Positions 1 to 64,000 of a stretch of DNA of 64,000 nt are shown one piece after another. Numbering within the stretch: the first letter of the stretch is position 1; every line of letters begins with the position of its first letter. The stretch covers positions 6,002 through 70,001 of the forward strand of contig JANTFT010000002.1 in assembly GCA_024763275.1 (NCBI GenBank), read 5' to 3'. The DNA comes from Anaerolineales bacterium. Its GTDB lineage: Bacteria > Chloroflexota > Anaerolineae > Anaerolineales > UBA11858. The notes beneath the pieces are model-generated. The model was given only the letters and a program-made list of their open reading frames with translations, was not told the origin of the DNA and did no database searches. Both the position numbers and the translations under genes were made by a program.

Positions 1-1001
1 AGCACCACCTCATTTATATCTGAAGGTTTCAGGCCGGCATCGTCTAGAGCCTGCTGAACCGGCTTCATGGATTTTTCAATCAAGTCGCCGGTAAGCTGCT
101 CGAGTTTGGAGCGGGTGAATTTCTTAACCAAGTGTTTCGGACCTGACGCATCAGCGGTGATGTAAGGCAGGTTGATCTCGGTCTGCTGCATGGTCGAAAG
201 TTCGATCTTGGCCTTTTCGGCTGCTTCCCGCAAGCGCTGCAGGGCCTGGCGCTGCTCGCGCAGGTCAATGCCCTCTTCCTTCTTGAACTCATCGGCCAGG
301 TAATCAATAATACGCTGGTCGAAATCGTCTCCGCCCAGGAAGGTATCGCCGCTGGTGGAACGCACCTGGAAAACACCCTCGCCTACATCCAGGATGGAGA
401 TATCGAAAGTACCACCACCCAGGTCATAGACAGCGATGACCTCGTTTTGCTTCTTGTCCAACCCATAAGCCAGTGACGAGGCTGTCGGCTCATTGATTAT
501 CCTGAGCACTTCCAGCCCGGCAATTTTGCCGGCGTCTTTAGTGGCATTCCGCTGGCTGTCATTGAAGTAAGCCGGCACAGTGATCACTGCCTGAGTTATG
601 GGCTCTCCCAGGTAATCCTCCGCATCCGCTTTGATCTTGGCCAGGATCATGGCTGATATTTCAGGTGGAGAGTATTCCTTTCCATCCATCACCACCCGGA
701 TATCGCCATTAGGTGCTTTTCGGGTCTCATAAGAGACCATTTTCCTGGCTCGCTCAACGCCGGGAGAATCGAACTTACCACCCATAAATCTCTTGATGGA
801 TGTGATGGTGTTTTCTGGATTCACAACCGCCTGATTCCTGGCTGGCCGACCCACCAGCCGCTCATGATTTTTATTCATGGCCACGACAGAAGGCACCAGG
901 CGATCACCTTCCGCGGACGGGATGATAGTAGGCTCGCCTCCTTCCATGACAGCCGCAGCCGAATTTGTCGTTCCTAAGTCAATTCCTATGATCTTTCCCA
1001 T
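1..1001 (-). CDS. dnaK: Chaperone DnaK (Hsp70), N-terminal ~333 aa; 3' end lies beyond the left window edge
   Basis: Own translation of the minus strand from ATG at 999-1001 gives [14 protein letters not shown]...[14 protein letters not shown]...[17 protein letters not shown]. It is absent from the ORF track because it runs off the edge. It sits downstream of grpE. Confidence 0.95.
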
Positions 1002-1052
1002 TATTTTCCTCCGATCTAATCCAAATACATTATTTACTGTAAATTTCTAGCT

Positions 1053-1703
1053 TTAAGCGGCAACCCGAACCAGGGCCGGCCGCAGTACTTTGTCCCCGAG
1101 CCAATAACCTTCCTGCATTACCTCAATGATCCTTCCGCTTTCATAATCCTCGCTTTCCTCTTTCATCAAAGCCTCATGCAGGTTGGGGTCAAACTCCTCT
1201 CCCAGTGGGTTCATGGGGCGAATGCCTTCTGCCTCCAACCGCCTCTTTAATTTCTGGTAGATAAGATCAATCCCTTCTACCCAGGCCTCCCCATCATTCT
1301 CTTGAGGGATTTCCCGGAGGGCCCTTTCCAGATCATCGAGCACATCTAGATAGATCTTGATGACCTCACCCCTGGCGACCTGCCGGATTTCAGCATTTTC
1401 CTTCAGAATCCTCTTCTTATAATTAGCGAATTCCGCCCGGGACCGCTGCCAGCCATCCAGGTACTCTTCGGCTTTGGCAGTCGTTTCATTCAGCGCTGAC
1501 TGCAGTGCCTCGACCTGGTCCTCCAGGGTGAGCTCTTCTCCCTCTCCTCCCTCAGGAAGGGCTTCTCTGATTTCCAGGTTCTCCTGTTCAGTCAACCCGG
1601 CCTCCAGTGGCTTATCCTGGTTTGCCAGCTCTTCCTGCTCGGTCTTTTCCAGATTTTCCATTTTTTCTTTTTTACTTTTCATAAATTCTCCCTGCTCACT
1701 CAT
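1053..1703 (-). CDS. grpE: Nucleotide exchange factor GrpE with an acidic N-terminal extension
   Basis: The track ORF 1053..1715 starts at TTG. I prefer ATG at 1701-1703, which follows a GAGG. The C-terminal part (RSRAEFANYKKR...) is typical GrpE. The gene lies between hrcA and dnaK. Confidence 0.9.
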   Translation of the reverse strand: MSEQGEFMKSKKEKMENLEKTEQEELANQDKPLEAGLTEQENLEIREALPEGGEGEELTLEDQVEALQSALNETTAKAEEYLDGWQRSRAEFANYKKRILKENAEIRQVARGEVIKIYLDVLDDLERALREIPQENDGEAWVEGIDLIYQKLKRRLEAEGIRPMNPLGEEFDPNLHEALMKEESEDYESGRIIEVMQEGYWLGDKVLRPALVRVAA

Positions 1704-1711
1704 TCCCAGCC

Positions 1712-2749
1712 TCAACTGCTCATCGATTCCGAAATCAATTCGCTGATCAATTCAGATACAAATCTAACGGTTGAGACTCCCCGGCTGTAAGGCATCCGCA
1801 GTGGTCCCAGGATGCCCACCGCCCCCAGAGCTTGATCCCTGGCGCCATAGCTGGCCAGGATCAGCGATGTCTCTTCCAGCTGCTTCCAGATATCCTCCCC
1901 TCCGATGATCACATGCACACCCGACACCTCACTCTCGAATATCGTCTTTGAGAGCAGGTCATCTACCAGAGCCCGGTCCTCGAAGATTTCCAGAGTTTGT
2001 TTGGCCTTCTGTGGCTCCGAGAACTCCGGCTCGGAAAGCATATTGGTCAATCCATCCCGGTACAACTCGCCGGCGACAACCACCTCAGAACTGCGAATGG
2101 TCTGCTGCACAACCCTGAAGATTGTCTCCAGAGTGGGATATCTGGGTTCCAGCTCAATCTCGGCCAAATCCCGGGCATCCAAACCAGCCGCCAGCTGATT
2201 GATCCGGTCGGCAAACCCATTCAGCTGATCCTGGGTCAAGGTTTCTTCCAGCACCAGAGTTTGTTGGTGAACCTCACCGCTGTTCAGAACTATCACTACC
2301 AGGACCTGGCGGCCCCGGGTGGCCAGCAATGCCAGATGCTTGAAACGAGCTTTTTCGGTATGAAGCGAGGTGACAATGGCAGCTCCACCGCAGTGCTGTG
2401 CCAGCACCGAGGCAGACAGCGTCAGCCAGTCATCCACATCATGCCGGGCCTGGTAAAACTGATGCCGGATCATTTCCTGGACATGCGCTGGCAGTCTGTT
2501 CTCACCCATCAGCTCGCGGACATAATACCGGTATCCGTCCTTGGTCGGTACCCTACCAGCCGAAGTATAGGGTTGGTACAGGAAGCCTTTGCTTTCCAGG
2601 ATCGCCATCTCGTTCCTGGCGGTGGCCGGGCTGAAATCAAGCTGGTAGTTCTTCACCAGGCGCCCGGAGCTGATCGGCTCAGCCGTGTCCACATAATCCC
2701 GGACCAAAAGGGCCATAATCAGTTTTTGTCTTTCAGTTAAACCAGCCAT
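1712..2749 (-). CDS. hrcA: Heat-inducible transcription repressor HrcA
   Basis: 345 aa with a winged-helix N-terminus (LTERQKLIMALLVRDY...). It is in an operon with grpE-dnaK and has CIRCE elements upstream. Confidence 0.9.
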   Translation of the reverse strand: MAGLTERQKLIMALLVRDYVDTAEPISSGRLVKNYQLDFSPATARNEMAILESKGFLYQPYTSAGRVPTKDGYRYYVRELMGENRLPAHVQEMIRHQFYQARHDVDDWLTLSASVLAQHCGGAAIVTSLHTEKARFKHLALLATRGRQVLVVIVLNSGEVHQQTLVLEETLTQDQLNGFADRINQLAAGLDARDLAEIELEPRYPTLETIFRVVQQTIRSSEVVVAGELYRDGLTNMLSEPEFSEPQKAKQTLEIFEDRALVDDLLSKTIFESEVSGVHVIIGGEDIWKQLEETSLILASYGARDQALGAVGILGPLRMPYSRGVSTVRFVSELISELISESMSS

Positions 2750-2758
2750 ATTTACCGT

Positions 2759-2785
2759 TTAGCAGTCTCGTGTCGAGAGTGCTAA
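2759..2785 (-). promoter_or_regulatory. CIRCE operator 1 (TTAGCAGTC-N9-GAGTGCTAA) in the hrcA 5' UTR
   Basis: Read directly from the sequence. It has 1 mismatch to the canonical TTAGCACTC-N9-GAGTGCTAA and lies 10 nt upstream of the hrcA start. Confidence 0.85.
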
Positions 2786-2796
2786 GACCGGCTTAT

Positions 2797-2825
2797 AGTC
2801 TATCACGGTGGTGTTTAGCAGTCAA
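2797..2825 (-). promoter_or_regulatory. Putative hrcA promoter, TTGACT-17-TAGACT on the minus strand
   Basis: The -35 hexamer (plus-strand agtcaa, 2820-2825) overlaps CIRCE-2. The -10 is at 2797-2802 and the spacer is 17 nt. Confidence 0.5.
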
Positions 2826-2841
2826 GAAAAGGGGGTGCTAA
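2815..2841 (-). promoter_or_regulatory. CIRCE operator 2 (TTAGCAGTC-N9-GGGTGCTAA) overlapping the hrcA -35
   Basis: A second CIRCE-like inverted repeat lies 56 nt from the first. It has 2 mismatches to the consensus. Confidence 0.7.
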
Positions 2842-3018
2842 GAGGATGTTTCTTATAAGATGTTAATACAGGAGAGCCTTCAGGGCTTAATTTTTTCCTT
2901 CCAGCCCGTTATTAGCTCTGCTTTCCCCTTTTATTGTGAGTCCAAATTGAGGGGGCAAAAAGGGGGCCGGTAGGCGAAGTGGGCACCGGGGGAGGAAAGG
3001 TATCAAGCACCAGCGGAA

Positions 3019-3759
3019 TCAACCGCTCTGATCATTCCTCTCCAAAGAATCCAGGAATTCCCGGTCTTCCTGAGTGAGGTCGAGGTCCTCCAGCAGGTCT
3101 GGCCTTCTTTCCCGGGTGCGTTTCAGAGCCTGGTTCCTGCGCCAGCGCTCTATCCGGGCGTGATGTCCGGAGCGCAGGATTTCAGGCACCTGCCAGCCCC
3201 GGAAACTCTCCGGACGGGTATAGTGAGGATATTCCAGCAAGCCGCTGGCATGGGAATCATTGGCGGCAGCCTGGGGATCTCCCAGCACACCCGGGATCAA
3301 CCGGGTGAGGACGTCGATCAGCACCAGAGCGGGAAGCTCCCCTCCGGTCAACACATAGTCGCCAATGGATAATTCCTCGCTTACAAGATGTTCCCGCACC
3401 CGTTCGTCCACACCCTCATAATGGCCGGCGATCAGTGCCAGATGGGGATGTTCCGCGAGAGCGGCTGCCCTGGTCTGATTCAGGGGTTCTCCCTGGGGTG
3501 TCAGCAGAATCACCGGGCAGACAGGAGGCCGGCCCAGCACATCCTCCACAGCGGCAAAAATGGGCTCAGGCTTCATTACCATGCCCCCGCCGCCGCCATA
3601 GGGAGGTTCATCTGTCACCTGGTGTTTGTCGGTGGCCCACTCGCGGATGTTGTGCACGTTCACCTGCAGATGCCCCATCTCCCTGGCCCGGTGGAGGATG
3701 CTGGCATCCAGGTAGGACGGAAAGACCTCGGGAAAGAGCGTGAAGATATCGAATCGCAT
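3019..3759 (-). CDS. trmD: tRNA (guanine37-N1)-methyltransferase TrmD
   Basis: 246 aa: [13 protein letters not shown]...[15 protein letters not shown]...YEG(V)DERV, which is the typical TrmD SPOUT fold signature. Confidence 0.9.
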
Positions 3760-3878
3760 GGTCCCATTCTAGCTGAGAGAGGGTAGATCCGCAAGTATCA
3801 CCCCCGGGAGGGAGAGCCAACCCGGAGATCCAGTAGGCATCCTTGACGCACTTTTTAAAGCGGTGGTAAGATGGGCGC

Positions 3879-5102
3879 ATGTATCTTAGCGGCAGTAAAT
3901 GGAAAATGACCAAAAAACCCCGCAGGAGAGCTAACCCCTGGCGAATCATCCTGCTGCTGGTATTGATCGGCGGGATCATCTATTTCAATCAGCGGGTCGT
4001 TCCTGAGATCGAACCCCCTTTTATTCCCACAGTCACCCCGACAGAGAATCCGGAAATCTTTGTCAACCAGGCAGAGGCGCTTTTTAATGAAGGAAAGCTG
4101 AGCCAGGCAATTCAAGCTTACAAGGATGCTATCCTGGCAAACCCGGAAAACTCCTCACTCTACGTGTCCCTGGCCAGGGTGCAGATTCTGGCTGGCGATC
4201 CCGAATCCGCCCTGGAGAACGCTGAACTGGCCCTGCTGCGCAACCCGGACAATCCCCTGGCCCACGTTATGAAAGCCTGGGCTCTTGATTTCCAGGGTGA
4301 CATCATTAACGCGGAAGTTTCCATAGAGCGCGCACTGGAACTGGCGGAGAAGAATCCTCTCGCCCATGCTGTCTATGCGGAAATTTTGATCGACAGCCAG
4401 GAGTACGAAGCGGCCAGTGCTGAATCCCTGCGCGCGCTGGAGCTGGGACCGAATCTTCTGGAAACTCACCGGGCCCGGGGTTACGTCCTGTACTGGACCG
4501 GTAATTTCAGCGAGGCCATCCGGGAATACCAGAGCGCTCTGAACATCAACAACGCCATTCCTAACCTGCACTTGATGCTGGGCTACAGCTACTTTGCCAA
4601 TCAGGAAAACGACAAAGCTGTAACTTCCTTCAGCCAGGCCAACGCCCTCAACCCCTCAGACCCGATCCCTGATTACGAGATCTCCCGTATCTATTTACTG
4701 GAGGGCGTTTACAACAAAGCCATCCAGTATGGGGAGCTGGCTGTCAAAGACGCCCCGGAAGATCCCCTGATGGAAGGTAACCTGGGCGTGCTGCACTTTC
4801 GAAACCGTGATTACGAGCAAGCTTTGAAGTACCTCAGCCTGGCAGTTCGCGGAGGTACAACTGAAGAGGGAGTCATTGTGGAGGGCCTGCCGCTTTCCTA
4901 CAAACCTAAAGTCATCGAGATCTTTTCGGCCTACGGACTGACCCTGGCCCGGCTGAACCGCTGTGACCAAGCTCTGCCGGTTTTCCAGACCATGCTCAGC
5001 CAGGTCGCGGATGATGAGGTAGCCGTCATTAACGCCAATGAGGGCCTTTCCATCTGCGCTGCTAGCCTCAATCCCCCACTGGAACCCACTCCCACGCCTT
5101 GA
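3879..5102 (+). CDS. Membrane-anchored TPR repeat protein
   Basis: It has an N-terminal basic segment plus a TM helix (WRIILLLVLIGGIIYF), followed by repeated TPR-like A..Y..AL..NP units. The start is ambiguous (3879 or 3906). Confidence 0.7.
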   Translation: MYLSGSKWKMTKKPRRRANPWRIILLLVLIGGIIYFNQRVVPEIEPPFIPTVTPTENPEIFVNQAEALFNEGKLSQAIQAYKDAILANPENSSLYVSLARVQILAGDPESALENAELALLRNPDNPLAHVMKAWALDFQGDIINAEVSIERALELAEKNPLAHAVYAEILIDSQEYEAASAESLRALELGPNLLETHRARGYVLYWTGNFSEAIREYQSALNINNAIPNLHLMLGYSYFANQENDKAVTSFSQANALNPSDPIPDYEISRIYLLEGVYNKAIQYGELAVKDAPEDPLMEGNLGVLHFRNRDYEQALKYLSLAVRGGTTEEGVIVEGLPLSYKPKVIEIFSAYGLTLARLNRCDQALPVFQTMLSQVADDEVAVINANEGLSICAASLNPPLEPTPTP

Positions 5103-5166
5103 CCTCCGGGCGGGCGGCAGCTCCAGCCCCGGAATCTATCCCGGCATATCCAGGCCCGGGCACTCT

Positions 5167-6507
5167 ATGGACAGAAAATTAACTGGCAAAAGACCCACAT
5201 TCAGCAGCAAACAACCCGCTTTTAACTTCACGCGGGTGTTGATCCTGGTCGCTCTTATTGGAGTGGGTCTGTGGTTTGCCTCTCAGGTGAACGATCCGGA
5301 AGGGAAATTTGAGCCTCTGTTCCTGCCGACCCCTACCGCCACCAGGACCGTGGATTCCCTGGTGCTGGAAGGAGAGGCCTATTTCGAAGCCGGGAAGATC
5401 TATGACCCGGAAGGCAAGGATGCTATCGATGCTTATTATGAAGTGCTGGACCGCTATCCTGACAACGCCCAGGTGCGGGCTGAACTTGCCCGCCTGCTGA
5501 CCTATTCCTCCGCTCTGCTGTCCACCACCGAAGAGCGCACCGAGCGCCTGCGCCAGGCCCGGCAGGAAATCCAGCAGGCCGCTGAGCTGGCGCCAGACGA
5601 CAGCACCGTGCAGGCCATCCGTGCTCTGGTGCTGGATTGGAGTTCCACCTCATCCGCTGCCAGCGATGAAGAAAAACAGGCCTGGCTGAACGAGGCCGAA
5701 CAGGCGGCCAACCTGGCCATCACCCTTGATCCGAACAACAGCCTGGCTCTGGCATTTTATGCGGAAGTGCTGCTGGATCAGAATCAGAAAGCCCAGGCGG
5801 AAGAACATGCCCGTCTGGCGGTCAAACAGGGGCCAGAGCTGATGGACACCCACCGGGTGTATGGCACTGTACTGGAATCCCTGGGGGAATACCGCTATGC
5901 CATTGAAGAGTTTGAAAAGGCAGCGGAGATCAACCCCAACCTCACCTTCCTCTACATTCGCATCGGGGTGATCTACCGGGCCCTTAAGGTCTATGATACC
6001 GCCCTGGATTATTTCGCTAAAGCGATCGCTATCAACAAGTCCAACGGCGTGGAGGATCCCCTGCCCTATATAGCCATCGCCAAGACCTATTCCAGGGATG
6101 GGGAGTTCTTTATCGCTGCCGTAAACGGCGAGAAAGCCATCGCCATCAATCCTACCAACGCGGACACTTACGGGCAGCTGGGGGACATCTATGTCCGGGC
6201 CCGCAATTACGAGGGCGCCCTGCCGGTTTTAAAATGCGCCGTGGTGGGCTGCACTGCGGAGGAGAACGAAGTGGGCGGTGTTGCTGTCCAGGGTCTGGAT
6301 CTGGTGAATTTTGATGTGGCCTATTATTATGCCCGTTATGCTTCTGTGCTGGCCGCTCTCAGCCGTCCGGAGCAGAACTACTGTCCGGAAGCCCTGAAAA
6401 TTCAGGAGGATCTCAAGGCTGCCTTTGGGAGCGATCCCACATTGATGAGCATCGTGGAAGAAAACGAGGCCATCTGCTATCTGCTGGAAGCCACACCCTC
6501 TCCCTGA
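5167..6507 (+). CDS. Membrane-anchored TPR repeat protein, paralogous in architecture to the preceding gene
   Basis: The track ORF 5038..6507 overlaps the previous gene. The ATG at 5167 (MDRKLTGKRP...) precedes a TM helix and TPR repeats. The start is uncertain. Confidence 0.65.
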   Translation: MDRKLTGKRPTFSSKQPAFNFTRVLILVALIGVGLWFASQVNDPEGKFEPLFLPTPTATRTVDSLVLEGEAYFEAGKIYDPEGKDAIDAYYEVLDRYPDNAQVRAELARLLTYSSALLSTTEERTERLRQARQEIQQAAELAPDDSTVQAIRALVLDWSSTSSAASDEEKQAWLNEAEQAANLAITLDPNNSLALAFYAEVLLDQNQKAQAEEHARLAVKQGPELMDTHRVYGTVLESLGEYRYAIEEFEKAAEINPNLTFLYIRIGVIYRALKVYDTALDYFAKAIAINKSNGVEDPLPYIAIAKTYSRDGEFFIAAVNGEKAIAINPTNADTYGQLGDIYVRARNYEGALPVLKCAVVGCTAEENEVGGVAVQGLDLVNFDVAYYYARYASVLAALSRPEQNYCPEALKIQEDLKAAFGSDPTLMSIVEENEAICYLLEATPSP

Positions 6508-6575
6508 AAAATCCGGCACTTTTTCCCTTCAGTGTCAGAAAAATATAAGAATTACGTAAAAGCGGTTGTGAAAAC

Positions 6576-6604
6576 TTGACTTTCAAATCGAAGAAAGTTA
6601 TCAT
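6576..6604 (+). promoter_or_regulatory. groEL promoter, TTGACT-17-TATCAT
   Basis: The -35 is at 6576-6581 and the -10 at 6599-6604, with a 17-nt spacer. The CIRCE element follows 13 nt downstream. Confidence 0.6.
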
Positions 6605-6616
6605 ATTGACCGCACC

Positions 6617-6643
6617 TTAGCAGTCCAAACACCTGACTGCTAA
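6617..6643 (+). promoter_or_regulatory. CIRCE operator (TTAGCAGTC-N9-GACTGCTAA) upstream of groEL
   Basis: A perfect 9-bp inverted repeat with a 9-nt spacer, located between the promoter and the groEL SD. Confidence 0.9.
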
Positions 6644-6734
6644 GACAGCGTTTCAGAAAATAATGAAACGCTGAAAGCAATTTTTCAAATACAAAGTCGC
6701 TGAATACTTTATGATAAGTAAGGAGTAGAAATCT

Positions 6735-8393
6735 ATGTCAGGAAAGCAGATCGTTTTCTCAGAAGAAGCCCGCCGCAAACTTCAGGCCGGGATGGATAAA
6801 TTGGCGAAAGCCGTTATCACCACCCTGGGTCCCAAAGGACGCAACGTTGCCCTGGACCGCAGTTTTGGCAGCCCCACCATCACTCACGATGGCGTGACTG
6901 TTGCCAAGGAAATTGAGCTGACAGACAAGCTTGAAAATATGGGCGCTCAGCTTCTAAAAGAAGCAGCCACCAAAACCAACGATATAGCTGGTGACGGTAC
7001 CACAACTTCAACCTTGCTGGCACACTCCATCGTCAGTGAAGGTATGAAGAACCTGGCTGCCGGCGCCAACCCGATGCTGCTGAAACAGGGCATTGAAGTT
7101 GCTGCCAAGACAGTCTCCGAAGAACTGGGTAAGAAAGCCATTGACGTAACCACCAAGGAAGAAATAGCCAACGTGGCCAGCATCTCCGCTCAGGACCGCT
7201 CCATCGGTGAATTGATCGCTGATGTGATGGACAAGGTCGGCAAGGATGGTGTGATCACAGTAGAGGAATCCAAGACTCTGGCATTTGAGACCGAGTACGT
7301 TGAGGGTATGCAGTTCGACCGCGGCTACCTGTCCCCTTACTTTGTCACCAATGCAGATGATATGGAAGCTGTCATTGAGGAGCCCAACATCCTGATCAAT
7401 GACTCCAAGATTTCCGCTGCCGCTGACCTGGTCCCCCTGCTGGAGCGCCTGGTCCAGATCGGCAAACGCGACCTGGTCATTATCGCTGAGGATGTCGACG
7501 GTGAAGCGCTGGCTACCCTGGTGCTGAACAAGCTGCGCGGCATGGTGAACGTACTGGCCGTCAAAGCCCCTGGTTTTGGTGACCGCCGCAAGGCAATGCT
7601 TCAGGACATCGCCATCCTGACCGGAGCGACCGTGATCTCGGAAGATCTGGGACGCAAACTGGAGAGCGCCACAGTTGAAGATCTGGGTAAAGCTGAAAAA
7701 GTGATTTCCACCAAGGATGACACCACCATCGTGGGCGGTGCTGGGGACAACGCTCAGATCAAGGCCCGCATCCAGCAGATCCACAACGAAATTGAGAACA
7801 GCACCAGTGATTACGATCGCGAAAAACTGCAGGAACGGCTGGCCAAACTTTCCGGTGGCGTGGCCATCATCCGGGTTGGCGCTGCTACTGAAACCGAGCT
7901 TAAGGAAAAGAAACACCGGGTAGAGGATGCTCTTTCCGCCACCCGTGCCGCCGTGGAAGCCGGTATCGTGCCGGGAGGTGGCGTAGCCCTCATCAATGCC
8001 ACCAAAGCCATTGACAAGCTCAAGATGGATTATGACGATGCCCAGGTAGGTGTCCAGATCGTCCGCCACTCACTGGAAGTTCCCCTGAAGAAAATTGCCG
8101 AGAACGCCGGAAAAGACGGCGCGGTCATTCTTGAAAATGTCCACCGGGCCCAGGAAGAGAAGAAAGACACCAACATTGGCTACGATGTGCTCAGCGAGCA
8201 GTACGTTGACATGGTAGAAGCTGGCGTGATCGACCCCGCCAAGGTTACCCGCGGGGCGCTTGAAAACGCCGCCTCTATCGCGGCCATGATCCTCACCACT
8301 GAGGCCTTGATTGCCGACGAGCCTAAGGATGAACCCGCTATGCCCCCGGGAGGAATGGGCGGCATGGGCGGCGGCATGCCTGGCATGATGTAA
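6735..8393 (+). CDS. groEL: Chaperonin GroEL (60 kDa), with no adjacent groES
   Basis: 552 aa: [15 protein letters not shown]...AGDGTTT...C-terminal GGM repeats. The SD is AAGGAG, 8 nt upstream. Confidence 0.97.
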
Positions 8394-8414
8394 TTCCAAC
8401 CCGATAGAAACATA

Positions 8415-8454
8415 AGCAGTGTGGAGCGAACCATCATCCACACTGCTTTTATTT
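8415..8454 (+). terminator. Intrinsic terminator after groEL
   Basis: Stem AGCAGTGTGGA / TCCACACTGCT followed by TTTTATTT. Confidence 0.7.
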
Positions 8455-8524
8455 AACGAATTCCGAATTTCCACCCGTGTCAGTCACAGAGTATAATCGT
8501 GCCAGACAGAAATTTGAGGAAAAC

Positions 8525-9718
8525 ATGAAAAGATTTACCCTGGCAGTCCTTGCCACATTTGTCCTGCTGGCCCTGGCCGGATGCAGTGCTTCCCTGAACC
8601 AGCCCCCGGCTCCCACTGCCATTCCCCTTGCAAACCCTCAAACGGGGGCAGCGGATCCCGGTGTTCCAGTGGTTCCCCCCGAGCATCCCCTCTACCTCCC
8701 TGCGGGGTTCGGGATTACCGTGTACGCTGAAGGGTTAACGGATCCACGAATGCTGGCATTTGGTCCTGACGCCCACCTGTATCTCTCTGAGCCCACATCA
8801 GGGCGGATTCTCAGGATCGTCGATGAGGACCAGGATGGGATTGCCGATGCAACTGAAGTCGCAGCGGAGGACCTGCTGGAGCCCTCCGGGGTCGCCTTCT
8901 ACCAGGACGGCTCCCTGTACGTTGCGGAAACCACCCGCATCCTGAGGCTGTCCGATCCGGACGGGGATGGGTACTTCCAGGAACGGAAAATCATCACCGC
9001 CGGCATCGCTGCTGGCGGCAACACCAACCGCTCGATCATTTTCAGCCCGGACTGGAAGCATCTTTATCTGGCCATTGGATCCTCCTGCAATGTCTGCCTG
9101 GAGGAAGACAAACGCCGGGCTACGGTGATGCGTTTTAACGCTGATGGGAGCGAGGGCCGGATCTTCACCAGGGGATTGCACTACGTGATCGGGATGGCTT
9201 TCCGACCGGATAAAGATTTACTCTGGGCCGTGAACATAGAGCGGGATGGATTAAAGGGCGATCTACCTCCTGATACTCTGTATGCGATCTACATTGACGC
9301 CAACGCAGGCTGGCCATACTGCCATGCTGGAAGAATAATCGACCCGGATTTCGGAAACAAGGATTCCTGCGGCGAAGACTTGCTAACCCCAGTCCTCGAA
9401 ATAGAATCCCAGAGCGCTCCCTACGGGATGACCTTTTATACAGGAGAGCAATTCCCGGCGGAATATGAGAGCGACCTCTTCATCGCCCTGCACGGCACCG
9501 GGACAGGCTCCTCCGCCCGGGGATACAAGGTCATTCGGCTCCCTCTAGGCGGCGGCGAGAGTGAACATCGGGCAGAGGATTTTGTCGTTGGCTGGCTTGA
9601 TGCTGACGCCAAACCCTGGGGGGCTCCTACTGATATCGTCCAGGGTCCAGATGGCAGCCTGTATCTATCAGATGACCTGGGCGGCATCATCTACCGGATA
9701 TTTTACAGCGGACAGTAA
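8525..9718 (+). CDS. Lipoprotein of the PQQ-dependent sugar (glucose/sorbosone) dehydrogenase-like beta-propeller family
   Basis: The ATG at 8525 gives MKRFTLAVL...LALAGCS (lipobox). Repeated DGxLY / SxxGRILR-type blades resemble the GSDH/SNDH family. The family call is from memory only. Confidence 0.6.
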   Translation: MKRFTLAVLATFVLLALAGCSASLNQPPAPTAIPLANPQTGAADPGVPVVPPEHPLYLPAGFGITVYAEGLTDPRMLAFGPDAHLYLSEPTSGRILRIVDEDQDGIADATEVAAEDLLEPSGVAFYQDGSLYVAETTRILRLSDPDGDGYFQERKIITAGIAAGGNTNRSIIFSPDWKHLYLAIGSSCNVCLEEDKRRATVMRFNADGSEGRIFTRGLHYVIGMAFRPDKDLLWAVNIERDGLKGDLPPDTLYAIYIDANAGWPYCHAGRIIDPDFGNKDSCGEDLLTPVLEIESQSAPYGMTFYTGEQFPAEYESDLFIALHGTGTGSSARGYKVIRLPLGGGESEHRAEDFVVGWLDADAKPWGAPTDIVQGPDGSLYLSDDLGGIIYRIFYSGQ

Positions 9719-9751
9719 ACCGGATCCACCCAGGCGGGGGACAGCTCCCTT

Positions 9752-9780
9752 TTGACAAAATCCCCCCTCCATGATATGAT
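9752..9780 (+). promoter_or_regulatory. Near-consensus sigma70-type promoter, TTGACA-17-TATGAT
   Basis: TTGACA is at 9752-9757 and TATGAT at 9775-9780, with an exact 17-nt spacer. It lies 222 nt upstream of the rnj ATG. Confidence 0.6.
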
Positions 9781-9786
9781 TAGCCC

Positions 9787-9937
9787 GGTTTCAGAATTGA
9801 AACCATACCGGCTGGTAAGAATTGCCAGCTTACGTGGATATGCACGACGAAGATCATTATTTTAAGTTTTATCGCAAGACTAAATTTTGAATAAGTTTTT
9901 CAAGGCACGCCCGGCCGGTTTTCCGTCCGGGTTTTTT
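9787..9937 (+). promoter_or_regulatory. Structured ~150-nt leader or small RNA ending in an intrinsic terminator, upstream of RNase J
   Basis: It contains hairpins GGTTTCA-gaat-TGAAACC and GCTGG-taagaattg-CCAGC, then the terminator at 9910-9937. I recognised no known riboswitch class. Confidence 0.4.
9910..9937 (+). terminator. Intrinsic terminator or attenuator inside the rnj leader
   Basis: CCCGGCCGG-TTTT-CCGTCCGGG (8 of 9 positions pair) followed by TTTTTT. Confidence 0.7.
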
Positions 9938-10001
9938 ATTAGACAGTCAACTCTCACCGCTGATAATAGTCGGCTGAGAGTAAATTAGAAGGAATTGCAA
10001 G

Positions 10002-11642
10002 ATGAGTAAAAACAAATTAAGAATAATTCCCCTGGGAGGACTGGGGGAAGTCGGAAAGAACATGATGGTCTATGAGTACGGGAACAACATTCTCGTGGTC
10101 GATGCCGGATTGATGTTTCCAGACAACGAAATGCTGGGAATTGACTATATCATCCCCGATTTCGAATATCTCAAAGAAAGGAAGGACCAGGTCAGGGGTA
10201 TAGTCATCACCCACGGCCACATGGATCATGTCGGGGCACTGGGACACGTCCTTGAGGAGCTGAACGTTCCTCTTTATGCCACCCCACTCACCAAAGGTTT
10301 GATCGAGGTCAGCCTTTCGGAGAAGGGCCTGTTGGACAAGACCACAATCAAAACAGTCCATGCTGGCGAGTCAGTTAAAATCGGTCCCTTTGAAGTGGAA
10401 TTCTTCCACGTCTGCCACTCCATACCCGACAGCGTCGGGCTGGGAATCACCTGCCCGGATGGCCTGGTTGTGCACACTGGAGATTACAAATTCGACTCCA
10501 CGCCGGTGGACGGTTGGCCAACAGATTTCTCCAAACTGGCGGAGTTTGCCGGCCGGGGCGTGCTGGCCCTGCTGGCGGATTCCACCAACGCCGATAAACC
10601 CGGCTGGACCCCCTCTGAAATGGTCATCAACGACTCTCTGGACAAGGTCTTCCGCTCCGCCCCCGGACGTATCATCGTGGCCTCCTTCGCTTCACTGGTA
10701 TCACGGATGCAGCAGGTCATCGACACAGCCGATCGATACGGCAGGAAGGTGGCCTTTGTGGGCTACAGCATGAAGCAGAACTCCAAGATGGCCAAGAAGC
10801 TGGGCTATCTTGATTTTCCGTCTGACATTGAGGTCGGTATTGACGAGGCCCTGAATATGAAGCCTAAAGACGTGGTGCTGATGGCCACCGGCTCCCAGGG
10901 CGAACCCTACTCGGTCATGGGCAGACTGGCCAGAGGAACAAATAAAAAGTTCGAGCTGATCAAGGATGACACCATTGTGCTCTCTTCCCACGCCATTCCC
11001 GGGAACGAGGAATCGGTCTTCAAGACCATCAATTCCCTCTTCCGGAGAGGTGCCAACGTGGTCTACGAGCCCCTGGCAGGCGGCGTGCACGTCTCGGGCC
11101 ATGCCAACCAGGATGAGATGAAGCTGATGTTGAACATGGTCAGCCCCAAATATCTGATCCCCATCCACGGGGAACTACGCCACCTCAAACAGCATGCCAT
11201 CCTGGCAGAGGAAACCGGCTTCCCGGCGGACAATGTACTGGTAATCGAGAACGGCCATGTAATTGAGTTTGAAGACGGCGAACTGGTGATCAAAGACCGC
11301 ATTCCGGGCAGCTACGTGTTCGTGGACGGCTCGCGGGTGGGTGAGATCGGACCCTCGGTCGTCAAGGAGCGGGAACAGCTTTCCCAGGACGGCGTGGTGC
11401 TGATCAGCCTGGTCCTGGACAGCAAGGGCAAACTGCACGAAGAGCCGGAGATCATTTCCCGCGGATTTGTATTCAAACACGGCGAAGACGACGTCATTGA
11501 GGAAACCCGCCAGAAAGTGATGGAAATCGTTGAAAAATCCCCCGGGGATCTGCACAGCCAGGTAGTACAATCCGTCCGATCGTTCCTGTACAGCAAGACC
11601 AAGAAACGGCCGGTGGTATTGATGGCCATGAGCTGGATCTAA
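10002..11642 (+). CDS. rnj: Ribonuclease J (beta-CASP metallo-beta-lactamase RNase)
   Basis: 546 aa: LRIIPLGGLGEVGKNM...ITHGHMDHVGAL...beta-CASP and C-terminal domain layout. Confidence 0.92.
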   Translation: MSKNKLRIIPLGGLGEVGKNMMVYEYGNNILVVDAGLMFPDNEMLGIDYIIPDFEYLKERKDQVRGIVITHGHMDHVGALGHVLEELNVPLYATPLTKGLIEVSLSEKGLLDKTTIKTVHAGESVKIGPFEVEFFHVCHSIPDSVGLGITCPDGLVVHTGDYKFDSTPVDGWPTDFSKLAEFAGRGVLALLADSTNADKPGWTPSEMVINDSLDKVFRSAPGRIIVASFASLVSRMQQVIDTADRYGRKVAFVGYSMKQNSKMAKKLGYLDFPSDIEVGIDEALNMKPKDVVLMATGSQGEPYSVMGRLARGTNKKFELIKDDTIVLSSHAIPGNEESVFKTINSLFRRGANVVYEPLAGGVHVSGHANQDEMKLMLNMVSPKYLIPIHGELRHLKQHAILAEETGFPADNVLVIENGHVIEFEDGELVIKDRIPGSYVFVDGSRVGEIGPSVVKEREQLSQDGVVLISLVLDSKGKLHEEPEIISRGFVFKHGEDDVIEETRQKVMEIVEKSPGDLHSQVVQSVRSFLYSKTKKRPVVLMAMSWI

Positions 11643-11665
11643 AGCTCCCCTACAATCGTTTTACG

Positions 11666-11697
11666 AAAAAGGCGGTCCTATTGGCCGCTTTTTTTTT
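11666..11697. terminator. Bidirectional terminator between rnj and pcm
   Basis: GCGGTC-ctatt-GGCCGC is flanked by AAAAA upstream and T9 downstream. It sits between convergent genes. Confidence 0.5.
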
Positions 11698-11707
11698 GTA
11701 CATCCTA

Positions 11708-12349
11708 CTAGCCGTGTTCTCCGATCAGGGGCACAAAAGCGACCGGTGTCAGATCCTCCCGCCGGATCTCCCCGCCTTCGCGCCGGTAAAGCTGGAGCAG
11801 CTGCCCCCCCCGTCCTCCAACGGGCATGATCAGCCTGCCTCCCTCTGCCAGCTGGTCCAGGAGCGGCGGGGGTACTAAGGGGGCAGCAGCGGTGACTATC
11901 ACTGCTTGAAAGGGGGCCTGCTCGGGCAGGCCCTGAGTGCCGTCACCCTGGTGGATGATGATGTTGTCATAGCCCAGCCCTTCCAGCACCCGGCCAGCGA
12001 GCTCGGCCAGCTCAGGGTGCCTTTCAATGGTGTGGACTTCACTGGCCAGCAAGCTGAGAATAGCCGCCTGGTAGCCGGAGCCAGTGCCTATCTCCAACAC
12101 CTTCTCATCGCCCTGTAAAGCAAGCTTGTCGGTCATATAGGCAACGATATAGGGCTGGGAAATGGTCTGCCCCAGGCCGATGGATAGGGGGCCATCCTGA
12201 TAGGCGTAAACCCTCTGTTCGGGGGGCACGAATAAATGGCGGGGGACCTCCAGAAAGGCTTCCAGGACACGCGGGGAGGTGATCCCCCGGGCAGCAATCT
12301 GCCTTTCCACCATCCGCCTGCGGGCGGATTCAAAGTCAATTGTGCTCAC
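11708..12349 (-). CDS. pcm: Protein-L-isoaspartate O-methyltransferase
   Basis: RRRMVERQIAARGI...VPRHLFVP...VLEIGTGSGYQAA. The start is ambiguous (GTG 12349, ATG 12313 or the track start 12394). Confidence 0.85.
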   Translation of the reverse strand: MSTIDFESARRRMVERQIAARGITSPRVLEAFLEVPRHLFVPPEQRVYAYQDGPLSIGLGQTISQPYIVAYMTDKLALQGDEKVLEIGTGSGYQAAILSLLASEVHTIERHPELAELAGRVLEGLGYDNIIIHQGDGTQGLPEQAPFQAVIVTAAAPLVPPPLLDQLAEGGRLIMPVGGRGGQLLQLYRREGGEIRREDLTPVAFVPLIGEHG

Positions 12350-12366
12350 AGGTCCATCCAGACAGT

Positions 12367-13416
12367 TCAGTTCAACAGGTAAGCCATGACCCATTGGGAG
12401 GTGGCCAGCAGCGCTTCGAGATGGGTGCGTTCATAATTATGGGAAGCGTCCACTCCCGGTCCGATCAGTGCCACCGCTACGTCACCGCCGGCCCGCCAGT
12501 AGGCTTCACCGTCGGAGCCGTAATGGGGATAGATATCCACCCGGTAAGGAACCTCGTATTCATCCGCCAGGGAGCGCAGCCGCTGGCTGAGGTCGTGGTG
12601 GTAAGGGCCGCCGGAGTCTTTGACGCACAGCGTGGCGTGAAATTCATCGGAGGTTTGACCGTCCCCAACAGCGGCCATGTCCACGGCCACCAGCTCTCTG
12701 ATCCCCTCCGGCAGGCCGGCCGCTGCCCCGTGCCCAACCTCTTCGTAATTGCTGAAATGAAAGACTGTGTCCTGGACCGGCTGCAGGCCGGCGTCCTGCA
12801 GGGATTGAATGGCAGCCAGCAGGCAGGCAACGCCCGCTTTATCGTCCAGATGGCGGGAGCGCACAAATCCCTGGTTGATCTCCATCCGGGGATCGAAAGC
12901 CACGAAATCACCCACTTTGACCCCGGCCTGGCGGGTTTCCTCAGCGGAGCTGGAAACCAGGTCCAGGCGCACTTCCAGGGTATCCTCATTTCTCTCCGTG
13001 CCGCTGACATCCTTGCCGTAGACATGCCCGGAGGACTTGTGGAGCAGGATGCTTCCCCGGACGGGTTCCCCTCCGCTGGCCAGCACGGTGCAGCCTTCCC
13101 CTTCGATGGTATTCCAGGCGTAACTCCCTAGCTGACTCAGCTTCAGGCGGCCATTGCTTTTGATCTCCTTGACCATCGCGCCCAGGGTGTCGACGTGGGC
13201 GGTCAGGGCCCGCGGGGAGGTTTTTAGATCACCCGTCCAGCTGGCGATCAGGGCGCCCTTGACGCTGCGGTGGTAGCTGAACCCCGGCAAATTCTCCAGC
13301 TTCCCCTCCAGGAAGGAAATCGCTCCTTCTGTATAACCAGTAGGGCTGGGTATGGACAACAATTCTTGCAGAGTATCCAGCAGATATTCCCGGTCGATTT
13401 GCGGCAGTTTTTTCAT
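12367..13416 (-). CDS. M42 family metallopeptidase (FrvX/YsdC-like aminopeptidase)
   Basis: 349 aa: LSIPSPTGYTEG...HVDTLGAMVKEI...RHLDDKAGVA...EEVGHGAA...DxxH motif layout typical of M42. Confidence 0.8.
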   Translation of the reverse strand: MKKLPQIDREYLLDTLQELLSIPSPTGYTEGAISFLEGKLENLPGFSYHRSVKGALIASWTGDLKTSPRALTAHVDTLGAMVKEIKSNGRLKLSQLGSYAWNTIEGEGCTVLASGGEPVRGSILLHKSSGHVYGKDVSGTERNEDTLEVRLDLVSSSAEETRQAGVKVGDFVAFDPRMEINQGFVRSRHLDDKAGVACLLAAIQSLQDAGLQPVQDTVFHFSNYEEVGHGAAAGLPEGIRELVAVDMAAVGDGQTSDEFHATLCVKDSGGPYHHDLSQRLRSLADEYEVPYRVDIYPHYGSDGEAYWRAGGDVAVALIGPGVDASHNYERTHLEALLATSQWVMAYLLN

Positions 13417-13430
13417 AGGTCACCTTGATG

Positions 13431-13898
13431 TCAGGTAATTCCCTCAAAGGATTGGATGGCTTCCCGCCAGGAAGATTGCAGGGGAATGGTCCTGGCGCTC
13501 CGGTAGTCATAGGCTACCTGAACCGTTCTTGCTTCTCCGAAAACCTGCTCTCCCCCGCGCTCGCGGATGAGATATTCCATATCCAGGCTTTTATTTCCCA
13601 ACCGGGAGACGCGTACTCCCACTTCCACCTGATCGGTCAGCTGGATGGGAGCTTTGTAATCCAGCTCAATCCGGGCCAGGATAAAGCCGATCCCCAGAAA
13701 TGACTTGCCGTCCCATAAATCCAGATGTCGAATATAGTTGACCCGGGCATGCTCAAGATAAGTCACAAAGGCGGCGTTGTTGACGTGGCCCTGAGGATCG
13801 AGATCACCGTAGCGCACATCAATGGGCTGGAAAAAGCGGAAAACGGACATGAATTCATTATACTTGATGAGGGTTAGAAATTCCTGATTGACAGGCAA
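13431..13898 (-). CDS. Acyl-CoA thioesterase, 4HBT/YbgC hot-dog family
   Basis: VRYGDLDPQGHVNNAAFVTYLEHAR is the hot-dog signature. The TTG start at 13898 is preceded by AAGGAGG with a 5-nt spacer. Confidence 0.75.
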   Translation of the reverse strand: MPVNQEFLTLIKYNEFMSVFRFFQPIDVRYGDLDPQGHVNNAAFVTYLEHARVNYIRHLDLWDGKSFLGIGFILARIELDYKAPIQLTDQVEVGVRVSRLGNKSLDMEYLIRERGGEQVFGEARTVQVAYDYRSARTIPLQSSWREAIQSFEGIT

Positions 13899-14120
13899 CT
13901 TTTCCTCCTTTACACTTAAAGCAACACCAGCGCCTCACATCCAGCTGGCAACAATAGTTGGTGTTCTTCTACCCTGCAGATCCTCATCTATACAGTTTCC
14001 CCCCCTTTTTTTTACAACTTTCATCAGTTCCAGAGAAGTGGTTTCCCACATTTGATTGAAGTCACACCGTCAGAATGGGTTCTTCTTTATAACCTAATTC
14101 ACAAGGAGGAAAAAACGCTG

Positions 14121-15434
14121 ATGAACAAAAAGACCCTTGCCGTGCTCATAACAATCCTGATCGCACTAACGACTCTAGCAAGCTCCTGTTTTGATTTTGT
14201 CAAGCCAAACAGCGGGGACGACGCAATAGATCTTGTTGACGATGTGATTGATGATAGCAATCAGGACGATCAGCAAGCAGACGAAAACAATACTGACCTC
14301 GATCAAGCCCCCCCAGAAGAAGGCCCGGAGGATTGGTACAAGCCCCAGGTGCCATTTGCAGAGCAGTACGACGATCCCAGGCTGGGTTCACTGGATTGGG
14401 CTTTTAACATGCTCTATCCAACCGCTATGTCTGACGACCGGGCTAAGGTTGTGTTTACAGTAGACCCCCAAACAGGTAAATTGATCTATTCAATAGAGGG
14501 TCAGGAACCGGGCCTGTACCTACCTCAAGTGGACCTGATAGGTTGGGGTGATTTTACGCTGCAATACAACAGCGGTTGGTCCGGCCCGCCTCCCGACGTG
14601 GTTTTCCCCTGCGATCAGGATATCAACATTCTTCCTCCTGGCCAGGATTGGTTTACCATCTGCCCAGAGGGCGCTGCGGCCAGCACTGCGGACAGCTGGC
14701 ATGTCGTTTACTCGGTCTTTGACGCGCCTATCCCCTGGGATGACGCAGACCATATCTATACCTACGCAGCTGTATTTGACGCCGATGGGATGCCTGACAA
14801 CAATTTCCAGTATATGGAACCCTACAACTGGGATTACTGGCAGAATACCGATCAGTGGTACATTTTAGATTACCGAAATGAGAGCCCTGATGGAGGTCCG
14901 CCCTGGATGGTTTCTGTTCAGGGCCCAAACTGGGAGCCTATTGAATCCAATGCGCGGGCAGTGGTCTACGATAATTCCCTGCTCTGGATCATCCCAGCGG
15001 ATGATTTCTCCGTTCTCACGCCCGGTGTCAGAGTCAGCTCCTTTGGTTCTACAGGTGGCTGGGACCCCGCCGATGTGGGTGGGGACGTAAACGGAAATGA
15101 TCCGACTGAGACTTTAACCCCTCTGTCCAGCGACCCCATCTATGTCGTGGATCCACCATACACCCTGGCCGGTGTTGTCCTGGATGATGATTGGGAGATT
15201 TGCGGACCCGGGCTGTGCAAATATAACGAGGGCATCGCCGAATCTCAAAAGACATTCGTCTGGTGCACAGATCCAGATGATGGATGTTCAGATGCGGGAG
15301 GAGAATGCAGCTTGTTCAGCCGGGTGAAGGAGGATTCCCCCCAGGATCCAGCCTCCTGGACCTACATTGCTGGATCGAATGAGAAGATGCAAAAAGATTG
15401 GGATTATGCTTACCATTGTTTCTGCGTCAAATAA
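14121..15434 (+). CDS. Lipoprotein of unknown function (paralog A) with a Cys-rich C-terminal extension
   Basis: SD AAGGAGG precedes the ATG at 14121. MNKKTLAVLITILIALTTLASSC is a signal peptide plus lipobox, followed by an acidic linker. It shares a conserved domain with the next gene. Confidence 0.8.
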   Translation: MNKKTLAVLITILIALTTLASSCFDFVKPNSGDDAIDLVDDVIDDSNQDDQQADENNTDLDQAPPEEGPEDWYKPQVPFAEQYDDPRLGSLDWAFNMLYPTAMSDDRAKVVFTVDPQTGKLIYSIEGQEPGLYLPQVDLIGWGDFTLQYNSGWSGPPPDVVFPCDQDINILPPGQDWFTICPEGAAASTADSWHVVYSVFDAPIPWDDADHIYTYAAVFDADGMPDNNFQYMEPYNWDYWQNTDQWYILDYRNESPDGGPPWMVSVQGPNWEPIESNARAVVYDNSLLWIIPADDFSVLTPGVRVSSFGSTGGWDPADVGGDVNGNDPTETLTPLSSDPIYVVDPPYTLAGVVLDDDWEICGPGLCKYNEGIAESQKTFVWCTDPDDGCSDAGGECSLFSRVKEDSPQDPASWTYIAGSNEKMQKDWDYAYHCFCVK

Positions 15435-15547
15435 TCAAATCTGGATATTTCGGTGGAATTGGGTATTCAAATCCGATTCCACCGAATGTCTGTCTTCAAT
15501 ATGTATTTCTAAAAAGAATTCAATCGAAGAAAGATGGAAATAAGATC

Positions 15548-16486
15548 ATGAAAAAAAAACTGATGATATTGATACTCGTGATTGGATTATTGATTATTCT
15601 TCCAGGTATTGGATGCAGCAGTGGGCCAAAGAAAGATGCGGGAGATCAAATTATTGACGATTTGATCTCCGTATCCCAAAAGACCTCCACAGCTCAAGCC
15701 AAGGCCTCGGAAACAGAACCAACCCCAATTCCAACACCCCGCTATGATCCCTTCCAGGTCATCCTGGATTACGGTGGCTTTAACGATGAGTTGAAAGAAT
15801 ATATCCTTGATCTGGCATACATGGACCCCCACGCAGACTGGATCTACAGCATGGCAGGGATGATCGTCTCGGAAGAGATGGCGGAAACAGATATTCTCTT
15901 TCATACACAACTGTTCTTGATACTTGCAGGATCCCAAATTGAAGCCTTTTTTGGAAACACTCTCTTCCCTTGCGGGGAAGACATCGAAGGTGGCTTTGTA
16001 GTCTGCTCGTACGATCCTTTACCAATGGAGCCCGGAGGGATCTATCTTGTCTTGATGAAATTAGCAGAACCTGTTCCAACTTCCAGCTCGGAGCGGTTCT
16101 ATACCTACTCGGTCGTTTTTGATGCAGATGGTGACGAAAGTAATAACTTCCAATTCAACCCTCCTTACGACTGGGATTTTTTCCAGAACACAGACCGCTG
16201 GTATATGCTGGATTACGCACCAACAACTGGGTGGATGTTGAATGTAAACGATATTGTCAGTGGTGAGTTTGGAGCTCCATCAGCAACCCGTGCAGTTGTG
16301 ATGGGTGATATTGTGGCCTTCTTCATCCCCGCTTCGGAATTCTCTGTTGACTCACCGGGGTACAGAGTCACTGCGTTCGGCCATGACGGCACCTACGCAC
16401 CAGAAACTTCTTGTGGCGATGTCAGTGGCTCGGACCCAACAGAACCGCTACTGCATTTCGAAGGGGATCTGATCACCTTAGAATAG
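15548..16486 (+). CDS. Lipoprotein of unknown function (paralog B)
   Basis: The ATG at 15548 gives MKKKLMILILVIGLLIILPGIGCSS (lipobox). It shares YTY..VFDADG..NNFQ..PY.WD..QNTD.WY.LDY and RAVV....FIPA.EFSV..PG.RV..FG with paralog A. Confidence 0.8.
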   Translation: MKKKLMILILVIGLLIILPGIGCSSGPKKDAGDQIIDDLISVSQKTSTAQAKASETEPTPIPTPRYDPFQVILDYGGFNDELKEYILDLAYMDPHADWIYSMAGMIVSEEMAETDILFHTQLFLILAGSQIEAFFGNTLFPCGEDIEGGFVVCSYDPLPMEPGGIYLVLMKLAEPVPTSSSERFYTYSVVFDADGDESNNFQFNPPYDWDFFQNTDRWYMLDYAPTTGWMLNVNDIVSGEFGAPSATRAVVMGDIVAFFIPASEFSVDSPGYRVTAFGHDGTYAPETSCGDVSGSDPTEPLLHFEGDLITLE

Positions 16487-16513
16487 AAATCGATATCCCA
16501 GCATTGAATATAT

Positions 16514-16554
16514 CAGAGGGCTTCAGATTGCAACTGAAGCCCTCTGGTTTTCTT
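16514..16554 (+). terminator. Intrinsic terminator after lipoprotein B
   Basis: CAGAGGGCTTCAG-attgcaa-CTGAAGCCCTCTG followed by GTTTTCTT. Confidence 0.75.
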
Positions 16555-16652
16555 AGAATGTCATATAAACGGGGTGCTGGCGCTGAAAGGAGGACTTCCA
16601 GCGAGTATAATGTTCTGCTGTTATCAAGTCCTTATCGAACGCTCGGTGCTAT

Positions 16653-17567
16653 ATGGAAATTTTCAGCAGTCTGCTCACCATCCTGATCATCGTCACCCTG
16701 GGTATTATCAGCAGGAAAATCGGCATTTTTAAGCCGGAGCACGCCAAGACCCTGTCATCCTTTGTGTACTATTTTGGCCTGCCTGCCCTGTTCTTTGACA
16801 AGATCTCTCACCTGGACCTGTATGCGCTGGATCCCCAGCTGATTATTGGCACCATTCTGCCGAGCCTGATCATCCTGGCTGGACTGCTGTTCCTCTATCA
16901 GGTCAGCCTGCTGAAAAAGGACACCTATATTCTGCTCAGCCTTTCCATCAGCCTGGGCAGCTATGCCTTTTTTGGAGTGGCCTTCTTTGAGACCTTTCAG
17001 AATGGAAGATGGCTGGCAACCTCCATCTTGGCCGCTTCCCTGCTGGGCATACTGGGAATCGTCAGCACCTTGAGCCTGCTGGAATATGCCAACCGGAAAA
17101 ATCGGCGCGGCGGATTCCTGGGAAAGATATTTTCCAATCCATTGATCCTCGCCATCCTGCTGGGCGGGATCAGCTCCCTGACCGGCATCAGGCTGGATTT
17201 TCTGAGCAACGCTCTGAGCCTGGTAGGTCAAACAGCCAGCGCAATTGCTATTTTTGTGCTGGGTATCTTCATCTTCGATCATTTTTCGCTGGAAACTTTG
17301 CGGGAGGCCCTGCCTTATTCCCTGTTCCGCCTGATAGCGCTCCCTTTGATCGCCTGGTTGACCATCCTGGTTTTCCTGCCAGGAGGGGCTGAGCTGAGCC
17401 AGTTCCTGCTGCTGGAGAACAGTATGCCAGCCGCTATCGCTTTGGTTGTATTCGCGGAAAGGTATGATTACAGGGTGGCCGAGACCGCCGGTCTGGTTAT
17501 CCTGACCTCGATCCTCAGCTTTGGAGGACTGACCGCTATCTATTATCTATCCCGATTGGGTTTCTGA
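16653..17567 (+). CDS. AEC (auxin efflux carrier) family transporter
   Basis: 304 aa with about 10 TM helices. The N-terminal ILTILIIVTLGIISRKIGIF pattern is typical of AEC permeases. Confidence 0.75.
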   Translation: MEIFSSLLTILIIVTLGIISRKIGIFKPEHAKTLSSFVYYFGLPALFFDKISHLDLYALDPQLIIGTILPSLIILAGLLFLYQVSLLKKDTYILLSLSISLGSYAFFGVAFFETFQNGRWLATSILAASLLGILGIVSTLSLLEYANRKNRRGGFLGKIFSNPLILAILLGGISSLTGIRLDFLSNALSLVGQTASAIAIFVLGIFIFDHFSLETLREALPYSLFRLIALPLIAWLTILVFLPGGAELSQFLLLENSMPAAIALVVFAERYDYRVAETAGLVILTSILSFGGLTAIYYLSRLGF

Positions 17568-17586
17568 AAGAGAATCCCTTCCCCGG

Positions 17587-18318
17587 CTAGACCTCATCCC
17601 AGGAAGCCATTTCCCAGGGATAATCCGCCACTTCCCGAGCTTTTTCCCTCACAGCCGGATCGCTGGAGAACTTGCCCCGCAGATGGTCAGGCAGCAGCAG
17701 GGCGATTTCCTTCATGATCCGCTCGCCCAATTCATCCAGCTGGCGGCGGCGTTCTCTCCCCCTGCCCGTGACCTGCAGAGGGCCGTAGGGTTTCCCGATC
17801 CGGATGGTAATTTTGCTTTGGTTCTTCAAGCGCAGGGGAAAAGCGGATCTAAATCCTGTGAATCCGACCGGCAGGATGCGCGCTTTGGTCCGGGAAGCCA
17901 GATAAGCAGCTCCCGGCCGGGCCGGACGGATCATTTCTGCCCAGGCTCCCCCTTCTGGGAAAATGCCGAAAAAGCCCCTCTGCCGGAGGACATTTTCCGC
18001 ATCCCGGATAGCCTTGCGGGAACCTGTCCCTCGATAGACGTACAGCACACCCCATAAACTGGGCAGCAGCTTGGCCCAACCAGGCGTAAATGCTGGATTT
18101 GCTCCTGTAAACATCTCAATCGACGGGGGCGCGACATGCAGCATGGCAATGGAGTCGGCGAAGCTGAAGTGATTGCCGGTCACGATCAGCGGACCTTCGT
18201 CAGGGATGTTCTCAGCCCCAATGACCTCTAACTCCGAGAAGGTGTGCAGCGCGATTGAGATCACACCCTTTAATACGGATCGGATGAAAAGTCTGCGGGG
18301 AACCTTGATGTCTGACAT
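17587..18318 (-). CDS. plsC: Lysophospholipid (1-acyl-sn-glycerol-3-phosphate) acyltransferase
   Basis: HX4D motif (GNHFSFAD) and FPEGG motif. Confidence 0.8.
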   Translation of the reverse strand: MSDIKVPRRLFIRSVLKGVISIALHTFSELEVIGAENIPDEGPLIVTGNHFSFADSIAMLHVAPPSIEMFTGANPAFTPGWAKLLPSLWGVLYVYRGTGSRKAIRDAENVLRQRGFFGIFPEGGAWAEMIRPARPGAAYLASRTKARILPVGFTGFRSAFPLRLKNQSKITIRIGKPYGPLQVTGRGRERRRQLDELGERIMKEIALLLPDHLRGKFSSDPAVREKAREVADYPWEMASWDEV

Positions 18319-18398
18319 GAAGTGCTCCTTTTCCTACCTTCCGGTATTAATGGATTCCAGAAGGTGCTCGAACCTGGCTGACAAACCAGCCTGACGTA

Positions 18399-19934
18399 CT
18401 ATTCTATCAAAGAACCCGGCAGTGGATAAGTGTAAAGGGTGTTGCGGTCCCGGTCTGGATAATAATAGAGGATGTTCCGCTGATCCTGGTAGAAATCTGC
18501 CAGTTTCCGGTCAGTATGGGGGTTAATACTCCAGGCGAAGATCAGGGGCGAGTCCAGCTGCGGAGATTCCAGGACCAGCAAGCTCCCATAGGGCATCCAG
18601 TGCTTTGAATCAACGATCACCAGTGCAGGCTGATATTCCTCCACCACTTGAGATTCAAAGGGCAGCAGATCGGCTTTCTCAATTCCATAGAGCCCCTTCA
18701 AACCCCCCAGACGGGAAGGCAGGTAATAATAGAAATTAACGAATAACAGCAGGCCAAGGACCAGGACAATCAGCGGAGCTCGGCCCCTGGTCAGAGGCCC
18801 AGCACCAGCCTCATTCCCATCAGGTAATTTGATCCAGCCGGCCAGCCAGCTGATGCCTGCTGCAGATAGCAGGACCAAGCCAGGGAGAGCCTCAAAATAG
18901 TAGCGGGGACCATACAACCAGGAGCTCACCCAATACCCCAGGTAAAGGAGGATCAGGGAAATCGTGATCCCGGTCGAATAATAGGACAGGCGGGACTTAC
19001 GGGCTGCCCACAATCCAAAGGGCAGGAAGATCCAGGATATCTTCGGCCAGCCAAACATATCGCTGGCAGCTACCCGCAGGCTGTAGCGGGTATTCCTCCA
19101 TCCCTGGGACAGGCTGTGCCCACTTTCAGTGACACCGAAGCCTTTCCCAAAGCCAAATTTATCATAAGGCCACCACAAGGTATAGGGATTGGTGGTAAAG
19201 CTGCCGGTCACTGCCCGCTGCCAAACTGGATAGAGACTCAACAGCAGAAGGGTAATCCCTCCCGCGATCACGACCTGCCTGCGCTTCCAGCCCGGTCCCC
19301 GGTACAGGATCACCAGTCCCTCGAGGAAGAAAGGGACTGCCAGGGCCAGTGCAGTAAGCGGTCGGGTCAATCCCAGCAGTCCCAGACTTGCACCGGCAAT
19401 GAGTGAGGGATTTAGTCTGGCCTTTTCCTTTCTGTCCTCCAGTCCAGCGACCCAGAACAGGATGAAAATCAGCGCCAGGACCAAACTCCACAGGTGAGAC
19501 AGCAGTGAACCTGCCAGGATCAAGAAAACCGGTGAGGTTCCCAGCAACAAGGCTCCTAAAAAAGCGGTCTGCTCCCCGAGACTGCGCTTACCTAGCTGGT
19601 AGGTCAGCCAGATGGCCAGCCCGGCCAGCAGAGGGTTGATCACAGCCGGCCAGCCAACCCGGACGCCCAGTGAGAGGATCGCTGGCCAGCCCGGAGGGTA
19701 TTTTGCGAAGCGCTGTCCATGGTAATCGACCACAAAGGGTACCAGGAAGCTCTTGGAAAATTCAGGGGTTGGTAGGCTGAGGTTTCCCCCGGCCAGAACC
19801 CTGGCCTGCCAGAGATAGGCGAACTCATCTTCCAGATGGGGTAGATTTTCGAAGACCAGCCAGCCAACCAGGGCGGCTGCCAGGATCACAGCCACACAAA
19901 GAATCAGCGCCAGGCGGTCCCAGATTGAGCGCAT
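18399..19934 (-). CDS. GT39/ArnT-like polytopic glycosyltransferase (PMT_2-like)
   Basis: 511 aa with more than 10 TM helices. It has an N-terminal loop with a DE motif (LEDEFAYLWQA) and a soluble C-terminal domain. Confidence 0.65.
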   Translation of the reverse strand: MRSIWDRLALILCVAVILAAALVGWLVFENLPHLEDEFAYLWQARVLAGGNLSLPTPEFSKSFLVPFVVDYHGQRFAKYPPGWPAILSLGVRVGWPAVINPLLAGLAIWLTYQLGKRSLGEQTAFLGALLLGTSPVFLILAGSLLSHLWSLVLALIFILFWVAGLEDRKEKARLNPSLIAGASLGLLGLTRPLTALALAVPFFLEGLVILYRGPGWKRRQVVIAGGITLLLLSLYPVWQRAVTGSFTTNPYTLWWPYDKFGFGKGFGVTESGHSLSQGWRNTRYSLRVAASDMFGWPKISWIFLPFGLWAARKSRLSYYSTGITISLILLYLGYWVSSWLYGPRYYFEALPGLVLLSAAGISWLAGWIKLPDGNEAGAGPLTRGRAPLIVLVLGLLLFVNFYYYLPSRLGGLKGLYGIEKADLLPFESQVVEEYQPALVIVDSKHWMPYGSLLVLESPQLDSPLIFAWSINPHTDRKLADFYQDQRNILYYYPDRDRNTLYTYPLPGSLIE

Positions 19935-19938
19935 AAAG

Positions 19939-20940
19939 TCAGGCGTTCACCGTTCGCAGAGCTTGCAAAGCCCTATCATGGAAGATACCGTTAGTAGCAC
20001 AGATTCCCCGATTGTATTTCAGGGTTCTGCCCTGAGAGAAATCCAGCGCTTTTCCATCCAGATCCGTTACTCGCCCTCCGGCTTCTTCAACAATGACCGA
20101 TCCCGCAGCCTGGTCCCAGATCTTTTCCCGGTAATCCAACCTGTCAGGCGACAGCAAGCGCAGATAAATCTCGCCTTTTCCGGAGGCCAGCAGGGCATAT
20201 TTCGCCTGGCTGTCCATTCTAACCGGATCTGCCCTGCTTCCCAGCTCGGCTTGAAAAGCTTCTATTAAATTGGAATTGGTATGGCTGGATTCATAAGAGC
20301 GCAGCAGTCGGGCCTGCCCCGGATCGGTCCTGTCAGATACGTGCAGGCGGGTGAAGTGATTCCCGGAGCGATATTTCTTCAGGGAGGTAACCCAGCTGCC
20401 CTCCCCCCGCCTGGCAACCACCAGGGACCCCTCTCCTCCGAAGGTTTCCTGCAGATCCGGGTCGAGATTGGGGCAGCCCAGGACGCCTAGCTGAACCCTC
20501 CCTTTTTCAACATACGCCAGGGCGCTGGCGTACTGGGCCCGGCGCAGAAACCCCTTGGTGCCGTCAATGGGATCAAGGGTCCAGTAATTATCTCCCGGCT
20601 CATCTACTCCCCGGTCAATGGCGTCACAAACCTCCTCGGGGGTTATTCCCGGGATCACCCGGCTGACAAAATGGGTGATCCTTTCCAGGGTCTGGCGTTC
20701 TTTCGGGGAACGCAGGACTTCAGCCTGTTCCTCACCGACCAGCAGTTCTCCCGGGAAGGACTTATCCAGCAAGGATCCCACCACTGCCTGAGCTGCGAAA
20801 TCCGCTACTGTCACCGGGGAGCGGTCGTCCTTGGTTAACGCTTCAGTCACCATCTCTTCCTGGATAGCAGCTGCCAGATTAGCTGCCTGCTGAACCGCCT
20901 CCAGGGCAAATTTAATACGGGGGTCATTCCAATTTATCAT
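19939..20940 (-). CDS. 3'(2'),5'-bisphosphate nucleotidase (HAL2/CysQ-like, inositol monophosphatase superfamily)
   Basis: YWTLDPIDGTKGFLR, WDQAAG and a D..PV.V motif layout. The start is either ATG 20940 or GTG 20949. Confidence 0.8.
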   Translation of the reverse strand: MINWNDPRIKFALEAVQQAANLAAAIQEEMVTEALTKDDRSPVTVADFAAQAVVGSLLDKSFPGELLVGEEQAEVLRSPKERQTLERITHFVSRVIPGITPEEVCDAIDRGVDEPGDNYWTLDPIDGTKGFLRRAQYASALAYVEKGRVQLGVLGCPNLDPDLQETFGGEGSLVVARRGEGSWVTSLKKYRSGNHFTRLHVSDRTDPGQARLLRSYESSHTNSNLIEAFQAELGSRADPVRMDSQAKYALLASGKGEIYLRLLSPDRLDYREKIWDQAAGSVIVEEAGGRVTDLDGKALDFSQGRTLKYNRGICATNGIFHDRALQALRTVNA

Positions 20941-20974
20941 CACTAGCACCTGTCTCTATCTAATTGACAAAACA

Positions 20975-22321
20975 TTAAACCGGAACCGCCGCGAGATCAT
21001 ATACCATTGCCCCGCTGATCCGCACGGGAGCAATTTCCCCTACCGGGAGATCCCCTTCCACGATCACCATGCCGTCTATTTCGGGAGCGTCCCGGTAGCT
21101 GCGGCCCAGGGAAATCAACCCACCTCCTCCTTCCACCTCTCCCTGACCCTCTATCAGCACATCCAGGGTCTTTCCGATCAGGGCTTGATTTTTCTTTAAG
21201 GAAATCTCCTGTTGGGCCAGCATCAACGCTGCCAATCTTTCTTCCTTCACGTCCGCAGGAACCGGGTCCCCCAGCGGCTCCGCTCCGGTGCCTGGCTCAA
21301 ATGAATATTTGAACACACCCACCCGGTCAAACTCCAGATCCTCTAAGAAATCCAGCAGCCGCTGAAACGACCGCTCCGTTTCACCAGGATAGCCGACGAT
21401 GAAAGTGGTGCGCAGCGCCAGCCCTGGCATTTTCTGCCTGAGCTTTTCCACGGTTTGATAGACCCATTCTATGTTGGCAGGCCGGCGCATGCTTTTTAGG
21501 ATCTCTGGATCCGCATGCTGCAGGGGTATATCGATATATGGCAGGATCTGGGGATTGTCTGCCATCACCCCGATCAAGGAATCAGTAATATATCCCGGAT
21601 AGGCATACAGGATCCTTATCCAGCTTACGTCCGGTACAGTATCAGACAGAGATGTGAGCAGAGTCGCTAAACCATCCTTCATCCCCAGGTCGTGTCCGTA
21701 ATCTGTCGTATCCTGGGCAATTAAATTGATCTCCTTCACTCCCCGGGACTGCAGATAACGGGCATCAATCAGGATCTCCTCCACAGGGCGGCTGATGGCA
21801 GTCCCCTTAATGGCGGGAATGGCGCAAAATGCGCAGGTACGGCGGCAGCCATCAGCGATCTTCAAAAAGGCGCTGCCTCCCTCAATATGGGCTTCATGGG
21901 TGCCTTCAGGAGCCCGGCCCACAACCGGAGCATCCGGGAGGTGATAAAGTGGCAGGGGAGCCCGGCCGGAACGGAGTCCTTTGAGGACCTGGAGAATATC
22001 CATCCAGCGCCGGGTGCCTAACAAACCATCAATACCCGTGACTTTCTTTAAAACCTCCTCACCGTAGCGCTGGGTCAGACAGCCGGCAGCCACCAGAAGC
22101 TGTCCCGCTTTCTTGCTGGCAGCCAATTCATTTAAAACCGCGTAGGATTCCTCCCTGGCCGGCTCAATGAACCCGCAGGTGTTCACCAGGATCACTTCCG
22201 CTTGAGCGGGGTCCTGTTCCGGGCGATAGCCTTCTCCCTGTAACAGCTGGGCCATCGCATTGGAATCCACGGTATTCTTGGCACACCCGAGGGAAACCAG
22301 GTGAAAGGTCTTTTCATTCAT
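20975..22321 (-). CDS. rimO: Ribosomal protein S12 methylthiotransferase RimO (radical SAM, TRAM domain)
   Basis: FHLVSLGCAKNTVDS (N-terminal Cys), CRRTCAFCAIP radical SAM cluster, and a C-terminal TRAM domain. Confidence 0.8.
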   Translation of the reverse strand: MNEKTFHLVSLGCAKNTVDSNAMAQLLQGEGYRPEQDPAQAEVILVNTCGFIEPAREESYAVLNELAASKKAGQLLVAAGCLTQRYGEEVLKKVTGIDGLLGTRRWMDILQVLKGLRSGRAPLPLYHLPDAPVVGRAPEGTHEAHIEGGSAFLKIADGCRRTCAFCAIPAIKGTAISRPVEEILIDARYLQSRGVKEINLIAQDTTDYGHDLGMKDGLATLLTSLSDTVPDVSWIRILYAYPGYITDSLIGVMADNPQILPYIDIPLQHADPEILKSMRRPANIEWVYQTVEKLRQKMPGLALRTTFIVGYPGETERSFQRLLDFLEDLEFDRVGVFKYSFEPGTGAEPLGDPVPADVKEERLAALMLAQQEISLKKNQALIGKTLDVLIEGQGEVEGGGGLISLGRSYRDAPEIDGMVIVEGDLPVGEIAPVRISGAMVYDLAAVPV

Positions 22322-22357
22322 AACACAGGGCCAGGTGGAAAATAAATAATCTCTCCG

Positions 22358-23602
22358 TCAGTCAGACGGCGTTGGCGTCAAACTCGGCTCAGGGGTATCG
22401 CTGGGCGTGGGGGTCAGCGTGATAGTAGGTGTAGGCGTCGCAATGCCTTCTGCCGTAAAGACCCGGTCGACCACTTCGCCGAACAAACCCATAACACCCA
22501 GATCGCGCTGATTGTAAATCACATCTACGCCAGCAGCATTGCCGGTAAGCACTTCGATGCTCAATTCCCCACCGAATAATTTCATGCTGCCGGGCTGCAG
22601 CCGTCCCTCAAAAGCCGTGATGTTATCCACGATCACCCGCACCCAGGTGCGCTGCAGGATAACAAGCTGTACCTGGATTTTCTCGTTGCCGGTCAACCCC
22701 GGCGTTGGGGTAAAATCTGGATTCCCTTCACCATCACCGAGAATTTCCACCGTGGGAGAGATGTCCACCTCAATATCCCCAGGCGTGCTTTCTGGGAGAG
22801 CCAGGGTCGCTGTCGGTGTGGATGTCGGCAGCAGGATATCCGCCACCGCGGGGATTGTCGGGGTGTTGTCCAATGAAGAGCCATTCCCATCAAAAATGAG
22901 CAGGCCAGCCCAGATAGACACGCTCCCGATCAGGACCACAACCCCGGCCCATAACAAAGTCGGGTTGGCAAGGAATCTCCTCAGCCAGACTGCCCGGGGA
23001 GAACTGGAGGGTACTCCCGGAATGCCTTCCCGCTGGATCTTCAGTCGGCTCTGCAGAACATCAGCGTAGCTGAGCAGCAGCGGATCCGGATCCAGTCCAA
23101 GGAACTGGGCATAGTTCTTTACCATGCCTTTTCCCTGCACCGTGGATGGCAGGTCTTCCAGGCTGCCCCTTTCAATGGCTTCAAGATATCTTTCGGGAAT
23201 ATAGATCTGCTCAGAGACGTTGGCGATGGTGAAACCCAGCTTTTCGCGCTGGGATTTTAATACCTCTCCAATATCCTCCAGAAGAGCGGGGGGAGCGCTG
23301 ACGTTCTCCTTCTCGGAGGTTGACTCTTCCAGGTCAGTCTCCTCGTCCAGACCATCCTCCTGGAGGAGCGACCGCAGCTGCCGGATCAGCGGGTCGGGTT
23401 CTATATCCAGGGCCCGGGCATAGGAGCGCACAAAACCCTTCCGCTGAACAGATGACGGCAGCGCATCCCAATTGTCCTCCTCGATGGCGGCCAGATATCT
23501 CTCGCGGATCCTGGTGACCAGGGAGATTTCCTCCAGGGTCAGCTTCTTTTCCTGGCGGGCATTTTTCAATATCTCACCGATTGATGGATTTGTCTCAGCC
23601 AT
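22358..23602 (-). CDS. RodZ-like protein with two tandem HTH modules, a TM helix, a DUF4115-like C-terminal domain and a PT-rich tail
   Basis: IGEILKNARQEKKLTLEEIS...RYLAAIEE and IGEVLKSQREKLGFTIANVS...RYLEAIER are duplicated. TM helix LLWAGVVVLIGSVSIWAGLLIF. The C-terminus reads VQLVILQRTWVRVIVD... Confidence 0.7.
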   Translation of the reverse strand: MAETNPSIGEILKNARQEKKLTLEEISLVTRIRERYLAAIEEDNWDALPSSVQRKGFVRSYARALDIEPDPLIRQLRSLLQEDGLDEETDLEESTSEKENVSAPPALLEDIGEVLKSQREKLGFTIANVSEQIYIPERYLEAIERGSLEDLPSTVQGKGMVKNYAQFLGLDPDPLLLSYADVLQSRLKIQREGIPGVPSSSPRAVWLRRFLANPTLLWAGVVVLIGSVSIWAGLLIFDGNGSSLDNTPTIPAVADILLPTSTPTATLALPESTPGDIEVDISPTVEILGDGEGNPDFTPTPGLTGNEKIQVQLVILQRTWVRVIVDNITAFEGRLQPGSMKLFGGELSIEVLTGNAAGVDVIYNQRDLGVMGLFGEVVDRVFTAEGIATPTPTITLTPTPSDTPEPSLTPTPSD

Positions 23603-23681
23603 GGGTCAATACAAAGACCGGTCTGGCCAGCAGCTTGGCTGAACCCAGACCGGTTTTGATATCCTTCAGATTAGCTCAGTT

Positions 23682-24320
23682 TCAGGCTTGGTGGTCTTCT
23701 TCAGCGTCTTCCTCTGACTCTTCTGGAAGTTCAGCCTCTGCGGTCTGTTCGCCCTCTGCGCTGGCAGCTTCTTGCTCCTCCAGCTCAGCCTGTTCCTCTT
23801 CCAGTATCTCGGCCAGCGCCTCTTCTGCCTTGAGGGCTTCTTTCTCTTCCTCTTCCAGAGCTGACTCAGGAGACTCGCCTTCCCGGTGTACGATAATCTC
23901 GATCTGTGGGATCAGGTCAACAGTCAAACGGACAGCCACTGTGTGTTTTCCAAGCATGCGCAGCGGCTGGGATTCGATCTGCCTGGCTGTCACCTCAAGG
24001 CCGATCTCTTCACTGACGACCTCGGCAATCATCTGGGCGTTGATGGAACCGTACAGCCGGCGGGTTTCACTGGCTTTAGCGGCAAATGTGAAACGCTTGC
24101 CTTCCAGCTGTTCAGCAACACCGCCAAGCTCTTGGTTGACCTTGGCCCTTTTGATCTCCCCTTGCTTTTTGATCCGGCCAGCCTGCTTCATGGCACCGGG
24201 CGTCGCCAGAACAGCCAGCCCCTGAGGCATCAGATAGTTGCGGGCGTAACCTGGAGCGACCTTTTTGACCTCTCCGGCGCGGCCTAATTTATAGACGTCT
24301 TCTAACAGCAGTACTTTCAT
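23682..24320 (-). CDS. rplI: 50S ribosomal protein L9 with a ~65-aa acidic C-terminal tail
   Basis: The ATG at 24318-24320 gives MKVLLLEDVYKLGRAGEVKKVAPGYARNYL. The tail reads EGESPESALEEEEKEALKAEE...EEDAEEDHQA. The track ORF extends further upstream. Confidence 0.9.
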   Translation of the reverse strand: MKVLLLEDVYKLGRAGEVKKVAPGYARNYLMPQGLAVLATPGAMKQAGRIKKQGEIKRAKVNQELGGVAEQLEGKRFTFAAKASETRRLYGSINAQMIAEVVSEEIGLEVTARQIESQPLRMLGKHTVAVRLTVDLIPQIEIIVHREGESPESALEEEEKEALKAEEALAEILEEEQAELEEQEAASAEGEQTAEAELPEESEEDAEEDHQA

Positions 24321-24493
24321 GGTATCTAGCCCTTTCTCCTTATCTATGATTAGCTTACATCCCTGGCGAAGGGTACAACGCAAGAGACGCCGGAAAATTT
24401 TACCAGATGGCTGGGTGGAGGTCAATAAGCGGCAGCAGGGGAAATAGGTTTATCCGGTTTCTGCCCCAGCGGAGATGTTCCCCGGCCGATCCC

Positions 24494-25540
24494 TTATCTG
24501 CGGGAAATGATCGCCCAGGCGGCCAGGCCGATCAGCAGGATCAGCTCGACTATGAAAACCACTCCTGATCTGCGTTCCGGCCTGCGATCCTGCAGGCGCA
24601 CAACCGGGGGAGCTCCCTGCAATGTGAATTCGGGGCCGCCAAACCAGGTGAAGGCTATCCCACCCAGCAGCCCCCCGAAATGGCCCCAGTTATCGATCCC
24701 TGGCGAGAGTCCGATGATAAAATTGATCACTGCCACCTGCGTGATTTGCCACAGCGCCTTTCCAAATCGTTCACCGTACAGCTGCTTATGCTGGTAAATG
24801 AAAACCCCTTCAGCGGCCAGCAAACCAAAGATAGCTGTGGACGAACCTAACGAGGGAGAGGCTGTTAACAGGAAGGAACACAGGTTCCCGCTGATACCGG
24901 AAAGCAAGAACAAACCAAGAAAACGCCAGTGGCCAAAGAAGTTCTCAACCGTGCGGCCCAGGATATAAAGAGCGTAAAGGTTGAACCCCAAGTGCAGGAT
25001 CCCACCGTGCAGAAACATCGCAGTGATCAACCGCCAGTACTGACCGTCGATGATGGCTTCATTGATCTTCATCCCTAATGCTGCCGGCAGATCCTGGTGG
25101 TACAGATACCCTGTCAACAGCTGCAGAAGGTAAATGACCGTCATCAGACTCATCAGGGCGATTGTGACCACAGGCTTTCTTTCTGGCAGCTGCAGGCGGA
25201 CTTTCTCTGGCTGCACCCGCTGTTCATCCCCCGCCCTGCTGCTGGGCCTGTCCGCAGAGCTATCCGGAGACAGGCCAATTTCCCCCCGGGTTACCAGGCG
25301 CTTGAAGTGGATTGGTCCAGCGCTGTTGGCCGAGATATAGGGCAGATCGATCTCCGCGTGAGGGTTCACCCTCAACTCTCGATAGGCCTGTTCAGCTCCG
25401 GCCCGGATCCGCTGCAGAGCAGCTGGATCCCCGGAGAGATCCAGACCATACCGCTGATAAATTTCGGAGAGAATGCTGGAAATCAGCTTTTGGATGCCAG
25501 GATCTGATGGGGTAAAAACCTGTAAAGGAGAATCTGTCAT
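24494..25540 (-). CDS. Rhomboid family intramembrane serine protease with an N-terminal Hsp70 subdomain-IIB-like domain
   Basis: HLGFNLYAL, GSSTAIFGL (catalytic Ser) and WGHFGGLLGG (His) in the TM core. The N-terminal ~90 aa align to DnaK (see findings). The start ATG overlaps the gmk stop (ATGA). Confidence 0.85.
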   Translation of the reverse strand: MTDSPLQVFTPSDPGIQKLISSILSEIYQRYGLDLSGDPAALQRIRAGAEQAYRELRVNPHAEIDLPYISANSAGPIHFKRLVTRGEIGLSPDSSADRPSSRAGDEQRVQPEKVRLQLPERKPVVTIALMSLMTVIYLLQLLTGYLYHQDLPAALGMKINEAIIDGQYWRLITAMFLHGGILHLGFNLYALYILGRTVENFFGHWRFLGLFLLSGISGNLCSFLLTASPSLGSSTAIFGLLAAEGVFIYQHKQLYGERFGKALWQITQVAVINFIIGLSPGIDNWGHFGGLLGGIAFTWFGGPEFTLQGAPPVVRLQDRRPERRSGVVFIVELILLIGLAAWAIISRR

Positions 25541-26169
25541 AATTTGACATTCCGCTGCTGAACCTTGTGCTGCTCCGCTTTGATGATTGCCTCAATGGTG
25601 TCCACCGTCTCTTCCAGGCGATCATCTTTATTGACAACGATATAGTCAAACAAGGGAATTTTATTGTATTCCTGTCTGGTGGTGGCAATCCTCAGTTTTA
25701 AACTTTCCCTGGTCTCTGTGTTGCGCTTCTTTAAGCGGCGGATCAATTCCTCTTCATTCTGGGGAGTGAGAAAGATCAGCAGGGCGTCCTGGACTATATT
25801 TCTGACAGTCTCAGCGCCCTGAACATCCACACGCATGATCACATTCTTGGAGCTGGCAAGGGCTTCCCGGATCTGGGATTTAGGAATACCCTTGTAATCC
25901 TGGTAAACCACCGCGTATTCCAGGAGCTCGCCCTCGTCGATCATTCTGGCAAACTCGTCCTGGGTGAGGAAAAAATAATCCACACCATCAACCTCGTCAG
26001 GGCGGGGGGGACGGGTTGTGGCCGTGATCACAAAATGGAACGGCAGCCCCCGTGCTTTCATCTCTTCCAGAACAGAGTCTTTCCCCACCCCGGAGGGTCC
26101 GGAGATCACTATCAAGAGCGGGTTGGGTTCATCCAGACCAAAGGGGACAGCAGCTGATTCCGAACTCAT
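25537..26169 (-). CDS. gmk: Guanylate kinase
   Basis: GPSGVGKDS P-loop, TTRPPR, YFF.....F layout. Confidence 0.92.
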   Translation of the reverse strand: MSSESAAVPFGLDEPNPLLIVISGPSGVGKDSVLEEMKARGLPFHFVITATTRPPRPDEVDGVDYFFLTQDEFARMIDEGELLEYAVVYQDYKGIPKSQIREALASSKNVIMRVDVQGAETVRNIVQDALLIFLTPQNEEELIRRLKKRNTETRESLKLRIATTRQEYNKIPLFDYIVVNKDDRLEETVDTIEAIIKAEQHKVQQRNVKL

Positions 26170-26232
26170 GTCAAATTTCCTTTTCCAGTATAATTTATTT
26201 GAACATCAGTTTTCTAATTGACAGGTAATGCT

Positions 26233-26625
26233 ATGCCAACATATGAATACCGGTGTAATGATTGTAACCATAAATTTGAAAAATTCCTGACCTATCAGGA
26301 GTATGAAACCGCCACTGTCAGCTGCCCCGCGTGCGGGAGCTCCCATCCAGAGCGGATCATCAGGCCTGTCCGAATTGCCAGGGCGGAAAAAGCCCGCCTG
26401 GAATCCCTGGCTGATCCATCCCAGCTGGAAGGTCTTGATGATGACCCCCAAACGCTGGGGAGGATGATGCGCCAGATGAGCTCCGAGCTGGGAGAGGACA
26501 TGGGAGCGGAATTTGATGAAGTGGTCGACCGCCTTGAAAAAGGACAGACACCAGAAGAGATTGAGCGGGATTTGCCTGACCTGGGTGCTGATGGGGGAAT
26601 TCCCGGCCCTGAACTCGGCAGCTGA
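26233..26625 (+). CDS. FmdB family zinc-ribbon protein with an acidic C-terminal half
   Basis: MPTYEYRCNDCNHKFE...VSCPACGS (CxxC...CxxC). Confidence 0.75.
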   Translation: MPTYEYRCNDCNHKFEKFLTYQEYETATVSCPACGSSHPERIIRPVRIARAEKARLESLADPSQLEGLDDDPQTLGRMMRQMSSELGEDMGAEFDEVVDRLEKGQTPEEIERDLPDLGADGGIPGPELGS

Positions 26626-26665
26626 CTTCCCACCTTCCCTGCCAGATTGACCCCGAACCCTCTAC

Positions 26666-27307
26666 CTAAAAGCCCCAGCCCTGAAGTCGATCCAGAAGGA
26701 TTTCCCGGAGGTCTGACCGCACTTCTTCAAAGGACCTATCAGCGTCCACCACCACCCAGCGCTGCGGCTCCTTCCGGGCCATTTCCAGATACCCGTCCCG
26801 CACCCGGTGGTGGAACTCTATATCATAAGCATCCAGACGGTTAACCCCCCCGGCGCTCACCCGGCGCTCTAAGCCCACTTCCGGAGCCAGGTCCAATAAT
26901 ATGGTCAGATCCGGGATCAAACCGCCAGTCGCATAATGAATGATGCCCTGCAATGAGGCCAGGGTGTTCTGATGACCGTAGCCCTGATAGGCCAGAGTGG
27001 AATCCGCATACCGATCGCTCACTACAATTCCACCTTTTGCCAGGTGGGGTTTAATGACCTCATCCACCAGCTGAGCCCGGGCTGCCTGATAGAGCAAGGC
27101 CTCCGTACGGTCTACCATAGCGGTGTTCTTTAGATCCAGCAGAGTGGCCCGGATCTGATCTCCAATAGGAGTTCCCCCGGGCTCCCGGGTTCTCAGGACA
27201 GGATAGCCAGCCTGGATAAGCTCGTCTACCAGCAGGTCCAGCTGGGCGGTCTTTCCGCTGCCATCGGGCCCTTCAAAGGTGATAAATCTACCTGGTCTTT
27301 TTTCCAT
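26666..27307 (-). CDS. tmk: Thymidylate kinase
   Basis: FITFEGPDGSGKT P-loop and DRY motif (SDRYADS). Confidence 0.92.
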   Translation of the reverse strand: MEKRPGRFITFEGPDGSGKTAQLDLLVDELIQAGYPVLRTREPGGTPIGDQIRATLLDLKNTAMVDRTEALLYQAARAQLVDEVIKPHLAKGGIVVSDRYADSTLAYQGYGHQNTLASLQGIIHYATGGLIPDLTILLDLAPEVGLERRVSAGGVNRLDAYDIEFHHRVRDGYLEMARKEPQRWVVVDADRSFEEVRSDLREILLDRLQGWGF

Positions 27308-27338
27308 GAAAACAATTCCTGCTGGGGTGGTTGCTAAA

Positions 27339-28901
27339 TCAGGAGTCCTCCCGGAATATGCGCACCCGGCGGTTGGGATCCTTGCCGTAGGAATGTGATA
27401 CCAGGTTCGCCTGGGAAACCATCTGGTGCTGCAGGCGCCGGATGGAGGAAGGCGCCGGAGGCAGCTCTACCCAGTGTTCTCCATTCAGAACAGCCTGGAT
27501 CGCTCCCTGGGTTTGCTGGAGGGCCAGCTCGTCACTCTTGGAAAGAGAGCCGTTCTTGAGGTTAAATATATCCTTAAGCAGATGCTCCATGCGGCTGATG
27601 GTGTTGGAACGCAGCACATAGATGGGCAGGCCCAGCTGCTCAGCTTCGGCGATTGCTTTGGGGTTATCCCGGTAGTGGTGCTTCAGCGTGACAGCGAGCT
27701 TGGCGTCACTGACCTGTTTTTCGATTGTCACCGGCACATTCAGATTCCGGGCCGCCTTTAACATCCGATCCCTGGCAACTCCATAGGTAAAGATCGGCAG
27801 GGATTCCAGGTTTTCCCTGTCCAGCTGCCAGTTTTGGTCCCTAACCCTGAATTCACCCTCGGGGAAAGGGTCCGAACCAATTTTCTGGAGCACCGGCTTG
27901 CTGGGTTTCTTCTTGATGGTGATCTTCCCATCCGCGGACCGGGACCTGATCTCAGGAACAAGGATTTCTCCCCGCAGCAGGGAATCCACCGCTGAAGCGA
28001 CGTCCTGGTGAATGGCCAGTCTGTCCCGGGTCTGAATTTCAATCAGGACATGGAAGGTGGGATTGGAGCGCCGTTCCAGGACGGTTTTTTGGGTCCCCCT
28101 CCTTTTAGCTTCCTCATCGGAAAGTGTCACGGATTCTATTCCGCCTACCAGGTCCGCCAGGGTGGGGTTGATGAGCAGGTTCTCCAGGGTGTTGCCGTGG
28201 GCAGTCCCGATCAGCTGAACTCCGCGCTCGGCGATCGTCCGGGCTGCCAGCGCTTCCAGGGTGCGGCCAATCTCGTCGATCACGATCACTTCCGGGTTGT
28301 GGTTCTCAACCGCTTCGATCATCACTTCATGCTGCAAAGACGGCTCGGCTACCTGCATCCGGCGGGCTTTGCCAATCGCGGGGTGGGGCACATCGCCATC
28401 CCCGGCAATCTCATTAGAAGTGTCCACGATCACCACTCGCTTGTTATCCGCCAGGATGCGGGCGGCTTCCCGGAGCATGGTTGTCTTTCCCACTCCCGGG
28501 CGGCCAAGGATCAGCAGGCTCCTTCCGCTTTCAATCAGATCCTTGACAATGTCAGTGGTTCCATAAACGGCCCGACCTACCCGGCAGGTCAGGCCCACGA
28601 TCGTCCCCATGCGGTTCCTGATCGCCGCAATCCGGTGCAGAGTGCGAGCCAAACCAGCCCTGTTATCGCCGTCAAACTTGCCAATGCGGTCAACGACGTA
28701 TTCGATTTCCTTCTGGGTGATCTCATTGCTGGAAAGTTCCAGCTCCTCATCAGCAAAGCGAGCGGTTGGCACCCGCCCCAGATCCAGGATGATTTCGATC
28801 AAGTCCGCGTTTTTTCCCTGGGCAGTGATCGCCTGGCTGATTTCGGGGGGAAGCACCTCAAAGAGGGAATCGAGATTGTCGGTAATTCTGTGATTTGACA
28901 T
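27339..28901 (-). CDS. AAA ATPase with a C-terminal R3H nucleic-acid-binding domain (SpoIIIAA/Ycf45-like)
   Basis: The ATG at 28899-28901 gives MSNHRITD. Walker A is GRPGVGKTT and Walker B is VIVIDEIG. The C-terminus reads IRRLQHQMV...YGKDPNRRVRI (R3H-like). Confidence 0.7.
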   Translation of the reverse strand: MSNHRITDNLDSLFEVLPPEISQAITAQGKNADLIEIILDLGRVPTARFADEELELSSNEITQKEIEYVVDRIGKFDGDNRAGLARTLHRIAAIRNRMGTIVGLTCRVGRAVYGTTDIVKDLIESGRSLLILGRPGVGKTTMLREAARILADNKRVVIVDTSNEIAGDGDVPHPAIGKARRMQVAEPSLQHEVMIEAVENHNPEVIVIDEIGRTLEALAARTIAERGVQLIGTAHGNTLENLLINPTLADLVGGIESVTLSDEEAKRRGTQKTVLERRSNPTFHVLIEIQTRDRLAIHQDVASAVDSLLRGEILVPEIRSRSADGKITIKKKPSKPVLQKIGSDPFPEGEFRVRDQNWQLDRENLESLPIFTYGVARDRMLKAARNLNVPVTIEKQVSDAKLAVTLKHHYRDNPKAIAEAEQLGLPIYVLRSNTISRMEHLLKDIFNLKNGSLSKSDELALQQTQGAIQAVLNGEHWVELPPAPSSIRRLQHQMVSQANLVSHSYGKDPNRRVRIFREDS

Positions 28902-28905
28902 GGTA

Positions 28906-29844
28906 TCAATTCTTGATCTTGGTATTGGATATCGGGGTAGTGATATCCGGTTGCTTTTCAAAACCCTGCACCGCAAAGGTTTGCTTGGCAATATAGTGGA
29001 CAGCCATTTTCTTTACCAGGGCGAGCTGATTTTCGCCTGGCTGGGCACCCAGACGCTCCAGCGCAGAGACCAGCCCTTGCTGATAAGACCGCACCCGGAC
29101 GTACACTTCCCGGGTATTCCGGTAGGGTAAATGGAACAGCAGGGCGCTGATGTATTCATCAATCAGGGGCAGAGTTGGATCCAGGGTAATATCGAGCAGG
29201 ATGCCCTGGGGTCCAAACTGGGTGAGCGCCATGCCGACCAGCTGGCCGCTGTGCCAGCTGACCATGCCCTGCGCATCAGGGAAAATCGGAGGAGGTTCAA
29301 CGTGCTGGATCTGCCCGGGCAGGACTCGCTGGCACAGGGATTGGGCCAGCTGATTATCACCCCGGGCAGCTGGGATCCAGGATCGCTGTCCGGAGCCGTA
29401 GGGAACCTGGCGGGGCAGCTTCCAGATCTGCTGCTCCGCATAGGACCGGAACCCACAGCCGGTAAGAATCTGCTCTGCCAGGGAATTCCGGGGGGCTTCT
29501 GCCAGGATCTGGATGGCGCCCCGTTCCGCTGCTGCACTTGCCAGATGGGAGATCAAGGGGCTGAAATCACGCTCGGTTCCCGAATCTCGCGGGGCCAGAA
29601 AAGCGATTCTGGCAGAGAGGTTCTTACGAGCCAGGGTGATCTGACCGAGCAGCATTGGCCAGTGATCCCCTTTCAGAGGATCGACAGCTGCGTAAAACTC
29701 ACTAGCGGGAAAGAGGATTGACAGCAAAGAGCTGGAATACAACCCCGGATTGTAAACAAGCCGCAGGGAATTATCCAGGATCATCCTCTGGTCCTGATAG
29801 CGATGTAAACCTTTCAAATCCTGCCAGGTAAGCTTTCGCGCCAT
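28906..29844 (-). CDS. Hypothetical protein, possibly a double GNAT-like fold
   Basis: The ORF has good coding appearance. The ATG at 29842-29844 (MARKLTW) fits the gap after pdxT. I recognised no firm motif. Confidence 0.4.
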   Translation of the reverse strand: MARKLTWQDLKGLHRYQDQRMILDNSLRLVYNPGLYSSSLLSILFPASEFYAAVDPLKGDHWPMLLGQITLARKNLSARIAFLAPRDSGTERDFSPLISHLASAAAERGAIQILAEAPRNSLAEQILTGCGFRSYAEQQIWKLPRQVPYGSGQRSWIPAARGDNQLAQSLCQRVLPGQIQHVEPPPIFPDAQGMVSWHSGQLVGMALTQFGPQGILLDITLDPTLPLIDEYISALLFHLPYRNTREVYVRVRSYQQGLVSALERLGAQPGENQLALVKKMAVHYIAKQTFAVQGFEKQPDITTPISNTKIKN

Positions 29845-29857
29845 AATCTCTCGGGGT

Positions 29858-30496
29858 TCAGCTGGCCAGTTTCTCAATCACCATGTTAATGAAGTACCTG
29901 TGCACCCGGTCGTCATCGGTCAGTTCGGGGTGGAATGCGGTGGCCAGCAGGTGTCCCTGCCGGGCAGCGACTATCCTCCCGTCTGGCAGTGATGCCAGGA
30001 CTTTTGCCTTACCACTTACAGAATCGATCAACGGGGCCCGGATGAAAACGCCATGGAAGGGAGCGTCCTCATTTGAAACTTCCTTCAGGGCAGGGATTTC
30101 CAGATCGATTTCGAAACTGGCGATCTGCCTGCCAAAGGCATTCCGTTCAACGGTGATATCCATTAATTCCAGCAGGGGCTGATCCCGCCGGGCGTCTTTA
30201 GAGAGCAGAATTGCTCCGGCACAGGTGCCCCAGATGGCTCTCTCTTTCCCGAACTCACGCAATGGTTCCAGCAATCCAAAATCGACCGCTAGCTTGCCGA
30301 TCGTGGTCGATTCCCCCCCAGGTATGATCAGGCCATCCAGGTTCTCCAGCTGCTCCGGCAGCCGGACCTCACGGACATCCACCCCAATCTGCCGGAGCAT
30401 TTTCAGGTGCTCGAGGAAAGAGCCCTGCAATGCCAGCACACCCACCATCAGTTGGCCAGACTCAAAATCAGGGTGGGGTTGTCCTGTTTTCATCAA
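29858..30496 (-). CDS. pdxT: Pyridoxal 5'-phosphate synthase, glutaminase subunit PdxT
   Basis: VGVLALQGSF...IIPGGESTT...GTCAG...FHPE. Confidence 0.92.
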   Translation of the reverse strand: MMKTGQPHPDFESGQLMVGVLALQGSFLEHLKMLRQIGVDVREVRLPEQLENLDGLIIPGGESTTIGKLAVDFGLLEPLREFGKERAIWGTCAGAILLSKDARRDQPLLELMDITVERNAFGRQIASFEIDLEIPALKEVSNEDAPFHGVFIRAPLIDSVSGKAKVLASLPDGRIVAARQGHLLATAFHPELTDDDRVHRYFINMVIEKLAS

Positions 30497-30520
30497 CGCT
30501 CTGTGCCCATCCCGCCTGAC

Positions 30521-31408
30521 TTACCAGCCCCGTTCTGCCAGACGTTCGTTCTCCGCCAGATCCATAACATTGCGGCCGACCATGGGCTCACCCAGATTCC
30601 GGCTGACCTCAGCCAGGATTTGCGGGTTGTCATAATGGGCCACGGCTTTGACGATCGCCGCTGCCCGCTTGGCTGGATCACCTGATTTAAAGATGCCCGA
30701 ACCAACGAAAACGCCATCCACTCCCAGCTGCATCATCAGTGCGGCATCTGCTGGAGTGGCGATTCCTCCGGCCGCAAAATTCACTACTGGCAGGCGTCCC
30801 AGCTGGCGGGTTTCCATTACCAGTTCATAGGGCGCACCAATATTCTTGGCGAAGGTCATCAGCTCTTCTTCCGGCATATTTACCAGCTGGTTGATCTCGC
30901 CCAGCACGGTCCGGGCATGACGGACAGCTTCCACCACGTCGCCGGTTCCGGCTTCTCCCTTGGTGCGGATCATGGCAGCTCCCTCGCCAATGCGCCGCAG
31001 GGCTTCTCCTAAATTTCTACAGCCGCAGACAAATGGCGTCTTAAAGGCATGCTTGTTGATATGGTATTCCTCATCAGCCGGGGTCAAAACCTCGGACTCG
31101 TCAATATAATCAACTTCCAGGGCCTCCAGAATCTGGGCTTCCACAAAGTGTCCAATGCGGGCCTTGGCCATCACCGGTATGGACACACTTTCCATGATCT
31201 GGATAATCAGCTCAGGATCGCTCATGCGGGCAACGCCGCCATCCGCGCGGATATCCGCAGGGACCCGTTCCAGGGCCATGACTGCCACCGCACCTGCATC
31301 TTCAGCTATCTTGGCGTGCTCAGCAGTGACCACATCCATGATCACGCCACCTTTTAACATCTGAGCCAAGCCTTTTTTCGTTTTGAATGTACTAACCTGG
31401 GATTCCAT
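30521..31408 (-). CDS. pdxS: Pyridoxal 5'-phosphate synthase, lyase subunit PdxS
   Basis: The ATG at 31406-31408 follows AGGAGG. The protein reads [38 protein letters not shown]. Confidence 0.95.
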
Positions 31409-31534
31409 CTTACCCGACCTCCTACCTGGGAGCTCACTCCAGGAAATCAGCTCCGGTGAGCTCATTTTCCATGCCAAAACCCATCCAAACACCTTCCATT
31501 TCTGGATGCAGTCAGGCACCTCAATTGCAATTTG

Positions 31535-31543
31535 ATTCTACCA
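31535..31543 (-). promoter_or_regulatory. Extended -10 element TGGTAGAAT upstream of pdxS
   Basis: The minus strand reads gcgTGGTAGAATc, about 125 nt upstream of the pdxS ATG. The same nonamer occurs upstream of clpC. Confidence 0.4.
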
Positions 31544-31687
31544 CGCGGGAAATAGCGAGGCAAATTCAAGCAGCGGGATTAACGAAATTTAGACACTGAC
31601 CCCGGCGCATGGTTCAAAGCGAACAGACCTTAGATAACTTCCATCTAGAATATTGAGTATCCTGCCGTCAGCCTAAGGCTGGAATGG

Positions 31688-31963
31688 TCAGCGGGGCATG
31701 ACGTTCAGGCGAATTGCCGTCCGAACGTTGCCGTCAATCTCAACGTCAACAAATTCGGGTATGCTGACAACATCATAGCCATCCTCAGCCAGGTAATTGC
31801 GCGCCAGAGCCAGGGCCTTAACGGCCTGATTCACTGCACTGGCTCCTATTGCCTGGACGTTGACAAACTGCCGCTCGCGAAAAATGCCTGCTATAGCCCC
31901 CGCTACGGCTGAGGTCCGGGACGTCGCTGAAACTTTGATGATATCCACATTGTCGGTATCCAT
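31688..31963 (-). CDS. spoVS: SpoVS family protein (stage V sporulation protein S-like)
   Basis: 91 aa: IKVSATSRTSAVAGAIAG...VQAIGASAVNQAVKALA.AR. Confidence 0.9.
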   Translation of the reverse strand: MDTDNVDIIKVSATSRTSAVAGAIAGIFRERQFVNVQAIGASAVNQAVKALALARNYLAEDGYDVVSIPEFVDVEIDGNVRTAIRLNVMPR

Positions 31964-32098
31964 GATATGCTCCCTGGATTAAAACCTAGGCCAAATCTAG
32001 GGTAATGCCTATTCACTTGGGTGATTCCATTGTACAAAATGCCAGAGCATAAATCAAGAACCGGTGTTCCCGGGGTGAAAAGAGACAATTTTAAAGAC

Positions 32099-32142
32099 AT
32101 GTAACATAAGTTACATATCTTTGTTGCAGCCTGGGGTAGAAT
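32099..32142 (+). promoter_or_regulatory. Class II-type promoter: palindrome ATGTAAC-ATAA-GTTACAT (CRP-like TGTAA-N6-TTACA) plus TAGAAT -10
   Basis: A perfect 7-bp inverted repeat lies at 32099-32116, centred at 32107.5. TAGAAT starts at 32137, which is 29.5 nt from the centre (geometry equivalent to -41.5). Confidence 0.45.
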
Positions 32143-32209
32143 ACAGACAGTCTGAACCCGGTGCGATTTGACCCGCCCCGGTAGTGAGTCTTTCCCAGGA
32201 AGGTGCCAA

Positions 32210-32533
32210 ATGTCAGAAGAAACCCTTTACATCGAAGATCTGGAAGGGCTGATCGATGTTTTTCCCCCTGACAGCATTCTCAGCAGGACGGTTTACCAGG
32301 ACGAGAGCCTGAAGACCATTCTGTTTGGCTTTCAGCCCGGCCAGGAATTATCTGAACACACTGCCTCGGTGCCTGCCATACTGCATTTTATCAAAGGCCA
32401 GGCAGAGGTGGTCCTGGGGGATGAACACCAGATTGCCCGGCGCGGGACCTGGATCCACCTCCCCGCCAATCTATCGCACAGCATCCTGGCTCAGGATAAC
32501 ACCTTGATGCTGCTGACCTTGATTACCAGATAA
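32210..32533 (+). CDS. Cupin domain protein
   Basis: The ATG at 32210 follows AGGAAGG. G.ELSEHTA....H...G and G.W.H.P....H are cupin motifs. Confidence 0.7.
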   Translation: MSEETLYIEDLEGLIDVFPPDSILSRTVYQDESLKTILFGFQPGQELSEHTASVPAILHFIKGQAEVVLGDEHQIARRGTWIHLPANLSHSILAQDNTLMLLTLITR

Positions 32534-32544
32534 GTGAGTGATCC

Positions 32545-33309
32545 ATGGAAATATTAGCGGTTATCAGCGGAGAATACGGCAAGCGGCACGTTGAGAATAT
32601 CACCGCCAACGGGCCTTCCAGCTGGCAGGTCTCCACCTGGAAAGCACCCCCTGTCTTCCCACCATTCATCGATGATCCAGAGGATTTCCTGCCGGAGGAA
32701 TTTGCCCCGGCGGATCTGATCCTGTCCTTTGCAGAACATAAAGGAGCTGCTGAATTGCTGCCCGATATAGCCCGCCTGACCGGGGCTAAAGCAGTGTTAG
32801 TAGCCGTCGACGACGAAGCCTGGCTCCCCAGGGGATTGGACCGCCAGCTTCACGGCTGGCTGGATGCTATGAATATTGCCTGCGCCACCCCCAAGCCGCT
32901 TTGCTCGCTTACACCAAGTACCTACGGGGTGACCCGCCACGAACAGGCTGAATATCACAGCCCCCAGATCACAGAATTTGCCACATATTTTGGAAAGCCT
33001 GAACTAAAGCTGGAAATCGACCCTGAGGCCGGTGTCATCACTGCTGTGGAAGTCCAGCGGGATGCGGTCTGTGGCTGCGCCAGGGCTGTCGCCCGGGATC
33101 TGATCGGGGTTTCAGTGAACGATGCGGAGGAAAAATCCGGGCTGCTGCACCACCATTATCCCTGCCTGGCCAGCATGGTGAAACTGCCGCACTTCAACCA
33201 CGATACACTCATGCACGTCTCCGGCCAGCTGCTGAAGAACAATGTCGGGGAGCAGGTGAAGCCTTACAAAACCGTGCGCCAATTTAAACCGGGCAAATAC
33301 TCAGAATAA
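32545..33309 (+). CDS. DUF166-like (COG1810) protein with conserved Cys/His cluster
   Basis: MEILAVISGEYGKRHVENI..., CGCARAV, HHHYPCLASM. The family call is from memory and unverified. Confidence 0.5.
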   Translation: MEILAVISGEYGKRHVENITANGPSSWQVSTWKAPPVFPPFIDDPEDFLPEEFAPADLILSFAEHKGAAELLPDIARLTGAKAVLVAVDDEAWLPRGLDRQLHGWLDAMNIACATPKPLCSLTPSTYGVTRHEQAEYHSPQITEFATYFGKPELKLEIDPEAGVITAVEVQRDAVCGCARAVARDLIGVSVNDAEEKSGLLHHHYPCLASMVKLPHFNHDTLMHVSGQLLKNNVGEQVKPYKTVRQFKPGKYSE

Positions 33310-33312
33310 ATT

Positions 33313-34002
33313 TCAGGGTTTTCCCTTTTCAGCGAATTGTTGAAGTAAATCTGGATCAGCGATCTTGAACTCTGTCCTGTTGATTTGAATCGCGCCTTTG
33401 TCCGCAAAATGGTACAGGTGTCGGCAGACCATCTCCCTGGTCGAGCCGATGCGGGCTGCCATCTCATCCAGTGTCAGATCGCGTGATACGGTAGAGCCCG
33501 GCTGCTCATTAAATTGATCGAGTAGGAGATGGGCCAGGCGGCCGGCAACAGGCTGAAAGGCCAGCTCCTCCAGGATACGGCTTGCCAGCATCATGCGCTC
33601 CGCCATCAACTGGGCCAGGTCCCAGGTGAACTGACCGTTCTCGACCAGGTAGGGCAGCAGCTTTTCCCTGGACCACAGATAGAGCCTGGTCTCCAGGCTG
33701 GCTACCAGCGCCACCGGCATACCAATGCCTTCTTTGAACAAGCCTGCCCCCCAGAACACTTCACTTCTCCCCAGGGTGATAACCACCAGGCTGCGTCCCG
33801 CAGGGGATTCTTTCAAAGCGGTCACCTGTCCCTTTTGAACAAAGAACAGATAAGGCCAATCTGAACCATAATGGGTGATCCACTGACCTTCAGGGTAAGT
33901 CCGGCTGAAACCCAATCGCGTCAGGGCTTCCAGCGCCTGCGGCTCCAGTCCAGAGAATAAGGGATTGCTGGCCAGTTTATCCGAAATATCGTCCATTGTC
34001 AT
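33313..34002 (-). CDS. Crp/Fnr family transcriptional regulator without an FNR-type Cys cluster
   Basis: A cNMP-binding-like beta-barrel is followed by a C-terminal HTH (LTLDEMAARIGSTREMVCRHLYHFADKGAI). Confidence 0.85.
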   Translation of the reverse strand: MTMDDISDKLASNPLFSGLEPQALEALTRLGFSRTYPEGQWITHYGSDWPYLFFVQKGQVTALKESPAGRSLVVITLGRSEVFWGAGLFKEGIGMPVALVASLETRLYLWSREKLLPYLVENGQFTWDLAQLMAERMMLASRILEELAFQPVAGRLAHLLLDQFNEQPGSTVSRDLTLDEMAARIGSTREMVCRHLYHFADKGAIQINRTEFKIADPDLLQQFAEKGKP

Positions 34003-34067
34003 CCAGCCCTGGTAGATCAGGTCCGGCTCCTGACCTGATTATACTCAATCAGCCAGCCATATCAGTA

Positions 34068-34110
34068 TTTGCGTTAAGTCAAAGATAAACTAATGGCATA
34101 ATTCTATAAT
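34068..34110 (+). promoter_or_regulatory. Putative class II promoter: TTTGC-GTTAAG-TCAAA box plus TATAAT
   Basis: The box centre is 34075.5. TATAAT starts at 34105, which is 29.5 nt from the centre. The box matches 7/10 positions of TGTGA-N6-TCACA. Confidence 0.35.
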
Positions 34111-34152
34111 AGTCAACAAATCAGTAATTGCATCCCATCATAGGAGGAAAAT

Positions 34153-34998
34153 ATGCAAGAGACTCCCCAGAAAAATCGCACGGTCATGGCTATCATCGCA
34201 GTGGTAATCGGCTTATTAATGACTTATTTGATCCCATTCCTGATCCAAACCTCCCTGGAACGCGTCCTGGTGAACCTGATGGCTCATATAGAAGCCGGTC
34301 ACCCGACCTTCACCAGCGGGTTAAAGTTGTTTGATTTCTTCTACCCGGTCTGGCGGGCGGTTATCTTTGTGGCCGGCGCTACTTTGATCGTCATATCCGG
34401 GCAGATCCGTAAAGGCGCGGAGTGGACCTACCCGCTGGCAATCGCTTTGTTCGCGCTGCCTTCTATCGGCGGCATGTTCATGTTCCTTCCGTACGTCAGC
34501 TTTGTGGATGGATTCCCCCTGCCCATGACCATTTCCTGGATCGGCCTGACTGGATATTTCAGTTATATATTTCTGCGCAAAGCTGAGCGTTCGGTCAAAT
34601 GGACCCGTTTTGGCGCTCTGACCTTCCTGGGCATGCTCTGCACCCACGGTTTCACCATCGGTGTCGGCGCCCAGCGCACTATGTGGACCCGCCCGGGGCT
34701 TCCCCTCTATCCGGATTTCACCTGGTGGCTGTTCAACTGGGTCGGCGAGGTCAACTGGGTAGCGATCATTCTGGTCTTCGCAGCCATCCCCCTGCTGGCT
34801 GTTGGCAAGCGCAAAGGCTGGTGGTTCGCGGTGACCGGGGCAATTGCCATCCTGATGATCAACATCCCCACCCAGTTCATTCGCACCAAAACTTTGGATT
34901 ACCTCTACGGATCAATCCTGGCAGCCGGGGTGTTGATTTTCACACTGGTCCCATATTTCAAAAAACGCTTATTGGCGGAGGAAAGCACCCCTGAATAA
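34153..34998 (+). CDS. Polytopic membrane protein of unknown function (~8 TM)
   Basis: The SD is AGGAGG. The 281-aa protein is hydrophobic throughout. I recognised no family. Confidence 0.75.
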   Translation: MQETPQKNRTVMAIIAVVIGLLMTYLIPFLIQTSLERVLVNLMAHIEAGHPTFTSGLKLFDFFYPVWRAVIFVAGATLIVISGQIRKGAEWTYPLAIALFALPSIGGMFMFLPYVSFVDGFPLPMTISWIGLTGYFSYIFLRKAERSVKWTRFGALTFLGMLCTHGFTIGVGAQRTMWTRPGLPLYPDFTWWLFNWVGEVNWVAIILVFAAIPLLAVGKRKGWWFAVTGAIAILMINIPTQFIRTKTLDYLYGSILAAGVLIFTLVPYFKKRLLAEESTPE

Positions 34999-35092
34999 AT
35001 CGTACCTTCACCCCTGGCAATGAAACCTGGCGCAGCCACCTGTTGCACATTGGACAGTGCTGCGCCGCCTTTAATTCGAAAAGGAGTACCGG

Positions 35093-35893
35093 ATGAAATC
35101 ACTTAAGAACAATCACAAAGTTGGTGTCGTACTATCTGTGCTCGGCATCCTGGTCGGTTTCCTGGCGCTTTATCTCATCGCCGCAACCTACATGCCGGTT
35201 GTGGAAGGAAAAATCCTCGATGGGCGCCCGGACGAAGCCATCACGGTCAGGATCGTCTATGCCTTGATGGGTTGGATCGGTATGGCAGGGGGAGCTGCCT
35301 GGGCTACGGCGCTGTATGGATTTGCCGCTAAAAAAGAATGGGCCTGGGGGTTGGGGGTCGCGGCCGCAACTGCCCAGATCCTGTCTGGATTCTTCCCAAT
35401 GATCCCCTCTGCCAGCATCAGTCTGCCAACCCCCACGATCTGGGTCTTTCTGGCAGCGTTTGTGCTCTGGTTTGGGATGCTCTTGATCGGGGGAGTGAAC
35501 TCCAAAATCATCACCCTGGCGTTCGTTTCAGGATTGGCCTATGTGATGACCTTCATTGATGGGGTAGGTGCCATCTCGCGCTATCAAACTGTCAAAGAGT
35601 CCTTCCCCGTCGGCATGTACGCTGTGGGACAGATGGTCAACTGGTGGGCCGGGGCTGCCTGGGCCGTGTTCATCTTCGCCCTTGTGAAGGGCAAGTCATG
35701 GACGATACCGATGGGTGTATTTGCGGCCTCGCTGGCTGTCTTTGGCGGGTTGCCTGTTGGCGTTACAGACGTCATTCGCCTGGGTCGTTTTTCGATGTTC
35801 CTGCCTGGCCCAGGCCTCAGCGCGATCATGCTGGTGGTCATCCTCCTGCCGGGCACCCAGAAGACCATCAAGGGATGGATTGCGGAGAATTAA
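35093..35893 (+). CDS. Polytopic membrane protein of unknown function (~8 TM), distantly similar to the preceding protein
   Basis: The SD is AAGGAG. The protein is 266 aa. It shares the recurring TM-K(G/K)xxW-TM pattern with 34153..34998. Confidence 0.75.
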   Translation: MKSLKNNHKVGVVLSVLGILVGFLALYLIAATYMPVVEGKILDGRPDEAITVRIVYALMGWIGMAGGAAWATALYGFAAKKEWAWGLGVAAATAQILSGFFPMIPSASISLPTPTIWVFLAAFVLWFGMLLIGGVNSKIITLAFVSGLAYVMTFIDGVGAISRYQTVKESFPVGMYAVGQMVNWWAGAAWAVFIFALVKGKSWTIPMGVFAASLAVFGGLPVGVTDVIRLGRFSMFLPGPGLSAIMLVVILLPGTQKTIKGWIAEN

Positions 35894-35903
35894 TTACCTG
35901 CAG

Positions 35904-36146
35904 ATGAAAATCAGTCCTGATCAATACCCGATTATCATCATCGCTGCCCTGGTAATCTTTGTCATCCTGGGGTTAGCATTGGGTTTCCGCCCCCAGCACA
36001 CAGCTGGTTCACATGGTTTTTCACCAAGTCATCCCGGGATATTGACACCGGCATCCAGTTTACGCTTTTCTGATCCTGCAGGCACCATGTTCTTGAAAGA
36101 AAGTGAGCCCCAGCACAGGTGCCTGGAGGATCTCAGTAAGATTTAA
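35904..36146 (+). CDS. Small single-pass membrane protein (80 aa), hypothetical
   Basis: An internal ATG of the track ORF 35715..36146. MKISPDQYPIIIIAALVIFVILGLALGF is a TM helix. It fits the 10-nt gap after the previous stop. Confidence 0.4.
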   Translation: MKISPDQYPIIIIAALVIFVILGLALGFRPQHTAGSHGFSPSHPGILTPASSLRFSDPAGTMFLKESEPQHRCLEDLSKI

Positions 36147-36157
36147 CTTAATACCTC

Positions 36158-36988
36158 ATGCCTGCGAGAGACACCCCCGCTAACATTAATTCCTCAGCTC
36201 TTTCTGTTCGTTCGATTCTGCAGATTATCTTTCTCGTGATAACTGTCTTGATTGGAATCCGCCATATCCTGCCGAGTGAAAGTCCGAAAGGAGGGGCGTT
36301 TGATGCATTCTGCCCCTTTGGAGGAATTGAAACTCTCTGGTCTTATCTGACCTCTGGACAAACGTTAGTTACGACTTCTCTGTTGAACTTTTCTATTCTG
36401 CTGGGGGTATTGGGAGTCGCTTTATTGTCAGGCCGGGCATTTTGCGGATGGATGTGCCCCCTAGGGTCACTTCAGGATTTCCTGGTAAAGTTTTCTGAAA
36501 GGATTTTTAGATCCCAGAAATCCAGGAGCCGCTTCCACCTCCCTTACCATGTGACCAGCAAGAACGACGCCTGGCTGCGATACACCAAGTATCTAATCCT
36601 CGGAATCGTCCTCCTCGCCAGCGTCCGGGCAGTCTATCCACCTCTCCAGGAAATTTGTCCTGTGCGGGCCATCTTTGGTTTTCAAATAACCTCCCCCCTT
36701 CTCATCAGCGTGGTGCTTATTTTTGTGATCACTTCGGTTTTGAACAGGCGCTTCTGGTGCAAATATCTCTGCCCACTGGGAGCTGTTCTGGCTCCTTTTA
36801 ATAAGATTTCTCCCTTACGACTTGTCCTCAACCAGGAGAGCTGCCCAAGCTGCCGGCTCTGTGAACCCACCTGCCCGATGGATATCGAGGACCTCACCCA
36901 CAATCTGCGCAGCCCGGAATGCATCCAGTGTCTGGAGTGCCAGGAAGCCTGCCAGGAGAGTGAGGCCCTTGAACTGCGGCTTTTTTGA
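36158..36988 (+). CDS. Membrane-bound polyferredoxin, NapH/MauN/NosR-like 4Fe-4S binding protein
   Basis: CPFGG, CGWMCPLG and WCKYLCPLG in the TM part. The C-terminal part has CPSCRLCEPTCP and CIQCLECQEAC. Confidence 0.75.
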   Translation: MPARDTPANINSSALSVRSILQIIFLVITVLIGIRHILPSESPKGGAFDAFCPFGGIETLWSYLTSGQTLVTTSLLNFSILLGVLGVALLSGRAFCGWMCPLGSLQDFLVKFSERIFRSQKSRSRFHLPYHVTSKNDAWLRYTKYLILGIVLLASVRAVYPPLQEICPVRAIFGFQITSPLLISVVLIFVITSVLNRRFWCKYLCPLGAVLAPFNKISPLRLVLNQESCPSCRLCEPTCPMDIEDLTHNLRSPECIQCLECQEACQESEALELRLF

Positions 36989-37010
36989 GATTATAGCTTT
37001 TTAGGTGAAA

Positions 37011-37048
37011 ACACAAAAAACGGAGCCGGGCGGCTCCGTTTTTTGTGT
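37011..37048. terminator. Symmetric bidirectional terminator
   Basis: ACACAAAAAA-CGGAGCC-gggc-GGCTCCG-TTTTTTGTGT, between convergent operons. Confidence 0.85.
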
Positions 37049-37059
37049 TCGTGATTGGT

Positions 37060-37611
37060 TTAACGACCTCGTCTTCCACTCCATAATGGACGCCCGGAAT
37101 TCTCCCGGACTTGCAGAAAAGCCCCTGTAGTCAGGTCCTGGATGAGCGCTAGCTCAAACTCATCGTCTTCATAAAAGCCTGATAGCTCCACCTGGTCCCC
37201 GATCGATATCAATATGTCCGATTCGGAGATAAAGAGCCAGGTCCGCCCGGTGATTTCCAGGTTTTCTGCCTGGCCCGTTTCGATCCAGAGGGATTCAGCA
37301 TCCAAATTGGACACAACTCCAGCCAGGCTGATCCAATCATGCTCCTGATCTTCTGCAAGGTTAACCTCATCTCCACTCCCGGAGGAGCTGCCGTTCCTGC
37401 CAGATCCTTCACCAGCACGACCTCTACTTTCTTCTCCGTTCCTTGACCAGCCGCCGCCCCCTCCTTCCTGACCGAGAGATTCATCCTCAAGCCTTCCTTC
37501 CGGCTGGAATTTATTTCCTTGCGTTTTAGCTTCGGTCCGGATCACTGCCCCATAGATCAACAACCCCACCACGCCAGCATAAATCGACCAGATTAAGATT
37601 TTCTTAAACAT
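37060..37611 (-). CDS. Membrane-anchored exported protein with a Gly/Ser/Arg-rich linker and an OB-like C-terminal domain, hypothetical
   Basis: N-terminal TM helix (ILIWSIYAGVVGLLIYGAVI), a GGGGGWSRNGEESRGRAGEGSGRNGSSSGSG linker, then a beta-rich domain. Function unknown. Confidence 0.6.
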   Translation of the reverse strand: MFKKILIWSIYAGVVGLLIYGAVIRTEAKTQGNKFQPEGRLEDESLGQEGGGGGWSRNGEESRGRAGEGSGRNGSSSGSGDEVNLAEDQEHDWISLAGVVSNLDAESLWIETGQAENLEITGRTWLFISESDILISIGDQVELSGFYEDDEFELALIQDLTTGAFLQVRENSGRPLWSGRRGR

Positions 37612-37644
37612 TTTTCACCTCTAGGGTACTAATTTTTAATTGAT

Positions 37645-38301
37645 TCAGGATACTTTTTCAAGCGGCACCCGAACAGGATCTGGAAGACGGCCCTTCCCGT
37701 TTCTAAAAGCCCTTGTCTGGAAAGCTCCCCAGTATTTACTCAAGACCTTGGTCACCCACCGCCAATGAATGACAAAATGCAGGATAGCCACAGCAGTCGC
37801 CACTACGCCTGACCAGGTATGGATCATATCCCAAGCGAGCTGGGTGAAAATCCAGCCGTCCGCCCCTACCGGTACCAACGCTGGCTCAAACAAGAAATAC
37901 AGGCCGCTGAGTCCGCAGACCAGGCCGCTTAACCCGAGCAGGACATTGACAAACAGGTTGAACTGGCTGAATTTATTTAATTTACTTTTACCAAACAACC
38001 TCTTCAGGCCGCTGCGGGTCATTCTGGTGATCCAGCTCCAATGGATGGGAACATGCAGGGCAACCAGGGCCAGGATGATTACGCTGGTCCAGGCGTGAAG
38101 ATCGCTCCAGGTATGGCGTTCAAAGAATATGCGCACGCCGAAAGCGGGATTCCTCCCCCCCTGGTATCCTCCTACCGGCAAGAACAGGAAATATATTCCA
38201 GATAGGACGGAAGCCAGACCTGCCATCAGGATGGATATGTCCAGCAGAAAATTGTTCCGGGTCTGGATTGAAAACACTCTTGGTTTATCTTTTTCAGTCA
38301 T
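37645..38301 (-). CDS. DUF4405-like four-helix membrane protein (putative di-heme b-type cytochrome)
   Basis: It has an internal duplication: HTWSDLHAWTSVIILALVALHVPIHWSW versus IHTWSGVVATAVAILHFVIHWRW. His pairs lie in the TM helices. Confidence 0.6.
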   Translation of the reverse strand: MTEKDKPRVFSIQTRNNFLLDISILMAGLASVLSGIYFLFLPVGGYQGGRNPAFGVRIFFERHTWSDLHAWTSVIILALVALHVPIHWSWITRMTRSGLKRLFGKSKLNKFSQFNLFVNVLLGLSGLVCGLSGLYFLFEPALVPVGADGWIFTQLAWDMIHTWSGVVATAVAILHFVIHWRWVTKVLSKYWGAFQTRAFRNGKGRLPDPVRVPLEKVS

Positions 38302-38507
38302 AATTATCTCCCGATCGGGCCCTGAAATGGATAAACTCTGCGGGCGAGATCACCTGAACATCATACCGGGGAATTTCTAGGATTTTGTGAAGAGATTATG
38401 AGGAAAATGTTAAGGTCTGCCAGGCGCATTACTCAGAAGCGAACAGGGTTATAAAGAGTTGAAAGAAAGTAGAGGGAGCCAAGCCTTTCTGGCTTGAACA
38501 GGCGGGT

Positions 38508-38550
38508 TGTAACAAAAATCACAGACAAATACAGTTTCATCATCTATAAT
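38508..38550 (+). promoter_or_regulatory. Class II-type promoter: CRP-like box TGTAA-CAAAAA-TCACA plus TATAAT
   Basis: The box at 38508-38523 matches 9/10 positions of TGTGA-N6-TCACA and is centred at 38515.5. TATAAT starts at 38545, which is 29.5 nt from the centre. Confidence 0.5.
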
Positions 38551-38612
38551 GAAGATACTCGGTGAATTTTTCATCGACACATCGGAATAATTCTCAGGAA
38601 AGGAGCAATCTT

Positions 38613-39239
38613 ATGACCCTCTTAGACAGAATCCTCTTACTTCTAACCGGCTTAACAGCCATTTATATGCTCTATTACTTCTATAAGCGCTACCAGAAGG
38701 AAAAAGCCCTTTATGATATTTATTACATGCTGGGATTTGTGGTTCTGCTGGTCTCCGGCCTGCTGCTGATCTTCTTCGGCTGGGATATCCTGGCTTCTCC
38801 CTACGTGCTCACTGTGGCAACCCTGATTCCGCTGGGTCTCTCCATGGGATTGATGAACCAGTTCCGGCCCAAGTACAAGAAAGCCTATTCCTGGTTCGCC
38901 CTGGTTGGCCTGCTGGCCATCGCTTACACCAGCATTACCGGTAATGCCTTGAAAAGCATTGCCGTTCCCGTATTCCACGGTGTGGCCGGCCTGATCATCT
39001 TTGGCCTGCCGCTGTATAAATGCCTGGTCGAGAAAGATGCCGTCAAAGGGTTTGGGCTGGTAGGCGTAGGTGGATTATTAATTGGCATCGGCGGAATTGC
39101 CCTGGCTTTCCTGGTAGCCGGAAAACCTCTGCTGGGGATCTTCACTGCGGACTTCATCTTTGCCATTCTGGCACCCCTGCTGCTGCTGATGACGCTGGCT
39201 TTTACCTTTGGTTTTAGAAAAGATATCGGCTCCGACTAA
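38613..39239 (+). CDS. 6-TM membrane protein of unknown function (paralog of 42812..43417)
   Basis: The SD is AGGAAAGGAG. It shares LDR.LLL.TGL, TLIPL.LS.GL, HG.AGLIIF.LP and LVGVGG.LIG.GG..LAFL.AGKPLL with the paralog. Confidence 0.8.
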   Translation: MTLLDRILLLLTGLTAIYMLYYFYKRYQKEKALYDIYYMLGFVVLLVSGLLLIFFGWDILASPYVLTVATLIPLGLSMGLMNQFRPKYKKAYSWFALVGLLAIAYTSITGNALKSIAVPVFHGVAGLIIFGLPLYKCLVEKDAVKGFGLVGVGGLLIGIGGIALAFLVAGKPLLGIFTADFIFAILAPLLLLMTLAFTFGFRKDIGSD

Positions 39240-39382
39240 AGGACGAAAGTCCTGGATTTTGCCTTTTAATAAAGACGCTTGCTCTGCGCTGTGTTATCTT
39301 ATCTACCAGACAACACGGCGCAGTTTGCTTGCGCCCATGAATTAACAACCCGTTCAATCTTTTCTTTGTAGGAGTAAAACCT

Positions 39383-40918
39383 ATGCAAGCGCTAAAAAAA
39401 CGTCTGGCTTACCTGTTCACCTCCACCCGCGGTCTGACCTTAGTCGCGATTTCCGCCGTCTCACTGGTGACCGCTATCTGGGGCACTCTTTCCGGGCCGA
39501 TGGTTGAATGGGGCATCCGTGATATCACAGTTAAGGTTCTGGGAATGGACCTTACCCAGGCTGCCCGGGAAGGCCGCATCATCATGCTCTACCATACGAT
39601 TGCCATGGCTATTCTGGCCATTGAAGTCTACTTCATCACAGAGTCCGTGCCCATGAAGCGCAACCAGCAGGTAATGATCAACGGCATCATTTCTGTCGGA
39701 TACCTCACTGCTATGATATTCGGTTTGTTATTCGGGTATTTCGGGCATAACTACGCCTTTCATGGACTTTTCCTGGTCGGGCAGTCTCTGGTCTTCTTTT
39801 CAGGGATTCTGCTGGCGGCGGCACTCTGGCCCTGGAATAAAGAATACTATCTTCCCCAGGATTCCCCCTACGCTAAGACTAAAAAAGGCTTCGACTGGGA
39901 ACGGGCCGCTTTCTTCACCATGGCTGTCGCCACCCTGCTGTCAGCGACCTGGGGAGCGGTAACCGGCTCCTTCTGGTCTAACGGCCACGAGACCTTCCTG
40001 GCTGAAGACCTGATCCGCCACCCTGATCACACTGCTTTGCAAAAAGCCATCATCGGCCACCTGCATATCATGCTGTCCCTGACCGCGGTCGCTATCACTC
40101 TGATCGTCGGCCGCTGGCTGGACTTTAAGGGTAAGCTCCATCAGTGGGCCATGCCCCTTATGAATCTGGGGATTATCGTGCTCACCGCAGGCGCCTTATC
40201 CGTAGTCTGGCTGGAATGGGCTCACACCATCATCTACGGCGGAGCGGTTCTAGTGATGATTCCGGCTTTGTTCTATGTGATCTATTCCTGGGACAAGCTG
40301 ATCAAAGATGGAACCGCTGATATTGAAAAACCAACCTTCTTCCAGAAATTGGCAGCCCTGCTGCGTGACCCGTTGAAATTCGGATCTGGCTGGCAGATGG
40401 TCTTCATGAACTTCACTGTCAGTGGCGTGGGGATCTTCATGGCGGTTAAACTGGATGAGATCTTCCGGGTCTGGCCGGCGCGGGAGGAACGCATCACCCT
40501 GACCGGACACTGGCACATTCTGGCCGCCTTGATTGCCACAATCATCCTCTTCTATTATGCTGATCTATCGGGTCTTAAAGGAAAAGTGCGCAAGTGGTTT
40601 GGTTGGACAGTGATTATCATGTCCGATCTGGCTTTTGCCTCAGCAACGGTGTTTTCCATGAAGCGCCTGTTCGTTGATGAGTTCAGCCAGCAACCGCTGG
40701 TAAACACGACCATGCTGGCAATTGACTTTGGTCTTGGTGCCATCCTTGTGGCGCTGGCTATTTTCCTGGTATGGCGTTTGTATGATCTATTCCTGAAGAA
40801 TGGCGAGTGGAAAAAAGAATTCATGAACGAAAAAAGGTCCAATGCGGAAGCCGAACTCGAGGAGCAGAAACGCAAGATGGAAGAACTCAAAGCCACACTT
40901 GAGGAGATTTCCCAATGA
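39383..40918 (+). CDS. Large polytopic membrane protein (511 aa) with intramembrane His residues and a C-terminal coiled coil, unknown function
   Basis: About 12 TM helices. His-containing segments are MLYHTIAMA, GHNYAFHG, IIGHLHIML and LTGHWHILAAL. The C-terminus reads AEAELEEQKRKMEELKATLEE. Its stop overlaps the next start (ATGA). Confidence 0.8.
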   Translation: MQALKKRLAYLFTSTRGLTLVAISAVSLVTAIWGTLSGPMVEWGIRDITVKVLGMDLTQAAREGRIIMLYHTIAMAILAIEVYFITESVPMKRNQQVMINGIISVGYLTAMIFGLLFGYFGHNYAFHGLFLVGQSLVFFSGILLAAALWPWNKEYYLPQDSPYAKTKKGFDWERAAFFTMAVATLLSATWGAVTGSFWSNGHETFLAEDLIRHPDHTALQKAIIGHLHIMLSLTAVAITLIVGRWLDFKGKLHQWAMPLMNLGIIVLTAGALSVVWLEWAHTIIYGGAVLVMIPALFYVIYSWDKLIKDGTADIEKPTFFQKLAALLRDPLKFGSGWQMVFMNFTVSGVGIFMAVKLDEIFRVWPAREERITLTGHWHILAALIATIILFYYADLSGLKGKVRKWFGWTVIIMSDLAFASATVFSMKRLFVDEFSQQPLVNTTMLAIDFGLGAILVALAIFLVWRLYDLFLKNGEWKKEFMNEKRSNAEAELEEQKRKMEELKATLEEISQ

Positions 40919-41886
40919 AACGCATATTCTTGAGCTTAATATTCATAGCCCTGGCGGCTACAGCCTGCCAGCCCACAACCAATATCAGTGCCATCACCCC
41001 ACCGTATATTGACACCGGAGTCGATCCAGAAGCCTGGGTCACAGTGCCTGCCGGGGATTTCCCCTACGGGCAGGAAAGCCACCTTACCTCCCTCGACTAC
41101 GATTATCAGATCATGGTTACGGACGTGACGGTTTCCCAGTATGCCGAATACCTGAATTCCGCTCTGGCCAGCGGCGATATCTACAGCGGTGATTTCACCG
41201 TTGAAGCCGGGGAACAGGTCTGGACCGAAAAGGGTGTCGGTGGATACTATCCAGGTGATCCCTTCCAAGGGGGACGCCATGAGGAAAAGATCAAGGCTGG
41301 CGACCACCTCTTCCTCCCCTTTGTAGAGGGAGTCCGCCTGAACCACTCTGGAGATGTTTTCACTCCAGTACCCGAATATGCCAATCATCCCATGACCATG
41401 GTAACCTGGTTCGGCGCAAATGCTTACTGCCAATACTACGGCGGACGGCTTCCTCTGGCTGCGGAGTGGGAAAAAGCAGCCCGCGGTATAAAGATCAGCA
41501 ACGACGATGGCCTGCCTTTCCCCTGGGGCGAGGAAATCCACAGAAACAACGCCAACTACTATTCTTCTTTCGATCTCTTTGAAAAGATGTATGGTAAATT
41601 GGGCAATACCACCCCGGTTGGCTTTTATAACGGTCGCACTTACACGGTTGACGGATTAACTTATCAAACCCTGGATTCTGCCAGCCCCTACGGGCTCTAC
41701 GACATGGCAGGAAACGTCTGGCAGTGGTTGGGAGATGATCTTCCCTACCAGCACTACCGCTACATGCGCGGCGGGAGCTTCTACTCCTACGAGGTCGATC
41801 TCAGGGTTTGGAAAGAGAACAGCGCTGGCCCGCAATTCTACAGCCCGCAGGTCGGTTTCAGATGTGTCCGCTACGAAGTAAAATAA
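40915..41886 (+). CDS. Formylglycine-generating enzyme (FGE/SUMF1) family lipoprotein
   Basis: Lipobox LAATAC. HPMTMVTWFGANAYCQYYGGRLPLAAEWEKAARG, YGLYDMAGNVWQW and RGGSF are FGE-sulfatase domain signatures. Confidence 0.85.
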   Translation: MKRIFLSLIFIALAATACQPTTNISAITPPYIDTGVDPEAWVTVPAGDFPYGQESHLTSLDYDYQIMVTDVTVSQYAEYLNSALASGDIYSGDFTVEAGEQVWTEKGVGGYYPGDPFQGGRHEEKIKAGDHLFLPFVEGVRLNHSGDVFTPVPEYANHPMTMVTWFGANAYCQYYGGRLPLAAEWEKAARGIKISNDDGLPFPWGEEIHRNNANYYSSFDLFEKMYGKLGNTTPVGFYNGRTYTVDGLTYQTLDSASPYGLYDMAGNVWQWLGDDLPYQHYRYMRGGSFYSYEVDLRVWKENSAGPQFYSPQVGFRCVRYEVK

Positions 41887-41932
41887 GGAAATAAGGCACT
41901 TCGCTGAGGCCGCTATTTCCTGAGAGAACCTT

Positions 41933-42808
41933 ATGGAAAAACACAAAAAACTCTCAAAGCAATTCAAGACCAAGTACTTCCCGCTTATCAAATCCCTCCA
42001 GACCGGTTTGCTGTTAATTACCGGCCTGGCGGGATACATGAGCGCCCGCTGCCCGGTCCACAACATCCCCGTGCTGCTGGGTTTGACAGGCAGCTTGCTG
42101 TTCTCAATCAGCGGCAGCACAGCGCTGAATATGTGGTATGACCGCGACATTGACGCAAAAATGCCGCGGACGAGCAGACGGCCTCTCAGCACCGGAGAAA
42201 CCACGCCCCGGGAAGCGCTGATTTTCGGGTTGCTCCTGTCCCTGATCGGCACCGGATGGGCTTTCCTGCTGGACCCGTTATTCGGAGTGGTGATCTTTGC
42301 CGGCTTGTTCTTTGATGTGGTCGTGTATACGATCTGGCTCAAGAGAAGGACCGCCTGGTCGATCGTCTGGGGCGGGATTTCCGGCGGCATGCCCGTGCTG
42401 GCCGGCCGGGTGCTTGGTATCGGAAGGTTTGACTGGATAGGTATAGCCCTGGCTCTGGCAGTCCTGTTCTGGATTCCAACTCATATCCTGACTTTCAGCA
42501 TGCGCTACCACCAGGACTACCAGGCAGCTGGAATCCCTACCTTCCCCTCCACTTACGGCAACCAGACCACGCGAGTTATCATAGCCAGTTCAAGTGTGCT
42601 GGCCGCCCTGTCAATGGGATTGGCTGGCTACGGCGTCGGGATGACCTGGGGTTATTTACGGCTGCTGGCTGTCCTCTCTGCCGGACTGCTGGTCCTGGCT
42701 GTCAGCAGTATGACCAAGCCATCCGAGCGCATCACCTTTGGTTTGTTCAAGTACGCCTCTGTCTATATGTTGAGTTCTATGCTGCTGATCTTTGCCGGAG
42801 GAGTTTAA
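41933..42808 (+). CDS. ctaB: Protoheme IX farnesyltransferase (heme O synthase), UbiA family
   Basis: NMWYDRDIDAKMPRTSRRPL (COX10/CtaB-type motif with M.RT..RP), about 9 TM helices, 291 aa. Confidence 0.8.
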   Translation: MEKHKKLSKQFKTKYFPLIKSLQTGLLLITGLAGYMSARCPVHNIPVLLGLTGSLLFSISGSTALNMWYDRDIDAKMPRTSRRPLSTGETTPREALIFGLLLSLIGTGWAFLLDPLFGVVIFAGLFFDVVVYTIWLKRRTAWSIVWGGISGGMPVLAGRVLGIGRFDWIGIALALAVLFWIPTHILTFSMRYHQDYQAAGIPTFPSTYGNQTTRVIIASSSVLAALSMGLAGYGVGMTWGYLRLLAVLSAGLLVLAVSSMTKPSERITFGLFKYASVYMLSSMLLIFAGGV

Positions 42809-42811
42809 CAG

Positions 42812-43417
42812 ATGAAAAAAATTACCATCCTCGACCGGGTCCTGCTGTTAGCAACCGGCTTGCTGGCTGCTTATCAGATCGTATCAGAAGGCGAGGGACT
42901 CAGTTCATTTACTGTCGGGTGCTACACGGTCGCTTTCGGCACCCTGCTGGTAGCGGGGCTGGTATTGATAATTATGGGATTTGAGGGGCTGAAAAATAAA
43001 GCGGTAGTGATCGTTTCAACGCTGATCCCCTTGAGCTTATCGCTGGGCTTGGTTTCAGAAAACGCCAGCAGGTTTACCTGGGCCTATGGAATCTTTGCCG
43101 TTGTAGGTCTGCTCTTGATATCTATCACCCGCTATTCCTCAACCGGTAAATTCGCGACCATCATCCTGGCCGTCGTGCACGGAACTGCCGGGCTGATCAT
43201 TTTCCTCCTGCCCATCCTGCTCAGTGTTCAGGGTCTCAAACCCGCAGGGTATTCCCTGGTAGGGGTTGGGGGAGCGCTGATCGGTGTAGGGGGACTGCTG
43301 CTGGCCTTTTTAAGGGCGGGTAAACCGCTGCTTTCTGAACGCACAATTTTATCTATTCTACCCCTATTATTGCTCCTGATGACCTCTGCTTTTCTTATTG
43401 GTTTCTCTTTCAGCTAA
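42812..43417 (+). CDS. 6-TM membrane protein of unknown function (paralog of 38613..39239)
   Basis: It starts 3 nt after the ctaB stop. Paralog evidence is given at 38613..39239. Confidence 0.8.
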   Translation: MKKITILDRVLLLATGLLAAYQIVSEGEGLSSFTVGCYTVAFGTLLVAGLVLIIMGFEGLKNKAVVIVSTLIPLSLSLGLVSENASRFTWAYGIFAVVGLLLISITRYSSTGKFATIILAVVHGTAGLIIFLLPILLSVQGLKPAGYSLVGVGGALIGVGGLLLAFLRAGKPLLSERTILSILPLLLLLMTSAFLIGFSFS

Positions 43418-43479
43418 AGTACAAAATGATCGGGGATACTGTCATTTTCTAAGCTTCATTCAGAAAAGGAGAAAACCAC

Positions 43480-44145
43480 ATGAAGAGATTATTAAGGTTC
43501 ATAGCCGTGTTATTCATGGGTCTGACAGCTGGTATCACCCTGCTGGGCGGCGTGGGAACAAGCTGCGTTGCTTTGAACCCCAGCGCATATGAGAGCATGA
43601 AAGGGATTGCCCCCTTTCAATGGCTATACATCCTCTATGTACTGGTCGGTATAGCTCTGGGAATCCTGGGCGTCAGGGCAACTGTCCATTTGGTGAAAGG
43701 TAAAGAGGGTGCTGAAAAGTCCGCCCTATTTGTGCTGATCGGGGGAGTTGTGGTAGGCGGCATTCACATGGCCTCCTCCCGGGCCCTGCGAGGCTCCTCC
43801 ATGCCAGTTGACGCTGTGGTTTATTTCACTGTCTTGACCCTGATCATTTTCCTGATCTTCCGTCTGCCCAAAATCAAAGCATTGGCTCTATTCCAGAAGG
43901 ATGGTGGGGGTGACGCTGACCGCGCCGGGGGAATCACTGCCTTTGTGACCGGCATTCTGGTGCTTAGCGTTCAGATCTGGGCCGGCTCATCGCATATGAT
44001 CATGGGGGTCAATTACGCCGACGCCTTCCACAACGCCATGCTCCTGATCGGCAGCGGTTTGATGCTCTCAGGAGCCATACTGGTCTTCAAAACCCTGCTG
44101 GCCAAAACAGGAGAACCGGCGCAGGCCTACAAACCCGACAGATAG
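43480..44145 (+). CDS. Polytopic membrane protein of unknown function (~6 TM)
   Basis: The SD is AAGGAGAA. The protein is 221 aa and hydrophobic, with an LVKGK basic patch as in 35093..35893. Confidence 0.75.
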   Translation: MKRLLRFIAVLFMGLTAGITLLGGVGTSCVALNPSAYESMKGIAPFQWLYILYVLVGIALGILGVRATVHLVKGKEGAEKSALFVLIGGVVVGGIHMASSRALRGSSMPVDAVVYFTVLTLIIFLIFRLPKIKALALFQKDGGGDADRAGGITAFVTGILVLSVQIWAGSSHMIMGVNYADAFHNAMLLIGSGLMLSGAILVFKTLLAKTGEPAQAYKPDR

Positions 44146-44167
44146 CAACCGGATATCACCTTCCCAA

Positions 44168-44207
44168 AGCAAACCGCTGCTTTTAAAAAGCAGCGGTTTG
44201 CTGTTAA
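44168..44207. terminator. Bidirectional intrinsic terminator
   Basis: AGCAAACCGCTGCTTTT / AAAAGCAGCGGTTTGCT, a long perfect hairpin between convergent genes. Confidence 0.85.
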
Positions 44208-44224
44208 ATATACCCAGTGGCGAA

Positions 44225-44917
44225 CTAACTGCACTCCCAGTCGATCAATTTGGCTTCATCCTGGATGTAGATTTTCCCCCGATCAACCTCAATAGCCCCG
44301 CAGTTTTCCAATTCCCTCAGCGAGCGAGCCACCACTTCTCTTACCGTGCCCACCCTGGCTGCCAGATCATCCTGGGTCAGGCGGTCAGGACCGCTGCTGG
44401 AAAGCTGGTCCGCAGGCAGTTCCCGCAGTAAGCGCGCCAGGCGGGCTGTCACCGAATAAAAAGACAGTTCGGCGACCTTGTCAACCAGCATGCGTAAATT
44501 CTGGGACAAATTGATGATTATTTGCTGGGCTGCCCGGGGGTGTATTGCGATCACATTCCTCAGCGCCCAGGCATCGATCAGCCACACCTCTGTATCCACC
44601 ACAGCCGCAACGTTAACGGGGTTTTCCAGCTGATCAAAAACCGGGACCTCATTGAAAGATGCCCCCCGCTCAAGCACGTTGATGATCATCTCCCTTCCTG
44701 AGGGGGAATACTTGTAAATCTTCACGCGTCCGGATTCCAGATAATACAGACCCTGGCTGGGTCGGCCTTCGTGAAGTATGCTTTCTTCCCCCTCAAAGAA
44801 CAACAGCTGCGTGTGCTCCTCCAGATCTGCCAGGATGCCCTCATCCAGGTCCTTTAAGTAGCGGTTGCCCTGCAGGGCGAGCATTCTGGTCTCTTTACTG
44901 GACGGTAATCTGCGCAT
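44225..44917 (-). CDS. Crp/Fnr family transcriptional regulator
   Basis: A cNMP-binding-like domain is followed by an HTH (LTQDDLAARVGTVREVVARSLRELENCGAI). The start may instead be 44884. Confidence 0.85.
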   Translation of the reverse strand: MRRLPSSKETRMLALQGNRYLKDLDEGILADLEEHTQLLFFEGEESILHEGRPSQGLYYLESGRVKIYKYSPSGREMIINVLERGASFNEVPVFDQLENPVNVAAVVDTEVWLIDAWALRNVIAIHPRAAQQIIINLSQNLRMLVDKVAELSFYSVTARLARLLRELPADQLSSSGPDRLTQDDLAARVGTVREVVARSLRELENCGAIEVDRGKIYIQDEAKLIDWECS

Positions 44918-45096
44918 GGCCGTTTTTCCTTGGTTTCCAGGCTGTTAGTTTAGAGAACACTGTGCATTCTATTTTACATGATTTATCTCCCGCTGAGCCC
45001 TTCAACCTGCTGGTGTCATTTCCCTAACATTTGTTCAGGACACCAAAACATGGAAACTATAGTATAAATAAGGGAATGGTATCAAAGGAGATCTAG

Positions 45097-45471
45097 ATGA
45101 ATAAACGCTGGGTCATTTTAATGATATTCGGCTGCCTGGCGATCACCCTGACCGCTTGCAGCGGATCCTCATCGGTAGTTGTGGAAGAAAAAGAAGTCGC
45201 CACTTCTCCATCTGAGGATGACCAGGGACAAACAGTAGCCCAAGAAATCAACGCGGCCGGCATCTTTGCGGAACGTTGCGCCAACTGCCACGGAGCAGAC
45301 CGCTCCGGCAGCAGAGGACCAGCCCTGCTTCCAGAACGCCTTGACAAGGATCAAGCGGTTTATGCTGCCACCATTACGAACGGCTCAGGTTCCATGCCTG
45401 CCTGGGGAAGCCGCCTGTCAGCTGAGGAAATCAATGCCCTGGTTGAATTCATCCTCAGCCCTCCTCAATAA
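45097..45471 (+). CDS. Monoheme class I c-type cytochrome, lipoprotein
   Basis: Lipobox LTACSG, CANCH heme-binding motif and a distal Met (GSMPAWG). Confidence 0.85.
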   Translation: MNKRWVILMIFGCLAITLTACSGSSSVVVEEKEVATSPSEDDQGQTVAQEINAAGIFAERCANCHGADRSGSRGPALLPERLDKDQAVYAATITNGSGSMPAWGSRLSAEEINALVEFILSPPQ

Positions 45472-45545
45472 CCGCACCTATCGCAAGTGGCCGGCTGGGA
45501 ACCCGCCCTTCAGCAGAGGAGTAAATCTCAAGCCAACAAGAACAA

Positions 45546-45570
45546 AGCCCCGGGAAAGGTTCCCGGGGCT
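45546..45570. terminator. Hairpin between convergent cytochrome c and FHA genes
   Basis: AGCCCCGGGAA-agg-TTCCCGGGGCT. The flanking T/A runs are weak. Confidence 0.5.
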
Positions 45571-45588
45571 TATAGTTTCTGTCCAGGT

Positions 45589-47133
45589 TTATTCAAGCAG
45601 GAATTTTTGATCTCCGAAACAAATCTCATCCCCGGCCCGCAAACTTTCCGGGGTGTTGGCGGAGATCCGCTGGTTGTTGAGAAAAGTCCCGTTCTTGCTG
45701 CGCAGGTCGATCAAGGTCAGCGTGTTTCCTTCCAGGCGGATCAGGGCATGTGTTCGAGAGCATTTGGTGCTTTCCAATTTGATGTCGGACTGGTCACTGC
45801 GCCCAGCGATCATGATCTCGTTCTCGATGTCCACCACAGACCCATTCTCGTGAACCAGGTGCCAGCCGGACTTTCTTTCAGGGATGTATTTCTTTTCTTC
45901 CAGTTCTCTTTCCGGAAGGGAATTAGTAAAAGCCAAGCCGATTCCGCGGACAACCATTTCCTGCGGTTTTTCGGGGAAGATCACCTTTTGAATGCCAAAA
46001 CGCTGACGAATATCAGCAAGAATACCGGGAATGAGCACTCCTCCACCCAGCAGAATGACCTTACCTATTTTGTCATCCTCGATCTTCATGCTTTCCAGCC
46101 CGCGGCTGATCACTTCCAGGAAAGCGTTATCCAGTGGTTGGCTGAGTCGGGAAAAGTCCTCCAGACTGAGATCGATGTTCCCGCGGAACACCTGCCCATC
46201 ATCCATCACCAGGGAAAATGACCCCAATCCCGAAAGTGGATCCAATGTTTCCTCTCCCCGGATGGCCTGCTGAGCTAGGGTTTCCTTGACCATCTGGCTG
46301 TAAAGGCGCAGAACCAGGAAAGCTGAAGGGTCTGCGGACAAGCTCTGAGCTGGAATCTCCAGCTGTTTGGACAGGTGCTGAGCGAGCAGGGCATCGTATA
46401 ACCCCCCTCCGAAAGGCTCTTCGTAGCGGTTGATATTAACTATAGCGCCTGTCTTTGGGTTGTATTTCCTGGCGTAAAGTGTTGTAGTACTGCCACCCAC
46501 ATCGATAATCAGATTGATGTCCTGGGGATGAAAGCTGTCCAGCAGCTCCTGGTCCCGGAGGCCGAGGATCACTCCTTCGGATTCAGGGACAAAATGCACC
46601 CGATCGGAGACATTCTGAGGGAAGCATTCCTCGGTCACGTGATAAAAATCTTCGAAGATCTTGCCTTCGTTCTCGGTTCGCCAGCGGTCCGGATAGGCAA
46701 TCGAAAAATGGACACGCTCATCAAACGGTTTTGAATTGTACTTTTCCACCCGAATCTGGTCGATCAGCGATCTCAGCAGCAGCCGGGTGTAAAGCAGGGC
46801 TTCGAAATGGCTGTAACGGCTCTGGTGGGGTTCAGGGTTCTCTGTTAAATGGGAGCCGATGGAGGGTTTAAAGAAATCCCGGATCCGCTTGCGAGCTTCC
46901 ACGTCCTCCAGGTAACCAAGTGCCGTTTCGCCAATCGCCATCAGGTCGGTCCCGTCCGGAGTAAGCAGCAGCACAGCGGGCAGCCGGCGGTCAGAGAAAT
47001 TGGCCAGCGGAGAAGAAAGGGGGCTGGTAACATGCCGGGCCTTTTCCCCGTCAAAGTGATATTCCATGCGGTACAGCCGCCAATTAACGGTTCCGCAATC
47101 CAGGGCATACAAGGTGATCTTCTCGCCGGCCAT
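45589..47133 (-). CDS. Actin/Hsp70-fold (ASKHA) ATPase fused to a C-terminal FHA domain
   Basis: Phosphate-1 is LYALDCGTVNWR, phosphate-2 is IIDVGGSTTT and the adenosine motif is VILLGGGVLIPGI. The C-terminus reads IAGRS...D..L....SR.HA.I......L.DL.S.NGT.LN (FHA). I prefer the start at ATG 47131-47133 over the track start at 47226. Confidence 0.8.
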   Translation of the reverse strand: MAGEKITLYALDCGTVNWRLYRMEYHFDGEKARHVTSPLSSPLANFSDRRLPAVLLLTPDGTDLMAIGETALGYLEDVEARKRIRDFFKPSIGSHLTENPEPHQSRYSHFEALLYTRLLLRSLIDQIRVEKYNSKPFDERVHFSIAYPDRWRTENEGKIFEDFYHVTEECFPQNVSDRVHFVPESEGVILGLRDQELLDSFHPQDINLIIDVGGSTTTLYARKYNPKTGAIVNINRYEEPFGGGLYDALLAQHLSKQLEIPAQSLSADPSAFLVLRLYSQMVKETLAQQAIRGEETLDPLSGLGSFSLVMDDGQVFRGNIDLSLEDFSRLSQPLDNAFLEVISRGLESMKIEDDKIGKVILLGGGVLIPGILADIRQRFGIQKVIFPEKPQEMVVRGIGLAFTNSLPERELEEKKYIPERKSGWHLVHENGSVVDIENEIMIAGRSDQSDIKLESTKCSRTHALIRLEGNTLTLIDLRSKNGTFLNNQRISANTPESLRAGDEICFGDQKFLLE

Positions 47134-47372
47134 AGGACTATTATTATATACGCCTTTTGGAGCTCTGAAAACGCCCTTTTCTGGTTCCACCGGGCATACC
47201 AGGAACTGGCTGGCGCTGATAAACAAATTATCCCTGTCCCGGAACGGCTCTGCAGGGTCCAGAATAGGCCCATTGTCGCATCTAAATCTACTATAATTGT
47301 CCCAGGAAGAATACCTCTGGGAGAAGCTTAAACCAGGGTGAAGTAACCCTAACTCAGGGCAAGAGAGGTGCT

Positions 47373-48527
47373 ATGTCGTCTCAAGCAGATCAACCCGATC
47401 CTTCAAGGATCAATCTCGATCCCGGGCGCCAGGAGCAGGCCAGGCTGTACGCTCGCATCCAGCGCCGGTTCATGTTCCTGGATTTCGTACTGGGAATGGG
47501 CCTGCTGCTGGCCTGGTTGCTGGCAGGGTGGTCAGTTCAGTTGAGGGACTGGATCCTGGGCTGGACTCAAAATCCCTGGATTGCCGTGCTGGCCTTTGGA
47601 GCTGTTTTTGGAGGGGTTTTCACAGTGCTGGATCTGCCCCTTTCCTACTATACCGGCTACCTCCTCCCTCACCGCTTCCAGCAGTCCAACCAGACCCTGG
47701 GAGGATGGCTGTCCGACCTGCTAAAAAGCCTGCTGGTCGCTGTCCTGCTGGGCGGGATGGTTCTAGAAGTCATCTATCTGGTACTCCGCAAAGCCCCGGA
47801 TACCTGGTGGCTGTGGGCAGGGGCTTTCCTGTTGGTCTTCAATGTGCTGCTGGCCAACCTGGCCCCGGTGCTGCTCTTTCCCCTCTTTTACAAGTTCACC
47901 CCCCTGGAAGAGCAGGACCAGCTCCTGGGGGAGCGCCTGCTGGCTCTGGCCGAAAAAGCAGGCACCCGGGTGAGGGGAGTGTACCGGTTTGACATGAGCC
48001 GCCGCACCAAAGGAGCCAACGCGGGCCTGACCGGGATCGGGAATACCCGCAGGATCATCCTCGGTGACACCCTCCTGGAAGAGTTCCCTCCCGAAGAGAT
48101 TGAAACTGTTCTGGCTCACGAGCTGGGACACCAGGTCCATCACGATATTCCCCTGGGGATGCTCGTTCAGACAGCGGTCACTCTGGGCGGTCTGTATCTC
48201 ACCTCATTGGTCCTGTCCTGGGGAATAGCTGTTTTTGGATTCACCTCCCCGGCGGATCTGGCGGCCCTACCCCTGTTCGGGCTATCCCTGGCCGTTTTCG
48301 GGCTGCTCACCATGCCGCTCAACAATGCCTTCAGCCGCTGGCGGGAGAACCTGGCTGACGGCTATGCCCTGCAGCTGACCGGCAACGGGCAGGCCTATGC
48401 CTCAGCCCTCACCCGGCTCAGCAATCAGAATCTGGCAGAGATCGACCCGCCTGCTTGGGTAGAATTCTTGCTGCATTCCCATCCTGCCCTTAACAAGCGG
48501 ATCCGTCGGGCAGACAGCTACCGGTGA
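47373..48527 (+). CDS. M48 family zinc metalloprotease (Ste24/HtpX-like) with a polytopic N-terminal domain
   Basis: HELGHQVHHD (HExxH), a downstream E, and multiple TM helices. Confidence 0.85.
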   Translation: MSSQADQPDPSRINLDPGRQEQARLYARIQRRFMFLDFVLGMGLLLAWLLAGWSVQLRDWILGWTQNPWIAVLAFGAVFGGVFTVLDLPLSYYTGYLLPHRFQQSNQTLGGWLSDLLKSLLVAVLLGGMVLEVIYLVLRKAPDTWWLWAGAFLLVFNVLLANLAPVLLFPLFYKFTPLEEQDQLLGERLLALAEKAGTRVRGVYRFDMSRRTKGANAGLTGIGNTRRIILGDTLLEEFPPEEIETVLAHELGHQVHHDIPLGMLVQTAVTLGGLYLTSLVLSWGIAVFGFTSPADLAALPLFGLSLAVFGLLTMPLNNAFSRWRENLADGYALQLTGNGQAYASALTRLSNQNLAEIDPPAWVEFLLHSHPALNKRIRRADSYR

Positions 48528-48543
48528 TCATTTGGGAGGCGTG

Positions 48544-49350
48544 ATGAAAATCCACCATCTAAATTGCGGATCATTAAAACCCCCCTTCCCTGATGTCCAA
48601 GCAATAGTCTACTGCCTGCTGGTAGAGACCAATCAGGGATTGGTACTGATAGATACGGGATTTGGCACGCGAGATTATAACAATCCCTCCCGGAAGATGC
48701 GCTTTTTCCTTAATTGGATGGGAACACCTAAAAACCTGGATGAGACTGCTTACTTCCAAGTTCAAGCCCTGGGATATCAACCCGAAGATGTCAAGCACAT
48801 CATCCTGACCCACCTTCATATCGACCACGCCGGCGGACTTCCAGATTTTCCCTGGGCGGATATCCACGTTCATGAAAGGGAATACCAGGCAATCTTGCAC
48901 CCTGAAGGTTTGCTGGAATTCGCTTATGTTCAACAACACTGGCAGCATGGCCCAAAGTGGGTTCGCCATCAAGATCCCAACCTGGACTGGATTGGCTTTG
49001 AAGCGATCCCGATCCTATCCACACCTGAAGCTGATTTCCTGTTCATCCCCCTGCCCGGGCACACCCGGGGGCACTGCGGCGTGGCCGTCGGAAAACCGGG
49101 GAACTGGCTGCTGCACTGCGGAGATGCCGCTTCTCCTTTCTATGACGGGGCGGATCTGCACAACAGGGACAGGTCTGTCCAAAAATTGAATTTCCTGCCC
49201 GAATCGCTGGCAAACCGACTCATGGGAGGCCATGTGCCCCGTTTGCGGAAGCTTTTAGAAGAACATGGGGATGAGGTCCAGGCCATCAGTGCCCATGATA
49301 TTTTCAGCTTCGAGGAATACAATCAGAAGACAAATTCTCTCACAATATAA
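48544..49350 (+). CDS. MBL-fold metallo-hydrolase
   Basis: The ATG at 48544 follows GGGAGG. THLHIDHAGG (HxHxDH) and downstream His residues. Confidence 0.8.
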   Translation: MKIHHLNCGSLKPPFPDVQAIVYCLLVETNQGLVLIDTGFGTRDYNNPSRKMRFFLNWMGTPKNLDETAYFQVQALGYQPEDVKHIILTHLHIDHAGGLPDFPWADIHVHEREYQAILHPEGLLEFAYVQQHWQHGPKWVRHQDPNLDWIGFEAIPILSTPEADFLFIPLPGHTRGHCGVAVGKPGNWLLHCGDAASPFYDGADLHNRDRSVQKLNFLPESLANRLMGGHVPRLRKLLEEHGDEVQAISAHDIFSFEEYNQKTNSLTI

Positions 49351-49359
49351 GGAGCCAAT

Positions 49360-49818
49360 ATGTACCTATCAGAAGGGATCACAGCGCCAGATTTCACACT
49401 GGTGGACGAAAACGGTCAGGAACACACTTTGAGCGACTACCGGGGAGGCTACCTGCTGCTGTATTTCTACCCCAAAGACGACACCCCGGGCTGCACCACC
49501 GAAGCCTGTAACTTTCGGGATGATTACAGTCAATATCAGAACGCTAAAGTCACCATCCTGGGTGTCAGCCCGGACTCCCCCGCCGCCCACCGGAAGTTCA
49601 AGGAAAAATATCAGCTTCCCTTCACCCTGCTGGCAGATGAGGACCACACCGTATGTGAGCTATACGGTGTCTGGGGGCCGAAGAAAACCTTCGGTAAGGA
49701 ATACCTCGGGGTTCACCGCACCAGCTATCTGATCGATCCCCAGGGGAAGATTCAGCGGGTATTCCAGAAAGTCTCTCCGGCAAAACACAGCGCCGAAGTG
49801 CTGGCTTTACTGGAATAA
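49360..49818 (+). CDS. bcp: Thiol peroxidase Bcp (peroxiredoxin)
   Basis: APDFTL.D..G....LSDY.G..LLLYFYPKDDTPGCT. Confidence 0.9.
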   Translation: MYLSEGITAPDFTLVDENGQEHTLSDYRGGYLLLYFYPKDDTPGCTTEACNFRDDYSQYQNAKVTILGVSPDSPAAHRKFKEKYQLPFTLLADEDHTVCELYGVWGPKKTFGKEYLGVHRTSYLIDPQGKIQRVFQKVSPAKHSAEVLALLE

Positions 49819-49860
49819 AAAACTTCCGAAGCGTTAGCGGCTTCGGAAGTCTATTCTTCT
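49817..49860. terminator. Bidirectional terminator between bcp and clpC
   Basis: CTTCCGAAGC-gttagcg-GCTTCGGAAG, flanked by an A-run and a T-rich run. Confidence 0.7.
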
Positions 49861-49872
49861 TACCAGAACCAT

Positions 49873-52404
49873 TCAGCCTACCGGGACAGGTTGATCTTCC
49901 TCGTCAGGCAGGAAGGGTTTTCCGTAAACATCCGGATCCCCTTTGGTGAGGATGATATCGCTCTCTTCATCAGAATCCGGACTGCTGGCATCAACCAGCA
50001 CGATGTCGTTGGTGACAAACTTGCCAGAGAGCACTGCATCCGAGAGCGGGTTTTCAATCTTGTTCTGGATTACCCGGCGCAGAGGCCTGGCTCCCATTTC
50101 CGGGTTGTAGCCCAGCTTGACCAGCAGCTCCACACCCTCGGGAGTGATCTCCAACCGGAGGTGTTTTTCAACCAGGCGCTCACGCACCTTGTCCAACTCC
50201 AGGTCGACGATATCCCGGATGTTCTCTTTGGTGAGAGCATGGAAAACAACCACGGAGTCCACCCGGTTGATAAACTCCGGTCGGAAGGTGTTTTTAAGGG
50301 ATTTTAGCAATTTACGGCGCATATCCTCATAATCGCGCTTGCGGGACTGCTCCTCATCTGCGGATAGATCAAAACCGATCGAGGCATTATTCTGGATCAG
50401 GTCGGCGCCGATGTTGGATGTCATAATCACCATGGCATTGCGAAAATCCACTTTTCTGCCGCGGGCATCCGTGATATGGCCTTCCTCCATGATCTGCAGC
50501 AGCATGTTATGGGCTTCCTGGTGGGCTTTCTCGATCTCATCAAACACCACAATGGAATAAGGGCGCCGGCGGATCGCCTCGGTCAGCTGACCGGCGTCAT
50601 CATAACCGATATATCCGGGGGGTGCTCCTACCAGACGGCTGACGCTGTGGCGCTCCATGAACTCGGACATATCCAGATGGATCAGGGCCTCTTCACTGCC
50701 AAACATGAATTTAGCCAGGGCCTTGGTCAGCTCGGTTTTTCCAACACCGGTGGGGCCCAGGAAAATAAAGGATCCTACCGGCCGTTTGGGATCTTTCAAC
50801 CCAGCCCGGGAGCGGCGGACAGCTTTAGCGATCTTTTCAATGGCCTCTTCCTGGCCGACGATATGTTTGTGGAGCTCTTCTTCCATATGGAGCAGGCGGT
50901 CCGATTCCTCTTCCGCCAGCTCTGTGACCGGAATTCCAGTCCACATCGAGACAATTTCAGCGATATCCTCTATTGTGACCGTGGGGCTGCTGTCCCTATC
51001 CCAGGCTGCCTTCAGGTCCTCAAGCTGGTCCTCTAAGGATTTTTCCAGATCTTCCAGATCAGCAGTGGCGATCTCCTCTACCTCTGCCAGCTTCAGCTCC
51101 TTGCGGACAGAGCGCAGTTTCTGGACCACATCTTTGGCTTCCTTCCCAATGGGATTCTTATACATCCGCACCCGGGAGGAGGCCTCATCAATCAGGTCGA
51201 TGGCCTTGTCAGGCAAGAAGCGGTCAGACACATAGCGTGCCGACAGCTCCGTAGCCGCTTCCAGGGCCTCATCGGAGATCTTCAGCTGGTGGTGGTCCTC
51301 ATAGGCAGGGCGGATCCCCTGGAGGATCTCGATAGTTTCTTCCAGAGTCGGTTCGTCAACAGTAATGGGCTGGAAGCGCCGCTCCAGAGCCGCGTCGCTT
51401 TCAATATGCTTGCGGTATTCATCCAGCGTGGTAGCACCAACCACCTGCAGCTCACCGCGAGAGAGAGCTGGCTTGAGGATATTGGCCGCATCCATGGCAG
51501 ATCCCGCAGAACCTGCGCCCACCAGCATGTGGACCTCGTCAATGAACAGGATAGCATCGGACTGCTTCAGCTCCGAAATGACCCGTTTCAGCCTTTCTTC
51601 AAACTGGCCGCGGTACATCGTGCCGGCTACAACAGAACCCAGATCAAGCTGCAGCACCCGCTTACCCAGCAGGGGCGCTGGAACTTCACCGTCGGCGATG
51701 CGCTGAGTCAATCCTTCCACAATGGCGGTCTTGCCAACTCCGGGTTCGCCGATCAAAGCGGGATTATTCTTTGTGCGCCGGGCCAGGATCTGCACTACCC
51801 GCTCAATCTCTGTTTCCCGGCCGATCACCGGGTCCAGCTTGCCTTCTTCCGCCAGATCCGTCAGATTAACCGCCAGCTGATCGACCATGGGCGTGTCGCT
51901 CTTGGATTTGGCGTGTTTGCTCTTGCCAGGCAAACGACGTTCACGCTGCGCTTTCTTGGTATTCTTGGTCTCTTCCATCACCCGCATGGTCTGACGCCTG
52001 ATCTGGTCTGGAGTCAACCCCAGCTGGCTCAATACGTCATTTGCCACACCCTTTCCGTAAACAACCAGTCCGAGCAGGATATGCTCCACCCCAATGTAGT
52101 GGTGGCCTAATTCCCGGGCCTCTTCCACAGCCAGCTCAAGCACACGCTGTGTGCCGCGGGAGAGAGCCAGGGCATCCCCGCTGTATTCCCCTAAACCGGT
52201 TATATTCTCAGTGATGGTCAGCACACTATCAATGTCGACTCCCAAATCTCTCAGGACCTGTCCAGCTATACCTCCCTGGTCAAGAAGCAAACCCAGCAAG
52301 AGATGCTCGGTCCCGATCTGGGCGTGTTTCATGCGTTCAGCTTCTTTATGCGCTAAACTCAAAACCCGCCTTGCTCGTTGGGTAAACCGTTCCATGCTAG
52401 CCAA
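49873..52404 (-). CDS. clpC: ATP-dependent Clp protease ATP-binding subunit ClpC
   Basis: Two Clp_N repeats, two AAA modules ([18 protein letters not shown]) and a middle coiled coil. The TTG start at 52404 has GGAGG 7 nt upstream. Confidence 0.93.
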
Positions 52405-52493
52405 AAGACTACCTCCAATTAATCATCCGGTTGGATCCCGGATATCAGTATTGTTGAATGATCCTAACATTCCCCACTGAATGTTGTATGGAC

Positions 52494-52502
52494 ATTCTAC
52501 CA
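52494..52502 (-). promoter_or_regulatory. Extended -10 element TGGTAGAAT upstream of clpC
   Basis: The minus strand reads ttTGGTAGAATg, about 90 nt upstream of the clpC start. Confidence 0.4.
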
Positions 52503-52562
52503 AAAACCCCTCTAAAAACCCTGGCAAAGGGTCAAATTAATGTATTTTTTATAAAGTTCTTC

Positions 52563-52600
52563 CTAAAAAACAAAAGCGCATCCACTTAGATGCGCTTTTT
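52563..52600 (-). terminator. Intrinsic terminator after rpsA
   Basis: On the minus strand: GCGCATC-taagtg-GATGCGC followed by TTTTGTTTTTT. Confidence 0.75.
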
Positions 52601-52611
52601 CTCAGGTGGGA

Positions 52612-54102
52612 TTACTCCTCTTCAGAAGGAGCTTCTTCAGCAGGACTCGGCTCTTCCTCAGGGGATGCCTCTTGCTCCTCAGCGCCCTCGGCTTCAGGTT
52701 CTGGTTCCTCTTCAGGTGATGCTTCCTGCTCCTCGGCGATCTCAGCTTCGGGTTCAGACTCCTCAGCAGAGGATGCCTCCTGCTCCTCGGCGATTTCGGC
52801 AGCAGGTTCTTCCTCTGCATTCGGTTCCCCTTCAGCGGTCTCCTCGCTGACTGCCTCTGGTTCGGGTTCCTCCGGACTGGCCAGGATCTTTTCCAGGCCC
52901 CCTTCCATGGTCAGCTCTTCCTGGATTTGCTCCAGGTCTACAGCAGCATACTCGTCAGAATCCACTTTTTCAAGGCTGAGCCCGATGCGGTGTCGTTCCA
53001 TATCCAGGCTGATCACCCGCAGGGCCAGGGTTTCACCGACGCTGACCACCTCAGAAGGATGGCCAACCCGGTCCATACTCAATTCCGAAATATGAATCAA
53101 GCCTTCCAGGTCAGTGTTCTCAATACGTGCAAAGGCACCAAAATCGGTCAAATTGGTGATGGTCCCCTGGATCAGCTGGCCTTCCTTGATTTCCTCGGCT
53201 TTTTCAATCCAGGGATTATCCTGCAGCCGTCTCATTGACAGGCCAATCCGGCGTTTTTCTTCATCGATGCTGATGACCTCTACCTCAAGCTCCTGTCCAA
53301 CCTTCACCAGATCGCTGGGGTGGTCGACATGATCCCAGGAAAGCTCTGAGAGGTGAACCAAGCCATCCACACCCTGGATATTGACAAAGGCGCCAAAATC
53401 TGCCAGGCTGCTGACATAGCCGGTGACCCGGTCACCCACGGACAGGTTGCTCAGCAGCTGGTCCTTGATGGCTTCTCGAGTTTCACCAATGGCATCCCGC
53501 TCAGACAAAATCAAGCGTTGACGCGATCGGTCAACTTCGATGACCTTGAGTGTGATCTCCTGACCGATGACTTCACTCCAGCGGTCTTCTGGCGAACCAC
53601 CGTCTCCTTCCCGGAAAACACTTACCAGCGAGCCGGGCACAAACCCGCGCAGCTGTCCAACCGGAACCAGCAGGCCGCCCTTGTTGTAGCCTTCCACAAC
53701 AGTGGTGATGACCTCTCCTGATTCCAGCTTCTCTTCAACGACTTCCCAATCTTTTTCTTCTTGAGCCCGGGTGTAGGACAGCACAACATGCCCGTTTATA
53801 TCCTCGGGTTCAAGGACATAGACGCTGATCTCCTCTCCAACTTTAAAATCGTTCAGCGTCTGGGGGTTGATCTGTTCCAGTTCCCGGCCGGCAATCAGTC
53901 CATCAGCTTTTGACTGCACGTCGATCAGGATCTCATTGGGAGTGATGGCGGTAATCACACCCTTGCGGATATCTCCCTTTTCAGGGATGTTACCCAGTCC
54001 CAATCCTTCCTGGGCTAGCAGGGTTTCCATATCCATAAGTTCTTCAGGGGCTGAATTATCACTCAGTGTATCTCCCCCTTGGTGGGACTTCATTTCTTCC
54101 AT
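52612..54102 (-). CDS. rpsA: 30S ribosomal protein S1 (four S1 domains) with a repetitive acidic C-terminal extension
   Basis: Repeated G..V.G.V......G..V.. S1 modules. The tail reads AEIAEEQEAS...EPE repeated. Confidence 0.9.
   Translation of the reverse strand: MEEMKSHQGGDTLSDNSAPEELMDMETLLAQEGLGLGNIPEKGDIRKGVITAITPNEILIDVQSKADGLIAGRELEQINPQTLNDFKVGEEISVYVLEPEDINGHVVLSYTRAQEEKDWEVVEEKLESGEVITTVVEGYNKGGLLVPVGQLRGFVPGSLVSVFREGDGGSPEDRWSEVIGQEITLKVIEVDRSRQRLILSERDAIGETREAIKDQLLSNLSVGDRVTGYVSSLADFGAFVNIQGVDGLVHLSELSWDHVDHPSDLVKVGQELEVEVISIDEEKRRIGLSMRRLQDNPWIEKAEEIKEGQLIQGTITNLTDFGAFARIENTDLEGLIHISELSMDRVGHPSEVVSVGETLALRVISLDMERHRIGLSLEKVDSDEYAAVDLEQIQEELTMEGGLEKILASPEEPEPEAVSEETAEGEPNAEEEPAAEIAEEQEASSAEESEPEAEIAEEQEASPEEEPEPEAEGAEEQEASPEEEPSPAEEAPSEEE
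52664..52825 (-). repeat. Three imperfect 54-bp tandem repeats inside the rpsA 3' end
   Basis: Unit starts (plus strand, gatgc..) are at 52664, 52718 and 52772. Each encodes an 18-aa AE(I/G)AEEQEAS(P/S).EE.EPE unit. Confidence 0.8.
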
Positions 54103-54135
54103 AAGTAAGGCACGCTCCGTTTTAGAATGGACATC

Positions 54136-54164
54136 ATTATACAGTGCAAACTACAACATGTAAA
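54136..54164 (-). promoter_or_regulatory. Near-consensus rpsA promoter, TTTACA-17-TATAAT
   Basis: On the minus strand the -35 is at 54159-54164 and the -10 at 54136-54141, with a 17-nt spacer. Confidence 0.65.
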
Positions 54165-54269
54165 CCCTTTGTGGTAAGATAGAGTCGGAGAAAAAAATTC
54201 TAATTATTATGACGTAATTGACTTTTATTAGTGATCCCGGGGGGTTCCCGGCTTGATCCAAGGATCTCT

Positions 54270-55388
54270 ATGGCAGCAATCTATCCTTTTACGGCTATTG
54301 TAGGACAGCAGCGCATGAAGCGCGCCCTGATCCTGAACGCAGTGAACACCCGCATCGGCGGCGTCCTCATTCGCGGTGAGCGGGGTACGGCTAAATCCAC
54401 TGCCGCCCGGGCTCTGGCTGCCCTGCTGCCCAAAGTAGAGACTTTTTCGGACTGCCGTTTTGGTTGTGATCCCAAACGACCCTCAACCTGGTGCACGGAA
54501 TGCCGCGAGAAATCCAAGAACGGCGCTGAACGCAAGGTGGAAATGCTCCCCACTCCCTTTGTGAACCTGCCGGTCTCAGCCACAGAAGACCGGGTGGTAG
54601 GCACACTTGATATCGAAAAAGCCATTCAAAAAGGTGAACGCCGCTTTGAGCCCGGTGTACTGGCTGACGCCAACCGGGGGTTGCTGTATATCGATGAGGT
54701 CAACCTGCTGGATGACCACGTGGTTGACCTGCTGCTGGACTCCGCTGCCATGGGCATGAACATTGTCGAGCGGGAAGGCATCAGCTTTTCCCACCCGGCC
54801 CGGTTCATCCTGGTGGGCACTATGAATCCCGAAGAAGGAGACCTCCGGCCCCAGCTGCTGGACCGCTTTGCTCTCTCGGTTGACATCAGGGGCATCCGCG
54901 ACACCCGTGAGCGGGTGCTGATCATGGAGCGCCACCTGGCATATGAAGAGGATCCAGAGGCTTTCCGGGAGGAATGGCTTCCCAAAGAGCAGGAGCTGTC
55001 TGAGCAGATCAAACGCGCCAGGGAGCTGCTGCCTGAAGTCCGGTACTCCTCCCGCAATCTGGTTGACATCGCCAACTTGAGCACCTCGCTGCATGTGGAT
55101 GGACACCGTTCTGACCTGGTGATTTTAAAGACTGCCAGGGCGCATGCGGCGTTCGAGGGTAGAAAAGCCATCACCGGCCGCGATATCGGCCTGGCAGCAG
55201 AGCTGGCCTACCCTCACAGGATCAAACGTGGCCCTTTCCAGCAGTCAGAGATCTCCGCTGAAGAGCTGGCCGAAAAGATCGAACAGCTGGCAGGAGGTTC
55301 CGCAGAAGGGGAAGGCGAGGTAGCTGAAGGCGATCAACCTTCCGAGGGGAGGGAGGGGGAAAACGGGGATAAAAAAAAACTCTCGTAA
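54270..55388 (+). CDS. ChlI/BchI-like AAA+ ATPase (Mg-chelatase subunit I family) with an acidic C-terminal tail ending in an A9 tract
   Basis: The ATG at 54270 follows AAGGA. YPFTAIVGQQRMKRALILNAV, Walker A GERGTAKST, Walker B LLYIDEVNLL and a Cys-rich insert CRFGCD...CTEC. The tail reads AEGEGEVAEGDQPSEGREGENGDKKKLS*. Confidence 0.85.
   Translation: MAAIYPFTAIVGQQRMKRALILNAVNTRIGGVLIRGERGTAKSTAARALAALLPKVETFSDCRFGCDPKRPSTWCTECREKSKNGAERKVEMLPTPFVNLPVSATEDRVVGTLDIEKAIQKGERRFEPGVLADANRGLLYIDEVNLLDDHVVDLLLDSAAMGMNIVEREGISFSHPARFILVGTMNPEEGDLRPQLLDRFALSVDIRGIRDTRERVLIMERHLAYEEDPEAFREEWLPKEQELSEQIKRARELLPEVRYSSRNLVDIANLSTSLHVDGHRSDLVILKTARAHAAFEGRKAITGRDIGLAAELAYPHRIKRGPFQQSEISAEELAEKIEQLAGGSAEGEGEVAEGDQPSEGREGENGDKKKLS
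55371..55379 (+). repeat. A9 homopolymer (A AAA AAA slippery heptamer at 55373-55379) at the junction of the ChlI-like and VWA reading frames
   Basis: Read directly: gat aaa aaa aaa ctc tcg taa in the chlI frame. The G-rich SD-like tract GAGGGGAGGGAGGGGGA lies at 55344-55360. Confidence 0.9.
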
Positions 55389-56329
55389 ACACCGTAGCTG
55401 ATGGCTCTCACCTGGAAGTTCCCGCAGACGCAGGCAGCGGGGATGTCTTCGAGGCCACCAGTTCGACCTGGTGGGAAGGCGGCAACCCGGTAAAGATTGG
55501 CGATACCATTGATCCCGATAAAATAGAAGCTCCCCTTGACCATCAGAACCGTCGTTCCAGTGGGCGCAGATCCCGGACCAAAACAGAGACCAAGCGCGGC
55601 AGATACATCCAGTCCCGACCGGCCAAAGGCGATCTTTCCGATATTGCCTTTGACGCCACCATCCGGGCCGCAGCCCCATTTCAGAAAGAACGCCACTCGC
55701 CGGATGACTCCCTGGCTTTTTCCATCCGCAATAACGATCTACAGCGCAAGGTGCGCGTCAAACAGACAGCCAACCTGATCCTGTTTGTGGTAGACGCCTC
55801 CTGGTCAATGGCCGTGGCAGAGCGGATGAGTGCCGCCAAAGGAGCTGTGCTCTCTCTGCTGACGGATGCTTATCAGCGCCGGGACAGGGTGGGCATGGTC
55901 GTTTTCCAAAAAGACCGGGCTCAGGTGGTGCTTCCCCCCACCAACTCGATCGAGCTGGCCCGGCGCTACCTGGCAGATATCCCCATTGGCGGGAAAACCC
56001 CCCTCTCAGCCGGATTGAATCTGGCCTATGAGGTCATCAAGCGGGAGGAGCTGGCCCACCCCGAGATCCAATCGCTGATGATCCTGCTGACTGACGGGGT
56101 GGGCAACGTCTCCATGACCAGGATGCCTCCCCAGGAAGAAGCCTATAAGATCGCCGAGAAGTTTGCCGCCGATAAGATTCCCGGAGTGGTCATCAACATG
56201 GAACATAAGGAATTCGACAAAGGCCTGGCCCACGAGATCGCCAATCACCTGGATGCTTCCTATTACTGCCTGTCCGACCTGCAAGCTGAAAAGCTGCTGC
56301 AAACCGTTAAAGGAGAAATCGGCTACTAA
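55373..56329 (+). CDS. ChlD/BchD-type VWA (MIDAS) domain reading frame, open from 55373; the first ATG/GTG/TTG is GTG 55751
   Basis: Own translation of 55379-55750 gives TLVNTVADGS...GRRSRTKTETKRGRYIQSRP...DIAFDATIRAAAPFQ...LQRK, followed by VRVKQTANLILFVVDASWSMA (MIDAS DxSxS). The track lists only 55751..56329. Confidence 0.7.
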   Translation, partial: KKTLVNTVADGSHLEVPADAGSGDVFEATSSTWWEGGNPVKIGDTIDPDKIEAPLDHQNRRSSGRRSRTKTETKRGRYIQSRPAKGDLSDIAFDATIRAAAPFQKERHSPDDSLAFSIRNNDLQRKVRVKQTANLILFVVDASWSMAVAERMSAAKGAVLSLLTDAYQRRDRVGMVVFQKDRAQVVLPPTNSIELARRYLADIPIGGKTPLSAGLNLAYEVIKREELAHPEIQSLMILLTDGVGNVSMTRMPPQEEAYKIAEKFAADKIPGVVINMEHKEFDKGLAHEIANHLDASYYCLSDLQAEKLLQTVKGEIGY

Positions 56330-56383
56330 GGACTCTCTCCGCCCGGCAAATCCGACCTCCGCTATTTCTGTTATCATTGGTAC

Positions 56384-58957
56384 ATGATCCCGATCTCCCT
56401 CTCGCTGGAAGGATTTCTCAGTTATAAAGATCCGGTGAAAATCGACTTCACCAGCTTTAGTCTGGCCTGCATCAGCGGTGAGAATGGGGCCGGGAAAAGC
56501 TCGATCCTGGATGGTATCACCTGGGCTCTTTTCGGGCGGGCCAGGAAGCACGACGAGTCGGTCATCAACCTGGACTCAGACCGGGCGGTGGTGACCCTGA
56601 TCTTCGAGTACGAGGGAAATCAATACCGGGTCACCCGCACCAATCCCCGCGGAGATACCAGGTCGGTTTCACTTGATATTCTTTCCGCTGAGGAGAATGG
56701 CGGGGCACCACGCTGGAACCCATTATCTGAGCGAACCCTGCGGGAAACCGATTCCAGGATCGTTGAGATCCTCCGCCTGGATTACGAATCCTTTGTAAAT
56801 GCTTCTTTTTTCCTGCAGGGCGCGGCTGACCAGTTCACCCAGCAAACCCCCTCCGCCAGGAAGCAGATCCTGTCCCAGATCCTGGGGCTGGAGATCTGGG
56901 AAACCTACCGCCTGCGCACCCTGGAGAACAGAAGGCAGGCAGATAGCGAGCTGGTCCGGCTGGAGGGCAGAATTGCCGAGATCACCGCTGAGCTGGCAGA
57001 GGAAGAAGAGCGGAAAAAGCAGCTCAAATCCCTGGAAAAAGAGCTTGCGGAAGCTCAGCGCGACCGCCAGAAAGCCGAAAAAGCCCTCGAGAATCTCCAA
57101 TCCCGATTGTCGTCCCTGGAGGAACAGGGCCGCCTGGTTGAGAAGGCAGCTGTTCATCTGGAGGAAAACAGGGATAAAATCGCCCGGGCTGAGGATAAGC
57201 TCGCCCAGCGCCTTGAAGAGCGTGGGGATTACCAGAAGATCCTCAACCAGACAGAATCCATCCAGCGATCCTATCAAAAGTGGCTGTCCTCCCAGAAGTC
57301 GTTGGCTGCCTGGGAAGCTACCGCGGAAAAGTTCCGGGAAAGCGAGATTAAAAGGCAGGACCCCCTGCTTAAGATCGCCGCTGAAAAGGCCCGTCTGCTC
57401 CAGGAGGAAACCAGTCTGCTGTCCCGCCAGGAGGAGCTTGAGGACAATCTGACCCGGGTCCCCCATCTCAAAGCCGAGATCAAAGACCTTCAAGAAGAAA
57501 TCAAGCGTGCCCGGGAAGAGATCAGCCGTCGCGACGGGAAAAAGGGTGAATTGGAAGCCGCCCGCCAAAAGCAGGCAGACGCCAAAGCAGAAAATCCCCG
57601 CCTGTACAAAGAGATGCAGGATCTTAAAAAGCGCATTCAGGAGCTGGAGGAAACTGAGGGCGCCTCGTGCCCGCTTTGTGGACGTGAGCTCTCCGAGCAG
57701 GACAGGCTTTCCCTGATCGAGGATCTGCAGGTGGAAGGCAAAGTACTGGGAGACCGCTACCGTGAGAACCAGGCGACCCTCAATGAGGCGGATCGGGTTG
57801 TCAGGGAGCTGCAGCTGGAAATCACCGAGTTGAGCCTGGCAGAGAACAGGCTCCGATCCCTGCAGGTTGAGGTGAACAAGCTGGAACACCAGCTGACCTC
57901 TCTGGAGGAGGAGAAGAAGAAGTGGGATAAGAAATACAAAAAAGACCTGGAAAAAATCCAGGGTATTCTCCAGAAAGAATCCTATGCCCAGGAGGCCCGG
58001 AAGGAGCTGGGGGTAATCAATGCCGAGCTGAAAGCCATCGGCTACGACGCCGCAGAACATGACCGGGTCAGGGAATTCAGCAGCCAGGGAGCAGCCATCC
58101 AGGCTAAAAAGGCAGATCTCGACAAAGCCGAGGCCGCTCTGAAGCCCCTGAATCGGGAGATTGCCGAGCTGCAGGAACAGTTGGAGCAGGACAGGAAAAG
58201 CCTGGATCGGGAACAGGCTGAATACGACCGGGCAAGTGAACGGCTGGAACAAGCCCGTCGGGAAGCTCCTGACACACGCCAGGCTGAGGAAGACCTGCTC
58301 GACCTCAAGGAGAGAGAGAACATCCTCCAGCGCGAGGTGGGGGCCGCCCTTCAGAAGGTCGCTGTTCTGGAAGGGCAAAAAGGACGCCTGAGCGAACTCG
58401 AAACCCAGCGGGAGGAATTATCGCGGCGAGTGATGACCTACAGGCAGCTGGAAGCCGCCTTTGGGAAGGATGGTGTGCCAGCTCTGCTTATCGAACAGGC
58501 ACTGCCCAATATAGAAACCAAAGCCAACCAGGTCCTCGATAAATTAACTGGCGGGGATATGTCCGTGCGATTCATCACCCAGCGGGAGTACAAATCAACC
58601 AGCCGGGAGGATAAAAAAGAGACCCTGGATATCCAGATCAGAGATCAAGCAGGGATCCGCGATTATGAGATGTACTCCGGGGGTGAATCCTTCCGGATCA
58701 ACTTCGCCATTCGTTTAGCACTTTCCCATATCCTGGCTCAGCGGGCAGGGGCCAGACTGCAAACACTGGTGATCGACGAAGGCTTCGGGAGCCAGGACTC
58801 TCTGGGAAGACAGCGTCTGATCGAGGCCATCAACCTGGTGCAGGATGACTTTGAGAAAATCCTGGTGATCACTCACATGGAAGAGATCAAGGAAGCCTTT
58901 TCATCCCAGCTGCTGGTGGAAAAAACACCCCGGGGATCCCGGGTAACTTTGGTATAA
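56384..58957 (+). CDS. sbcC: SbcC/Rad50-like SMC-family ATPase with a central CxxC zinc hook
   Basis: N-terminal Walker A GENGAGKSSILD, a long coiled coil, the hook GASCPLCGREL, the signature YSGGESF and Walker B LVIDEGFG. No sbcD is adjacent. Confidence 0.85.
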   Translation: MIPISLSLEGFLSYKDPVKIDFTSFSLACISGENGAGKSSILDGITWALFGRARKHDESVINLDSDRAVVTLIFEYEGNQYRVTRTNPRGDTRSVSLDILSAEENGGAPRWNPLSERTLRETDSRIVEILRLDYESFVNASFFLQGAADQFTQQTPSARKQILSQILGLEIWETYRLRTLENRRQADSELVRLEGRIAEITAELAEEEERKKQLKSLEKELAEAQRDRQKAEKALENLQSRLSSLEEQGRLVEKAAVHLEENRDKIARAEDKLAQRLEERGDYQKILNQTESIQRSYQKWLSSQKSLAAWEATAEKFRESEIKRQDPLLKIAAEKARLLQEETSLLSRQEELEDNLTRVPHLKAEIKDLQEEIKRAREEISRRDGKKGELEAARQKQADAKAENPRLYKEMQDLKKRIQELEETEGASCPLCGRELSEQDRLSLIEDLQVEGKVLGDRYRENQATLNEADRVVRELQLEITELSLAENRLRSLQVEVNKLEHQLTSLEEEKKKWDKKYKKDLEKIQGILQKESYAQEARKELGVINAELKAIGYDAAEHDRVREFSSQGAAIQAKKADLDKAEAALKPLNREIAELQEQLEQDRKSLDREQAEYDRASERLEQARREAPDTRQAEEDLLDLKERENILQREVGAALQKVAVLEGQKGRLSELETQREELSRRVMTYRQLEAAFGKDGVPALLIEQALPNIETKANQVLDKLTGGDMSVRFITQREYKSTSREDKKETLDIQIRDQAGIRDYEMYSGGESFRINFAIRLALSHILAQRAGARLQTLVIDEGFGSQDSLGRQRLIEAINLVQDDFEKILVITHMEEIKEAFSSQLLVEKTPRGSRVTLV

Positions 58958-59056
58958 TTTGACGCTGACATCGCTTCTAAAACATGTCGGCGTGGATGTC
59001 GACCCGGACAGCAGGGTGGGAATCCGGATTGACCAGCACAGTCCAAGGAGAAAGTA

Positions 59057-59380
59057 ATGGCAGAAATTAGCTATATAAACGAAAATGAATTTACAGCAAA
59101 AGTACTCGAATCCGAACTGCCGGTGCTGATTGATTTCACAGCAGCCTGGTGCGGTCCCTGCAAGATGGTCTCTCCCCTGGTGGAAGAACTGGCTGGAGAA
59201 TGGGACGGTAGAGCCCTGGTTTATAAAATGGATGTGGATGTCAATCAGGCCACTCCTATGCAGTTTGGCGTGATGGGTATTCCCGCCCTGCTGCTGTTCG
59301 TAAACGGAGAGGTTGCCGCCAGGGTGACAGGGTATAAGCCAAAGAAACAGCTTCAGAAAGCATTCGAGCCCCATTTCTAA
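59057..59380 (+). CDS. trxA: Thioredoxin
   Basis: 107 aa with the WCGPCK active site. Confidence 0.93.
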   Translation: MAEISYINENEFTAKVLESELPVLIDFTAAWCGPCKMVSPLVEELAGEWDGRALVYKMDVDVNQATPMQFGVMGIPALLLFVNGEVAARVTGYKPKKQLQKAFEPHF

Positions 59381-59448
59381 ATTCCCCTTCTTCCGGGAGT
59401 CTGGGGTCGATCGCTTTCCTCCAGGCAGGATGGATGCCGATAATAAAA

Positions 59449-59484
59449 CAGGGTCTCGCGGTTCTCACGCAGACCCTGTTTTTC
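59449..59484. terminator. Bidirectional terminator between trxA and metK
   Basis: CAGGGTCT...AGACCCTG hairpin, flanked by AATAAAA and TTTTT. Confidence 0.75.
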
Positions 59485-59506
59485 CTGTTCATGAAGCAGG
59501 AGATAA

Positions 59507-60718
59507 CTACAAACCCGCGGCTTTCCTGATCGCCTCCGCCCGGTCAGTGTTCTCCCAGGTCAGATCCAGATCATCGCGCCCGAAGTGCCCATAAGCGGCC
59601 AGCTTCTGGTAGATGGGCCGGCGCAGATCCAAATCCCGGATGATCGCGCCCGGCCGCAGATCGAAGAACTCATTCACCAGAGCGACGATCTTCTCATCCG
59701 GCACCTTGCCGGTGCCGAACGTTTCCACATTGACGCTCAGCGGGTGAGCCACGCCGATCGCATAGGATACCTGGATTTCACAGCGGCTCGCCAGCCCGGC
59801 GGCGACCACGTTCTTGGCGACCCAGCGGGCCGCGTACGCCCCGGAGCGGTCCACTTTCGTGGGATCTTTCCCCGAGAACGCGCCTCCTCCATGCCGTCCC
59901 ATCCCGCCGTAGGTGTCCACGATGATCTTGCGGCCGGTCAGTCCAGCATCGCCCAGCGGACCTCCGGTCACAAAGCGGCCGGTGGGGTTGACAAAGATCT
60001 TCAAATCCTCAGTAACCATCTCAGCGGGAAGCACCGGCATGATGACATGCTTGATGATCTCTTCCCTAATCTCTTCCTGGGGGATATCCGGCTCATGCTG
60101 GGTGCTGATCACAACTGTATCCACTCGAACTGGCTTACCGTACTGGTATTCGACCGTTACCTGGCTTTTGCCATCCGGCCGCACCCAGGGCAGGGTACCA
60201 TCCTTGCGGACCTCCGCCAAACGTCGGGCCAGCTTGTGGGCCAGGTAAATGGGGGTGGGCATCAGCATGGGTGTTTCATCGCAGGCGTAGCCAAACATCA
60301 TGCCTTGATCCCCGGCGCCTATGGCTTCGACCTCAGCTTCAGTCATTTCCCCAGATTTGGATTCCAGAGCCTCGTCGACGCCCCTGGCGATATCACCGGA
60401 CTGCTGGGAAATAGCCACCAGCACCCCACAGGTATGGCCATCAAAGCCCTTTTTTGCCCGGTCATAGCCGATCCCGGTGATCACATCCCTGGCGAGCTTA
60501 TCGTAATTGATATCGGCCGTGGTAGTGATTTCCCCCAGCAGCATCACATAACCGGTCTTGGTAGCTGTTTCACAGGCAACCCGCGAGCGGGGATCCTGAG
60601 CCAGGCAGGCATCCAGGACCGCATCACTGATCTGGTCGCACATCTTATCCGGGTGACCCTCGGTCACTGATTCCGAGGTAAACAGCAAGCTGGGTATATT
60701 ATTGAAAGTGTCGCTCAT
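59507..60718 (-). CDS. metK: S-adenosylmethionine synthetase
   Basis: The ATG at 60716-60718 follows AGGAGGGA. The protein reads [26 protein letters not shown]...[12 protein letters not shown]... Confidence 0.95.
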
Positions 60719-60724
60719 AGTCCC

Positions 60725-60916
60725 TCCTGAGTATGTACCCTTCCCTATTAATGAGAATTGCCCCTTCGGAACTGCAGGAAAGGGCATCGACTCAGGATAA
60801 CCCTCTCATCTTCCAGAATACGCCTGTCGGAGTTGGCACCATCTGCACCGCAAAGCAGTGCCCGGTTGCCGAGGCTTCACAGGGCCGATCCCTCCACCTC
60901 TCTGGATAAGAGTGCC
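60725..60916 (-). promoter_or_regulatory. SAM-I (S-box) riboswitch with an apparent SD-sequestering expression platform
   Basis: The minus strand reads CTCTTATCCAGAGAGGTGGAGGGATCGGCCCTGTGAAGCCTCGGCAACC...GGTGCCAACTCCGACAGG...GGAAGATGAGAGG, which matches the S-box consensus and P1 pairing. Downstream, CCTGAGT can pair with ACTCAGG next to the SD. Confidence 0.9.
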
Positions 60917-61138
60917 TTCAGAGGCATTATTTATTTAAAGAAAATGATAACACGGCCTTGGAAGGGTGTCAATTAATCTCCCGGAGTGGTCTGGCTGGAC
61001 GTTTTTCAAGGATCCTCTCAACTATGGCTGAGGTGCGGATCGGCCCTGTAAATTTCCCTAACCTATTTTCCCATTTCATTGTATACTTACTGTACAATCC
61101 ACCAGCCGTTGCGGCGCTCTAATAAATAGGAACTTATT

Positions 61139-62275
61139 ATGAAGATCTCTGTCCTACAAGAAAACCTCGCTCACGGGCTGAGCATCGTGTCCCGGGCTGT
61201 ATCCCCCCGCAGCACTCTACCTGTTCTTTCCAACATACTGGTTGCCACGGATGACGGCCGTTTGCGCCTCTCAGCGACCAACCTGGAAATGGGAATCACC
61301 TGCTGGATCGGGGCTAAAATTGAGGAAGAAGGGTCAACTACTGTGCCAGCCAGGACTTTTTCCGACCTGGTCAGCACCATTCCACCTGCCAAAACTGATA
61401 TTTCCCTGCATGAACCCACCCAGACCTTGAACATCAAGTGCGGCTCGCTGAATACCGACATCAAATGCATCGACGCCCAAGAATTCCCGCCCATGCCCTC
61501 CCCGGATCTGGAAGCAGGGATTGAGATCAACGTGACCGACTTCAAGGAAATGATCAAGCAGGTTGTTTTCGCGGCCTCTCACGATGAAGCCCGGCCGATC
61601 CTAACTGGCGTGCTGGTTACCGTAGAAGACAATATCCTCACCCTGGCCGCAGCAGATGGATTCCGCCTCTCGGTCAGAACCGCCCAGCTTTCCTCACCAG
61701 CTCCCGCCCCGGTCAAGGCTGTAATCCCGGCCAGGGCACTGAGCGAACTGGCCAGGATCAGCAACGACGGCAGTGAGGTGATTACCATGGCGCTTCCCCC
61801 GGAACGGGGCCAGGTGATCTTCCGCACCAAGGATATAGAATTGACCTCGCAGCTGATCGAGGGCACATTCCCTGACTACCAGCAGATCATCCCCAAGGAA
61901 TATCTTACCCGCACCATTCTTTCCACGGAATCTTTCTTGAAATCCTGCAAACAGGCCGAGATCTTTGCCCGGGAGGGATCCCTGATCGCCCAGGTGAACA
62001 TCCGCCCCGGACCCGAAGAGAATTCACCCGGTGAGGTTGAGATTTCCGGCCAATCCGAGGAAACCGGCTCCAGCCAAGCAATCATGGACGCCACCATTGA
62101 GGGAGAGGACATTATCATCGCCTTCAATGTTCGCTACCTGCGCGAGGTGCTGGATGTCATCCAAACCCCTAACGTGGCTCTGGAAACCTCCAAGCCCACC
62201 AGCCCGGGTGTGATCCGGCCGGTAGGGGATGACAACTTCCTCCACGTGATCATGCCCATGCACCTGGGCAGCTGA
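61139..62275 (+). CDS. dnaN: DNA polymerase III beta sliding clamp
   Basis: 378 aa: MKISVLQENL...LPVLSNILV...ATNLEMGI... with a three-domain layout. Confidence 0.93.
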   Translation: MKISVLQENLAHGLSIVSRAVSPRSTLPVLSNILVATDDGRLRLSATNLEMGITCWIGAKIEEEGSTTVPARTFSDLVSTIPPAKTDISLHEPTQTLNIKCGSLNTDIKCIDAQEFPPMPSPDLEAGIEINVTDFKEMIKQVVFAASHDEARPILTGVLVTVEDNILTLAAADGFRLSVRTAQLSSPAPAPVKAVIPARALSELARISNDGSEVITMALPPERGQVIFRTKDIELTSQLIEGTFPDYQQIIPKEYLTRTILSTESFLKSCKQAEIFAREGSLIAQVNIRPGPEENSPGEVEISGQSEETGSSQAIMDATIEGEDIIIAFNVRYLREVLDVIQTPNVALETSKPTSPGVIRPVGDDNFLHVIMPMHLGS

Positions 62276-62466
62276 GCTCTATCCGCTTCTGACCGACCAA
62301 TCAGACTTTTTGCCCCCGGTTTCCAGTTTGGGAACCGGGTTTCCTTATCTGTTTGGTTCTGACAAAGGCTGAGCAGAAAATATTTTAAGGTAGCCCTCTA
62401 ATCAACGCGGGATAAAGTAGTAAAATGCAGGAAAAGGATCAGCGGGCAACGGGAGCAAAAGCGGAT

Positions 62467-63123
62467 ATGGAAAAGTTCGTAGCGGTAGCAGGGAATATTG
62501 GTGTCGGCAAGACGACTTTGGTCCAAAAACTTTGCGGCATCCTGGGCTGGACCCCTTTCTTTGAACCAGAAAGCGAGAACCCCTATCTGGCAGATTTTTA
62601 CAAGGACATGCAAACCTGGGCTTTTCACAGCCAGGTGTTTTTTTTGACCCGCAGGTTGGTGGCCCACAAGAATCTCTGCACCCATCCCGGGTCGGTCATC
62701 CAGGACCGCAGTGTTTACGAAGACGCGGAGATATTCGCCCAGAATCTCTATCGCCAGAAGCAAATCACCGAACGGGATTTTCAAACCTATCGAGAACTCT
62801 ACCACGCCCTGGTGGAATTTTTACCGCCCCCTGATCTGGTCCTGTATATCAAAGCATCAGTTCCCACCCTGCTGGAAAGGATCAAACTGCGGGGTAGAGA
62901 TTATGAGGAAGAAATCGATCCAGCTTATCTTGAAGGGCTGAACGCCCTCTATGACCATTGGACAGACAGCTTTGACCTCTGTCCGGTGCTGACCATCCCG
63001 GGAGACGACCTGGATTTTGTGGCCAATAACGGTCACTTGAATCTGATCGTCCAAAAAGTGCAGGAAAAATTAACAGGGAAAGAAGTTGTGGTCTTCACAG
63101 AAAATGAAATGAAGAACAGCTAA
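62467..63123 (+). CDS. Deoxynucleoside kinase (dAK/dGK/dCK family)
   Basis: The ATG at 62467 gives MEKFVAVAGNIGVGKTTL (P-loop). It also has FFEP..ENPYL.DFY and a DRS motif. Confidence 0.85.
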   Translation: MEKFVAVAGNIGVGKTTLVQKLCGILGWTPFFEPESENPYLADFYKDMQTWAFHSQVFFLTRRLVAHKNLCTHPGSVIQDRSVYEDAEIFAQNLYRQKQITERDFQTYRELYHALVEFLPPPDLVLYIKASVPTLLERIKLRGRDYEEEIDPAYLEGLNALYDHWTDSFDLCPVLTIPGDDLDFVANNGHLNLIVQKVQEKLTGKEVVVFTENEMKNS

Positions 63124-63145
63124 CCCACTTGAGATTAACAGAAAA

Positions 63146-63180
63146 TAAAAACCGCCAGCTATAAAAGCTGGCGGTTTTTC
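63146..63180. terminator. Bidirectional terminator between the dNK gene and gdhA
   Basis: ACCGCCAGC-tataaa-GCTGGCGGT, flanked by an A-run and TTTT. Confidence 0.8.
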
Positions 63181-63197
63181 AGTTCTGGGTCTCGGGG

Positions 63198-64000
63198 TTA
63201 TACCACGCCGTAAGCCAGCATGGCTTTGGCGACCTTGAGGAAGCCGGCGATATTGGCTCCCATCAAATAGTTGCCCGGGTCTCCATAGGCTTCTGCCGCA
63301 TCCAGGGAAGCTTTGTGAATGTTCCTCATGATGCCGTGCAGTTTTTCGTCCACTTCCTCGCGGGTCCAGGATAGGCGGAGGCTGTTCTGGCTCATCTCCA
63401 GACCGGAGGTGGCCACACCACCAGCGTTGGCAGCCTTGGCCGGTCCGTACATCAGCTTGTTGTCCTGGTAGATTTTCACAGCATCCAGGGTAGAAGGCAT
63501 GTTGGCGCCTTCAGAAACCGCGATGCAGCCGTTGTCCACCAACGCCTGAGCATGTTCCGCATTGATCTCGTTCTGGGTTGCTGACGGGAAAGCCAGATCT
63601 GCCTTAAGGCCTTCTTTCTTTACGACATCCCAAACGCTCATATCAGGGTAGTAAGGAACATCAAATTTCTCTGCGTATTCCTTAATACGACCGCGGCGGA
63701 TGTTCTTCAGTTCTAACACATATTGGAGCTTATCCCTGTCAATCCCTTTTTCATCAATGATGGCACCGCTTGAGTCAGAGAGGGAGATCGGTTTGGCTCC
63801 CAGGTCCAGCAGTTTCTCGACTGTATACTGGGCCACGTTGCCGGAGCCGCTGACCAGCGCCACCTTGCCGGACATGTCCAGATCGCGGACTTTGAGCATC
63901 TCGGCCGCAAAATAAACCGAGCCATAGCCAGTGGCTTCCGGGCGGATCAGGCTGCCGCCGTACTCCATACCTTTTCCGGTCAGAACGCCGGTATGTTCAT
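63198..64000 (-). CDS. gdhA: Glutamate dehydrogenase, C-terminal part; the 5' end lies beyond the right window edge
   Basis: GGSLIRPEATGYGSVYFAAEML...VSGSGNVAQY...ANAGGVATSGLEM. The reading frame continues open to position 64000. Confidence 0.9.
   Translation of the reverse strand, partial: EHTGVLTGKGMEYGGSLIRPEATGYGSVYFAAEMLKVRDLDMSGKVALVSGSGNVAQYTVEKLLDLGAKPISLSDSSGAIIDEKGIDRDKLQYVLELKNIRRGRIKEYAEKFDVPYYPDMSVWDVVKKEGLKADLAFPSATQNEINAEHAQALVDNGCIAVSEGANMPSTLDAVKIYQDNKLMYGPAKAANAGGVATSGLEMSQNSLRLSWTREEVDEKLHGIMRNIHKASLDAAEAYGDPGNYLMGANIAGFLKVAKAMLAYGVV

Follow-up and report, generated by a model that had tools for sequence, protein, structure and literature searches.

A rhomboid of the Anaerolineales with an N-terminal domain homologous to subdomain IIB of the DnaK nucleotide-binding domain

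Introduction

The nearest functional precedent for the protein described here is the Bacillus subtilis rhomboid YqgP (GluP), whose N-terminal domain ties proteolysis to the state of the cytoplasm and to the AAA+ machine FtsH (PMC7231995). Like YqgP, the rhomboid that we identified in an Anaerolineales genome is bacterial and combines a core of 6+1 transmembrane (TM) helices with a globular, predicted cytoplasmic N-terminal domain. The two N-terminal domains are, however, unrelated in sequence and fold, and the C-terminal TPR domain of YqgP is absent from the Anaerolineales protein. In the wider family, Derlin-1 and Dfm1 (via the SHP box) and RHBDL4 (via a VCP-binding motif) recruit p97/Cdc48 (PMC12615303). 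By analogy, the logic may be the same, with a rhomboid-fold protein using a cytosolic appendage to reach a soluble proteostasis machine, but these proteins are eukaryotic and rely on short linear motifs rather than on a folded domain derived from a chaperone.

Lobe IIB is usually seen as a built-in element of the Hsp70 ATPase and not as a stand-alone fold, and K270 and S274 of DnaK are adenosine contacts. The lobe of the Anaerolineales rhomboid shares with subdomain IIB of the DnaK nucleotide-binding domain (E. coli residues ~228-310; structures 1DKG, 5OOW and 4ANI) 32-40% identity, a helix-helix-beta-hairpin fold, a hairpin of DnaK length with the LP[YF] and G-P-x-H motifs, and the core residues R261, A265, A269 and L273. 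It differs from DnaK IIB in standing alone, without lobes IA, IB and IIA or the substrate-binding domain, and in the lack of conservation of the last helix. Other differences are relaxation at K270, S274 and the cleft salt bridges, the substitutions T287S, D289N and K294I, and the fusion to a membrane protease. The salt bridges in question span the nucleotide cleft and link E264 and E267 with lobe IB, and residues 290-295 of the hairpin are the ‘GrpE signature’ that is deleted in HscA, an Hsp70 that works without GrpE (PMC8215388).

Full-text literature searches, which cover the published record incompletely, returned neither a rhomboid-Hsp70 fusion nor isolated IIB modules. A 2025 review of rhomboids makes no mention of Hsp70 or DnaK (PMC12615303), and, where a 2020 survey of conflict systems treats Hsp70, it describes whole ATPase domains only. 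We found no published description of the rhomboid-DnaK-IIB fusion.

Results and Discussion

An ordinary rhomboid core behind a hydrophilic N-terminal region

The gene lies in a 64,000-nucleotide stretch of contig JANTFT010000002.1 from an Anaerolineales bacterium (hereafter, the window), and its features are collected in Table 1. The product matches the Pfam Rhomboid family (PF01694) over residues 166-301 (1.7e-35; 122.8 bits against a cut-off of 22.6). The full-length AlphaFold2 (AF2) model has helices at residues 124-147, 168-202, 204-225, 235-250, 252-276, 284-301 and 322-347, where a rhomboid requires at least six TM segments. The TM2 motif is H183/N187 (H-x3-N), and these two residues, G232-S233-S234 of the GxSx motif in TM4 and H287 are invariant in 20 orthologs. 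When the protein is aligned to the iRhoms, its G-S-S falls over the iRhom G-P-A, with S234 over the alanine, and H287 falls over a conserved histidine. By its motifs, the protein is an ordinary member of the S54 family (MEROPS) with intact catalytic residues and predicted protease activity. Several orthologs carry the JGI label ‘rhomboid protease GluP’.

The N-termini of characterised bacterial rhomboids are cytoplasmic. In the Anaerolineales protein, the first 120 residues are hydrophilic, have no signal peptide and end in a basic stretch ahead of TM1, so the IIB-like lobe is predicted to be cytoplasmic as well. The lobe and the core are joined by a linker that cannot be aligned across orthologs. 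Residues 93-114 of the linker have pLDDT values below 50 in the full-length AF2 model, from which the inter-domain geometry cannot be read.

Table 1. Features of the window and IIB-containing proteins discussed in the text (window positions; E. coli DnaK numbering where stated).
Feature	Position	Strand	Basis or remark
Rhomboid gene with N-terminal DnaK-IIB-like domain (P0001)	24494..25540	-	348-aa ORF; Pfam Rhomboid and HSP70
DnaK subdomain-IIB-like domain, residues 14-88	25277..25501	-	AF2, Foldseek, Pfam, dN/dS
Beta-hairpin, residues 61-84 (DnaK 278-301)	25289..25360	-	LPY (DnaK 283-285) and SAGPIH (DnaK 290-295)
Disordered, fast-evolving linker, residues 89-118 (~30 residues)	25187..25276	-	AF2, dN/dS
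Rhomboid core, residues 119-348	24494..25186	-	Pfam; seven predicted TM helices (6+1), AF2
Catalytic S234	24839-24841	-	Rhomboid core, TM4
Catalytic H287	24680-24682	-	Rhomboid core, TM6
gmk (guanylate kinase)	25537..26169	-	NCBIfam guanylate kinase, 282.6 bits, above cut-off
grpE, candidate partner of the IIB-like domain	1053..1703 (called to 1703/1715)	-	Pfam GrpE, 1.8e-46; 216-aa product (P0171)
dnaK, 5' part (first 333 codons; gene runs off the window)	3..1001	-	ORF
TIR + 2 IIB (P0026)			Profile search
FHA + 2 IIB + C-terminal TM helix (P0032, P0033)			One cluster member annotated Planctomycetota
FHA + 2 IIB in larger proteins (P0030, P0031)			Profile search
1305-aa protein with 2 IIB (P0028)			Profile search

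Translational context and genomic neighbourhood

A first-pass annotation of the window, made from the letters alone, had described the rhomboid gene as translationally coupled to gmk. The stop codon of gmk indeed overlaps the start codon of the rhomboid gene as ATGA, an arrangement that is kept in orthologs, including one species whose rhomboid has no IIB-like lobe (G327). A mis-called start was considered and rejected, because orthologs keep the ATGA-coupled start and can be aligned from Met1 onwards. The conserved gene order is pdxS-pdxT-...-tmk-Zn ribbon-gmk-rhomboid-rplI-rodZ-like-miaB-like. No chaperone genes were found in this neighbourhood, and the genes there have housekeeping roles; thus, the neighbourhood is uninformative about function.

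The genome itself encodes GrpE, DnaK and ClpB. The grpE gene had been placed at 1053..1703 by the first-pass annotation, and its product matches the GrpE family of Pfam (Table 1). ClpB scores 1367 bits, above the cut-off of TIGR03346. A whole-genome search recovered only two sequences coding for a IIB lobe, the one fused to the rhomboid and the one in dnaK, which sits in a frame of 651 aa.

Homology and fold of the N-terminal lobe

The lobe was first proposed from a comparison by eye, which assigned nucleotides 25274-25495 to a DnaK IIB homolog with about 28 identities over 72 positions. The coordinates proved exact, corresponding to residues 16-89 of the minus-strand ORF at 24494-25540, and the hmmalign rows of the lobe and the window's DnaK fragment show 28 identities over 73 ungapped positions. 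The homology was borne out by Pfam, BLASTP, phmmer and NCBIfam searches. The Pfam HSP70 family aligns residues 18-87 with profile positions 229-297 of 599 (26.8 bits against a curated cut-off of 20.6), and the score is 29.7 bits for residues 1-125 by themselves. The same 125 residues match the window's own DnaK fragment by BLASTP with an E-value of 2e-15, and the NCBIfam DnaK equivalog models score 44-46 bits on the rhomboid protein. A phmmer search of the PDB retrieved 30 chains of DnaK, mortalin and Hsp70, with Geobacillus DnaK as the best match (6e-12) and an alignment to E. coli DnaK that spans residues 234-305. Chance similarity was rejected on the basis of the BLASTP and phmmer E-values. 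The phmmer values for DnaK-type (1e-10) versus Hsc70-type (4e-3) proteins identify the lobe, by sequence, as DnaK/mortalin-type rather than Hsc70-type.

The predicted fold is that of lobe IIB, as the first-pass annotation had anticipated. An AF2 model of the lobe, built on an alignment of 20 N-terminal domains, has a helix at residues 14-31, a second helix at 39-58 and a hairpin with strands at 61-66 and 79-84, with core pLDDT values of ~80-87. Foldseek searches of the PDB with this model ranked DnaK lobe II (5OOW) and DnaK nucleotide-binding domains highest. The matches to 5OOW, 7N46 and 1DKG have rmsd values of 1.0-1.3 Å over 74-76 columns, 36% identity and a probability of 1.00, with 1.0-1.2 Å over 74 columns for the top hits. 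Sequence comparison and modelling together confirm that residues ~14-88 are homologous to DnaK nucleotide-binding subdomain IIB. The first-pass annotation had named two outcomes that would refute the homology, profile searches lacking a significant Hsp70 match and a predicted fold unlike lobe IIB, and both tests came out in its favour.

The homology does not extend further. The last IIB helix (E. coli ~303-310) is not conserved, so the subdomain was copied only in part. The rhomboid protein is not an Hsp70: the Pfam HSP70 match is limited to the profile segment given above, and lobes IA, IB and IIA and the substrate-binding domain are absent, so only one of its domains is Hsp70-derived. A profile of the N-terminal domain (A2) gave DnaKs of the same family 65-82 bits, close to the 75-86 bits of the best DnaK fragments among 1.8 billion proteins; some 75 residues are too few to name a donor.

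Selection on the lobe and relaxation of the nucleotide-binding surface

We estimated dN/dS from 19 ortholog pairs with dS below 1, against the dS of the whole gene, most genus-wide pairs being saturated. The ratio for the lobe was 0.09-0.37 (median ~0.19), compared with 0.34-2.5 (median ~0.75) for the linker and 0.07-0.25 (about 0.12) for the rhomboid core. By these codon-based estimates, the lobe is maintained by purifying selection and the linker is spacer-like.

The columns under constraint were identified by comparing 48 non-identical rhomboid lobes with 137 DnaK IIB segments, the E. coli number being the rhomboid residue + 217. Conserved in both sets are D251, L252, D255, A258, R261, A265, A269, L273, I281, L283, P284, I286, A288, G292, P293, H295 and R302, which make up the core of the fold and the hairpin. 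Seven further residues (Q260, A266, K268, K270, E272, S274 and N282) are conserved in DnaK and not in the rhomboid lobe. Among them, K270 (92% in DnaK) and S274 (86%) have no conserved counterpart in the lobe. The salt-bridge positions are relaxed as well, with E264 retained in 73% and E267 in 65% of the rhomboid family, and the protein of the window has an alanine (A47) in place of E264. Of the exposed parts of the lobe, the protruding hairpin is conserved best: I64, L66, P67, I69, S70, A71, N72, G75, P76, I77 and H78 are each conserved in at least 92% of the 48 members. Residues 73-78 (SAGPIH) align with DnaK without a gap, and G75, P76 and H78 reach at least 98%. Y68, the equivalent of Y285, is a tyrosine in 75% of the family and otherwise F, S (in five species) or H (in one). 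Changes relative to the co-resident DnaK have been fixed in the exposed hairpin at T287S, D289N and K294I. Because the nucleotide contacts and the cleft salt-bridge residues are relaxed while the hairpin is kept, the constraints related to ATPase function are gone, and the lobe would no longer bind nucleotide. A set of residues (L24, Y31, L33, S36, P39, I45, S70, N72 and I77) is conserved in the rhomboid lobe alone.

Distribution, gain and loss of the fusion

The two-domain Pfam architecture recurs in 20 proteins recovered by a word-indexed search, all of them from metagenome bins of Anaerolineales/Chloroflexi. Across the class, 134 of the 300 genomes that we sampled encode a rhomboid matching the core, and the fusion is absent from all of the 300 except the window's own genome; the other matches start only at about profile position 75-195. 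Among 67 genomes of the family, ORFs joining the lobe and the rhomboid were limited to the genus of the window, and in 30 genomes from ten sister genera a IIB profile finds only DnaK. Among the genomes searched, the fusion is thus confined to a single genus.

Within that genus, the fusion is present in about 27 of the 37 species genomes, as 23-24 well-conserved copies and 4 diverged ones, one of which (G333) has lost the hairpin motif. In seven species (e.g. G327), the orthologous rhomboid is 255-289 residues long and the lobe is cleanly missing. One species has a copy interrupted by a stop codon (G318), and one of the 37 genomes has no rhomboid match. We built a tree from the rhomboid cores, with other families as the root; it is a gene tree and not a species tree. 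On it, the proteins with well-conserved lobes group in a single clade of 24 (SH-aLRT 97). The presence and absence of the lobe on this tree requires two changes, which we read, from the gene sequences, as a single acquisition at the root of the genus and a single loss. The seven species without the domain and the decayed copy indicate that the function of the lobe is dispensable.

A young fusion, confined to one genus and with a clean loss, a broken copy (G318) and a decayed one (G333), could also be a functionless remnant, a stretch of dnaK that was duplicated by accident into the rhomboid gene at its 5' end and is now drifting towards loss. We consider this highly improbable. The selection analysis disfavours it, with a dN/dS of ~0.2 for the lobe against ~0.75 for the adjacent linker, and near-invariant motifs have been kept throughout a clade of 24 species.

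Other IIB-only modules

To look beyond rhomboids, we used the alignment of N-terminal domains as the query for a profile search, run without filters, of 1.8 billion representative proteins. Ranking directly after the rhomboid orthologs were non-Hsp70 proteins with tandem pairs of IIB lobes (Table 1). The contigs that encode two of them measure 11 kb and 658 kb, so these two are real genes. As in the rhomboid, these are isolated DnaK-type IIB lobes outside Hsp70 that have kept the hairpin (LP[FYW]...G-P-x-H) and the A258/R261/L273 core and lost K270 and S274. They differ in being tandem pairs rather than a single lobe, in their partner domains and in the phyla that carry them. By sequence, they appear to be independent acquisitions, and the retention of the same hairpin in independent captures supports a view of the hairpin as the working part of a portable module. 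The IIB lobe could then be a DnaK-mimic adaptor that has been captured independently by an Anaerolineales rhomboid, FHA-domain membrane proteins of the Planctomycetota and a TIR-domain protein, its GrpE- or ClpB-recognition hairpin plugging an effector into the DnaK cycle or monitoring that cycle. This wider generalisation strikes us as doubtful; if true, the lobe would represent a kind of co-chaperone-docking module not recognised before. In the TIR protein, it could serve as a decoy for sensing factors that target DnaK.

Alternatively, the IIB fold could simply have been re-used as a generic cytoplasmic accessory domain unconnected to the DnaK system. Such a domain might mediate dimerisation, membrane orientation, gating or the binding of a substrate or small ligand, as with the cytoplasmic domain of GlpG or the N-terminal domain of YqgP. 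Unrelated soluble regulatory extensions are common on rhomboids (PMC12615303, PMC7231995). The set of residues conserved in the rhomboid lobe alone, the imperfect conservation of the E264 and Y285 equivalents and the dispensability of the domain in seven species are also consistent with a role of this kind. Yet it leaves unexplained why the tip of the exposed hairpin has stayed nearly identical to DnaK while the other former functional surfaces decayed, and why unrelated IIB-only modules have the same hairpin. We rate a generic role as possible but somewhat unlikely.

The hairpin and its candidate partners

In the revised, NMR-validated model of the E. coli complex, the DnaK hairpin (residues 276-302) inserts into the four-helix bundle of GrpE (PMC10825016). 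Lesions in the hairpin weaken binding 30- to 100-fold overall, the KD for GrpE increasing from 3.8 to 120 nM with Y285R and to 440 nM with deletion of residues 285-295, while Q260R on the helix leaves GrpE binding unaffected (PMC10825016). In a cryo-EM complex from Mycobacterium tuberculosis, the IIB contacts to GrpE are E236 and Y257 (PMC10803776). By position, these are E264 and Y285 of E. coli, and their conservation in the rhomboid family is only 73-75%. Since GrpE needs lobes IA and IB of DnaK as well, its binding to a IIB lobe on its own would be weak at best.

Against this background, we tentatively favour a reading of the lobe as a tethered DnaK-mimic docking module with GrpE as the preferred candidate partner. 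On its flexible tether, the lobe would imitate the surface by which co-chaperones recognise DnaK, and its protruding DnaK-type hairpin would dock a component of the DnaK cycle. The likeliest such component is GrpE, through the four-helix bundle of its dimer, and the second choice is the middle domain of ClpB. Docking could couple intramembrane proteolysis to the cytoplasmic chaperone system, or regulate it through that system, and the cytosolic extensions of other rhomboid-family proteins that recruit FtsH or p97 provide a precedent. A hairpin of DnaK length with the 290-295 motif, retained after the adenosine contacts were lost, speaks for docking, as does the same hairpin in unrelated IIB-only modules. 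The first-pass annotation had proposed that the lobe tethers GrpE or other Hsp70 cofactors or serves as a decoy, a hypothesis to which the conserved hairpin and the decayed nucleotide contacts lend circumstantial support.

Several observations speak against docking. The E264 equivalent is an alanine in the protein of the window and, with the Tyr position being S or H in some species, the evidence for GrpE is suggestive and not clean; family-wide, the E264 and Y285 positions are conserved to the 73-75% noted above. The fixed T287S, D289N and K294I changes could mean a different partner. Seven species do without the lobe and one has a decayed copy, and the neighbours of the gene (tmk, gmk, rplI, rodZ) are of the housekeeping kind. 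We also predicted the complex between the N-terminal domain (residues 8-95) and a dimer of GrpE (residues 56-216). The prediction, made without controls, scored 0.05, 0.52 and 0.13 where the mark is 0.32, and it speaks neither for nor against binding.

The second candidate is motif 2 of the ClpB middle domain. By docking it, the lobe would recruit and de-repress the disaggregase at the membrane, where ClpB might extract membrane proteins that are misfolded or have been cleaved by the rhomboid, as a bacterial analogue of the Derlin/Dfm1/RHBDL4-p97 systems. In M. tuberculosis, motif 2 of the ClpB M-domain meets DnaK through IIB only, at M229 and Y257, the latter equivalent to Y68 of the rhomboid (PMC8209680). 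The genome has a genuine ClpB, and the recruitment of AAA+ machines is a known theme in the rhomboid family (PMC7231995, PMC12615303). However, the rhomboid lobes have a small Ala or Val where DnaK has M229, and the native affinity of ClpB for DnaK is only in the tens of micromolar (PMC8209680). Five IIB-bearing genomes, of 91-93% completeness, have no ClpB above the cut-off, and the IIB-less species of the genus keep theirs; the genomes being incomplete and related, this is weak evidence against an obligatory partnership. We judge ClpB docking improbable.

Implications

In the Anaerolineales rhomboid, lobe IIB persists by itself, kept by selection as a module attached to a membrane protease. 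Should its hairpin prove to bind GrpE or ClpB, the protein would be the first rhomboid of any bacterium with a direct connection to the DnaK system. The lobe would then also offer a minimal co-chaperone-binding fragment made by nature, with which the share of IIB in the recognition of GrpE and ClpB could be dissected. Because the genus includes species in which the domain is intact, decayed or deleted, it constitutes a natural experiment on the function of the lobe. To our knowledge, little has been established about what bacterial rhomboids do, which would make any regulatory handle on these proteases valuable.

Predicted cytoplasmic sheet of the rhomboid and natural variants

The full-length AF2 model of the rhomboid protease predicts a small cytoplasmic sheet, in which a conserved V-R-L-Q strand located immediately N-terminal to TM1 is joined by a beta-hairpin formed by the arginine-rich cytoplasmic loop between TM6 and TM7. 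The pre-TM1 motif is shared by rhomboid orthologs that do not carry the DnaK subdomain IIB-like (IIB) lobe. Within the window's genus we identified three natural variants of the protein: one ortholog without the lobe that retains the ATGA coupling to the guanylate kinase gene (gmk), another with the lobe but with the lobe's own hairpin motif lost, and a copy in which a TAA stop codon separates the lobe from the protease core. In the RodZ-like neighbour, precomputed Pfam lists matched HTH_25 twice in the orthologs, as would fit a duplicated HTH module.

Isolated IIB lobes outside Hsp70

Non-Hsp70 proteins encoded outside the window (P0026, P0028 and P0030-P0033) carry isolated DnaK-IIB lobes as tandem pairs, from which the nucleotide contacts are gone and in which the hairpin motif is retained. 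Their architectures include TIR + 2 IIB and FHA + 2 IIB, the Planctomycetota forms of the latter (P0032 and P0033) having a C-terminal TM helix. A 1305-aa tandem-IIB protein also bears Flg_new_2 and Fib_succ_major domains.

Clp ATPases and DnaK-ClpB genes

The 843-aa Hsp100/Clp ATPase of the window looks ClpC-like from its sequence, because it scores under both the ClpB and ClpA cut-offs. The true ClpB of the genome is on a different contig, and a third Clp paralog is on contig C3. Another protein of the window, 857 aa long, resembles ClpB in length. Its domain content, which comprises AAA_23, a Rad50 zinc hook and an SbcC Walker B domain, identifies it as SbcC/Rad50-like and not ClpB. A second DnaK-like gene, with a frame of 632 aa, occurs in one species of the genus (G325), where a second copy of clpB lies approximately 3 kb away. 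Together, the two genes may constitute an extra DnaK-ClpB module.

Coordinates of the features described (window positions unless another genome, locus or contig is named)
Feature	Position	Strand	Details
Predicted cytoplasmic sheet	24494-25200		AF2; residues 115-117, 305-308, 313-318
RodZ-like gene	22358-23602	-	Orthologous loci L003-L006
Hsp100/Clp ATPase	49873-52404	-	843 aa
SbcC/Rad50-like protein	56384-58957	+	857 aa
True ClpB	G000:C46:8905-11457
Rhomboid ortholog, G327	L033 1507-2271		254 aa; no IIB lobe
Rhomboid ortholog, G333	L034 1483-2496		337 aa; IIB lobe lacking its hairpin motif
Rhomboid copy, G318	C1:208059-209058		Split by stop codon
Second DnaK-like gene and second clpB, G325	C49 4094-4333 and 7297-9849
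Tandem-IIB locus L066	5001-5981		Non-Hsp70
Tandem-IIB locus L067	5001-6452		Non-Hsp70

Follow-up and report, generated by a model that had tools for sequence, protein, structure and literature searches.

A chlD-type gene split at a conserved A9 run in an Anaerolineales bacterium and its probable expression as two products through a frame change

Two overlapping open reading frames (ORFs) at positions 54270 to 56329 of a 64,000-nucleotide stretch of Anaerolineales DNA (the whole stretch analysed, hereafter the window) were identified by profile and ortholog comparison as one chlD-type gene that belongs to the published fs-chlD class. The upstream ORF encodes a ChlI-like AAA+ ATPase, and the downstream ORF, in the -1 frame, encodes a ChlD-type linker and a VWA domain; a run of nine A residues (A9) lies where they overlap. 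Programmed expression of two products from this locus is very probable. On balance we also favour the fuller statement that this is a two-product fs-chlD gene whose frame shifts mainly through slippage of RNA polymerase. The phenomenon itself has already been described; the window locus adds a case to the fs-chlD class and, as judged from its sequence, is a further well-supported example of one gene providing two subunits of an AAA+ complex.

One chlD-type gene in two reading frames

The features of the locus are as follows.

54270 to 55388, + strand: ORF1, zero frame, ChlI-like AAA+ ATPase (matches to Pfam, TIGR02030 and PDB entries)
54375 to 54398, + strand: P-loop GERGTAKS, a Walker A variant in which Ala replaces the Gly before Lys (read from the sequence)
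55344 to 55360, + strand: G-rich tract resembling a Shine-Dalgarno (SD) sequence, GAGGGGAGGGAGGGGGA, encoding part of the Gly/Glu linker
55370 to 55388, + strand: region of frame overlap, bounded by the -1-frame TAA at 55370-55372 and the zero-frame TAA at 55386-55388
55371 to 55379, + strand: A9 slippery run, containing the in-phase heptamer A_AAA_AAA (55373-55379), the proposed frame-change site
55379 to 56329, + strand: ORF2, -1 frame, ChlD-type linker and VWA/integrin-I domain (matches to Pfam, TIGR02442 and 2x31_A)
55793 to 55807, + strand: MIDAS motif DxSxS (D-A-S-W-S) of the VWA domain (read from the sequence)

The likely start of ORF1 is ATG 54270, with an in-frame GTG at 54231 as a possible upstream alternative. 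Its 3' end reads GAT AAA AAA AAA CTC TCG TAA (..GDKKKLS*), the stop beginning 6 nt after the A9 run, and standard decoding results in a 372-aa product whose tail is acidic and rich in Gly and Glu. The -1 frame is open from 55373, just after its own TAA, to the TAA at 56327-56329. The frames of the two ORFs are 0 and 2 (mod 3), a -1 offset; they overlap at 55373-55385, and joining the two halves requires a shift within this interval. An overlap of 13 to 16 nt was also found in the closest orthologs. ORF2 comprises 316 codons after the shift, and the conceptual -1 fusion is 686 aa long. The -1 frame contains no ATG, GTG, or TTG for 126 codons; the first is GTG 55751, 14 codons upstream of the MIDAS motif. 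A sequence-only reading of the window had reported the end of ORF1, the position of the A9 run, the in-phase heptamer with a zero-frame stop two codons on, the open -1 frame (55373 to 56329), the lack of a start before GTG 55751, the acidic tail, and product sizes of 372 and 686 aa, and each of these was found directly in the sequence.

Profile comparisons placed the two halves in one family. The -1 fusion scored 786.7 bits against NCBIfam TIGR02442 (putative cobaltochelatase, ChlD-type; cutoff, 779.45), covering profile positions 1 to 640 of 641, while ORF1 and ORF2 alone scored 510.9 and 271.9 bits. Because the fusion exceeds the cutoff and neither half does, 54270-56329 is assigned as a single family member, and the fusion has the ChlD/BchD-type layout of an AAA+ module, a linker, and a VWA domain with MIDAS. 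ORF1 matched AAA_lid_2, Mg_chelatase, and AAA_5 in Pfam, TIGR02030 (BchI-ChlI) at 425 bits, short of the cutoff of 467, and ChlI/BchI entries in the PDB (8osf, 1g8p, and 6l8d; E around 1e-100). ORF2 matched VWA_2 and VWA in Pfam and the BchD integrin-I domain 2x31_A (E = 8e-23), and it aligned to TIGR02442 positions 386 to 640. An exact-sequence look-up of the ChlI-like product with either start returned no record, and no second chlI or VWA copy was present in the window or in the ortholog flanks.

Conservation of the run and of the -1 frame

The locus was compared with 76 species-level orthologs from other Anaerolineales and Chloroflexota species, which together with the window gave 77 complete copies; these loci are related by descent, and counts over them are not phylogenetically independent. 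The VWA half was in the -1 frame in 57 of the 77 (56 orthologs and the window). Where the AAA+ half was at least 83% identical, the split was of the -1 type in all 27 split loci, a count that includes the window. Every one of the 57 split copies carried A9 (n = 35) or A10 (n = 22) in the overlap, with the zero-frame stop 1 to 21 nt past the run. The split, the A run, and the near zero-frame stop are features that the sequence-only reading had seen in a single genome and that recur in these 57 copies. Its proposal that one locus supplies both an I-like subunit and an I-linker-VWA subunit through a -1 change at the run is supported by this conservation, by coding constraint in the -1 frame (below), and by the TIGR02442 match. 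Walker B (hhhhDE) and MIDAS (DxSxS) were present in 77/77 loci, and a canonical Walker A sequence (G..G.GK[ST]) was absent in 76/77.

The longest A run elsewhere in the same genes was usually 4 to 7 residues, with a single case of 9, and AAA accounts for only 63% of their Lys codons. Because the A9/A10 site occurs in the overlap in 57/57 split copies, A runs elsewhere are shorter, and AAA is only 63% of Lys codons, the site represents more than chance. The run occupies different phases relative to the zero frame (phase 0, n = 28; phase 1, n = 26; phase 2, n = 3), and the zero-frame tail after it is variable among orthologs (LS*, HS*, RW*, R*, and others). The base after the run is G at every one of the 22 A10 loci, 19 of which read A_AAA_AAG in the zero frame. 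Differences between A9 and A10 in close relatives are substitutions at the edge of the run that preserve the frame (for example, ortholog L002 versus L003). Several orthologs from long-read metagenome-assembled genomes (MAGs) have additional frame breaks elsewhere in the gene. Metagenome contigs were searched with a pattern that also permitted A8, A10, and A11, and exactly A9 was found in 12/12 independent contigs of the subclade; a narrower, very specific metagenome pattern gave no match.

Coding constraint in the -1 frame starts at the first codon past the run, upstream of the zero-frame stop. Across 130 gap-free codons from 21 species, variability at the three codon positions of the -1 frame was 0.12/0.07/0.40. 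Protein-level conservation extends over the approximately 124 codons before GTG 55751, with DIAFDATIRAAAPFQ and RRSSGRRS.T..E..RGRYI among the conserved segments. The suspicion that this startless stretch is real protein resembling the region before the VWA domain in ChlD/BchD is borne out by these values and by the alignment to TIGR02442 from position 386. Of the 57 split loci, 26 have no ATG, GTG, or TTG in the -1 frame at a distance of up to 90 nt from the run. The alignments indicate that both halves are under purifying selection across dozens of species. The two ORFs are best annotated together, as one recoded chlD-type gene; if they are kept apart, the VWA half is given a false start at GTG 55751, at the cost of about 124 conserved residues.

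Thirteen clean fused orthologs are uninterrupted ORFs of 679 to 690 aa, and all 13 retain A8 to A10 at the same place. Fused forms occupy about 8 separate positions in a neighbor-joining tree without support values, all with the run retained, and split and fused states appear to have interconverted several times in evolution. A stop in each of the other two frames follows within 34 nt in 100% of the fused orthologs; for the +1 frame of the split genes the figure is 95%, compared with 37.5% at random off-frame positions, although such close stops could partly reflect linker composition.

Origin of the frame change

Normal decoding of 54270-55388 would produce the 372-aa ChlI-like ATPase, ending two codons past A9. 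In part of the expression events, the frame would shift by -1 at the run, and the shared N-terminal 370 residues (..GDKKK) would continue as TLVNTV..., through the conserved linker and into the VWA/MIDAS domain, resulting in a 686-aa ChlD-like protein. RNA polymerase would mainly be responsible: like that of Thermus at dnaX, it would slip on the A9/T9 hybrid, and some transcripts would gain one extra A. The ribosome, by -1 slippage on A_AAA_AAA, may also play a part. We infer the making of the two products, their ratio, the level of slippage, and the function of the complex from the comparisons described here. Should both products be made, a transcriptional event appears the likelier source of the shift, and a purely ribosomal event retains a considerable though smaller probability.

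Slippage by RNA polymerase is favoured because of the length of the run, its variation in phase, and its retention in split and fused genes alike. Transcriptional slippage is associated with A or T homopolymers that match the RNA-DNA hybrid in length (roughly 9 or more), and the runs found are A9 in the window, at least 9 in the 57 split genes, and A8 to A10 in the fused genes. It is also expected to be independent of codon phase and to give defined alternative products; here the frames other than that of the VWA half close within 34 nt in 95 to 100% of loci, against the null of 37.5%. On the DNA side, the length of the run is uniform in the subclade (A9 in 12/12 contigs), consistent with a heterogeneity that would be confined to the mRNA. 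The comparative set (57 split and 13 fused genes, with A8 to A10 throughout) provides a testable argument for distinguishing a transcriptional from a translational event. We put forward a broader proposal tentatively and would not rely on it: that in Anaerolineales, RNA polymerase and not the ribosome changes the chlD frame, with A(n-1), A(n), and A(n+1) transcripts yielding both proteins from a split or a fused gene, so that the genomic ground state could flip about 8 times in the sampled tree without loss of function, and that the complex works without a CobN/ChlH-type subunit, outside tetrapyrrole metallation.

A purely ribosomal -1 frameshift, in which two Lys-tRNAs re-pair on A_AAA_AAA (55373-55379) of an mRNA that is a faithful A9 copy, would give the same two proteins. 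This is the mechanism published for fs-chlD (PMC9227772, PMC5009743), and the in-phase heptamer is present in the window and in every ortholog. Any run of at least 9 contains A_AAA_AAA or A_AAA_AAG in phase, and therefore ribosomal frameshifting accounts equally well for the split genes; the A_AAA_AAG of 19/22 A10 loci is a classic ribosomal site. However, seven A's would suffice for the ribosome, and yet 0/57 split genes have fewer than 9. Ribosomal slippage also leaves unexplained why fused orthologs retain the run with the -1 and +1 frames closed nearby. Reporter efficiencies that climb from A7 to A11 (PMC3711429) are more typical of polymerase slippage; in E. coli the shifting measured was 10%, 40%, and 63% for A7, A9, and A11, respectively (PMC3711429).

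Possible stimulators of a ribosomal event were also considered. In the window itself, SD-like GGAGGGGGA lies 13 nt upstream of the slippery site, in favour of the ribosome, and the sequence-only reading had compared the G-rich tract to the stimulator of dnaX. The tract is indeed present at 55344-55360, but an SD-like pentamer 4 to 25 nt upstream of the run was found in only 17/57 loci by a loose definition and 8/57 by a strict one, and because of this low frequency (8 to 17 of 57) the tract is probably not a conserved stimulator. A 3' stem-loop was likewise not found: the 101 nt and 61 nt past the run folded no better than shuffled sequences (z = -0.23 and +1.73), and no Rfam frameshift element matched at the site. 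Overall, a purely ribosomal origin is possible, but we are doubtful of it. A Cobalamin riboswitch match across the site (55317-55528), which had some appeal for a putative cobaltochelatase gene, was below threshold (14.7 bits versus a gathering score of 31.5; E = 0.12 to 0.13), needed insertions of 18 nt and 28 nt with many broken pairs, and was absent in three orthologs (L018, L024, and L050) even at E up to 10; it was rejected as chance.

The remaining explanations do without a programmed frame change. Among them, it is very improbable that the VWA half is a second gene with a start of its own, whether this is GTG 55751, a non-canonical codon, ATG 55401 (should the sequence lack one base), or a reinitiation event that follows the zero-frame stop. 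GTG 55751 does exist, and in nine more distant orthologs a GTGA start/stop overlap 4 nt past the run could allow translational coupling there. The 124 codons before GTG 55751, however, are conserved and match TIGR02442 from position 386, conservation of the -1 frame starts before the zero-frame stop, and 26/57 loci lack any start codon within 90 nt of the run. The ATG at 55401-55403 (+ strand) is, as had been noted, in the chlI frame, where it opens a 30-codon ORF, and it spans -1-frame codons gAT Ggc (Asp-Gly). Its suggested role as a separate VWA start was not upheld, since it is found in the window genome only (orthologs have GAC, GAT, or GAA followed by codons starting with A or G) and conserved -1 coding begins upstream of it. 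Slightly less probable again is phase variation at the DNA level, with replication altering the length of the run and the population switching between split and fused chlD. DNA polymerase, too, can slip on poly-A tracts (PMC3711429), and the two states have interconverted over evolution, but A9 is fixed in the 12 subclade contigs, the 27 split loci of at least 83% identity are all of one type, and close relatives such as L002 and L003 differ by frame-preserving substitutions at the edge of the run.

That the homopolymer was misread or misassembled, or has recently lost 1 nt, in an ordinary fused chlD with a true state of A10 is very improbable. Homopolymers are error-prone, A10 here would give an uninterrupted 686-aa ORF, and several long-read MAG orthologs do have extra frame breaks elsewhere; against this stand the same -1 split in 56 other species-level genomes, which come from many different projects and sequencing platforms, the conserved zero-frame stop after the run, and purifying selection on both halves. 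The A10 or other indel that the sequence-only reading had raised as a competing explanation is rejected by the A9 of all 12 independent metagenome contigs, and error is effectively refuted. Least probable of all is a decaying chlD pseudogene, which would fit an interrupted frame and a window with no gene for the large chelatase subunit. Strong purifying selection on both halves in dozens of species, intact Walker B and MIDAS in 77/77 loci, and a lone frame break that is always at the run speak against decay, and the conservation effectively refutes it.

Known systems and genomic setting

The fs-chlD class, or Mg-chelatase cluster of frameshifted genes, was published by Antonov et al. 2013 (PMC3711429) and Kuznetsov et al. 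2022 (PMC9227772), and the cluster is known to have poly-A sites (PMC3711429). As in the window, the VWA ORF of fs-chlD is offset by -1 from the ChlI-like AAA+ ORF that it overlaps; the overlap contains a poly-A slippery site, shortly after which the zero frame stops. The fusion is a full-length ChlD, and small and medium subunits come from one gene. Conservation of the signal among orthologs under purifying selection, another mark of the class, was likewise found at the window locus. A 2020 paper by Antonov (Mol Biol Evol) reportedly describes the class as well. Genes with such signals are listed for Brevefilum, Anaerolinea, Ornatilinea, Longilinea, and Levilinea in the Anaerolineae (PMC9227772), and fs-chlD has also been reported in the Chloroflexi genus Herpetosiphon. 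The window gene is probably not among the listed cases, because its identity to the closest ortholog, out of 80 loci retrieved, is 91%. An RNA structure downstream is "usually" part of the signals, though not an obligatory one, in the published description (PMC9227772); at the window site such a structure is undetectable. The fs-chlD papers treat the shift as ribosomal; in this clade, polymerase slippage accounts for the pattern no less well.

Two dnaX genes offer comparisons. In E. coli, dnaX undergoes -1 ribosomal frameshifting at A_AAA_AAG, stimulated by an SD sequence and a stem-loop. Like the window gene, it is an AAA+ gene with an in-phase A-rich heptamer; it gives two products, as is proposed here, and its SD sequence has a counterpart in the G-rich SD-like tract upstream of the run in the window. 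Unlike it, the window gene has an SD-like tract that is not conserved in orthologs and neither a detectable downstream hairpin nor an Rfam frameshift element. The dnaX gene of Thermus thermophilus, whose A9 is cited as a case of transcriptional slippage (PMC3711429), shares with the window an A9 in an AAA+ gene and alternative frames that close right after the run. Slippage there gives long and short proteins with a common N terminus that enter one complex, as is proposed here. The two genes belong to different protein families, and the genomic frame of Thermus dnaX encodes the long product, as in the 13 fused orthologs, whereas that of the window encodes the short one, and slippage would be needed for the long one.

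No cobN or chlH gene was found in the 64-kb window, in which no ORF exceeds 857 aa, and no large chelatase subunit or tetrapyrrole gene was found in the conserved flanks. These flanks form a conserved gene neighborhood of rpsA, clpC, a rad50-like gene, metK, and dnaN. The window fusion has the domain architecture and sequence of BchI/BchD, ChlI/ChlD, and the ChlID of ChlID plus CobN cobaltochelatase; unlike ChlID plus CobN or Mg-chelatase, it is not accompanied by cobN, chlH, or tetrapyrrole genes in the window or the conserved neighborhood. Chloroflexi with such genes have been reported without the large subunit (PMC9227772). By analogy with BchI/BchD and CobS/CobT, we infer that a mixed AAA+ complex would form from the two products.

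Anatomy and identity of the interrupted gene

The junction between the ChlI-like and VWA reading frames was re-read directly, confirming the anatomy described in the sequence-only reading, namely an A9 junction, a startless -1 frame, a G-rich tract and a short ORF opened by ATG 55401.

Features at the frame junction (window coordinates)
54270 to 55386-55388, + strand: zero-frame ChlI-like ORF, ATG to stop, 372 aa (read from sequence)
55344-55360, + strand: G-rich tract, as first described
55371-55379, + strand: A9 run (read from sequence)
55793-55807, + strand: MIDAS motif DASWS (read from sequence)

The zero-frame ORF, for which GTG 54231 is a possible alternative in-frame start, ends GAT AAA AAA AAA CTC TCG TAA. 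After a TAA at 55370-55372, the -1 frame stays open from 55373 to a stop at 56327-56329 and contains no ATG, GTG or TTG before GTG 55751, 14 codons upstream of the MIDAS motif. ATG 55401 opens a 30-codon ORF in the zero frame.

The 372-aa product matched Pfam AAA_lid_2, Mg_chelatase and AAA_5, as well as the ChlI/BchI crystal and cryo-EM structures 8osf, 1g8p and 6l8d (E around 1e-100); the -1 ORF matched Pfam VWA_2 and VWA and the BchD integrin-I domain 2x31_A (E 8e-23). Against TIGR02442 (NCBIfam putative cobaltochelatase, the ChlD-type medium subunit), the halves covered one end each and scored 510.9 and 271.9 bits, both below the cutoff of 779.45, while the conceptual -1 fusion (GDKKK/TLVNTV at the junction, 686 aa) scored 786.7 bits over profile positions 1-640 of 641. 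That the fusion passes where the halves fail indicates, at the sequence level, that the two ORFs make up a single chlD-type gene whose frame is broken once, inside the A-run. Exact-sequence look-ups of the ChlI-like product returned no second record of the protein.

Two features of the AAA+ module were also noted. The P-loop (54375-54398, + strand) reads GERGTAKS, so that Ala stands where Gly normally precedes Lys. The canonical pattern G..G.GK[ST] is missing from 76/77 orthologs, and this P-loop resembles that of ChlD rather than that of ChlI. A four-cysteine motif, C-x4-C-x10-C-x2-C (DCRFGCDPKRPSTWCTEC; 54453-54512, + strand; residues 62-81 of the short product), is kept in 76/77 orthologs and could be of zinc-ribbon-like or redox type.

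Conservation of the split, the run and the -1 frame

An ortholog scan that sampled each GTDB species by one genome returned 80 loci, every one in a MAG of the Anaerolineales or of another Chloroflexota group, at 63 to 91% identity to the window gene. Among 77 complete copies surveyed by tblastn (the window included), the VWA half lay in the -1 frame in 57, in the same frame as the AAA+ half in 19, and in the +1 frame in one, a long-read MAG locus with a further break upstream. Thirteen of the 19 same-frame loci were clean, uninterrupted ORFs of 679 to 690 aa. Six long-read "MFD" MAG loci (L011, L012, L013, L017, L019 and L045) had additional stops or frame breaks outside the A-run; two of them (L011 and L013) are of the -1 type at the run and have a second break 166 to 268 nt further on. 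Because these breaks are probably homopolymer errors of assembly, the six loci were left out of the statistics.

The sequence-only reading had proposed aligning orthologous loci, and in that alignment an A-run within the frame overlap (A9 in 35, A10 in 22) and a zero-frame stop 1 to 21 nt past it, mostly 1 to 6 nt, were conserved in 57/57 split copies despite highly variable neighboring linker sequence. A metagenome scan using the flanks of the subclade as query, with A8 to A11 permitted, recovered 12 contigs, all with exactly A9. Given the same -1 split in 57/77 copies and the constancy of the run in both surveys, a sequencing error or 1-nt indel, which the sequence-only reading had considered, was rejected. 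Lys is encoded by AAA in just 63% of cases across these genes, and outside the junction their longest A-run is usually 4 to 7 (one instance of 9); by these measures, the run is under selection at the nucleotide level.

In a gap-free alignment of 21 species covering the 130 codons after the run, variability of the -1 frame was 0.12, 0.07 and 0.40 at the first, second and third codon positions, and the Walker B and MIDAS motifs were intact in 77/77 loci; a pseudogene was rejected on both grounds. The conserved -1 reading T-[LV]-[VA]-[SN]-[ST]-V begins upstream of the zero-frame stop, and the zero-frame tail varies among orthologs (LS*, HS*, RW*, R*, L*). A separate VWA gene starting at ATG 55401, the other alternative in the sequence-only reading, was discarded: this ATG is a by-product of the -1 codons gAT Ggc and is absent in orthologs. 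A start at GTG 55751 would remove ~124 conserved residues matching TIGR02442. Conserved split, run, zero-frame stop and -1 coding constraint together support recoding, as originally interpreted.

Candidate routes of frame change

Standard decoding would yield a short ChlI-like ATPase, and a -1 frame change at the A-run a long ChlD-like protein, with the AAA+ module common to both; by analogy with BchI/BchD and CobS/CobT, the two products presumably co-assemble. From the comparative evidence, programmed two-product expression is very probable. Two candidate routes would give an identical protein sequence: RNA polymerase adds one A, or tRNAs slip by -1 on A_AAA_AAA.

If expression is programmed, we lean modestly toward polymerase slippage over a purely ribosomal route. 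Runs in split genes are all at least 9, though seven A's are enough for the ribosome, and they sit in different phases of the zero frame (0, 1 and 2 in 28, 26 and 3 loci). The dnaX-like Shine-Dalgarno (SD) stimulator suggested in the sequence-only reading did not hold up, the SD-like tract being present in 8 to 17 of 57 loci and not conserved; the 61 and 101 nt past the run fold no better than shuffles (z of +1.73 and -0.23), and no Rfam frameshift element matched the site. The 13 clean fused orthologs retain A8 to A10 at the same linker position, and their other two frames both stop within 34 nt in 13/13, compared with 37.5% for off-frame positions drawn at random from these genes; off-frame stops may, however, be favored by linker composition. 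Of the split loci, 95% likewise have the +1 frame closed by 34 nt, and fused forms are interspersed among split ones at about eight positions (neighbor-joining tree without support values). Run length, phase, retention in fused genes and closed frames are expected if mixed A(n-1)/A(n)/A(n+1) transcripts supply both proteins, whichever the DNA state. Against polymerase slippage, every run of at least 9 holds an in-phase heptamer, 19/22 A10 loci read A_AAA_AAG, a classic ribosomal site, and the orthologs are not independent of each other.

In the fused orthologs (L001-L010 and L014-L016; e.g., run at 5110-5118 in L001), the alternative-frame stops lie 4 to 34 nt past the run. In one subclade (L046, L049, L055, L060, L062, L066, L070, L072 and L077), GTGA occurs 4 nt after an A10 run, a -1-frame GTG overlapping the zero-frame TGA; judging from this arrangement, translational coupling could supplement or replace slippage in these species.

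Published fs-chlD genes and the genomic neighborhood

A -1 "magnesium chelatase" cluster of frameshifted genes was described in bacteria (including Herpetosiphon) and archaea by Antonov et al. 2013, with shifting of 10%, 40% and 63% for A7, A9 and A11 in E. coli reporters (PMC3711429). The A_AAA_AAR site is under purifying selection according to the review of Atkins et al. 2016 (PMC5009743), and in the summary of Antonov 2020 given by Kuznetsov et al. 2022, a single chlD gene is the proposed source of small and medium subunits (PMC9227772). The window gene has the defining features of frameshifted chlD (fs-chlD), lacks the "usual," nonobligatory downstream structure, and belongs to this already described phenomenon; it would count as an ordinary case in this field but for the transcriptional-versus-translational question and the role of the complex. 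Under polymerase slippage, the likeness is to Thermus dnaX, as cited in PMC3711429, where a mixed pool of run-length transcripts feeds both proteins.

Kuznetsov et al. 2022 listed fs-chlD in the Anaerolineae Brevefilum fermentans, Anaerolinea thermophila, Ornatilinea, Longilinea and Levilinea, without a large subunit and without B12 and chlorophyll pathways (PMC9227772). The window agrees: no cobN or chlH is present within its 64 kb, since no ORF there exceeds 857 aa, and no second chlI copy was found in it. The conserved neighbors are housekeeping genes: rpsA and clpC precede chlD, which is followed by genes for a Rad50/SbcC-like ATPase and a deoxynucleoside kinase and by metK and dnaN.

Neighboring features (window coordinates)
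52612-52870, - strand: acidic C-terminal tail of a 496-aa homologue of ribosomal protein S1 with four S1 domains
56384-58957, + strand: Rad50/SbcC-like ATPase with zinc hook, 857 aa, starting 54 nt past the chlD stop

Of the 70 loci that extend 2.5 kb or more downstream, 35 keep the Rad50/SbcC-like neighbor; in the window, no SbcD/Mre11-like gene separates it from chlD. The S1 homologue tail is long, acidic and repetitive, with units such as EPEAEIAEEQEAS.

A Cobalamin riboswitch match (RF00174; 55317-55528, + strand) across the recoding site reached 14.7 bits (E about 0.12), below the gathering score of 31.5. Because it requires insertions of 18 and 28 nt and did not appear in orthologs L018, L024 and L050 at E up to 10, this subthreshold match was judged to be chance. 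The sole other A9 of the window (15551-15559) spans codons 2 to 4 (MKKK) within 15549-15620 (+ strand), an ORF start resembling a lipoprotein signal peptide (MKKKLMILILVIGLLIILPGIGC); this run, though potentially slippery too, is probably just a Lys-rich n-region. Two convergent ORFs (10002-11642, + strand; 11708-12394, - strand) are separated by 65 nt containing a T9 run (11689-11697), which may be part of a terminator. In a 545-aa ORF (45589-47226, - strand), an HSP70-like region is unusually paired with an FHA domain at the C terminus.
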